NCBI RefSeq assembly: GCF_902713615.1
Contig: NC_052158.1
Span: forward strand, 20,456,546-20,520,545
Direction of reading: 5' to 3'
Source: Scyliorhinus canicula
Taxonomy: Eukaryota
Length of the DNA stretch: 64,000 bases
The notes beneath the pieces are model-generated. The model was not told where the DNA came from and did not search any database. It saw only the letters and a program-made list of their open reading frames with translations. Made by a program: the position numbers and the translations under genes. Positions 1 to 64,000 of this stretch are shown in pieces. The stretch's first letter is position 1. Each line of letters starts with the position of its first letter.

Positions 1-224
1 GTCACCAAAGTGGTACATTATTGGGATACTGAGCATTTGTAAATACAGCATGTAAACTTGCCCATTAGTTATCCACTAAACAAAGCACGAAAAGTGAAGA
101 GTTTTCTTATTCAAGAGTAAGTCTGCTATTATTCGTAAAAAAAACAACTCTCTGGCACTGAAACATTACTTCTACAAGTGTGGAGTCTATTCCGTTATGT
201 TTCAATTCATGTTGACTACACCTA

Positions 225-470
225 ACTCTCTAAGTCTCCCTAACTCCCTCCCTATCCCTAACTCACTCTAATTCTCTATCTCTCCCTAATTTCTGCCTAT
301 TCATTCCGTAACCCCCTCACACTCATTCCTTAACTCTCCCAAATTCTTTCCATGCCAAACTCTCTCCCTCTCTCTAACTCCCTCTCTCTCATTCCCTTGT
401 TCTCTTTGCACTATTATTCCACCTATTTTCTCTATCAATGCCATCTTTCATTCCTATCTTTTTGATTTCT
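225..470. repeat. C/T-rich low-complexity tract (CTAACTC-like units)
   Basis: Composition. Confidence 0.6.
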
Positions 471-519
471 AAAATTTAGCAGATATAGAGTATGGAAATT
501 GTGAAGTTGTCCAATTTAA

Positions 520-742
520 AAAAAATAAATTTAGGAGTACCCAAATCATTTTTTCCAATTAAGGGGCAATTTAGCGGGGTCAATCCACCTACTCTGCACA
601 TCTTTGGGTTGTGGGGGCGAAACCCACGCAGACACGGGGAGAACGTGCAAATGCCACACGGACAGTGACCCAGAGCCAGGATCGAACCTGGGACGTCAGT
701 GCCGTGAGACTGCAGTGCTATCACTGCGCCACCGTGCTGCCC
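520..742 (-). mobile_element. HE1-like tRNA-derived SINE, short A/T-tailed subfamily
   Basis: GGGCAGCACGGTGGCGCAGTG head with pol III A/B boxes (GGTTCGATCC); ends AATTGGAAAAAATG...AAATT. Confidence 0.88.
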
Positions 743-793
743 TTGAAGTTGTCCATTTTGACCATAAAAAATGGAATAGCAGAATATTATTTT

Positions 794-1530
794 CATAGAA
801 TTTACAGTGCAGAAGGAGGCCATTCGGCCCATCGAGTCTGCATATGTCTATCCAATGACCATTTGAATGCTCTTGGTGTTGGCGAGTCCACTACTGTTGC
901 AGGCAGGGCATTCCACGCCATACTTCTTTCTGAGTAAAGAATCTACCTCTGACATCTGTCCTATATCTATCTCCCCTCAATTTAAAGCTATGTCCCCTCG
1001 TGCTAGACATCACCATCCGAGGAAAAAGGCTCTCACTGCCCACCCTATCTAATCCTCTGATCATCTTGTATGCCTCAATTAAGTCACCTCTTAACCTTCT
1101 CTCTAATGAAAACAGCCTCAAGTCCCTCAGCCTTAGCTCATAAGTTCTTCCCTCCATACCAGGCAACATCCTGGTAAATCTCCTCTGCATCCAATCCTTC
1201 CTATGATGCGGTGACCAGAACTGCACACAATACTCCAAATGCGGCCGCACCAGAGTTTTGTACAACTGCAACATGACCTCATGGCTCCGAAACTCAATCC
1301 CTCTACTTATAAAAGCTAACACACCATCCGCCTTCTTAACAACCCTACCAACCTGGGTGGCAATTTTCCGGGATCTATGGACATGGACACCGAGATCTGT
1401 CTGCTCATCCACACTACCAAGAATCTTACCATGAGCCCAGTAGTCTGTCTTCCTGTTATTCCTTCCAAAATGAATCACCTCACACTTTTCTGCATTAAAC
1501 TCCATTTGCCACCTGTCAGCCCAGCTCTGC
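794..1530 (-). mobile_element. CR1 LINE 3' fragment (ORF2 C-terminus + tail)
   Basis: WADRWQMEFNAEKCEVIHFG, LYKTLVRPHLEYCVQFWSP, LFSLERRLRGDLIEAYK. Confidence 0.93.
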
Positions 1531-1994
1531 TCTCCCCGTTGAGAGAATCTGAAGGAATTGAAAACTGGGGGGCACAGTTTACAAAGCGGGCTGTGCCAAT
1601 ATAAGACGGAAGAGAAGGAATTTCTTGGCAGAGAATTCTCTTTCACCGAGAGCAGTGGAGCTGCATGGTTGAAGGCTGAGCTACACTGATTTTTGATTGG
1701 CAAGGAAGTTAAGGGTAATGGGAGGCAGGCACATGCGAGCAGTTGCGACCACAATCTAATGTGTTATGACCTTACTGAGTGGCAGAGCTGGCTCAATGTG
1801 CTGAATTGCCTACTTTGCTCCTATTCTCCTCTTATCAACTCAATATTCCAACAGACACTTCCTGGTTAGACCCTGTGCACTGCGATAACGATTTGCCAAT
1901 TTGATTGCTGAAGAGACGATTGCTTATCTGATTGTGGCTTTAGCTCCATTTTCCGAATTGTCGCACAGAACGTTTGGCTCTCCTTATAGATCTG

Positions 1995-2189
1995 GGGCTG
2001 GGTTCTCCACTCCCCCAGCCATAAGTTTCTTGGTGGTGCGACATTCGCCGGTGGCCGGATTCTATACTCCTGTCGCTCATCAATGGGATTTCCCATTGAA
2101 GCCGCTCTATGCTGCCGGGAAACCTGCAGGCATGGGGTGTGTGCTGCCAGCAGGAACAGAGAATCACAACAGCCAGAGAATTCCGGCCC
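1995..2189. mobile_element. Short Harbinger-type MITE
   Basis: GGGCTGGGTTCTCC / AGAGAATTCCGGCC; core CAATGGGATTTCCCATTG shared with 16512, 25057, 32236 copies. Confidence 0.7.
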
Positions 2190-2703
2190 AAGAGGTTTTG
2201 TCGAACTCAGCCTTTAACATCTTCAATGACTCAACCTCCACTGTGCAATGGGAAGAGAATTTCAAAGATTAACAGCCATTTTAAAAATATATTCTTTTAG
2301 GTGTTGCAGGCATCGCTGGCTCTCGGACAGCATTCCTTGCCCATCCTGAATTACCTCTGGAATCTGGTGGTGAGCTGCCTTCTTGAGCTGCCGCAGTCCA
2401 TGTGGTGCAGATACAGCATGCTGGAATTTTGAATTCTATTTGAGGGTGAGAAACTGGAGTCCCGCACTAGTGATCTGGAGTTAAACAAAGATAATGATGT
2501 CATCAGCATGAGGAAAGATTAGGACGGAGTGGACTGGGGCAGGATGACTAAAAGGGAGGACGGTTGATAAGCGGTGCCAGTTGTTTAAGGAGGTATTCAA
2601 TTCCTCCCAACAGAAAGGAAGAAAGATTGTCAGAGGGGGAGAAAATATTTATATCCAAGAAAGGAAGTCAAAGATAGCACAAAGACAAAAACAAAGGCAT
2701 ACC

Positions 2704-3296
2704 TGTTATGGGCCAGGGTTTAGAGAACCCCAAAGTGTATCATGGAGTTCACCTGACCCACAACTTTGAATAGATTGTGGTATAGGGAGCACATGGCCCA
2801 GTCTACAGGTGTGGTAGAGCAGAAATGGAAAAGTATTTTTTAAAGCAAAACAATGTTTATTCTATGAACTCAAGTTAACCTTTTTAAAACACATCTTAGC
2901 AACCATTAATTCAAATACAAACCCCAAAGAATACAACACTGAGTAATCCTTAATAACCTCCCAAACAACAACCAGAAGACAAAAGAAACACCTTTGAACA
3001 GAAGCACATTAGGTTTACATTCACTACTGAGAACATTTATAATTCTGAATTCACCAAATGATCAAGAGATAGTCTTTTCATGGCAGAGAGATCAACCGTA
3101 CACCCGCTCTGTCTGGCTTGAGCTCCAACACTGAAAACAAAACTAAAACACACCCTGCAGCAAACAGCCTAAAACAAAAGTAAAAAACTGACAGACAGCC
3201 CAGCTCCACCCACGAACTCTGACATCACTGATAATACTCATTTCTTAAAGGTACATTTCTTAAACACCCATTTCTTAAAGATACTCTCACATGACA
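2704..3296 (-). mobile_element. Solo LTR (593 bp)
   Basis: TG...CA ends, TACC 4-bp TSD; same family as 63315-63889. Confidence 0.9.
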
Positions 3297-4524
3297 TACC
3301 ATATTGCAAAGGCCAATGGCAGACTGGAAGATTGGGAAACGTTTAAAGATCAATAAAGGGTCACTAAAAAAGTGATAAAAAGAGCAAATATAAAATTTTG
3401 ACAGAAAACTAGTGCAAAATATAAAAAAGGATGGCAAAAGCTTCTGAAAGTATATAAAAGGGAAGAAAGTAACTAAATTGAACGTTGGCCTCTTGAGACG
3501 GTGGAGTTAATAGTGGGGAATCCAGAAATGTTGGTGATGCTCAATTAATATTTTGCTTCAGTTTTCACATTGGAGCACACGAGTACCACCCCGAAAGTAA
3601 CAGGTATTGCAGAGGTAATAGAAAGGGAGGGGCTTACAACAATCATCATCAATAAGGAAAAAGTAAGAAACAAACTATTGTGATTGAAGACGTCACCAGG
3701 CCCTGATGTCCTACATTCTGGGGTCTTAAAGGAAGTTGCCGGGGAGATAATGGATCCATCAGTTATAACATTCCAAAATTCCCTGGATGCGGGAAAGGTT
3801 CCAATGGATTGGAGAAATGCAAATGTAATGCCCTTATTCAAAAAGGGAGGGAGGCAGAATGTAGGAAACTTTACGCCAGTTAGTGTAACATCTGGCATTG
3901 CAAAATTGTTAGAATCCATTGTTAAAGAAGTAATAACAGGACATTTGGAAAGTCAAAACGCAATCCATCAGAGTCAGCGTGGGTACATGAAGGATAAATT
4001 GTGTTTGACTAATTTGTTGGGTTCTTTGAAAATGTAACAAGCCAAGTGGATGATGGACTTTCAGATGGCATTTGATAAGGTGCTGCACAAAAGGTAAATA
4101 CACAAGGTGAGATCACATGGGATTGGGGTAATCTATTAGCTTGGATAGAAGACTGGCTAAGCGATAGAAGGCAGAGGGTCAAGATGAATGGGTATTTTTC
4201 TGGTTGGCAAAATGTAACTAGTGGGGTGCCACAAGGTTCAGTCCTCGAGCCTCAACTATTTACAATTTATATTAATGACTTGGATGTAGGGATAGAAGGT
4301 ACTATAGCCAAATTTGCAGATGACACTAAAATAGGTGGGATAGTAAGCTGCAATTAGGAAATATGAAATTTACAAATTGATATAGATAGGTGAGGTGAGT
4401 GGTCGAGTTTAAAGTGGATAAGTGTGAAATAATTCATTTTGGTTATAAAAATGGAAAGGTAAGTTATTATCTAAATGGAGAGAGATCTCAAAGGTCTTTG
4501 GTGTAGAGGGATCTGGGTGAACTT

Positions 4525-4758
4525 TTTTTAATTATTTTTTTAAAATTTAGATTACCCAATTATTTTTTCCAATTAAGGGGTAATTTAGCGTGGCCAATCC
4601 ACCTACACTGCACATTTTTGGGTTGTGGGGGTGAAACTCACGCAGACACGGGGAGAATGTGCAAACTCCACACGGACAGTGACCCAGAGCCGGGATCGAA
4701 CCTGGGACCTCAGCGCCGTGAGGCGGTTGTGCTAACCACTAGGCCACCGTGCTGCCCC
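4525..4758 (-). mobile_element. HE1-like SINE (short subfamily)
   Basis: 16-bp TSD GGATCTGGGTGAACTT. Confidence 0.92.
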
Positions 4759-5168
4759 AGGATCTGGGTGAACTTGTGCATGAGTCATAGAAACTAGCAT
4801 GCAAGTACAGCAGGTAATAAGGAAGGCAAATTAAATTCTGGGCTTTATAGCGAAAGGAATAGAGTATAAAAGTAGTGAAGTGTTGCTCGAACTGCACAAG
4901 GCATTGGTGAGACCGCACCTGGAGTATTGTGCACAGTTTTGGTCCCCTTATTTGAGCAGAGATGTAGCTGCATTAGAGATAGTTCTGAGGAGGTTCACTA
5001 GATTGATTCCAGAAATGAGGGGTTAGTTAATGAAGAGAGATTGAGGAGTTTAGGCTGATACTTTATCGTGTTCAGAAGATTGAGGGGAGACCAAATTGAG
5101 GCATATAAGATGATAATTGGCATGGATAAAGTAGATGTAGAGCAGATGCTTCTACCTGTGGGGTGCCT

Positions 5169-5631
5169 TGTTATGCTCTTGGCGTAGCATAAGCTGCTTC
5201 CTTGATGTTCACTCTGACAAAGGAAGGTTCACACGTGGAGATAACTTCAACACATTTATTAAACTATTTACAATTCTCCTACTCAGATTCACCACAACTG
5301 TTAATCCTACTCAGACTGACGAACCAGTCTGCTACAATCCACGTGGTGGGTGTGATGTTGAATCAACCCTGTGTCTGTACTCACTGAGTGTCTCCACTGG
5401 AAAGAGGCAGATCATCTGTGTTGTGTCCTTTATATATGGGTTGGTGTAATGCCCCCCTGTGGTAGTGTCACCTCTGTGTGTATCATGAATGCCCATTGGT
5501 CATGTCCTATCTTACTGACCTATTGGTCGAGTGTCTGTGTGTCATGTCTCTGGTGCTCCCTCTAGTGTCTAGCTAGTCTACGTGTACTTACATTAACCCC
5601 TTGTGTAGCTACAGTGATGCATATCACCACA
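5169..5631 (-). mobile_element. Solo LTR (Gypsy-type)
   Basis: TG...CA ends, minus-strand TATAAA then AATAAA, interrupts CR1; no clean TSD seen. Confidence 0.7.
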
Positions 5632-5675
5632 TGGGCAACCGAGAAGCCAGTTTTACAAGAAGGGGTAACATATTT

Positions 5676-6015
5676 CATAGAATTTACAGTGCAGAAGGAG
5701 GCCATTCGGCCCATCGAGTCTGCACCGGCTCTTGGAAAGAGCACCCTACCCAAGGTCAACACCTCCCCCTATCCCAATAACCCAGTAACCCCACCCAACA
5801 CTAAGGGCAATTTTCGACACTAAGGGCAATTTATCATGGCCAATCCACCTAACCTGCACATCTTTGGACTGTGGGGAGAAACCGGAGCACCCGGAGGAAA
5901 CCCACGCACACATGGGGAGGATGTGCAGACTCTGCACAGACAGTGACCCAAACCGGAATTGAACCTGGGACTCTGGAGCTGTGAAGTCATTGTGCTATGT
6001 GCTACCGTGCTGCCC
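5676..6015 (-). mobile_element. HE1-like SINE with CR1-derived 3' tail
   Basis: tRNA head plus tail ...GACTCGATGGGCCGAATGGCCTCCTTCTGCACTGTAAATTCTATG shared with CR1 at 794. Confidence 0.9.
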
Positions 6016-6404
6016 ATTTAAAACAGAGTTGAGGAGAAATTACTTCTCTCAAAGGGATTGTGAATTTGTGGAACTCACTACCCCAGAATATAATGGATGC
6101 TGGGATATTGAGCAAATTTAAGGAGCAGGTAGACAGACTTTCAGTTGGTAATGGGTTGAAAGGTTATGGAGAATGGGCAGGTAAGTGGAGTTGAGGCTGG
6201 GGTGCGATTGGCCACGATCATATTGAATGGCAAAGCTGGCTCAAGGGGCTGAATTGCCTACTTCTGCTCCTGGGTTTTTAAGTTCTTCTTGAACTGCTTC
6301 AGTCCATGTGATGTAGGAACACCCAAGATGCTTTAGGGAGGGAATTGCAGGATTTTACAGGTTCGGGTGGTGAGACAGGAGATTCCTCCTTTCTCCATCT
6401 TTTT

Positions 6405-6571
6405 TTTTTATAAATTTAGAGTACCCAATTCTTTTTTCCAATTAAGGGGCAATTTAGAGTGTTCAATCTACCTACCCTGCACATCTTTGGGTTGTGGGGG
6501 TGAAACCCACGCAGACACGGGGAGAATGTGCAAACTCCACACGGACAGTAGCCCAGAGCCGGGATACGAAA
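6405..6571 (-). mobile_element. 5'-truncated HE1-like SINE
   Basis: 16-bp TSD CTTTCTCCATCTTTTT. Confidence 0.88.
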
Positions 6572-7379
6572 CTTTCTCCATCTTTTTATTGAAACTGTGC
6601 CCCTAGTTCTCGATTCCCACACATGGGGAAACATCCCTTCAGGGTCTACCCTGTGAATTTCCCTTTAGAACCTTCTGTACTTCAACAAGATGTTCTCTCT
6701 AACAATGATCGTCGTACCTCAACTAATTATCATTGGCCTTATGCACTCTGTAGTTCGTTCAGTGATTAATTAATGTGCTGCTGCAGCAATTACATGAAAC
6801 TCATAGTGAAGTTTAGGGCGTGGTCTGCAGACCATGCCACGCCTGAAAAGCAGCATGCCACGGTGCAGCATAGCCAGCACATGACGGGAGACCCCGCTCT
6901 CGCGAGACATCGCCCTGTGAAACCCGCTCATTGAGGGAAGGATCACGTTTTGGCACATCTAAATATGAGAGCAAGACAGCTAGTCTCACTCGAATATGCA
7001 GTTCCCTGAGGTAAACCAAGGAATTGGGATCTGTCCCCCGCACCTTAGAGACCTCGGGTGAGCGTCGTTCAGTGCTGGTTTCCACAAATGGGATCGGATG
7101 GAACAGCATTCGTGGGGGTCTCCCAAGGGATCAGAGATCGGCAGGTGCTTGCCTTTGGGGCAGGATGGCACCCTGGCACCACTGGTGCCTAGGCACAGCT
7201 GACAAGGGCACTGCCAGTGTGCCACGCTGCCTGTGCCAAGCTGGCAAATTTCACGAGGCAGTGATTGAGGGGGGGGGGGGTGTTTGGAATCCCGGAATCC
7301 CCTTATAGTGAGTTGTAGCTGGGGGAGGGGGGGGGGGGGGGGGGTCGTATCAGGAATTCAAGTGATCGGGACTCCCTCT

Positions 7380-7604
7380 AAAAATAAGATTTTTTAAAAA
7401 AAGTGTTAAAGTGGCAAATGTTTTTCCGATTAAGGGGCAATTTATCGTGGCCAAACCACCTACCCAGCACATTTTTTGGTTTGTGGGGTGGTGAGACCCA
7501 CGCAGGCACAGGGATAATGCGCAAACTCCACATAGACAGTGACCCGGTATCGAACTTGGAACCTCAGCGCTGTGAGGCAGCAGTGTTAACCACTGCGCCA
7601 CCAT
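7380..7604 (-). mobile_element. HE1-like SINE (short subfamily)
   Basis: Same head and body as 520-742. Confidence 0.8.
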
Positions 7605-7650
7605 AAAATTAAGAATTAAGAAGTGCAGAAATGGGGCTGACAGAGGCACG

Positions 7651-8373
7651 GGGCGCGATTCTCCCAAAACGGGAGAAATCGTAAAGCTGCCGTAAAACCC
7701 GGGCGGGTTTTACGGCAGCGCGCCCCTTCCCGACCGGGGACCGATTCTGGTCCCCGGTCGGGGCTAGCAGCCCGACGCCGTAGGCTCCGGCAAGACGGGC
7801 TTAACGAAAATCGTTAAGCCCGCTTGCCGGAGTTAGCGCCGGCTGACGCGTCATATGACGTCAGCCGCGCATGCGCAGTTTGGAAGGCTCCAACCCGTGC
7901 ATGCGCGGGTGACGTCATCGCGTTTTTGCGCGAAACCCGCGCATGCGCGGGCCGGGTTGCCCCTCAGCCGCCCCGCGAATGGATACTGCGGGGCGGCAGA
8001 AGGACAATTAGTGCGCGGGCATCGGGCCCGCTGCCTGCGATCGGTGCCCACCGATCGCGGGCCCATGGCACCCTTGGCACGGCCGTGGTACGGCCGTGCC
8101 AATCGGTGCCATGGTTATTAATAGCGAGTTTGTGACGCCGTTTTTACGAACGGCCAGACCAGGTGTGTTTGCTGTTCGTAAAAACGGCGGAAAGGGCTGG
8201 GACTTCGGCCTATCTAACAGCTGAGAATCGCTGCCGGCCGTAAAAAAACGGCGGCAGCGATTCGGGTCGGGACTTCGGCGGGGGGGTGGGAGAATAGCGG
8301 GAGGGCGGCAAAAATGTCGGGAAGGCCCTCCCGCTATTCTCCCACCCGTCGTGGGGGGCGGAGAATTTCGCCC
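7651..8373. mobile_element. Young PIF/Harbinger-type MITE
   Basis: TIR GGGCGCGATTCTCC / GGAGAATTTCGCCC, 3-bp TSD ACG, CpG-rich. Confidence 0.85.
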
Positions 8374-9100
8374 ACGGTGTCTAACTGGATGGGCGTTAGA
8401 TAGCGGGCTTTCTTAGCACTGCAAGCATTGGGGAACCCACGGCTAAACGTATTTCTGTTCCCATTTGGTTAGATCAGGCCCGAAACGTGAGATACCGGCC
8501 GGAATTCTCTGGCCGTTGGGATTCTATTTTCCCGCTTGCAGGCGAGGAACAGGTGGCTGGGGGATTGGAGAATCCCGTCTGCTGTTGTCAGAAGACTAAC
8601 AGTGGAAGGGGAATTTCATTCAGCAACGTGGAGTGAATCACAGTACGCAGCATATTCTTCCTCACCACTGGTTGCCGGTGATCAGCGCATTAATTATTCT
8701 GTGCTTTATAATAATAATAATCTTTATTGTCATAAGTACACACCGGGTAGGATCTTCCACAGCCCTAAGGCCTATTTTGCAGTTGCACAGGTAGCACGTC
8801 ATTGGCTGGCGGCGAAATCTTCCGGTTTCCCATTGTTCACACCCTCTGCCACCAGGCGCTCATGGTGAGGGTCGTAAAAATTCCAGCCACCTTTCACAAT
8901 ATTATTGAGCCATTAAAGTCAATTTTCTCCACAGATGCAGACTTACCTCGAATTTTCTGCTTTTTTTCAGATTTCCAGGATTTGCTTTCCAATCATTTAT
9001 TGTATGGTATGGTGGCAACAAGTGTTCTTTGAACTGCCCTTCTCCTTTGCAACTCGTGTCTTCAGGTGCTGCAGCAGAGGGCTTTATGGGAGACACCCTT

Positions 9101-9724
9101 GGGCAGATTGTTATGGTCTCTGCTGGGTGTTCTGCTGGGGGCTTGGAGGGGGGGGGGATGGTGGTGATATTATGTCTGTCAGATTGACAGCTGACCTTCC
9201 CATCACCTACCCGCTCCGGACTTGCCAAACGTTTTATGAGGGTTATGGGATAGGTGGACAATGCCTGGGTTGACCCGACTGTCCTCACCCTAAGTTAGGC
9301 CTATTAAGGCCAGATTCCTGTACAATTTTGAGGCTGACAGGATGAGATCAGGGGTGCGGAACGAAGGTGTTGAGCAGGGGTAATGTCTGGCAAGCTACTC
9401 TGCATGGCCTTCAAGAGGGAGCTGGGGACACCTCCCTCACAGGCCCTTCTCCTCAATTACAGGACCCCTTTCCCCCCAGCTCTGCCCTGTGCGTGTGTGT
9501 GTGTGCTCTCCTATGCCTTTGCATCCCAGCCCCCTCTCCCTCTTCTTCCCTCGGGCCTTCCCTCCTTTCCCCCTCAGTTGTAGTCCCAGCAATGGCCACT
9601 GCTCCTGGTGGCACTGTTGGGCTCCAGAGTTACTGGCCAAGCTTAATGGGCAGAAATCCAAGCTCCAGTTGGCCCCTTTGACTTTTTAGGTGGTGAGATT
9701 CCTGCCACCTGTAAAGTCCTGCCC
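9101..9724. mobile_element. Degenerate Harbinger-type MITE
   Basis: GGGCAGATTGTTA / TAAAGTCCTGCCC ends; CTT-like TSD. Confidence 0.5.
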
Positions 9725-9902
9725 TTATGCCTTAGAGCCATTGTTTTTGCAAGTTCAGACAGATCGTGACCTTTTGAATTTCACTGAAGGGAATTTTTTT
9801 CCCCCCAACCTGAAAGCCCACAATCATCATTTGAAAAGTGGCAAATGGCACTTCAGGTGGCGTCCAGGTACCAGGACAAAGTGAATACACAAGGAGAAGA
9901 TG

Positions 9903-10250
9903 GGGCGCCACGGTGGCACAGTGGTTTGCAGCACTGCCTCACAGCTTCAGGGTCCAGGGTTCAATTAGGCCTCGGTTGACTGTCTGTGTGGAGTCTGCAT
10001 GTTCTCCCCGTGTCTGCATGTTCTCCCCGTGTCTCCGTCGGTTTCCGCCTGGTGCTCTGGTTTCGTCCCACAGTCCAAAGATGTGCAGGTGAGGCGGATT
10101 GGCCATGATAAATTGCCGCTTAGTGTCCAAAAGGTTAGATGGGTTACGGGGACAGCGTGGAGACATGAGCTTAAGTCGGGAGCTCTTTCCAAGGGTCGGT
10201 GTAGACTCGATGGGCTGAATGGCTTCCCTGTGCACTGTAAATTATATGAC
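9903..10250 (+). mobile_element. HE1-like SINE with CR1 tail
   Basis: tRNA head, conserved body, CR1 tail. Confidence 0.8.
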
Positions 10251-10584
10251 ATGGACCAAATGAACAAGTGATTCCAGGATGTAGGCTGAACGTGAGGGCC
10301 GACATTCTGCATCCTGCCCACCACAGGAATGGGTGCGGACAAGATGGAAAATTTGATGGAGCAGCAAAAGCTCCATGACTTCTGCCGGGTGTTTCCATTG
10401 GGCAAGGACCGGAAAATCTGGAGGTGATTCCCAGGTTGTAAGATGGACGGAGTAGAGAGAATCACAGAATGCTTGCAGCACAAAAGGAGGCAATTTATCC
10501 CGATGTGACTCCGCAGGAACAACTCAGTTAGTCCCCACTCCCCCATAAAACCATAGAATTCCTACAGTGCAGAAGGAGGCCATT

Positions 10585-11226
10585 CATAAGAACATAAGAA
10601 CTAGGAGCAGGAGTAGGCCATCTGGCCCCTCGAGCCTGCTCCGCCATTCAATGAGATTATGGCTGATCTTTTGTGGACTCAGCTCCACTTTCCGGCCCGA
10701 ACACCATAACCCTTAATCCCTTTATTCTTCAAAAAACTATCTATCTTTACCTTAAAAACATTTAATGAAGGAGCCTCAACTGCTTCACTGGGCTGGGCAA
10801 GGAATTCCATAGATTCACAACCCTTTGGGTGAAGAAGTTCCTCCTAAACTCAGTCCTAAATCTACTTCCCCTTGTTTTGAGTCTATGCCCCCTAGTTCTG
10901 CTTTCACCCGCCAGTGGAAACAACCTGCCCACATCTATCCTATCTATTCCCTTCATAATTTTATGTTTCTATAAGATCCCCCCTCATCCTTCTAAATTCC
11001 AACGAGTACAGTCCCAGTCTACTCAACCTCTCCTCATAATCCAACCCCTTCAGCTCTGGGATTAACCTAGTGAATCTCCTCTGCACACCCTTCAGTGCCA
11101 GTACGTTCTTTCTTAAGTAAGGAGACCAAGACTGAACACAATTCCAGGTGTGGCCTCACTAACACCTTATACAATTGCAGCATAACCTCCCTAGTCTTAA
11201 ACTCTATCCCTCTGGCAATGAAGGAC
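10585..11226 (-). mobile_element. CR1 LINE 3' part (target of the Gypsy insertion)
   Basis: GIEFKTREVMLQLYKVLVRPHLE, RRNFFTQRVVNLWNSLP, TTCTTATG-type tail. Confidence 0.92.
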
Positions 11227-11512
11227 TGATGTACCATCAATTGAACGCGAAACGAGTTGCTGGACAAAAGTATGGCTTTAATCTGCTAGATGTTAGCCCT
11301 GCGGTCGATTACAGTATAAGGACGACCGCCGGGAGTACTGGGTATTTATACCCCGCCCTGGAGGCAGGGTTAACTCAGCCTCTCGAACAATCGGGGAGCC
11401 GTCACATGACTGGTCTCAACCAAACAGTCGAGAGGCACATGACCGACCAGGGCCAATGGCAAGTCGGTGTTCTGCACCAATGGCAGGCAGCTATGCTAAT
11501 CATACCACCACA
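11227..11512 (-). repeat. 3' LTR of Gypsy element
   Basis: Direct repeat of 14999-15284, preceded on the minus strand by polypurine tract AAGGGGTGAA (11522-11513). Confidence 0.97.
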
Positions 11513-11709
11513 TTCACCCCTTGCGGAGAAAGAAACGGGGGGGGGGGGGAGTCGTCAACGAGAGCTGTGGGGGGGGGGGGGGGGGGGAGAACTGGTGGTA
11601 TGAATAGTAAGGAGAGAAGGAAAAAAAAATGTATCCTTGGCTTCCCACTGGCCCAGATATTTAACAACAGTACATAGTGTCCATTCAAGGTCCATGGTGG
11701 TGTTGAAAG

Positions 11710-13050
11710 TTAAATGGACTCGATCAGACTTTTCGTCGCCCATGACGTCCTGGCAGACCGCCGCAGTGGAGTTGGTGATGTTGGTTCAGCCGATGGTGGT
11801 GGTTCAGCTGATGTCCTGGACTCCGGGAGCGATGGATCTTGAACTGTCTCCGTAACCCGGGCTGGTGGGGGAGACGCCATGGATGGGAGAGGGGTAGCCT
11901 GGGTGGGTCGCTGGGGGAAAAGGGACGGGGGGGGGGGTCTGTGGTGAAGGGGGGGGGGGGGGGAGGGCCGCACGCCGGCGGGTGCCAGGTCCCGGAGGGA
12001 GACCGTGTCCTGCCGACTGTCGGGGTACTCCACGTACGCATACTGCGGGTTAGCGTGGAGTAACTGGACTTGTTCCACCAACGGGTCAGACTTGTGCACC
12101 CGCACATGCTTCCGGAGCAAGATGGGTCCGGGGGCGGCCAGCCACGTCGGGAGAGGGGATCCGGAGGACGACTTCCTGGGGAAAACAAGAAGACGTTCAT
12201 GAGGTGTCTGATTAGTTGTGGTACAGAGGAGTGAGCGGATAGAATGTAGGGCATCGGGGATAACCTCTTGCCATCGGGAAATAGGGAGATCTCTGGACCG
12301 GAGGGCCAGTAGGATCGTCTTCCAGATGGTACCGTTCTCCCGCTCGACCTGTCCGTTACCCCGGGGGTTATAGCTGGTCGTCCTGCTAGAGGCAATGCCC
12401 CTGCTGAGCAGGAATTGACGCAGCTCGTCGCTCATAAAGGAGGACCCCCGATCGCTGTGCATGTACGCGGGGTAGCCGAACAGGGAGAAGATGGAGAGGA
12501 GGGCTTTGATGATGGTCAATGTGGTCATGTCGGGGTAGGGAATGGTGAAGGGGAAGCGGGAGTATTCATCGATCACCGTCAGGAAGTAAATGTTGCGGTT
12601 GCTAGAGGGAAGGGGCCCCTTGAAGTCAATGCTGAGACGTTCGAAGGGGCGGGATGCTTTGATCAGGTGTGCGCGCTCGGGGCGGTAGAAGTGCGGTTTG
12701 CACTCTGCGCAGATGTGGCAGTCACGGGTTACTGTCCTGACTTCCTCGATGGAGAAGGGCAGGTTGCGGGTCTTTATGAAATGATAGAAACGGGTCACCC
12801 CTGGATGGCAGAGGTCCGCGTGGAGGAAGCGGAGGCGGTCTATCTGCGCGCTGGCGCAGGTACCACGGGACAGGGCATCAGGAGGCTCATTGAACTTCCC
12901 AGGACGATACAAGATATCGTAGTTGTACGTGGACAACTCGATCTGCCACTGCAAGACCTTGTCGTTCTTAATCTTGCCCCTCTGTGCATTATCGAACATG
13001 AAGGCCACTGACCGTTGGTCTGTGAGGAGGGTAAAATTCCTGCTGGCCAA
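11710..13050 (-). pseudogene. Gypsy pol C-terminus: end of RNase H + uninterrupted integrase
   Basis: HADLCHPG...CHICAEC zinc finger, SIDFKGP, HSDRG, QVERE with D-x35-E spacing. Confidence 0.93.
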
Positions 13051-13745
13051 ATAGTGCCTCCAATGTCACACCGCTTCGACTATTGCCAGGGCTTCCTTTT
13101 CCACAGAGGGGTGGCGGAGTTCGGAAGCCTGGAGGGTTCTGAGGAAGGCCACGGGTCTGCCCGCTTGGTTCAGGGTGGCCGCCAGAGCTACTTCTGATGC
13201 ATTGCTCTTGACCTGGAAAGGGAGGGACTCGTCGATGGCGCGCATCGTGGCCTTTGCGATGTCCGCTTTGATGCGGCTAAAGGCCTGGCAGGCCTCTGAT
13301 GACGACGGGAAGGTCGTGGACTGAATGAGGGGACGGGCCTTGTTGGTGTAATTGGGAACCCATTGGATTTAGGAAGCGAAGAAACCCAGGCAGCGTTTAA
13401 GGGACTTGAGGGTATTGGGGAGAGGGAGTTCCATCAGGGGGCGCATGCGTTCGGGGTCGGGGCCTATCACTCCGTTACGCACTACGTAACTGAGGATGGC
13501 TAGACGGTCGGTGCTAAACACACACTTATCCTTATTGTAAGTTATGTTTAAGGGGTTTTGCAGTTTGGAGGAATTTTCGGAGGTTGGTGTCATGGTCTTG
13601 CTGGTCGTGGCCGCAGATGGTGACATTATCGAGGTACGGGAAGGTAGCCCGTAATCCGTACTTGTCGACCATTCGGTCCATCTCCCGTTGGAAGACCGAG
13701 ACCCCATTTGTGACACAGAATGGAACCCTGAGGAAGTGGTAGAGG
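13051..13745 (-). pseudogene. Gypsy RT C-terminal half + RNase H remnant
   Basis: HFLRVPFCVTNGVSVFQREMDRM, TFPYLDNVTICG, SLKRCLGFF, VEKEALAIVEAV; stops and frameshifts present. Confidence 0.9.
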
Positions 13746-13759
13746 AGAAGATCCATCGT

Positions 13760-14980
13760 CGTCGTCGGCCGTGTAGGTGCTGGCAGGACCTTGTGTGCCA
13801 GTCCAGGATGGCGGCGCCCAGGATCCGCACGTGGAGTCGGGGCACAAAGATGGCGGCGCCCAGGACCTGCATGTGGAGTCGGGGCCCCAAGATGGCGGCG
13901 CCCAGGACCCGCACATGGAGTCAGGGCACCAAGATGGCGGCGCCCAGGACCCGCACATGGAGTCGGGGCCCCAAGATGGTGGCGCCCAGGACCCGCACGT
14001 GGCATCCGGGGCCCAAGATGGCGGCGCCCGTAGGACCCTCGTGGTTGCTTGGGGCGGGGTTAGCGGTGCCAGCGGGCCGAACGGAGCGGCTGAGAGCGGG
14101 GGCAGAGAGGCGCGCAGGCCGGGCACAGGGGCCCGGGGGAGATTGGCGCGGTGCGCTGGAAGGTCACGGAGGAGGAGATCCCTGGTCGCTGGGCGGCACA
14201 GCAGCGACCGATTTGGCCTGGCAGACCGACGAAAAATGGCCCTTCTTCCCGCAGCTCTTACAAAGGGCGGAGCGGGCCGGGCAGCGCGGGCGAGGGTGTT
14301 TGGCGAACCCACAGAAATAGCAGCAGGGCCCCGCGGACTTGTCGGGGCGTCCCGCGGCGCAGGCCTGAGGGGGGTCGGGAGCAACGGATGGCGGTGGGGA
14401 AGCGTGCCAGGAGGCCCAGGGCGCTGCAGTGCGGCTGGGGACATAGGCGCGGGCGTTTAAGTCAGCGACCTCCAGGGAGGCGGAGAGAGTCCGTGCCTCA
14501 GTTAGGCTGAGGTCGTCTTTTTCCAGCATCCGCTGGTGGATAGCGGCGGACTGCATCCCAGCCACAAAAGCATCTCTGATCAAAAGTTCCCTGTGCTCAG
14601 TGGCTGAAACTTGGAGGCAGGCGCAATGCCTCCCCAGGACAGCGAGGGCCCGGTAGAAATCGTCTTAAGGACTCACCGGGGAACTGTTGTCTGGCAGCCA
14701 GCAGATGTTGTGCGAACACTCGGTTTACCGGCTTAAGAAACTGTCCTTTTAGCTTATCCATGGCCGCGTCGTATTCCTTTTCTTCCCCTATCATCGCATA
14801 GGCTGCCATGCCCATGCTGGAATGGAGAATATGAAGCTTCTGTGCCATGGTGGGGGGGCTGCTTGCGGTCGCCAGGTAGCTATCGAAACACGCCAGCCAA
14901 TGCTTGAAGATTTCCGATGCATTCGGAGTTTGCGGGCTGATGCGGAGGCATTCGGGCTTGATCCGGAGCTCCATCATCAA
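13760..14980 (-). pseudogene. Gypsy gag remnant
   Basis: MELRIKPECLRISP..., MIRDAFVAG, CYFCGFAKHPRPRC and CKSCGKKGHFSSVC knuckles; frameshifted. Confidence 0.85.
13804..14029. repeat. 42-bp tandem repeat (5 units plus a partial) within gag tail
   Basis: Unit AAGATGGCGGCGCCCAGGACCCGCACATGGAGTCGGGGCCCC at period 42; encodes SWAPPSWGPDSMCG on minus strand. Confidence 0.95.
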
Positions 14981-14998
14981 ATTTCTAGCAGATTAAAT

Positions 14999-15284
14999 TG
15001 ATGTACCATCAATTGAATGCGAGACAAGTTGCTGGACAAAAGTATGGCTTTAATCTGCTAGATATTAGCCCTGCGGTCGATTACAGTATAAGGACAACCA
15101 CCGGGAGTACTGGGTATTTATACCCCGCCCTGGAGGCGGGGTTAACTCAGCCTCTTGACCAATCGGGGAGCCGTCACATGACTGGTCTCAACCAACCGGT
15201 CGAGAGGCACATGACCAACCAGGGCCAATGGTAAGCCGGTGTTCTGCACCAATGGCAGGCAGCTATGCTAATCATACCACCACA
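14999..15284 (-). repeat. 5' LTR of Gypsy element
   Basis: TG...CA, TATAAATA at 15122-15115, ATTAAA near 15054-15049; 14 substitutions versus the other LTR by manual count (about 5%). Confidence 0.97.
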
Positions 15285-15642
15285 AGGACAAAATTCCATT
15301 TGCCTTCTTAATCACCTGTAAACCAAATTTCCGTGACTCATGTACTAGCACACCCAGGTCTCTCTGCACAGCAGCATGTGTCGTTTAAATAATAATCCAG
15401 CTTTCTGTTATTCCTACCAAAATGGAGAACCTCACATTTGTCAATATTGTATACCATCTGCCAGACCCTAGCCCATTCACTTCACCTATCCAAATCCCTC
15501 TGCAGACTTCCAGTATCCTCTGCACTTTTTGCTTTACCACTCATCTTAGTGTCATCTGCAAACTTGGACACATTGCCCTTGGTCCCCAGCTCAAAATCAT
15601 CTATATAAATTGTGAACAATTGTGGGCCCAACACGGATCCCA
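15285..15642 (-). mobile_element. CR1 LINE continuation (RT core) on the other side of the Gypsy element
   Basis: [31 protein letters not shown]. Confidence 0.9.
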
Positions 15643-15898
15643 TCGGGTCTGCACCGACCCACTGAAAGAGGTCCTGACGTAGGCCCACTGCTTTGCCCCA
15701 TCCCATAACCCCATCTAACATTCACATCTTTGGACTGTGGGAGGAAACCGGAGCACCCGGAGAAAACACACACAGACACGGGGAGAACGTGCAAACTCCA
15801 CACAGACAGTGGCCCAAGGCTGCAATTAAACCCGGGTGCCTGGCAGAGTGAGGCAGCAGTGCTAACCCCTATGCCACCATTTCCTCATACCCCGCAGA

Positions 15899-16370
15899 TT
15901 TATTTTTCTGTACAGGTGCGCGTCCACAATTTCAAAATCCCAGATTCCAGCGTAAATGAAAAATCAATCTTCAGGCATCTGTGTCCTTCAGGCATCTGTC
16001 ATCCTTCTTCCGGCCCCTCTCTGAACCTTATATAGATGGCATGTGGTGTAGTGCAGGGCGGGGGACAGAGTGGAAATATCTTCCTGGCTCTGCTATCTTT
16101 TATACTGAATTACACTGCATACATTTTTACAGCACAGGAACTGACCATTCCCCGCACTGACCTATGCAAATGTTGCTTGACACGAGTTCCCTTCTATCTC
16201 TACTCGCTCTGACTCTATCAGCACATCCCTTCTATTGCCTTCTGCCTCACTTGCTTATCAAACTTTCCTGGAAATACATCTCTGGCAACCCCCGCGGTAG
16301 CGATCTCTGCATTCTCGCTGCTATCCGATAAAGAAGTTTCTCTCGAATCCCCTATTGAATTGTATTTATT
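15899..16370 (-). promoter_or_regulatory. Candidate polyadenylation signals of the Ig receptor gene (AATAAA at 16370-16365 and 15904-15899)
   Basis: Plus-strand tttatt hexamers 1.2 and 1.7 kb downstream of the stop codon. Confidence 0.35.
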
Positions 16371-16511
16371 ATTATGCTATTATATATAACTGTGAGCCAA
16401 ATTCAAACACAGGACAGGGCACAGAGAGAGGGCTGATTCAATCAAATAAGTCTGGTCACAAGCTGGTGATCTTTACTTTGTAAGTGCACGAGACTGAGCA
16501 AAGAAGAAAAT

Positions 16512-16674
16512 AGGCTGGGTTTTCCGGTCCTCCAGCCATGCTGGAAGTGGGATTCATTACATTCCGCCACTTGTCAATGGGATTTCCCAATTAAGCCACC
16601 CCATGCGGCTGGGAAACCCGTGAGGTGTGCTGCCAGCAGGAAAATTGAATTGCTACAACTGGAGAATTCCAGCC
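16512..16674. mobile_element. Short Harbinger-type MITE in the presumptive 3' UTR
   Basis: Degenerate TIRs, AAT TSD. Confidence 0.7.
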
Positions 16675-17590
16675 AATCTCTTCTGATCCATGCCATTCAC
16701 TCAGAACTCCACCTCCTGCTCCAGGATCCAGTGTGAGGCCCAACTCCCTCAGATGTTCGATGAACTGCCCATTCTACCCCTGTCTTGTAGCCAATGGAAT
16801 AGAATATCATGTGGGTGGGTGGTATAACATTAGCAGAGGGAATTTCACACTGTAACCAAAATAATACAATTTCCCCCACTGAAACTGAATACAATTGTGG
16901 TGAGAATCGTTACAATACCAAACAAAATTACTGGTTGAAAGACTGACCCATTGTGACTGTAAACCTTTGTACACCAGGATTGTATCTGTTGATTTACCCA
17001 GTTAGAAAATTGGAGACAGTCTACATCACTGTCAGTGCAGCAGCTTAGAAACCAGGCACAGTGTCAGAATCCCTGCTCCTTCTGTCAATGGCACCGTGAC
17101 CAAGTCGGCAGATAGTGTAAACCGAAAGACATGTCTCCGGATCTTTGTTTCCATTGGAGTCAATGTGGGGGGAGAGGAAGCTGACTTTCTGTCACCTGAT
17201 CATGTGCAAAGTCGAGACCTAACCCCACTATTCTGCAGGCCGGCAGGATCATGGCCCAGATCCGAATGCCCTGGCTACATTCTGAGGAGCCTCATGGCCC
17301 CTGGTTACACTCAGTGCTATTAACACATAATTGTGTCCCAGGGGTTGTAGAGGCCCTTTCACTGGATCTGCTCAAGATCCTTGATCACATTTGGTACTTT
17401 ACTGCACAACGTGTTCCTGTGGATTGTCTTTCACTGGATCCGCATGAGGCCCCAAAAGTTCTGTCAGCTTCAAGGCTGCTCATGCTGGGCTGATCGGCAT
17501 ATTTAACCATCCCATGGCCCACCGACCAATGCTTCCTGCTGAACATGGGTGTTGATCCAGTCTCTTGTCAAACTCTGAACCTCAGGCACT

Positions 17591-17719
17591 TCATCTGCAA
17601 TCTTCTTTCTGTGCAAAAGCGTATATGGTCTCTTCAGGTCTCTCAGGTATGTTATGTGCTGGTCTAGGCCCAGACCACTGTAGCATGGAATATGTGAGCT
17701 CACCGTTCGATATAGATTC
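17591..17719 (-). CDS. Exon 5: terminal cytoplasmic exon with ITIM and ITSM-like motif
   Basis: Acceptor cttttctgttccgtgcag|G, phase 0; ESISNGELTYSMLQWSGPRPAHNIPERPEETIYAFAQKEDCR, TGA at 17593-17591. Confidence 0.85.
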   Translation of the reverse strand, partial: ESISNGELTYSMLQWSGPRPAHNIPERPEETIYAFAQKEDCR

Positions 17720-20700
17720 CTGCACGGAACAGAAAAGACCAGCTTACTGAAGGTGAAAAATAAAAATTAACAGAGAAAGCAAACTATTGAAAATACACAA
17801 AAGATCAGTCAGGAAGAACATAGAAACGAGCAGAAGTAGGCAATTCAGCCCTTCGAGCCTGCTCCGCCATTCAATCAGATCATAGCTGATCTCGACCTCG
17901 TCCCAAATCCACCTCTCTACATGTTGCCCATTTCCCTTTAACCCGTTTTTTAAAATCAGAAATATATCATCTCCCTCTTGGAACCATTTAATGAGTCGGA
18001 CTCCACCGCACAATTGGGCAGCGAGTTCCATGAAGAATGAGAGATCTCTTTTGAAATTCATGTTTCCTTTTCTCAGGGACTCTGATGTGTAAAACTTTCC
18101 AACAAGCAGGTGAAAAATTGCTCAGCTTTTGATGGTCCATGCCTGTGAGGAACACGTGGAACAACACAAGGCCATTCGGCCCTGAGCCTGCTCTGCTGTT
18201 CAATAAGTTCATGGCTAATCAGCACTTCATTTACTTTTCTCCATATCTCTCTTCCACATCAAAGACCTCTCCATAAAAACAGAAAACTCTGGAAAATCTC
18301 AGCAGGTCTGGCAGCATGTGTGGAGTGCGGAAAAGAGTTAACGAGGGCGATTCTCTGAGCCCCGCGCCAGGCCGGAGAATCGGCGCAACCGCGCCACGGC
18401 ACCCCGACGCCGGCGCGCGATTCTCTAAGGTGCGGAGAATCGGCAGCATCTGCACTGGCGCATTTGGCACAGCGCCGGCCATGGGCTGCTGGAATCGGCA
18501 GGGCCGCCGATACTCTCGCCCGGATGGGCCACGCCGGTACGACAGAGTCCCGCTGGTGCCATTCACCCTTGGTCGCTGCCGGCAGGCACTTTGCGCGAAC
18601 GGTCGGGGGGGGGGGGTTTGGCCTGTGGGGGGGGGGGGGGGGGGGGTGCTCCTTCACTGGTGGGGCCTCCGATGGGGTCTGGCCCACGATCGGGGCCCAC
18701 CAATTGGCGGGCCGGCCTCTCTCCTCCCCCCCCCTCCCCCCCCCCTCCCCCCCGGGCCTACTTTCTGGCGCGGCTGGCCCCTGAATACCGACTCCATGTT
18801 GAGTTGGGACCGGCGCGCATGCGCAGGTTGGCACGCCGCCAAATGGGCGCCACGAAAGGAGGCTGGAGCGGCGTCAACCTGTGGGGGCCTGAATCGGTCG
18901 TACCCCGGCCCGACTCACGCCGTTGTGAAACATGACAGCGTTCACGACGGCGCAAACACTTGGGCTCCATATTGGAGAATCGCCCCCAACGTTTTGAGTC
19001 CATATGCCTGACCTTCTGATCTCTCCACCTCAGTTTGGAAAACTCCAATGCATTTCAGCATCCTGTTTCATGCTGATTTTGGTTGAGGAAAATATTGATC
19101 AGGTGTAGTGTCCTAAAAAGTAAGGTTAAGGGGGGGGTTGTTGGGTTACGGGTATAGGGTGGATATGTGGGTTTGAGTAGGGTGATCATTGCTCGGCACA
19201 ACATCGAGGGCTGAAGGGCCTGTTCTATGCTGTACTGTTCTATGTTCTATGTCACTGGGTAGAACTCCCCAGCTATTTCTCAAAAATAGTGCTGTACTAA
19301 AACAGTTTAACTGCTCATTGTCAGATTGTTTAACTGTTGGAGTGCGCTTTGCATGAATTGGCTGTCAAGTTTCGTTCATTACAACAGAGAATATACTTCA
19401 AATGCTATAACACAAAGAATATCAGCAAATGGCAGTGGGAATTACAAGCTCAATCAATCGATAGGGATCAGTTAACAGGTACATTTGTTACTCCCACACT
19501 TTCTGTCAGAGCAAAGACAGTAGAGCAACTGCCTGGCAAAGTTTCTGTGATAAGATGGTGCAGTAAAGTCCAAAGATGTGCAGGTTAGGTGGATTGGCCA
19601 TGTTAAATTGCCCCTTAGTATCCAAAGGTTAGGGTTACGCAGATAGGGCAGAGATTGGACCTGGTAGGGTGCTCTTTCGGAAGGTCGGTGCAGCCTCGAT
19701 GGGCCGAATGCCTCCATTTGTACTGTTGGGATTCTATGAAAGTCTTTCTTCCACCTCCAAACCTAACAGTCTTTGAACAACCATAATATACTGCTGACAG
19801 CAGATGTGCCGGGAATCAAGTGATCTGAGATTGGTGATGGTTTCTTTCAGAGAAATGGAAAGTCTAAGGTGAAGCAGAGATCAGTCTTTACCAGCACCAT
19901 TTTCCAGGTCAATTTGGATTCATTCCAAAATTAATTTATTATTGATTTTTAAATAGCTTCCTTACTTCATTATTTCTTTTAAACGTAATTCCACTGCACA
20001 CCCATGTCTCCCAATAGTGTCACTTAGAATCACTGGCCCAGTAAACCAGAGACTCTGGCTAAAAATCTACAGGCCCTGGTTTGAACCCTATCACACCAGT
20101 TGGTGGAATTTACTTTAATTTATTCATAAATTATTAAACAATCCTTTGTTCTCTGTCTCAGAGAAATAGACGGTTGTGATATTAAGAAATCAGCACCTTC
20201 ATGAGGAAAGTGTATAAAATTGGGACAGGTAAAACAAGGTTTTCCAAAATTAATAAACTGTGATGTGTCAGGTCGAAGGCTCTCTGTGAAAGAGCAACAA
20301 TTTACAAAATTTACGTTGCCTATTTTTTTTTGTTTGCAAGAATCTTGAACTCACAATAACGCAGCCCCTTCTTACCTCAGTCAGGACTTGCCCCGTCCCT
20401 CCAACAGGCTGAACAGCTATTTCCGTGAGGTCTGAATCGTGTTGTCGCTGGCAACCTGAATTAAAACATTCAGACAGGAACAGGATTGCTTGTGTCATAT
20501 GTGAAAGATTAAATGTAAAGCTATTTAAACCACGATAGAAAGACAGCCGGAAGACCTTGTTAATACTTCTTATTTGGCCACCGCAAGCTCCAATTTTGTA
20601 TTTAGTAATCCAATTTATTTTGATTCCTTCACCATGGTGGGCATTTCCTGAGAAACCTGACCAGTTAATAACAAACACCAAAAATCCCTAATCCTTGAGT

Positions 20701-32700: not shown

Positions 32701-35700
32701 CTACTTGGAAGAGTCGGAGGATGTCTCGGCACTGTAGCGCTCCCTCAATACTGAAGCATGTCCAGATATTGTGATTAGAATCCTGAGTGAATGGGCTGCA
32801 GACTGGCACAATCCAAGGTCCAGGACCATGTGCTGAGGGACGCACCAAATCTTTGGGGCAGTTGCCACAGAGGCCCAATGTGGAATAGTCTCTGTTTAAG
32901 ACCTTTCAGCTATCATGCACTGGGGCTGGATAATTTGTAGAACCCCACAGGCCTGACATGGAGTGTACACTGTAATTATGGAGGGTGTGGAAATTATACA
33001 GCTCAGAATGCAACCTGTCTTATGGATAAAAGGTCAATCCCATTGCACTTCCTGTAATTTTTCAGTTTGAAATGTTTTGCCCTCAAAGCCTGATAGTGAA
33101 CATATATTGTAAATATAAAGAGTATTGCAGTTGTATTGGGCAGCACGGTAGCATTGTGGATAGCACAAATGCTTCACAGCTCCAGGGTCCCAGGTTCGAT
33201 TCCGGCTTGGGTCACTGTCTGTGCGGAATCTGCACATCCTCCCTGTGTCTGCGTGGGTTTCCTCCGGGTGCTCCGGTTTCCTCCCACAGTCCAAAGATGT
33301 GCAGGTTAGGTGGATTGGCCATGACAAATTGCCCTTAGTGTCCAAAATTGATCTTAGTGTTCAAAATTGCCCTTAGTGTTGGGTGGGGTTACTGGATTAT
33401 GGGGATAGGGTGGAGGTGTTGACCTTGGGTAGGGTGCTCTTTCCAAGAGCCGGTGCAGACTCGATGGGCCGAATGGCCTCCTTCTGCGCTGTAAATTGTG
33501 TGTGTGTGTATTGAGGGAACAGCTGAATATGCTGCTTGGAGACAAGATGAATTTACAGCACTTTTCTGCAATTTTCAAGTGTAAATGCTTTGTACTTTCT
33601 ATAATCCATTTAAGGATGGCTTTACAGTCCCGGCCAACATTTATTACTCACTCATTGAATGCTATGTATAAAGTATACTTTTGGGGAAAAAAATCCTGGG
33701 TTGTGGAGGAGAGACCCATGCAAACACGGGGAGAATGTGCAAATTCCACACGGACAGTGACCCGGGTCCAGGATTGAAGCCAAGACCTCAGAGCCGTAGG
33801 CAGCTAAACATTGGGCTATCATGACATCCTTCTGAGAGGGTCCAGTTAATTCATTTCTAAACCCAGCTACAGTCGTGGGTCCAGATAATTCGATATTAAA
33901 TCCCAGCTACAGTCAGAGGGTCCAGTTAATTCAATATTAAATCCCAGCTACAGTCAGAGGGTCTAGGTAATTCAATATTAAATCCCAGCTACAGTCAGAG
34001 GGTCGAGTTAATTCAATATTAAATCCTAGCTACAGTCGTGGGTCCAGTTAATTCAATATTAAATCCCAGCTACAGTCAGAGGGTCCAGTTAATTCAATAT
34101 TAAATCCCAGCTACAGTCGGAGGGTCCAGTTAATTCAATATTAAATCCCAGCTACAGTCAGAGGTCCAGTTTATTCATTATTAAATTCCATCGACAATTA
34201 AAGCGTCCAGTTAATTCAATATATATATATTTAATTTTAGAATACCAAATTATTTTTTTCCCAATTAAGCAGCAATTTAATGTGGCCAATCCACCTACCC
34301 TGCACGTCTTTGGGTTGTGGAGATGAAACCCACGCAGACACGGGGAGAATGTGCAAACTCCACACGGACAGTGACCCAGGCCGGGATTCGTTCCCGGGTC
34401 CTCAGCGCCGCAGTCCCAGTGCTAACCACTGCACCGCATGCCACCCTCAGTTAATTCAATAGTAAACCCCAGCTACAGTTAGAGGGTCCAGTTAATTCAA
34501 TATTAAATCCCAGCTACAGTTAGAAGGTCCAGTTAATTCAATATTCAATATTAATCCCAGCTACAGTTAGAGGGTCCAGTTAATTCAATATTAAATCCCA
34601 GCTACAGTTAGAGGGTCCAGTTAATTCAATATTAATCCCAGCTACAGTTAGAGGGTCCAGTTAATTCAATATTAAATCCCAGCTACAGTTAGAAGGTCCA
34701 GTTAATTCAATATTCAATATTAATCCCAGCTACAGTTAGAGGGTCCAGTTAATTCAATATTAAATCCCAGCTACAGTTAGAAGGTCCAGTTAATTCAATA
34801 TTCAATATTAATCCCAGCTACAGTTAGAGGGTCCAGTTAATTCAATATTAAATCCCAGCTGCAGTCAGAGGGTCCAGTTAATTCAATATTAAATCCCAGC
34901 TACAGTTAGAGGGTCCAGTTAATTCAATATTAATCCCAGCTACAGTCAGAGGTCCAGTTTATTCATTATTAAATTCCATCGACAATTAAAGCGTCCAGTT
35001 AATTCAATATATATATTTTTAAATTTAGAATACCCAATTATTCTTTTTCCCAATTAAGCGGCAATTTAATGTGGCCAATCCACCTACCCTGCACGTCTTT
35101 GAGTTGTGGAGGTGAAACCCACGCAGACACGGGGAGAATGCACAAACTCCACACAGACGGTGACCCAGAGCCGGGATTCGTACCCGGGTCCTCAGTGCCG
35201 CAGTCCCAGTGCTAACCACTGCACCGCATGCCACCCTCAGTTAATTCAATATTAAAATCCCAGCTGCAGTCAGAGGGTCCAGTTAATTCAATATTAAATC
35301 CCAGCTACAGTTAGAGGGTCCAGTTAATTCAATATTAAATCCCAGCTACAGTCAGAGGGTCCAGTTAATTCAATATTAATCCCAGCTACAGTCAGAGGGT
35401 CCAGTTAATTCAACATTAAACCCAGCTACAGTCAGAGGGTCCAGTTAATTCAATAGTAAATCCCAGCTACAGTCAGAGGGTCCAATTAATTCAATAGTAA
35501 ATCCCAGCTAGTCAGAGGGCCCAGTTAATTCAATATTAAACCCCAGCTAGTCAGAGGGTCCAGTTAATTCAATATTAAACCCCAGACGTTCAATTAATTA
35601 ATTACAAAATCTCATCTACATGTTACTGATCCATGTAAAGAGTGTGGAGCTGGAAGCTGAAGGCAGAAAGTGATGGGGAATCTCCCTGTTCACTGTTTAA

Positions 35701-35927
35701 ATGGCAATGAAAGATCTGAAGAATTAGCCGAGTTACATTCAGTGTAAATCGGCGAGGGATGGAAGACCAACTTCGATCAAAACACTCACACTGACCGGGA
35801 ACTCAGAAATAGAATTACTGCTGATCAGAGATGTGCAAAAATAAGAGAACTTACCGAAGAGGAAAATGAAGCAACAGGTGAGCAGGAAAACATTGGTGGG
35901 TTGGAAGTGATCTTTTTTCCTGCACAT
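17591..35927 (-). CDS. Single-IgV type I membrane receptor (HEPACAM/CEACAM/SLAM-like V domain) with cytoplasmic ITIM + ITSM-like motifs; 5 coding exons, 275 aa
   Basis: Exons of 73+393+153+80+129 = 828 nt join in frame via GT-AG introns (phases 1,1,1,0). Predicted protein: MCRKKDHFQPTNVFLLTCCFIFLFA-SGIGVTVRVHQ...VTLTVYNKT-DSETTSP...SIGVSVSAAVCFLIILICAYLMM-TKKYTGCQRQ...QVLTE-ESISNGELTYSMLQWSGPRPAHNIPERPEETIYAFAQKEDCR*. Confidence 0.85.
18343..18987. mobile_element. Harbinger-type MITE
   Basis: GAGGGCGATTCTCT / GGAGAATCGCCCCC, AAC TSD; removal restores host repeat ...agagtt-aac-gttttgagtcc. Confidence 0.87.
20376..20455 (-). CDS. Exon 4: membrane-proximal cytoplasmic segment
   Basis: Acceptor ttttaattcag|G, donor GAG|GTAAGA, 80 nt phase 1-0; GCQRQHDSDLTEIAVQPVGGTGQVLTE. 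Confidence 0.8.
21181..21475 (+). mobile_element. HE1-like SINE with CR1 tail (intron 3)
   Basis: As above. Confidence 0.8.
21652..22358 (+). mobile_element. L1-clade LINE 3' fragment with poly(A)
   Basis: WTAFFEAMSKVVG...ARRRILFGWRSAAPP...HRTWEPF, AATAAA and A-tail; homologous to 53565-54890. Confidence 0.85.
22576..22801 (-). mobile_element. HE1-like SINE (short subfamily)
   Basis: 15-bp TSD CCCAACCTTTCTCTC. Confidence 0.9.
23111..23335 (+). mobile_element. HE1-like SINE (short subfamily)
   Basis: 16-bp TSD TAACTGTGAGCAATAG. Confidence 0.9.
23579..23731 (-). CDS. Exon 3: Ser/Thr-rich stalk + transmembrane helix
   Basis: Acceptor ttttgttccag|, donor CAG|GTATGT, 153 nt phase 1-1; DSETTSPSISVSPQTRATSITEK-SIGVSVSAAVCFLIILICAYLMM-TKKYT. 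Confidence 0.88.
25057..25178. mobile_element. Short Harbinger-type MITE
   Basis: GGGCTGGATTCTCC / AGAGAATCCCGCTG. Confidence 0.65.
25850..26130 (+). mobile_element. HE1-like SINE with CR1 tail
   Basis: Conserved body and tail. Confidence 0.75.
26899..27291 (-). CDS. Exon 2: Ig V-set domain
   Basis: Acceptor ...tgttgttgcag|C, donor ACAG|GTAAGA, symmetric phase 1-1, open 393 nt; motifs GTVDQSVLLPVSYS, IQW, YRDRVHLYPENGSLLLWDLQPSDSGVY, NVTLTV resemble the HEPACAM/CEACAM N-domain. Confidence 0.93.
27822..29199. mobile_element. Harbinger-type MITE carrying a nested MITE
   Basis: GGGGCGGATTCTCC / AGAGAATCCGCCCA; related to 39890-40727 in opposite orientation. Confidence 0.8.
28673..29171. mobile_element. 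Nested Harbinger-type MITE
   Basis: GGGCGGTATTCTTCC / GAGAAAATCCCGCCC, TTA TSD. Confidence 0.82.
29528..29832 (+). mobile_element. HE1-like SINE, degenerate
   Basis: Head, body and tail recognisable. Confidence 0.7.
30259..30597 (-). mobile_element. HE1-like SINE with CR1 tail
   Basis: Near-consensus copy. Confidence 0.88.
31240..31512 (+). mobile_element. HE1-like SINE, degenerate
   Basis: Head, body and tail recognisable. Confidence 0.7.
32236..32419. mobile_element. Short Harbinger-type MITE
   Basis: GGATTGGATTCTCT / AGAGAATCTAGTCC. Confidence 0.65.
33139..33497 (+). mobile_element. HE1-like SINE with CR1 tail
   Basis: Near-consensus; internal 18-bp unit triplicated. Confidence 0.88.
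34222..34447 (-). mobile_element. HE1-like SINE inside minisatellite (copy 1)
   Basis: 14-bp TSD CAGTTAATTCAATA derived from the satellite unit. Confidence 0.9.
35010..35237 (-). mobile_element. HE1-like SINE inside minisatellite (copy 2)
   Basis: Same flanks as copy 1, offset about 788 bp. Confidence 0.9.
35855..35927 (-). CDS. Exon 1: signal peptide (MCRKKDHFQPTNVFLLTCCFIFLF + 1 nt)
   Basis: ATG at 35927, basic N-region then hydrophobic core, donor G|GTAAGT at 35854; phase 1 matches exon 2. Confidence 0.8.
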
Positions 35928-35972
35928 AGTGAGCTCCGAGTCCCCACAGCAGAGCCACCCCGAATGAAACAA

Positions 35973-35998
35973 GGAAAGTTTCACATGTGAGCTTCCTG
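35973..35998 (-). promoter_or_regulatory. Putative proximal promoter motif cluster (ETS CAGGAAG, E-box CACATGTG, kB/IRF-like GAAACTTTCC)
   Basis: Three adjacent motifs 45-70 bp upstream of the ATG; short motifs, function unverified. Confidence 0.3.
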
Positions 35999-36719
35999 TT
36001 TTCAGCGCCAGCGAACAAATCATTGCATTGTGCCAAAAAAACAGTCAATGCAAGTGTTGGGCGGGTAAAACTCCAGCGCTGGCTCTTTAAAGCAGGAATT
36101 GAGGCTGAGAAGGGGTTGGTGGTGCAGAATGATTTCTGCGCAGACTCTGCTCTGTCTGACCCAGAACCCAGCAGTCCCTATACTGTGACCCAGCAACCTT
36201 TCCGTCACAGGGTTAACACACATCCTTATTGAAACTTGCGGTGGGACAATTACGCAAACAATACAGCCCAAAGACTTGTACAGAACAAGCTCTCAAAGAG
36301 AAATTAAAACACCTCGTAAATGAATGTGACCACGTCTGACTGAAACATCCACTTCTATTTGCTGCTGTCAAGTGAACCCTCACCTCAGCTCCTCCAGACC
36401 AGACCAGACCAGACAGGGTAAGTTTTCAAAGGGTCCTCCCACCATTAATGCATTTGGAATCCGGTGTGCCCAGATCAGGACCTGCTTTGTTTCTGCACCA
36501 TCTTTTGCATTTGTTTCACGAGATGATTCACCTCCAATTGGGAGGCTTCAGTTTAAAATCTGAATGAAAGGTGCCTGTGACAGTGCTGCACTCTGAGCAG
36601 TCTATCCCCTACATGCAATGTTCTCGTTGTCCTGCGGTTGCTAAATATGGTTCCTGATCTGCTATCATATTGGGGTAAGAATTAGCAGCCAGGCCTGAGG
36701 ATTGAAGTTGGAGTGTTTT

Positions 36720-36964
36720 TAAAATAAATTTAGAGTACCCAATTATTTTATTTTCAATTAAGGGGCAATTTAGCGTGTCCAATCCACCTAACCTGCACAT
36801 ATTTTGGGTTGTGGGGGCGAAACCCACGCAAACACGGGGAGAATGTGCAAACTCCACAAGGACAGTGACCCAGAGCTGGGACCTCAGCACCGTGAGGCAG
36901 CTGTGCTGACCCACTGCGCCACCGTGAGGCAGCAGTGCTCACCCACTGTACCACCGTGCTGCCC
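36720..36964 (-). mobile_element. HE1-like SINE with duplicated head
   Basis: 16-bp TSD TTGAAGTTGGAGTGTT. Confidence 0.88.
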
Positions 36965-38234
36965 TTGAAGTTGGAGTGTTGGCTTCATATCTGAGCCACA
37001 CCCTCACCACGCAGCCCACTGAGCTACAGTGAATTTGCAGCCTGGCCGATGAGTCCAGTTTTATTTCAATGCGCTGGTCACATGAGTGAAACCTGGTTCT
37101 ATGGACTGAACCAGCGCAAGAATCATAGAATTGTAGAATCCCTACAGTGCAGATGGAGGCCATTCGGCCCATTGACCCTCCCAAGGAGCACGTTGTCTAG
37201 GCCCACTCCCCACTAAGGGGCAATTTAGCATCGCCCATGCACCTAACCTGCACATCTTTGGACTGTGGGGGGGGAACTGCACACAGACGGTCACCCGAGG
37301 TCAGAATCGAACCTGGGTCGCTGGCACTGTGAGGCAGCAGTGCTAACCACTGTGCCGCCCTTTCGGTGCCAGGCATTTTAAACATGGGTTATGCTCAAAA
37401 CCACATAGGTTGGTGATTTCTGCAATCATTTAGTGTTATTTCACAACTTTTAAATTGCCGACAGGCCTTTCCTACAGAACAAGTCACACCCACAGGCCCT
37501 TTGGACAAGATTTTGTACCCTCCTTTTGGGAAGCTCTTCAAACTGCCTCTTTTTTTCGCCTGGTATGTTGGCATATTTTAATCGTTTGGTTTTAATATCC
37601 CAAAGTATTTAATATACCTATACACCAAACAAAACTATTTGTTTAGTATCGATTTTTAAAGTTACTTCAGTGATTTTAAATTAGCTGGAGGGGGGTGCAC
37701 CCCAACTTATTGTAAAGGCTTATCCTTTTTACTCATTAATTCTCGGTTCAATTATTTGAGTTACCCAGGTCGCCAATCTCAATTACATCAAGGGGTACTT
37801 TTTAATAACAGAAATAAAAGCAAACAATTCTATTATGTTGCATTAGTTCACAGTAGAATGGTGTAAATGGTTTTAACTGCAATTTAAACTGGATTCACCA
37901 GCACAATTTCAAATGCCTGTTGGCACAAATTCTCAAATATGCCCAAAATGGAAAGTCCATTGTGTTCTGGGGCATGAAGTCCTTTAGGGATGTCCAGGAG
38001 ACAGAAAAGTTGATAAGGGAAATGTAAATTATTTCATTTAGCTCAGAATCTGATTTTTTTTTTTGGCTATTGATCAGATTGTTGATCGTGTTTTTGTGCT
38101 TTTGATAAGATGTATTGGGAAATGAAAGATGCTGATTTCTCGCAAGAAAAATAGACACTGTGGTAGTTTTGGAAACAGAATTATGTGGCAGTTTATTTCA
38201 GAACAACAATTGAGCTTTCAGAGAAAATAAATGG

Positions 38235-38920
38235 GGGGCTGGATTCTCCGATTTGCAGACTAAGTGCTGACACTGGCGTGGGAACAGTGGGGTTTTACGC
38301 CAGAAAAATGGTGCAAAAGTGGCACCGATCCTCCGCCCGGTGGGGGGCTAGCAGCCCCACAGCGTAAAGCCCCCGGCTTTACCTGTTGATACGGCTGGAG
38401 AACTGCCGGTTTTGTGGCCGCGTATGTGCACGGCGGCGGCCTGCAGCAGCTGCACCGTGTAACATGGTACAGGCCGCGCGTAGACCCGGCCTGCCACATG
38501 CTGTCCCCCAGTAATCCCCCTCGTCACCCCCGGACTACCCTCCAGCAGTGCCCCCAGCCCCCGCCAAAGCTCCCCCCCCCCCCCCCCCCCACCGCCCGCA
38601 GAACAGCTCTCCCCTCCCCGCCCCCCCCCGCTCCGGCTGGCGGTGCTGGATTCAGTCTAAAGCCGCCACGCCAGATTCACATAAAGAAAGGATAAGTGTT
38701 CCACGTCGTCGGGAACTCGGCCCATCGGGGGGCGGAGCATCGGGGAGGGCCTCGGGTGATGTCAGGAGGCCGTCCGGACAGCGTGTGGCGTACCCGTACG
38801 CTGTTTTTGAGTGGACGGAGCATCGCAAAAGCGGTGCCGCCCATGATTTCGGCGTAAATGGGGATTCTCCGGCCGATCGCCAAACACAAGTTCGGCGTCG
38901 ACGACCGGAGAATCCCGGCA
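38235..38920. mobile_element. Harbinger-type MITE
   Basis: GGGCTGGATTCTCC / GGAGAATCCCGGCA, TGG-like TSD. Confidence 0.78.
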
Positions 38921-38949
38921 TGGGGTCAGGGATTGGCAGCCGAAAAATG

Positions 38950-39855
38950 CCCAATACAAAAGTGGCAATACAGGTCGCCAAGGTGATTTAAGAAGGAATA
39001 TGGCAATGCTTGCCTTTATCAGCCATGGTATTGAGTACAGTTGGGAAATCATGTTGCAGCTATATAAAACCTTGGTTAGGCCACATTTGGAGTATTGCGT
39101 GCAGTTCTGGTAGCCACATTATAAGAAGGATGTGGAATCTTTGGAGAAAGTGCAAAGAAAGTTCTCCAGGATGTTGCCTGGTCTCGAGGGTGTTGGCTAT
39201 GAGGAGAGGTTGAATAAATTAGGATTGTTTCCACTGGAAAGACGGAGGCTGAGGGGAGACCTAGAGATGTCTATTGAGAGGCATAGACATGGTGGATAGT
39301 CAGAAGCTTTTTACAAGTGTGGAAGTATCAATTACAAAGGGCAGAGGTTCAAGGTGAGAGGGATAAAGTTTAAGCGAGATGTACAGGGTCCGTTTTTCAT
39401 GCAGAGTGTGTTGGGTTCCTGGAACACGCAGCCATAGGATGTGGTGGAAGCAGCCACATTAGCAACATTTAAGAGGCATCTGGATTTCTACATAAATGGG
39501 GAGGAAATAGAGGGATACAGACCGAGTAAGGGCAGAAGGTTTTTGTTTTCTTTAAAAAATTTTTTTTAGAGTACCCGATTAATTAAGGGGCAATTTAGCG
39601 TGGCCAATCCACCTAATCTGCACATCTTTGGGTTGTGGGGGCGAAACCCACTCAAACACGGGGAGAATGTGCAAACTCCACAAGGACAGTGACCTGGGGA
39701 TTGAAGCTGGTTCTCGGCGCCGTGAGGTGGCAGTGCTAGCCACCGTGCCACCGTGCTGCCCCTGAAGGTTTTGTTTTAGTTAGGGCATCGTGGTCGGTGC
39801 AGGCTTGGCGGGCTGAAGGGCCTGTTCACGTGCTGTACGTTTCTTTGTTCTTTGA
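38950..39855 (+). mobile_element. CR1 LINE 3' fragment with a SINE inserted in its tail
   Basis: LLQLYKTLVRPHLEYC-like sequence; tail ...gggcctgttcacgtgctgtacgtttctttgttctttg. Confidence 0.85.
39550..39762 (-). mobile_element. HE1-like SINE in CR1 tail
   Basis: Approx. 13-bp TSD GAAGGTTTT(T)GTTT. Confidence 0.85.
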
Positions 39856-39889
39856 AATTCTTAATTTGAGAGATTGTGCTGACTCCAGG

Positions 39890-40727
39890 ACTGAATCACG
39901 AGTGTTCTACGGCCCCGAAAGTGGCGCGGTCCAAGAGCAACTCAGGACACATTAAAGGGTTAGCACCAGCCCCACATGGAACTAATGCAATTCAATGGAT
40001 GGCGGCGTGTGATACGATGGGGTTGGAATTGGCATGGGAGAGTCTGACAAGCAGCAGCTGCTCCCCACACACCCTCATTCCACCCAAGAAGATGGCAATT
40101 ATTGCGCTGGAGCACGACCATACAATTGATGGATTGGCTGGGGCCAGAGGGTACCTAGGGGGGTAGTCTGGGGAGGCACCCATTAAACCCATTGTGCTCA
40201 ATTCCTAGTGGCAGTCAACGGCATGCTCATTTGCATGGTTGCCTTGCAGGTTGCTGCAATGGTGGTCCGTGCCGGCCACCCTGACCCCACGGCCAACCTG
40301 CTAGCTGACCCCTGCTACTCCCCCGCCCCTGGCAGACACCAACAGCACAACTGTCAGAAAACTATACTGATGTGGGTAACTCTTCGCACTCCCTCTCTCC
40401 CTCTCAGCAACCACGGCACCCAATTCCTGATTTTCAGTACCACAAGTGAACCTTGCCATTGTTAATGCCACCTGGCAGAGGTGGAGCATCGTGGGGGCCC
40501 TGAGAATGACGGGTTGGGCCACGTCAATGATAGGCCAATGGCCTTCACTGTACAATTTGTTTGCCCATGCAGATGTGCGGTGTGGAATGCATTCACCCAC
40601 TGTTGAGACACCGGAGCATGGGATTCCGTTTGACGCCTGGCGCCAGCCTCGACTTTCGGCTGACGCAAAATTCTCCGCCCGATCGGGATTCGGGATTCCT
40701 GCGCTGGCCGCCAAAAAATCTTGCCCG
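39890..40727. mobile_element. Degenerate Harbinger-type MITE
   Basis: Internal similarity to 27822-28670; right end AAAAAATCTTGCCC. Confidence 0.6.
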
Positions 40728-41867
40728 TTATCTTTTGACCTTCATCCTTATTATTTTTAGCTCCCCCCCCCCACACCGCTGTGTGGTTGTGGATAGAGGG
40801 TGGGACAATTAAAGGGGATAGCAAGTCAGCTTGTCATCATCCAGTCGTGTTTACTGCATATTTCATCATCAGTCTTGTTATAAACAAACAGGAATTATGT
40901 TTCTACTAATAAATCTGGTGACTGTAATTATTGGGCAGCCAAGGGCCAAAGGCGCTGGAAATTATGATGAGAATTATTGGTTAATTCACTTGTGTTGTGA
41001 CCCTAAGGCACGTGTGGCTGGAATTGACCGCGCACTTGCACAGGGGGATGTAACAGCATGCTTATCAGTTCGAAAACATCTCAACAAACATCACAACCAA
41101 AATCTTCACCCACACCCCAGTCTCTAGGCATAAAATGTAGAAATAATCACTCGTATACAAAACCATTTTGTGTCTCATTGATGATTCAGCGCAACACAGG
41201 AAGTGTTTTTTTGTCGCATTTTAGTAGCGACTGTGATGTGAATGAAATTTAAAACTGCCAGAAAATATTTTGTCGGGGTTCTTTCTAAATAATGAGGGGG
41301 GTTCAATGGGATGGAGGTTTAAAAAGTTATTCCCACTTGTTGATAACACGAGAATCAAGGAGGCATAAATACAAATAAAAGGAGAGTTATATTTCACTTG
41401 AAATGTTAATGCTGTTTCTCTCTTCACAGATGCTGCCAGACCTGCTGAGTTTTTCCAGCATTTTCTGCTTTATTTATATTAGACATAAATACAAGGTAGC
41501 CAGTAACCGTTCAAATAAAGAGTTCTGTACAAAGAATTCTGTGAGTGTGAGGTTACATAAAGTACACAGTAATGTCCCCACAGAATGCTAAGCCATGCAA
41601 TGAATCTCCTGAACACACTTTTACCAACAGGATAATTGTCTTCCACCTTCTGTAAACCTGATGTCATCCAAAACTCTTGTGTCTGTTTTGTAACTTGCAT
41701 CAAGTTTCTTTCACCCAACATTTTTGTACCCCTGGTGAATCAATGCCTCAGTTTGAAATTCTATTGCTGATTTTTATGTCCATTATTGGTCCCCACCACT
41801 CCCTATTTTGTCCAGCCCTTCCAGCCGACATTCCTCTGAGATGCTTACTATTCTCAATTCCGACTTT

Positions 41868-42214
41868 ACATAGAATTTACAGTGCAGAAGGAGGCCATTC
41901 AGCCCATCGAGTCTGCACCAGCTCCTAGAAAGAGCACCCTACCCAAGGTTAACACATCCACCCTATCCCCATAACCCAGTAACCCCACCCAACACTAAGG
42001 GCAATTTTGGACACTAAGGGCAATTTATCATGGCCAATCCACCTAACCCGCACATCTTTGGACTGTGGGAGGAAACCGGAGCACCCGGAGGAAACCCACG
42101 CACACACGGGGAGGATGTGCAGACTCCGCACAGACAGTGACCCAAGCCGGAATCGAACCTGGGACCCTGGAGCTGTGAAGCGATTGTGCTATCCACAATG
42201 CTACCGTGCTGCCC
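41868..42214 (-). mobile_element. HE1-like SINE with CR1 tail
   Basis: Near-consensus. Confidence 0.88.
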
Positions 42215-42251
42215 GACTTCTTGAATGTCGCCGATTTTAATTGCTCCACCA

Positions 42252-42560
42252 GGGCAGCATGGTAACATAGCGGTTAGCACTGTGGCTTCACAGCGCCAGG
42301 GTCCCCGGTTCGATTCCCGGCTTGGGTCACTGTCTTTGCGGAGTCTGCACGTTCTCCCCGTGTCTGCGTGGGTTTCCTCCGGGTGCTCCGGTTTCCTCCA
42401 AAGACGTGCAGGTTAAGTGGGTTGACCATGCTAAATTGCCCTTAGTGTCCAAAAAAGGTTCGGAGGGGTTATTGGGTTAGAGGGATAGGGTGGAAGTGAG
42501 GGCTTAAGTGGGTCGGTGCAGACTCGATGGGCCTCCTTCTGCACTGTATGTTCTACGTCC
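42252..42560 (+). mobile_element. HE1-like SINE, head-to-head with previous copy
   Basis: Head GGGCAGCATGGT..., CR1-type tail. Confidence 0.85.
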
Positions 42561-42775
42561 AGTTGCAGCTATGTGCCTTGGCAGCTGCCAAGGTGCTAAA
42601 TCCTGGAATCATTGCCAATGACATATCTGCCTCTCTTCATTCCTTCCCTCCATCATAGTTCTAACACCTACCTCCTTTGATCAAGTATGTGGCTTGGTGA
42701 CAAGTTTTGATTGAATGTGAAATGCTTTGAGTCATTTTGCTAAATTGAAGGTGCAATTTAAAGAATCACAGAATA

Positions 42776-43090
42776 ATAGAATTTACAGTGCAGAAGGAGG
42801 CCATTTGGCCCATCGAGTCTGCACCGGCTCTTGGAAAGAGCAGCCCACTTAACCCCTATCCCCATAACCTAGTAACCTCACATAACCATTTTTGGACACG
42901 AAGGGCAATTTATCATGGCCAATCCACCTAACTTGCACATCTTTGGACTGTGGGAGGAAACCGGAGCACCCGGAGGAAACCCACGCAGACACCGGGAGAA
43001 CGTGCAGACTCCGCACAGACAGTGACCCAGCCGGGAACCGAACCTGGGACCCTGGAACTGTGAAGCAACTGTGCTAAACAGTGCTATTAG
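42776..43090 (-). mobile_element. HE1-like SINE with CR1 tail
   Basis: Conserved body and tail. Confidence 0.82.
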
Positions 43091-43120
43091 TGCTTATTAT
43101 TCTTAAATCTTAATGGTTAA

Positions 43121-44460
43121 GGGCTGGATTCTCCATTGCCCGTCCATGGTGGCAGGTTTCCTGATCCGGCGGAGAATGGAGCGTGTGCCGAAGAATGGGA
43201 TCGGTGCCGGGCACCAATCCCATTCCGATGCTCCGATCTCCCGCTGCCGCCGGCAGTGAGCTCCACGTCTCACACCTGGCGGGTGGATGAAAATCGGTCA
43301 TTTGTACCCAGGCTGGAAAACCGTTCTCCAGCTCCCCCGTGATATCCAGCTCTCTCAGCCGAGAGTCCCGTGGGTGCCAATTGGTACAAGTCCGGGAGCC
43401 ATGGCTGTTGAGGTGAAGCAGGGAGGTAAACAAACCTTTCAAACATTTTGGGCTTATTGGACCTCGGGGAGTAGTGTGGAACAACCTTGGTGGCAAGTGT
43501 GTGGGCACAGGGGTGAACCCTCGGAGAGTGGGGTGCCCTGCCTGAGACCCCTATTGTGACACAAATTCATTTAAATCCACCCCCGTAGCTGAAACCTACT
43601 GGCTGTTGAGACTGGTGACTGCTGACGGTATCTTGCAAATGTCCTGAGGGCCTCTGATCACAGGGAAACCCACCCAGCCTCATACCCCAGCAGTATCAAC
43701 AAGGCGATGGGTATGGCCATACTCAATTGTTGTCACTCCTCAGAACTGCTGCCCCACAGCAGAGGAAGCAAGGAATTAGCAAAGCTACCCCCCCCCCCCC
43801 CCCCCCCTCCCCAAGCAAAGGACACATGCACTTTGGGGCACAGTGTCCACTGGGACCCTCCCTGACACGCTGCCCCTCTCAGAGTAAAATCCTCGCTAGT
43901 GACACTATCAGATAGCCCAATTAGTGGATCACCAGCTGTCTCCAAGCCTTGCCCATCCACCGCACCCCTGATCCCATCCAACCTGCCCCCGGTCAGGAAG
44001 CCTGACCAGCGCCCTGTCACAACCTCTGTGCGAAACTCAGGCTGCACATAACAGTGCAGCTAAGGTCCCAGCAAGTGCACACGTCCCTCACTCATCCCCA
44101 TCTGTAGGACCTGCCTGCACAACAGGCTCTTAGCCTGTAGATAAATGGCTGAACATCTCCACCACACAGCCAGCTGCCACCCCCCTGGTAGGGTAGCACA
44201 AGGCCCACCCAGTGAAGGGACCACAGTAGGCCACAGTGGGAGAAACAGGAGAGGGGCCACACAGCTTATCGCTAACACCGGTTGCAGAAGCCTCCAGCAC
44301 CCCTGTTGGCCGGGATGGGTGATGAAGATAGAGGCTCCCCACATCACAGGTCAGGTGCCAGTCGCTGATGGGGACAGGGGTGCAGTATGTTTAATCATCT
44401 CAAAGAGGCTGGGTGAAGGGGTGGCATGCTGAGGGTGACCAGGCAGCTAGTGGTCCCATT
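43121..44460. mobile_element. Long degenerate Harbinger-type element
   Basis: Left TIR GGGCTGGATTCTCC preceded by TAA; right end not located. Confidence 0.5.
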
Positions 44461-46039
44461 GTACACTCAGTCCTAAATATCTTGTCACATTCACTGCTTC
44501 ATTGTCAACTCATATTGCAAAAAGCTTTGAACTTAAGAGTGCGGATGCCTGTTATTTGATATCATTGCATCTACTGAGGAAGTATAAAAATAACTCTGGC
44601 AGGGGAAGTATTGAAAAGTCTAAAAGCATTTTAATTTTGTAATATAGCTCAGTGACTCAGATATAACAGGAAGAAAAAACAAGATTGGAAATGGGTTGAT
44701 TTTTGCAAAAGTGTCAAAAGGGTTAATATTTTAGCTGAATCAGTTACAGAGCTCGAGTAATGAATTCACCTATTGCACACCCACGTGATTTTCTTTTTCA
44801 TTAAAGTCAACAGAAGTAAACACTAAGTGGGTATCAAAGGGGCGGCAAACTCACTATTGCCCATCATACACCGTCCCCAAAGTTTAAATTGCCACAAAAC
44901 CTTTCCGAAGGTTTTTTAAAAAATGCTTATAGTTAAGATCTGGGTATCATCAGCACGTCTGAAATCTGTTGCCCATCTCCAGGCCAGTCCTGAAAGCATT
45001 TAGGAGGTAATCACCTGGGACTGGAGTCACATGCAGTCCAGATGTTGTGAAGGTTTCCTTTTCCAGTTCGACCAGTTGCATTCCCTGCTTTGCAGGTTAT
45101 TTTCTTTATTGGTTGCTATGTTTCCTCCCCTTTTCCCTCGTTCTGTTCTTTTTAAAAGTGATACTATCTGCAACATAATTATAATAATCATCACTTATTG
45201 CCGTAAGTAGGCTTCAATGAGTTACTGTGAAAGCCCCTAGCCGCCACGATCCGGCGTCTGTTCGGGGAGGCCGGTATGGGAATTGAACCCGCGCTGCTGG
45301 TCTTGTTCTGCATTAAAAGCCAGTTGTTTAGCCCACTGTGTTAAACCAGCCCCTGTCAATTCTGAGGAAAACTCTTATTTACTCATTCTTGGAATCTAAT
45401 CTGTCCTCGATGGTTTGACACGATTAAATCCACCCACGTTACCGTTGGACTAGTGTCACGTCGGCCAGGCTGAGTGAAGGAAATGATATGCACTGGTTGG
45501 CTTTTTATGACAACCTATTGATCTAATGTGCTGTTGCTGTTCAAGAAAGAAAGAGCTGGATTTATCTAGCTCCTTTCGTCAACTCAGGACACCCCAGAAG
45601 CACTTTGCAGCTAATTTAAATACCTTTTATTTCAAAAATAGACTTTACCCGTAAAATACCTGAAAGAACATTACCACATTTCAAAATGGCCATCACACAA
45701 GTGCAATAATATTCAAGTTCTCTACATACATCATGGAGCTTCAGTACAGTCAAAGAAACATTGCCGACCCATCAAAATGGCCTTTACAAATTTGTTGAAG
45801 TTGTTTCCGCCAATCAAATTGCAAAAAAAAGAGGCATTTTGGCTGAGATCAAGGGTCAGATCGAGCCCGAGTTCAGGTGTTTAATGTTAGCTTGTCTCTT
45901 GGGTCTCTCTCTTCTGAGGCCCTTGAATTGGATTCAATTTGAATTTGAATTGTTTTTTGGCGTGAGCAAGGAGATGAATTGAGGGCTTGCCCTGTCCACT
46001 CTGCGCATTTGCCTTGTAACCTTAAGAAAGGAATTTAAA

Positions 46040-46830
46040 AAAAAAATAGTAATTTAGAAAAGCTAATTTAAATACTTGCCAAGCTGTTGTACTGGAGGAA
46101 ACACAGCAGCCAATCTATGCACAGCAAAGTTCGACAAACAGGTAATGAGCAGAGAGAATTCTGTTTTGGTGATGCTGGTTTTGGGGGGAGGGAAGTGGCT
46201 AGGCCACCAGGGAGAATTCAGCTGCTCCTTTTCCTAAACAGTGTCCCCTAAGAAGACGGCTTACACATCTCGTATGAAAGAAGGCTCCTCCACGCTAAAA
46301 GTCTCTGTCCAGAGCAGGGGTGGGCAAACTTTTCCGTGCAAGGGCCACATTCAGAAATTCACAATTTTAAAGGGCCGCATAGTATATTAAGTAAAATAAT
46401 TAATATTTAAAATAGCCAAAATAAAAGGTTTTTAAAGGAAAAAAAAGCAATTAATTTTTATTAATTCATATTTTAAAGTAGAAACTTTACATGAAACACA
46501 TTTATTTGAAAAACAAAGTAACTCCGTTTAAAGAAAAAAAAGCAATTAATTTTTATTAATTAATATTTTAAAGTAGAAACTTCACATGAAACACATGTTG
46601 TGCTGAGCAATGATCACCCTACTCAAGTCAACGTATCCACTCTATACCAGTAACCCCATTAACCTTATTTTTAAAAAACAAAATTAAAAAAAAAAAATGT
46701 TTTTTTTTTAATGACTTGATCTTGGTGGGCCGCATAAAGACCTTTGGCGGGCCGCATGCGGCCCGCGGGCCGTAGTTTGCCCACCCCTGGTCTAGAGTTT
46801 GTGCTCAAGCCCTCAAATTGGTTTCACTCC
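46040..46830 (-). mobile_element. Ancient Deu-domain (SacSINE1-like) SINE split by a hAT MITE
   Basis: ggaaacacagcagccaat...gcacagcaaag...caaacag...aatga resembles the reverse complement of the Deu core as recalled; similar remnants near 19335-19430, 31600-31990, 32450-32600, 47390-47490. Confidence 0.55.
46315..46789. mobile_element. hAT (Charlie-type) MITE
   Basis: 16-bp TIR CAGGGGTGGGCAAACT / AGTTTGCCCACCCCTG; 8-bp TSD GTCCAGAG / GTCTAGAG (NTCTAGAN type). Confidence 0.92.
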
Positions 46831-47544
46831 CCGTACCAGCTGTATTAGCTTTTAGATGCATGCCTTCCTGCCTTACCCCTTGCTCATTGTGGAGTGCCCC
46901 TCAAATATACATAATCTGTCACCTTTCTGTAATTTCTTCTTGGACTATGCCTCATTGCTTATCTTGGAGCGGGATGCAGACCCGCGACATTGTAAACAAA
47001 ATTGACACCTCCCACTGGCCCAAGAACAGCAACACTGTCCGACCGTACACTGTTGCCTATTTAAAACAGTTTGCTGCAAGAGATTAAAGTCGTGTTTGAA
47101 GGCTGCAGTCTTCGCTCGGAGCATTTCCATTTGCTGTGACAATAACCACAGCAAGAACCACAGACTGCTTTCTGTGTACAGCCGCCCCATGCATCCCACT
47201 GACTAAGTGTGAAAACCCCAGTCACCTCACGGTTGTTATACCTCAGCAAGGGCATTGTATTGCACGGGTTTGTACCAGCAGTTCACCAGATCTAACCTGT
47301 GGGTGAGACCAAGGTTGGCTGCTCCGGGTTAACAGATCCCACTGCAGAGTTTGGAGTTCTCCCAGTCGGTATTTAAACCTCATCCAGTGTCTATCAAAAG
47401 CAGATTAATTCGTCATTTATCTCATAAATTTTTCTGTAAGTTTTCTGTGTGATGAGTTTGCTGCCCTGCTACATAATAACAATAATTATTTGTATTTTTG
47501 TATTCCCCAGAGTTTACAAGATTCAGAGCAGGTTTCTTTGACGT

Positions 47545-48530
47545 GCATAAAATTCTTACAGGGTACATACAGAGAGGGGGTGGGATTCTTCAATAATGGG
47601 GCTATGTCACCACGCTGGCGTGAAAAGCGGCGCCAACCACAACGGTCCCCGATAATGGGAAATGCTCCCCTTCCTAGGGGGCTAGGCTGGCGGCGGAGTG
47701 GTCCCCGCAGCTCCAGCCAGCTACAGCCGGCCTATTTCTGCGCATGTGCGCTACGGCCAGCGTGATTCCACACATGCATGGGGGGCTCCCTTCTCCGCGC
47801 CGGCCCCCGGGCAATATCGTGGAGCCCTACAGGGGTCCGGCACGGAGGACCATAGAACCCAGCCCGCCCGCCGATCGGTAGGTCCGATCGCGGGCCAGGC
47901 CACCGTGGGGGCCCCCCTCCGGGGTCGGATCCCCCGCCCCCCTCCCCCCTCCAGGACGGCCCCCGCAGACTCACCTTCCAGGTCCCGCCATGTGGGACCT
48001 GAGTAACCCACGCCGGCGGGACTCAGCCAAAGTCGTCAGCCACTCGGCCCATCGGGTCCCGGAGATTCGCGGCGGGGGGCGGGTCGCTTTCAATGGCCCC
48101 CAACCGGCACGGTGGGAATCCCGCAGGTGCCTGAGTTTTGGCGGGGGAGAATCGGGAGGCTGGCGTTGGGCCGGCGGGGCGCGAGGGCCCGGGGATTCTC
48201 CGACCTGGCGCGGGGTCGGAGAATCCCGGCCAGAATGTTTTCCCTAGTTCAGTCTCAGAATCAGGGATAGGCCGTATAAGACCTAGCTAAGGAGGAATTC
48301 CTTCAGTCCGAAGGTGGTAAATATTGGGAATTCTCCACCCCGAAGGCCTGTAGAAGCTGTCATTGAGTATGTTCAAAGCAGAGGATGATGGATTTGTAGA
48401 TACCAATGACATTAAGGGATATGGGGCTAGTGTAGGAAGATGGCTTTGAGGTAGAGGATCAGTCATGTTCCAGTTAAACAGTGGAGCAGGCTCGAGGGGC
48501 CGAATTAGCCCAGTACTGCTTCTACGTTCT
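47545..48530 (+). mobile_element. Degenerate CR1 3' fragment split by a MITE
   Basis: aattcttacagggtacatacag|aga|atgttttccc rejoined after removing 47576-48231; CR1-type tail at 48480-48530. Confidence 0.7.
47576..48231. mobile_element. Harbinger-type MITE inserted in CR1
   Basis: GGGTGGGATTCTTC / GGAGAATCCCGGCC, AGA TSD, subterminal 15-bp hairpin. Confidence 0.82.
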
Positions 48531-49072
48531 TCCCGCACGTGCAAAATACTTAGCTCGCTGTGAAATTGTCAAATCAAGTTGATGAAAGACGCATATATAT
48601 TTTTTCTTTTCTGATTTAAATAAATGCCTACCTTACATTTTAGTGGTGGCTGGTTGAATATTACTTTGTTGAGGGGGTTTTCTTAACTTTTATACCTCAG
48701 TCTGAAGCATAATAAAAATGAGTCTTGGAATTTTTTTTAGCAGTTATTGGAGGTGTGACTGCCAAATCTTGTGAGATGACAATCGGTACCTGTCAAAGCC
48801 TCTGGCCAGGATTTTACACTTGCCAGGTGGTAGGTGGCAGTACGGGCAGTGTAAAATTAGACACCTTGGAGGTGGCACAGAACTCATCACCTACCAACAT
48901 CCCCTGCGAGTATTTTAACCACAATCGGATGCATTTTGTGAGTTAATTACCTGTGGGTTAAGTGACGACCTGAAGTGGCTGAGGACCACTTTCGGGAACC
49001 CTCCCACTGCTGCTGTGGTTTTTTTCGGTGCAAGGGTGGCGCTGAGTTTTTGGTCATTAGACTAGACACATG

Positions 49073-49754
49073 GGGCTGGATTCTCCACTCTCCGACGCCG
49101 AAATCGCGTTTGGCGACGGGGTGGAGCATTTGTTTTGGCGCACGAAATGAGACTGGCGCCGGTTTCGCAATTCTCCACCCCCTCCAAAAATCTGCATACA
49201 CATGGAGTACGTCATGCCAATTATCCACCACCTCAGGCCATTGCCTGAGGTCCGCCCCATGAGTCTCCGTTGCCGACCGGCCGAATTCCCGATGGCGTGG
49301 TTCCAAAATGATCCCACTGTCCATGATCCTCGCGTGGCGGCTGCAGACTCGGTCTGGGGCCGCCATGGCCGGGGGAGGGTCGATCGTCGGGCAGGGGGGG
49401 CTTCATTCGGGGCTGGAGGCAATGTGTGCGGGCGGCCCGGGGAGCATGAGCGGCCAATGCGGGGCACTATTTTGGTGGTCCAGGTCCATGGGCTGAGTCC
49501 GCCATGGAGCACGGTGTGGCCCCTGGAGGCCGCTGCCATGCGCGTGTGTGGCCTCTGACCCGGAAGTGCTGGGGCCGTATCGGCAGCTAGAGTTGCAAGC
49601 TCTACAACAGCTTCCTGCTAGCCCCCAGCTAATGGGGAATCATTTGATCCCAGTTTTCCAGGTGTAAAATACCACAGTTTTCCCGAAGACGTGGGAACAT
49701 GGTCCCAAAAACGGAGAATTTTGGACATAGCCTCAAAACAGGAGAATCCAGCCT
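49073..49754. mobile_element. Harbinger-type MITE with doubled right end
   Basis: GGGCTGGATTCTCC left; GGAGAATTTTGGAC (49713) and GGAGAATCCAGCCT (49741) right. Confidence 0.75.
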
Positions 49755-50304
49755 AGGATTTTAAAAAATTCCTTCATGGGATGTGGGACCTCTAGCAAGG
49801 TCATTATTTCTTGCCCATCCCTAATTGCCCTTGAGAAGGTGGTGGTGAACAGCTGCAATCCATATTGTAGGTGCACCCACAATGCTGTTGGGGATGGGTT
49901 TGCAGGATTTTGCCAATGTTGTAAAACCCGGAAGGCATGGCTGCCAATTGGAGAGTGAGTAGAATCGAGAAATAGTTGTTGCAAGCAACTGGGCTGCACA
50001 ATTCGCCACTCTGCTTATCGCCTTACAGTTTCCTGTCCTCTCGAGCTGGATTGATGTCCATGGCCTTGAAGTCAGTGTTTAAGTGGACAGGAAGCCACAC
50101 AAGAGCAGAATAGGCTATATTGTAAGCAGACCTTGACAAAGGAAGCTTGAGAAAGAAAAGCAGACGTTTTCTCGGATAAACTCACCCAGCGAAAACCCAA
50201 AACAATGAGAAACTTCTCGTTGATGTTTTGACAAAATAACATGTAAATACTGAGAAAAGCATCCCAGCTTCTCACAAGTGAAAAAATAGCTGATTGGAGT
50301 AAAT

Positions 50305-50520
50305 TGGAAAATTTAGAGTATCCAATTTTGTTTTTCCAATCGAGGGGCAATTTAGCGTGACCAATCCACCTAGCTTGCACATCACTGGGTTGTTGGGGGT
50401 GAGACCCACACAGACTTGGGGAGAATGTGCAAACTCCACACGGTTAGTGACCCGGGGCCGGGATCGAACCCGGGTCCTCAGCGCTGTAGGCAGCAGTGCT
50501 AACCACTGCGCCGCCATACC
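50305..50520 (-). mobile_element. HE1-like SINE (short subfamily)
   Basis: Conserved head and body. Confidence 0.8.
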
Positions 50521-52069
50521 GCCCCATGACTAGACATATATAAAATGGACAAGGGTATTGAAGTTTTAAATATCTTCATGGAAATGCCAAACAAAAGTAA
50601 ACGACCTAGATCCAATTCAGAACAAAACAATAGGATGGGAATAGAGGGATACGGACCCCGGAAGCGTAGAAGATTTTAGTTTAGACGGGCAGCATGGTTG
50701 GCTCAGGCTTGGAGGGCCGAAGGGCCTGTTCCTGTGCTGTACTTTTCTTTGTTCCTTGTTCATTTAAAAAAGTATAACCAAAAAACAAGGGGACTGGTTA
50801 AATGGGTAAGATGGTAAGTGTGTGGTTCTGATTTACGGCAACAACAGCGGTTTCGGGTTCCCCTCCTATCCCATCTACCTCATCTCAGCCTTTCTGGCTA
50901 ACGTTGACCTGGTGACTGCCTCCTCACCCTATCCGTGGTAAAAGTCACAGCATATATGCAGCAAATAATCATCAGGGACCTGCCTTTGGGCAGAGAACGG
51001 CTCACGATGATGTGGCATTAAAACACAGCAAATTATAGGAAAGGCAGCCATTGAAATAGGGGAACTGTATGGTAATTATTTTATTGGGGCAATTCAAATT
51101 GCTGGCAAGGCGGGAATACAAGAGGATCAGCTACACTCTATCCAATATTATTCTTTGTTGCGATTTGGTCAAAATGCTGGCGCTCCCTGACACTGTGAGA
51201 GCTCCCTCACCATGTTGACTGCAGGGCTTCAAGAAGGGGGCCCTGCTCAAAGGCAACTAATGATGGGTAATAAGCGTCAGTCTTGGCGGTGGCACCCCCC
51301 CCCCCCCCGCCCCCCCCCCCCCCAACCCCAAAAATAACTTTAAACTACAATGCTCGCATGCTGGGTTGCTGTTTTAGTTGCTTTTGGAGATTGCTGTGGG
51401 CTCACGATACTTCCTGTGAGATTACACAGGAAGTTAATCAAATGTTTCAGTCGATGACCTGAATCAAGTTGTCCCTGTCCGTGTGGAGTTTGCACATTCT
51501 CCCCGTGTTTGCGCGGGTTTCGCCCCCACAACACAAAAGGTGTGCAGAAGATCGAGAGGAGATTCAATAGAGGAATTAGAAATTCTGGCCACGCTAAATT
51601 GGAAAAAATGAATTGGGTATTCTAAATTTATTTTTTTTTAAAGTTGTCCCTACCCTCTTGACCACGGTGCAACACATTGGCAGCATATCAGTCTCTAATG
51701 CTGACCAACATTTTGTCAAGGACCACAACTTATACATCGAAGACATAGACTATGCAGCAGAGTAACAAGCCATTTGGTCTAACAAGTCTGAGCTGGGGTT
51801 TGCCGTCACAGGGGTCCCCTCCTATCCCATCTACCTCATCTCAGCATTTTTGCACATCTTTCGTTTCAATTTTCCCTCATACCCCATTTAATTTCCTTTT
51901 GAAAGAATCTAAGCTCTTTGCCTTAATTGCTTGAGTTCTACTTCTGAGTAAAGAAATGTCTTCTTACTTCCCCAGTGGATTTCTTGGTAACCACTGGGTT
52001 TATTAGTAACCACTGGGTTTATTAGTAACCATTTTGCACATATCGTTACCAAACCAAAATACCGAGGAT

Positions 52070-52262
52070 TCTGGAAATCTGAAAATGCTGGAAAACCTCA
52101 ACTAGTCTGGCAGCATCTGTGGAGAGGGAAGCAGTGAAAGTTTCGAGCCTGTACAACTCTTCTTGGAGCAGAGAGTCATAAGGATTTGAAACACTCTGGT
52201 TGTCTCTCGACAGATGTTGCAGGACTGAGTGAGTTTCCCCAGCATTTTCTGTGTCTATTGCA
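52070..52262. repeat. Inverted dimer of a Penelope-like terminal repeat
   Basis: gaaaatgctggaaa...gcagcatctgtggagag arm and its reverse complement; single arms at about 8915-8990, 18275-18342, 30915-31060, 41405-41475, 52560-52660; family assignment from recall. Confidence 0.5.
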
Positions 52263-52754
52263 TTTATGGACCCCGGTTTTGGATTTTGTCGTGAGTGAAA
52301 ACATTTTCTCTCCACATCTATCCTGCACAACTCGATCAGAATTTCTAATTCCTCTATTGAATCTCCTCTCGATCTTCTCTTTTATCGAGATGAAAGCCTA
52401 ATCTGTTGAGTCTTTCCAACAACTCAAATCTTTCAGTTCCAGTGCCATCCTTGCGAACATTTTTTGCACTTTCCGCAGCACAGTTAAGTCTTTTTTTATA
52501 ATATTCAGACCAGAATTACACATGGTGTGGCCTGATGAAGGTCCCGAATAAACTTAACATCAATAAAAACAGAAAATGCTGGACGATCTCAGCAGGCCAG
52601 GCAGTACCCATGGCGAGAGAAACAGAATGAATATTTCGAGTCCATATAACCCTTTTACAAAATCTTGGCATGCAAGCTATGAATGTATATTATGAATAAC
52701 AATGATTCCACCACTTTCTACTGCCCCTATCTGAATCTGCTTTAAATGTTTTGT

Positions 52755-52976
52755 TTTTATAAATTTAGAGTACTCAATTCATTTTTTCCAATTATGGAGC
52801 AGTTTAGCCTGGCCAATCCACCTAACCTGCACATCTTTGGGTTGTGGGAGCGAAACCCACGCAAACACGGGGAGAATATGCAAACTCCACACGGACAGTG
52901 ACCCAGAGCCGGGATGGAACCTGGGACCTCGGCACCGTGAGGCAACAATGCTAACCACTGCGCCACCGTGCTGCCC
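52755..52976 (-). mobile_element. HE1-like SINE (short subfamily)
   Basis: TSD TAAATGTTTT. Confidence 0.87.
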
Positions 52977-53124
52977 TAAATGTTTTATTACTGACAAAGA
53001 GACATACTAAACTCTTCAGCTTGCACTCATCAATAGAACTGGCAAAAAAATTGGTATTTCTAAAAATAAAGCCCAGTGCTTTGTTATTTTTAAATGCTTC
53101 ATTGCTGCTTCAAATATAGTTTTT

Positions 53125-53340
53125 AATTTTTTTAAATCTAAGGGGCACTTTAGTGTGGCCAACCCATGTACCCGCTATATCTTTGAGTTGTGGGGGTGAG
53201 ACCCACGCAGACACGGGGAGAATGTGCAAACTCCACATGGACGGAGATCCGGAGCTAGGATCGAACCCATGTCTTCAGAGCTGTGAGGTCGCCGTGCGAA
53301 CTACTGTGCCACCCTGCCGCCCTCTTTTAATAAACTATAC
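53125..53340 (-). mobile_element. HE1-like SINE, degenerate
   Basis: Conserved body. Confidence 0.7.
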
Positions 53341-53564
53341 GCATATATTCCTAAATCACTATGCTCTCCACCTCAGTCAGTTTATTATGCTCTAAGGTGT
53401 AGGTAATAGTTCTATTTTTCCAACCCAAGTGCTTTATTCATGTCCATCTATATTAAAAAGTTATTTGTCACCCTCATAATCCAGTCTGTAAATTTCCTAA
53501 TATCTTATTGTGTACTGTAGCATTCTCCCTCACTGTCAGCCAAGCCACCACCCCTGGAGATGAT

Positions 53565-64000: not shown

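What the first reader, a model, noticed from the sequence alone, without database searches (positions are those of the whole stretch)
17591..35927. Complete, probably unnamed shark inhibitory single-IgV receptor hidden among repeats
Seen: five minus-strand exons with canonical splice sites join in frame into a 275-aa signal-IgV-stalk-TM-cytoplasmic protein. Exons 1, 3 and 5 are not read in the correct frame by the ORF track. Knowledge: the layout (signal / IgV / stalk+TM / short tail exon / ITIM+ITSM exon) matches the PD-1 gene, but the V domain lacks the CD28-family cysteines and resembles HEPACAM/CEACAM/CD2-SLAM N-domains. Inference: a cartilaginous-fish inhibitory receptor, either a distinct lineage or convergent on PD-1/CD300a-type architecture.
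Basis: partly seen in the sequence, partly recalled or inferred. Interest (0 to 1): 0.85.

Follow-up and report, generated by a model that had tools for sequence, protein, structure and literature searches.

The report
Catshark inhibitory single-IgV paired receptor gene
The five exons are real and encode an inhibitory-type immune receptor of the small-spotted catshark that databases already predict but nobody has named; it belongs to an old, undescribed family in which "brake" and "accelerator" receptors keep near-identical outer domains.

Summary
Five minus-strand exons with AG/GT borders join into a 275-aa protein: signal, IgV, stalk and TM, then a tail with a canonical ITIM. RNA contigs cover the exons and not the unique intron sequence. 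They show the e2-e3 junction and, through an exact overhang, the e3-e4 junction. The e1 region is fully held in RNA runs.

The window is Scyliorhinus canicula. The gene is already RefSeq "uncharacterized protein LOC119975690". So the gene is unnamed, but it is not undiscovered.

Orthologues with the same architecture occur in at least 12 shark and ray genera. The family also has partners with an arginine in the TM and a short tail, one of them in the catshark with a 92% identical V domain. V domains group by species while the activating-type TM is conserved from shark to skate. That is the pattern of a paired-receptor family under concerted evolution.

It is not PD-1, which exists separately in the catshark. 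The nearest named mammalian V domains are VSTM5, HEPACAM and HEPACAM2 at 25-30% identity. CEACAM membership is not established. The second tyrosine motif (TIYAFA) is conserved but is not a canonical ITSM.

The most likely function is ITIM-dependent recruitment of SHP phosphatases. The ligand is unknown.

The parts
35855..35927 (-). Exon 1: start codon (MCRKK...) and signal peptide, 73 nt, donor GT at 35854-35853. RefSeq instead starts at an in-frame ATG at 36023-36021, which adds 32 aa.
   Evidence: Sequence. N-terminus is homologous in Mustelus, Carcharodon, Heterodontus and S. torazame. Identical in RefSeq isoform X3. Region held at share 1.0 in RNA runs.
26899..27291 (-). Exon 2: IgV domain, 393 nt, phase 1 on both sides. 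No B- or F-strand cysteine. Two cysteines in NCS sequons between strands C' and D. Six N-glycosylation sequons.
   Evidence: Pfam V-set at 2.1e-9. AF2 model with pLDDT 89.9. RNA coverage and the joint to e3.
23579..23731 (-). Exon 3: Ser/Thr-rich stalk, transmembrane helix (about 23660-23595, no charged residue) and KKYT stop-transfer, 153 nt. Skipped in RefSeq isoform X3.
   Evidence: RNA contigs with 0-1 differences and joints on both sides.
20376..20455 (-). Exon 4: 80-nt membrane-proximal cytoplasmic exon (GCQRQHDSDLTEIAVQPVGGTGQVLTE).
   Evidence: The only 80-nt AG..GT candidate with a good acceptor and donor. Exact match to the RNA overhang beyond e3. Conserved in orthologues.
17591..17719 (-). 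Exon 5 coding part including the stop. ITIM LTYSML at 17698-17681. Second tyrosine motif TIYAFA at 17629-17612, 23 residues after the first tyrosine. The 3' UTR continues below 17591.
   Evidence: Identical in RefSeq isoforms X2 and X3. Motifs conserved across sharks and rays.

Best explanation
This is the ITIM-bearing (inhibitory) member of an unnamed family of paired single-IgV receptors in Scyliorhinus canicula, annotated in RefSeq as LOC119975690.

The mature protein is a type I membrane glycoprotein. It has one V domain without the canonical intradomain disulfide, a Ser/Thr stalk, an uncharged TM helix and a 75-residue tail.

Inferred mechanism: ligand engagement brings the receptor close to Src-family kinases, which phosphorylate the tyrosine of the conserved [LIV]xYxx[LI] motif. 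The phospho-ITIM, probably together with the second conserved tyrosine 23-30 residues downstream, docks the tandem SH2 domains of SHP-1 or SHP-2. That dampens activation signals.

Partner genes encode an almost identical V domain on a TM helix with an arginine and a short tail. These would pair with an acidic-TM ITAM adaptor of the FcR-gamma or DAP12 type and signal the opposite way.

Shown here: the gene structure, transcription, two junctions, conservation of the motifs, the existence of the charged-TM partners, and species-wise clustering of V domains. Inferred: phosphorylation, SHP recruitment, adaptor pairing, expression on immune cells, and the ligand.
For: A canonical ITIM is conserved in the shark orthologues and in several ray sequences; Pristis and Rhinoraja carry a T at pY-2 instead. 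The second tyrosine motif lies near the C-terminus, and the two-motif cassette is duplicated in Mobula and Rhinoraja.

Arg-TM, short-tail members are P0002 (S. canicula, V domain 92.3% identical to the window's), P0008, P0166 and P0018.

In the V-domain tree, activating-type V domains sit with the inhibitory V of the same species or genus. The label needs 5 changes for 5 rows, all forced by well-supported branches, and 0 of 200 bootstrap trees give a single origin. The activating-type TM pattern (LR...G..[TA]V[LF]G..L) is shared by catshark, bamboo sharks and skate. The window's V is closer to the same-species activating partner (92.3%) than to the S. torazame orthologue (88.5%).
Against: No functional data exist. 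The tissue of expression is unknown, because the runs are coded. The second motif has A, P or S at pY+3, so it fits neither the ITIM nor the ITSM consensus.

The tail of the S. canicula activating partner (P0002) looks like a read-through prediction. Its Arg-TM is clear, but the true C-terminus is uncertain.

Most RNA contigs over exon 2 carry paralogue or allele letters. For example, codon 47 of exon 2 reads D or G in all four runs and never the reference F. Expression of exactly this V exon is therefore shown only indirectly, through the unique exon 1.

HEPACAM-like V domains also serve plain adhesion.
Confidence: 0.68

Rival explanations
1. It is a cartilaginous-fish member of the CEACAM family (CEACAM1-like). 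That would mean a disulfide-less N domain, an ITIM and ITSM-like tail, and paired decoy or activating relatives, evolving under pathogen pressure as described for mammals and Xenopus.
For: The V domain lacks the B-F disulfide, as CEACAM N domains do. CEACAM N domains are among the PDB profile hits at 26-32 bits. NCBI names several relatives 'CEACAM3-like' or 'CEACAM5-like'. The literature reports CEACAM homologues in cartilaginous fish and notes that Xenopus group-1 N domains are about 35% identical to fish ones (PMC5112662; PMC3628338). From memory, the tail layout (ITIM, then about 25 residues, then an IIYxxxKK-like C-terminus) recalls CEACAM1-L.
Against: Single-domain scores to CEACAM are no better than those to CAR, CD48, SLAMF5 or SCN4B. 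No CEACAM is among the top 30 Swiss-Prot fold hits, whereas VSTM5, HEPACAM and HEPACAM2 lead. The gene has no IgC exon.

Bird relatives are abundant in ducks and fowl, where a dedicated study found no intact CEACAM gene between LIPE and BCL3 (PMC13278318). The X. tropicalis relative lies on a 147.2-Mb chromosome, while the curated ceacam cluster is on chromosome 7. My assignment of 147.2 Mb to chromosome 8 is from memory.
Confidence: 0.15
2. It is a divergent orthologue or co-orthologue of the VSTM5/HEPACAM group. Its main role would be homophilic or heterophilic cell adhesion, with the tyrosine motifs serving endocytosis or trafficking rather than immune inhibition.
For: The top Swiss-Prot fold hits are VSTM5 (E 2e-9, 25-26% identity), HEPACAM (29-30%) and HEPACAM2 (27-28%). 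VSTM5 is again the best named cluster in AFDB. Automatic names such as 'HEPACAM-like', 'HEPACAM family member 2-like' and 'HECAM' are given to several family members. YSML is also a YxxPhi sorting signal.
Against: There is no C2 domain and no long HEPACAM-type tail. Identity is only 25-30%. The ITIM is strictly conserved, Arg-TM partners exist and V exons are homogenised within species. Those are hallmarks of immune paired receptors, not of adhesion molecules.
Confidence: 0.12
3. The locus is one constant unit (TM and ITIM exons) served by alternative leader+V cassettes up to about 112 kb upstream. V-domain diversity would then be produced by promoter or exon choice, and not only by separate genes.
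For: RefSeq isoform X2 (P0153) joins a different V exon (about 92-94% identical to e2, not present in the window) to e3-e5, which are identical to the window. Its gene range is 130.9 kb against 18.4 kb for the proximal form. An X3 RNA contig joins a V variant with R>G, the same residue as in P0153, to 610 nt of downstream sequence. Another X3 contig carries an upstream exon that is absent from the window.
Against: Isoform X2 has no signal peptide and a truncated V start, which looks like a read-through or chimeric Gnomon model. The RNA contigs could equally come from a near-identical paralogue or from another haplotype.
Confidence: 0.2

Closest known systems
PD-1 (PDCD1)
   Same: Five-exon layout: leader, IgV, stalk+TM, a short cytoplasmic exon, and a last exon with two tyrosine motifs about 25 residues apart. 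Single IgV type I receptor of about 280 aa.
   Different: PD-1 has the canonical C54/W67/C123 V-domain core and the tail consensus (I/V)(D/E)YG(E/V)L ... (T/V)EYATI. A separate PD-1 gene is described in S. canicula (PMC12151841). This protein lacks both core cysteines and has LTYSML ... TIYAFA.
CEACAM1 with CEACAM3 (paired CEACAM receptors)
   Same: N-type V domain without the B-F disulfide. An ITIM-bearing member paired with activating or decoy members that have near-identical N domains. Within-species homogenisation of N exons (PMC5112662, PMC2832619).
   Different: No IgC exons. The activating partner uses a charged TM instead of a cytoplasmic ITAM-like motif. Sequence and fold searches do not single out CEACAM. 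Locus synteny was not shown, and indirect evidence from bird and frog relatives argues against it.
VSTM5, HEPACAM and HEPACAM2
   Same: The best-matching named V domains: Foldseek E 2e-9 to 5e-8, 25-30% identity. VSTM5 is also a single-V type I protein.
   Different: HEPACAM and HEPACAM2 have a V plus a C2 domain and long tails. None of the three is known as an ITIM/charged-TM paired receptor (from my own knowledge). Identity is too low for orthology to be assumed.
KIR, LILR, SIRP, CD300 and NITR type paired Ig receptors
   Same: The same operating logic: an ITIM long-tail form and a basic-TM short-tail form share an ectodomain, occur as multiple genes and undergo gene conversion.
   Different: The Ig domains are unrelated in type (C2 or I-set, or canonical-disulfide V). 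No sequence membership.

Membership tests
CD28/PD-1 family | IgV with the canonical B-strand and F-strand cysteines | tested here: not met
   The B strand reads LLPVSY and the F strand reads GVYVISV. The same holds across all 36 aligned family members.
CD28/PD-1 family | One-to-one orthology with PD-1 | tested here: not met
   No PD-1 appears among the sequence or fold hits. A distinct catshark PD-1 is published (PMC12151841).
CEACAM | N domain of V type lacking the intradomain disulfide | tested here: met
CEACAM | N-domain sequence closest to CEACAM N domains | tested here: inconclusive
   The family profile scores isolated CEACAM N domains at 26-32 bits, the same range as CAR D1, CD48, SLAMF5 and SCN4B. 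No CEACAM is in the top 30 Swiss-Prot fold hits.
CEACAM | Location in the conserved locus (LIPE, BCL3, TOMM40, CD79A neighbourhood) | not testable with these tools
   The window holds no other gene. The catshark chromosome could not be fetched. Indirect evidence: relatives are present in Galloanserae, where the CEACAM locus is reported empty.
HEPACAM family | Ectodomain of one V and one C2 domain with a long cytoplasmic tail | tested here: not met
   There is only one Ig exon between the leader and TM exons, and no other Ig exon in the window.
HEPACAM family / VSTM5 | V domain most similar to this group | tested here: met
   Foldseek against Swiss-Prot ranks VSTM5, HEPACAM and HEPACAM2 at positions 1-9 with 25-30% identity. 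VSTM5 is rank 2 in the AFDB clusters.
CD2/SLAM family | V-C2 ectodomain and cytoplasmic ITSM TxYxx[VI] | tested here: not met
   There is no C2 exon. TIYAFA has A at pY+3, and orthologues have A, P or S there.
ITIM-bearing inhibitory receptors (functional class) | Cytoplasmic [SILV]xYxx[ILV] conserved among orthologues | tested here: met
   LTYSML in the window. LTYSFL, LVYSLL, LTYCLI, VTYSYL, ITYTLL and ITYCLL in other genera.
Paired activating/inhibitory receptors (functional class) | A same-species partner with a highly similar ectodomain, a charged TM residue and no ITIM | tested here: met
   P0002 (S. canicula LOC119976513) has a V domain 92.3% identical, the TM AALLLRGSIVGG... and no ITIM. 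The same pairing is seen in Hemiscyllium and Chiloscyllium.
Paired activating/inhibitory receptors (functional class) | Association of the charged-TM form with an ITAM adaptor, and SHP recruitment by the ITIM form | not testable with these tools
   Needs biochemistry.

The most novel reading that the evidence does not exclude
LOC119975690 and its Arg-TM partners represent an undescribed paired-receptor family that predates the shark-batoid split. Its V exons are kept alike within each species by gene conversion while the inhibitory and activating TM/tail modules stay distinct. It would be a cartilaginous-fish counterpart of the KIR or CEACAM type of pathogen-driven receptor pair. Relatives occur in amphibians, turtles and birds, and no clear mammalian member was found. 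In addition, the catshark locus may feed alternative V cassettes into one ITIM module.
Probability: 0.45. Interest if true: 0.6.

Novelty: new member of a known kind. Interest (0 to 1): 0.5.

Why it matters
Few germline-encoded paired Ig receptors are known from cartilaginous fish, the oldest lineage with adaptive immunity. This family offers three things. It is conserved and easy to recognise, with an ITIM form and an Arg-TM form. It shows within-species homogenisation of the ligand-binding exon. It has relatives in several vertebrate classes that currently carry misleading automatic names (HEPACAM-like, CEACAM3-like, A33-like).

That gives comparative immunologists a concrete entry point for asking when paired inhibitory/activating recognition arose and which ligands or pathogens drive it in sharks.

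The work does not reveal a new principle. The gene itself is already predicted in RefSeq.

Tried and rejected
- **Second read-laying run.** The e4-e5 junction therefore has no direct RNA evidence here.
- **Alternative upstream exon.** The 26-nt upstream exon seen in one X3 contig was searched in the window with up to 3 mismatches and as 14-16-mers. It was not found. It belongs to a paralogue or to an exon outside the window.
- **Catshark chromosome DNA.** DNA around LOC119975690 and LOC119976513 could not be fetched because the file or the gene range was too large. I therefore have no distance or orientation between the pair and no synteny.
- **Chicken isoform.** The chicken LOC771657 isoform was not on record for context.
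- **Auk locus.** The Alca torda locus shows only further family members and a V+Ig_3 gene within 10 kb.
- **ESM Atlas.** The feature search gave only generic single-V receptors such as TIGIT-like and MPZL1.
- **Other ORFs in the window.** Pfam on them found only a retroelement integrase.
- **PD-1 identity.** Rejected, because the V-domain cysteines are absent and a separate PD-1 is published.
- **Canonical ITSM reading of TIYAFA.** Rejected, because of the residue at pY+3.
- **Additional family exons in the window.** tblastn with activating-type and distant family members found none.
- **Literature.** A search for the LOC identifiers returned nothing.
Full report
**Observation**

The minus strand between 35927 and 17591 carries five open segments bounded by canonical AG and GT dinucleotides:
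- e1: 35927-35855
- e2: 27291-26899
- e3: 23731-23579
- e4: 20455-20376
- e5: 17719-17591, including the stop

The first three introns are phase 1 and the last is phase 0. The joined CDS is 828 nt and translates without a stop into 275 aa. Among the 80-nt in-frame AG..GT candidates between e3 and e5, only 20455-20376 combines a pyrimidine-rich acceptor with a GTAAG donor.

Translated e2 matches Pfam V-set (E 2.1e-9, above the curated cut-off). With a 36-sequence family alignment it folds into a confident Ig V domain (pLDDT 89.9, pTM 0.84). A tblastn of the model against the whole window finds no second copy of any exon.

**Transcript evidence**

I laid contigs of three RNA-type runs (X1-X3), and of one run that also covers introns (X15), on 23520-29500. 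X1-X3 have depth on e2 and e3. Apart from repeat spikes, they have none on unique intron sequence.

X15 has two contigs with a joint 23731->26899 whose skipped part begins CT and ends AC. On the gene's strand that is GT..AG, at exactly the predicted e2-e3 junction.

In X1 and X15 a 25-nt overhang beyond 23577 matches 20453-20429 with no mismatch. The two nucleotides between are ambiguous. This gives the e3-e4 junction.

Longer contigs continue past these exons: 610 nt beyond e2 in X3 and 1427 nt beyond e3 in X2. That is consistent with e4, e5 and a long 3' UTR.

The e1 region with 123 nt of upstream sequence is held at a word share of 1.00 in five RNA-type runs and at 0.87 in X2. The e1-e2 and e4-e5 junctions therefore rest on gene models and homology.

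**Identity of the gene**

An exhaustive HMMER search with the V domain found 263 relatives. A word-indexed search with names identified them.

P0156, [quoted passage not shown], is 100% identical to the model over e1, e2, e4 and e5. It starts at an in-frame ATG 96 nt upstream (36023) and skips e3.

The same gene has a 307-aa product spanning 18,433 bp, which equals 36023 to 17591.

So the window is the small-spotted catshark (assembly GCA_902713615.2), and the gene is already predicted, though it has no name.

Which ATG is used is open. The upstream ATG lies inside the transcribed region. Models in Mustelus, Carcharodon and Heterodontus start at the MC(R/W) methionine. After signal-peptide cleavage both forms would give the same mature protein.

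**Family**

Proteins with the same five-part architecture, collinear through all exons, are annotated in these genera:
- Sharks: Scyliorhinus torazame, Mustelus, Carcharodon, Cetorhinus, Heterodontus, Heptranchias, Hemiscyllium, Chiloscyllium (two species) and Stegostoma.
- Rays and skates: Mobula, Pristis, Rhinoraja, Amblyraja and Narcine.

Almost all are called "uncharacterized".

The first tail motif is [LIV]xYxx[LI] in the sharks and most rays. Pristis and Rhinoraja have T at pY-2. The second is [TIV][IV]Y[AST]x[APSV][QR]K, five to eight residues from the C-terminus. In Mobula and Rhinoraja the two-motif cassette is duplicated.

The first motif is a canonical ITIM. The second is conserved but has A, P or S at pY+3, so it meets neither the ITIM nor the ITSM consensus. 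The spacing of 23-30 residues is the one used by tandem-SH2 phosphatases on PD-1, as discussed in PMC12151841.

**Paired partners**

Several family members have the same V domain followed by a TM helix containing an arginine and a short tail without tyrosine motifs:
- P0002, S. canicula LOC119976513
- P0008, Hemiscyllium
- P0166, Chiloscyllium punctatum
- P0018, Leucoraja

Their TM segments align with each other across catshark, bamboo sharks and skate, in the pattern L-R-x-x-x-[VL]-G-x-[VL]-[TA]-V-[LF]-G-x-x-L. They differ from the inhibitory-type TM. The two modules are therefore old.

The V domains tell a different story. In a maximum-likelihood tree the activating-type V domains sit next to the inhibitory V of the same species or genus:
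- The three S. canicula V domains group together, apart from S. torazame, with support 98/91.
- C. punctatum inhibitory and activating V domains group together, apart from C. plagiosum, with support 100/93.
- The activating label needs five changes for five rows, all forced by supported branches, and no bootstrap tree gives a single origin.

Pairwise identities agree. The window's V is 92.3% identical to the same-species activating partner and 88.5% identical to the S. torazame orthologue. This is the signature of concerted evolution of the ligand-binding exon in paired receptors, as described for CEACAMs (PMC5112662, PMC2832619).

**A mixture of V exons in RNA**

The differences seen in RNA contigs over e2 are mostly non-synonymous: 12 of the 16 listed variant codon changes. 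Several reproduce residues of the paralogues: P65S, D112V, R114S or R114G, V104D and F47D. At codon 47 of the exon none of the four runs shows the reference F.

By contrast, e3 contigs differ at 0-1 positions. The RNA signal on e2 is therefore a blend of this gene, its paralogues and alleles. The expression of this particular gene rests on the unique e1.

RefSeq isoform X2 (P0153) joins a third V exon, absent from the window and about 112 kb upstream, to e3-e5. One X3 contig carries an upstream exon that is not in the window. I cannot decide whether these reflect alternative V cassettes, read-through transcripts or another haplotype.

**Comparison with known families**

- **PD-1.** Excluded. 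Both core cysteines are missing, PD-1 is not among the hits, and a separate catshark PD-1 is published.
- **PDB profile search.** The family profile gives no winner. Isolated CEACAM N domains, CAR D1, CD48, SLAMF5 and SCN4B all score 26-32 bits. The higher totals for pIgR, CD276 and JAML are sums over several domains.
- **Foldseek.** Against Swiss-Prot models it ranks VSTM5, HEPACAM and HEPACAM2 first (E 2e-9 to 5e-8, 25-30% identity), with no CEACAM in the top 30. VSTM5 is again the best named AFDB cluster.
- **More distant relatives.** They occur in chimaera, coelacanth, frogs and newts, turtles, many birds including ducks and fowl, and cyprinid fish as giant multi-V proteins. Their automatic names are mixed: HEPACAM-like, HEPACAM2-like, CEACAM3-like, CEACAM5-like and A33-like.
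- **CEACAM.** A dedicated study found no intact CEACAM gene in Galloanserae and places bird CEACAM1 between LIPE and BCL3 (PMC13278318). The Xenopus ceacam cluster is on chromosome 7, while the X. tropicalis relative found here lies on a 147.2-Mb chromosome. From memory that is chromosome 8. These points argue against CEACAM membership but are indirect. Catshark synteny could not be obtained.

I therefore file the gene as a member of an unnamed IgSF family with a HEPACAM/VSTM5-like V domain that works like a classical paired receptor.

**Mechanism and confidence**

The best-supported reading (about 0.68) is an inhibitory receptor. A phosphorylated ITIM, probably together with the second tyrosine, recruits SHP-type phosphatases. 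Arg-TM partners oppose it by signalling through an acidic-TM ITAM adaptor. The structure, the conservation and the pairing are shown here. The signalling steps, the cell type and the ligand are inferred.

**Novelty**

No paper in the searchable library mentions the locus identifiers. The shark-oriented literature I found covers PD-1, LAG-3/CD4 and a skate "CEA homologue" EST.

The kind of system is well known and the gene is already predicted. The new content is the recognition of the family, its paired organisation and the homogenisation of its V exon. I score interest at 0.5.

Noticed in passing
window 36028-36021: Two overlapping ATGs sit in the 5' leader. The first opens a 2-codon uORF (ATG CAA TGA). 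The second is the in-frame upstream start that RefSeq uses for the 307-aa form. S. torazame shares this 33-aa extension, with one in-frame indel.
   Followed up: partly
window 9965-14583: A retroelement remnant lies downstream of the gene. An ORF at 11713-13050 (-) has an integrase core domain (rve, 7.9e-19).
   Followed up: partly
window 25120-25519 and 25920-26119 (intron 2), with similar ORF fragments at about 22500-22770, 23090-23350, 29430-29750, 30400-30720, 31170-31390, 33030-33350, 34280-34460 and 35070-35215: Many copies, in both orientations, of one short interspersed repeat. Its recurring pseudo-ORF reads ...WPIHLTCTSL(D/G)CG(R/G)...THA.TGRMC.L.TDSDP. RNA-run contig depth there reaches 1e4-3e5, so the repeat is abundantly represented in transcriptomes.
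   Followed up: no
window 57000-60000: A block of extreme composition: GC 0.72, GC skew +0.83 and AT skew +0.55 at 58-60 kb. Long stop-free ORFs run in several frames on both strands. It is probably a G/A-rich simple or satellite repeat.
   Followed up: no
RefSeq isoform X3 (P0156) relative to window 23731-23579: A predicted isoform skips the 153-nt stalk/TM exon in frame. That would give a TM-less, presumably secreted V domain fused to the tail sequence.
   Followed up: no
L001 (Alca torda CM018082.1, 891316-915687): In the razorbill, an ITSM/ITIM-tailed family member (263 aa) and a short-tailed one (224 aa) with almost identical V domains lie 2.5 kb apart in the same orientation. They are followed by a V+Ig_3 gene. 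So the paired arrangement also exists in birds.
   Followed up: partly
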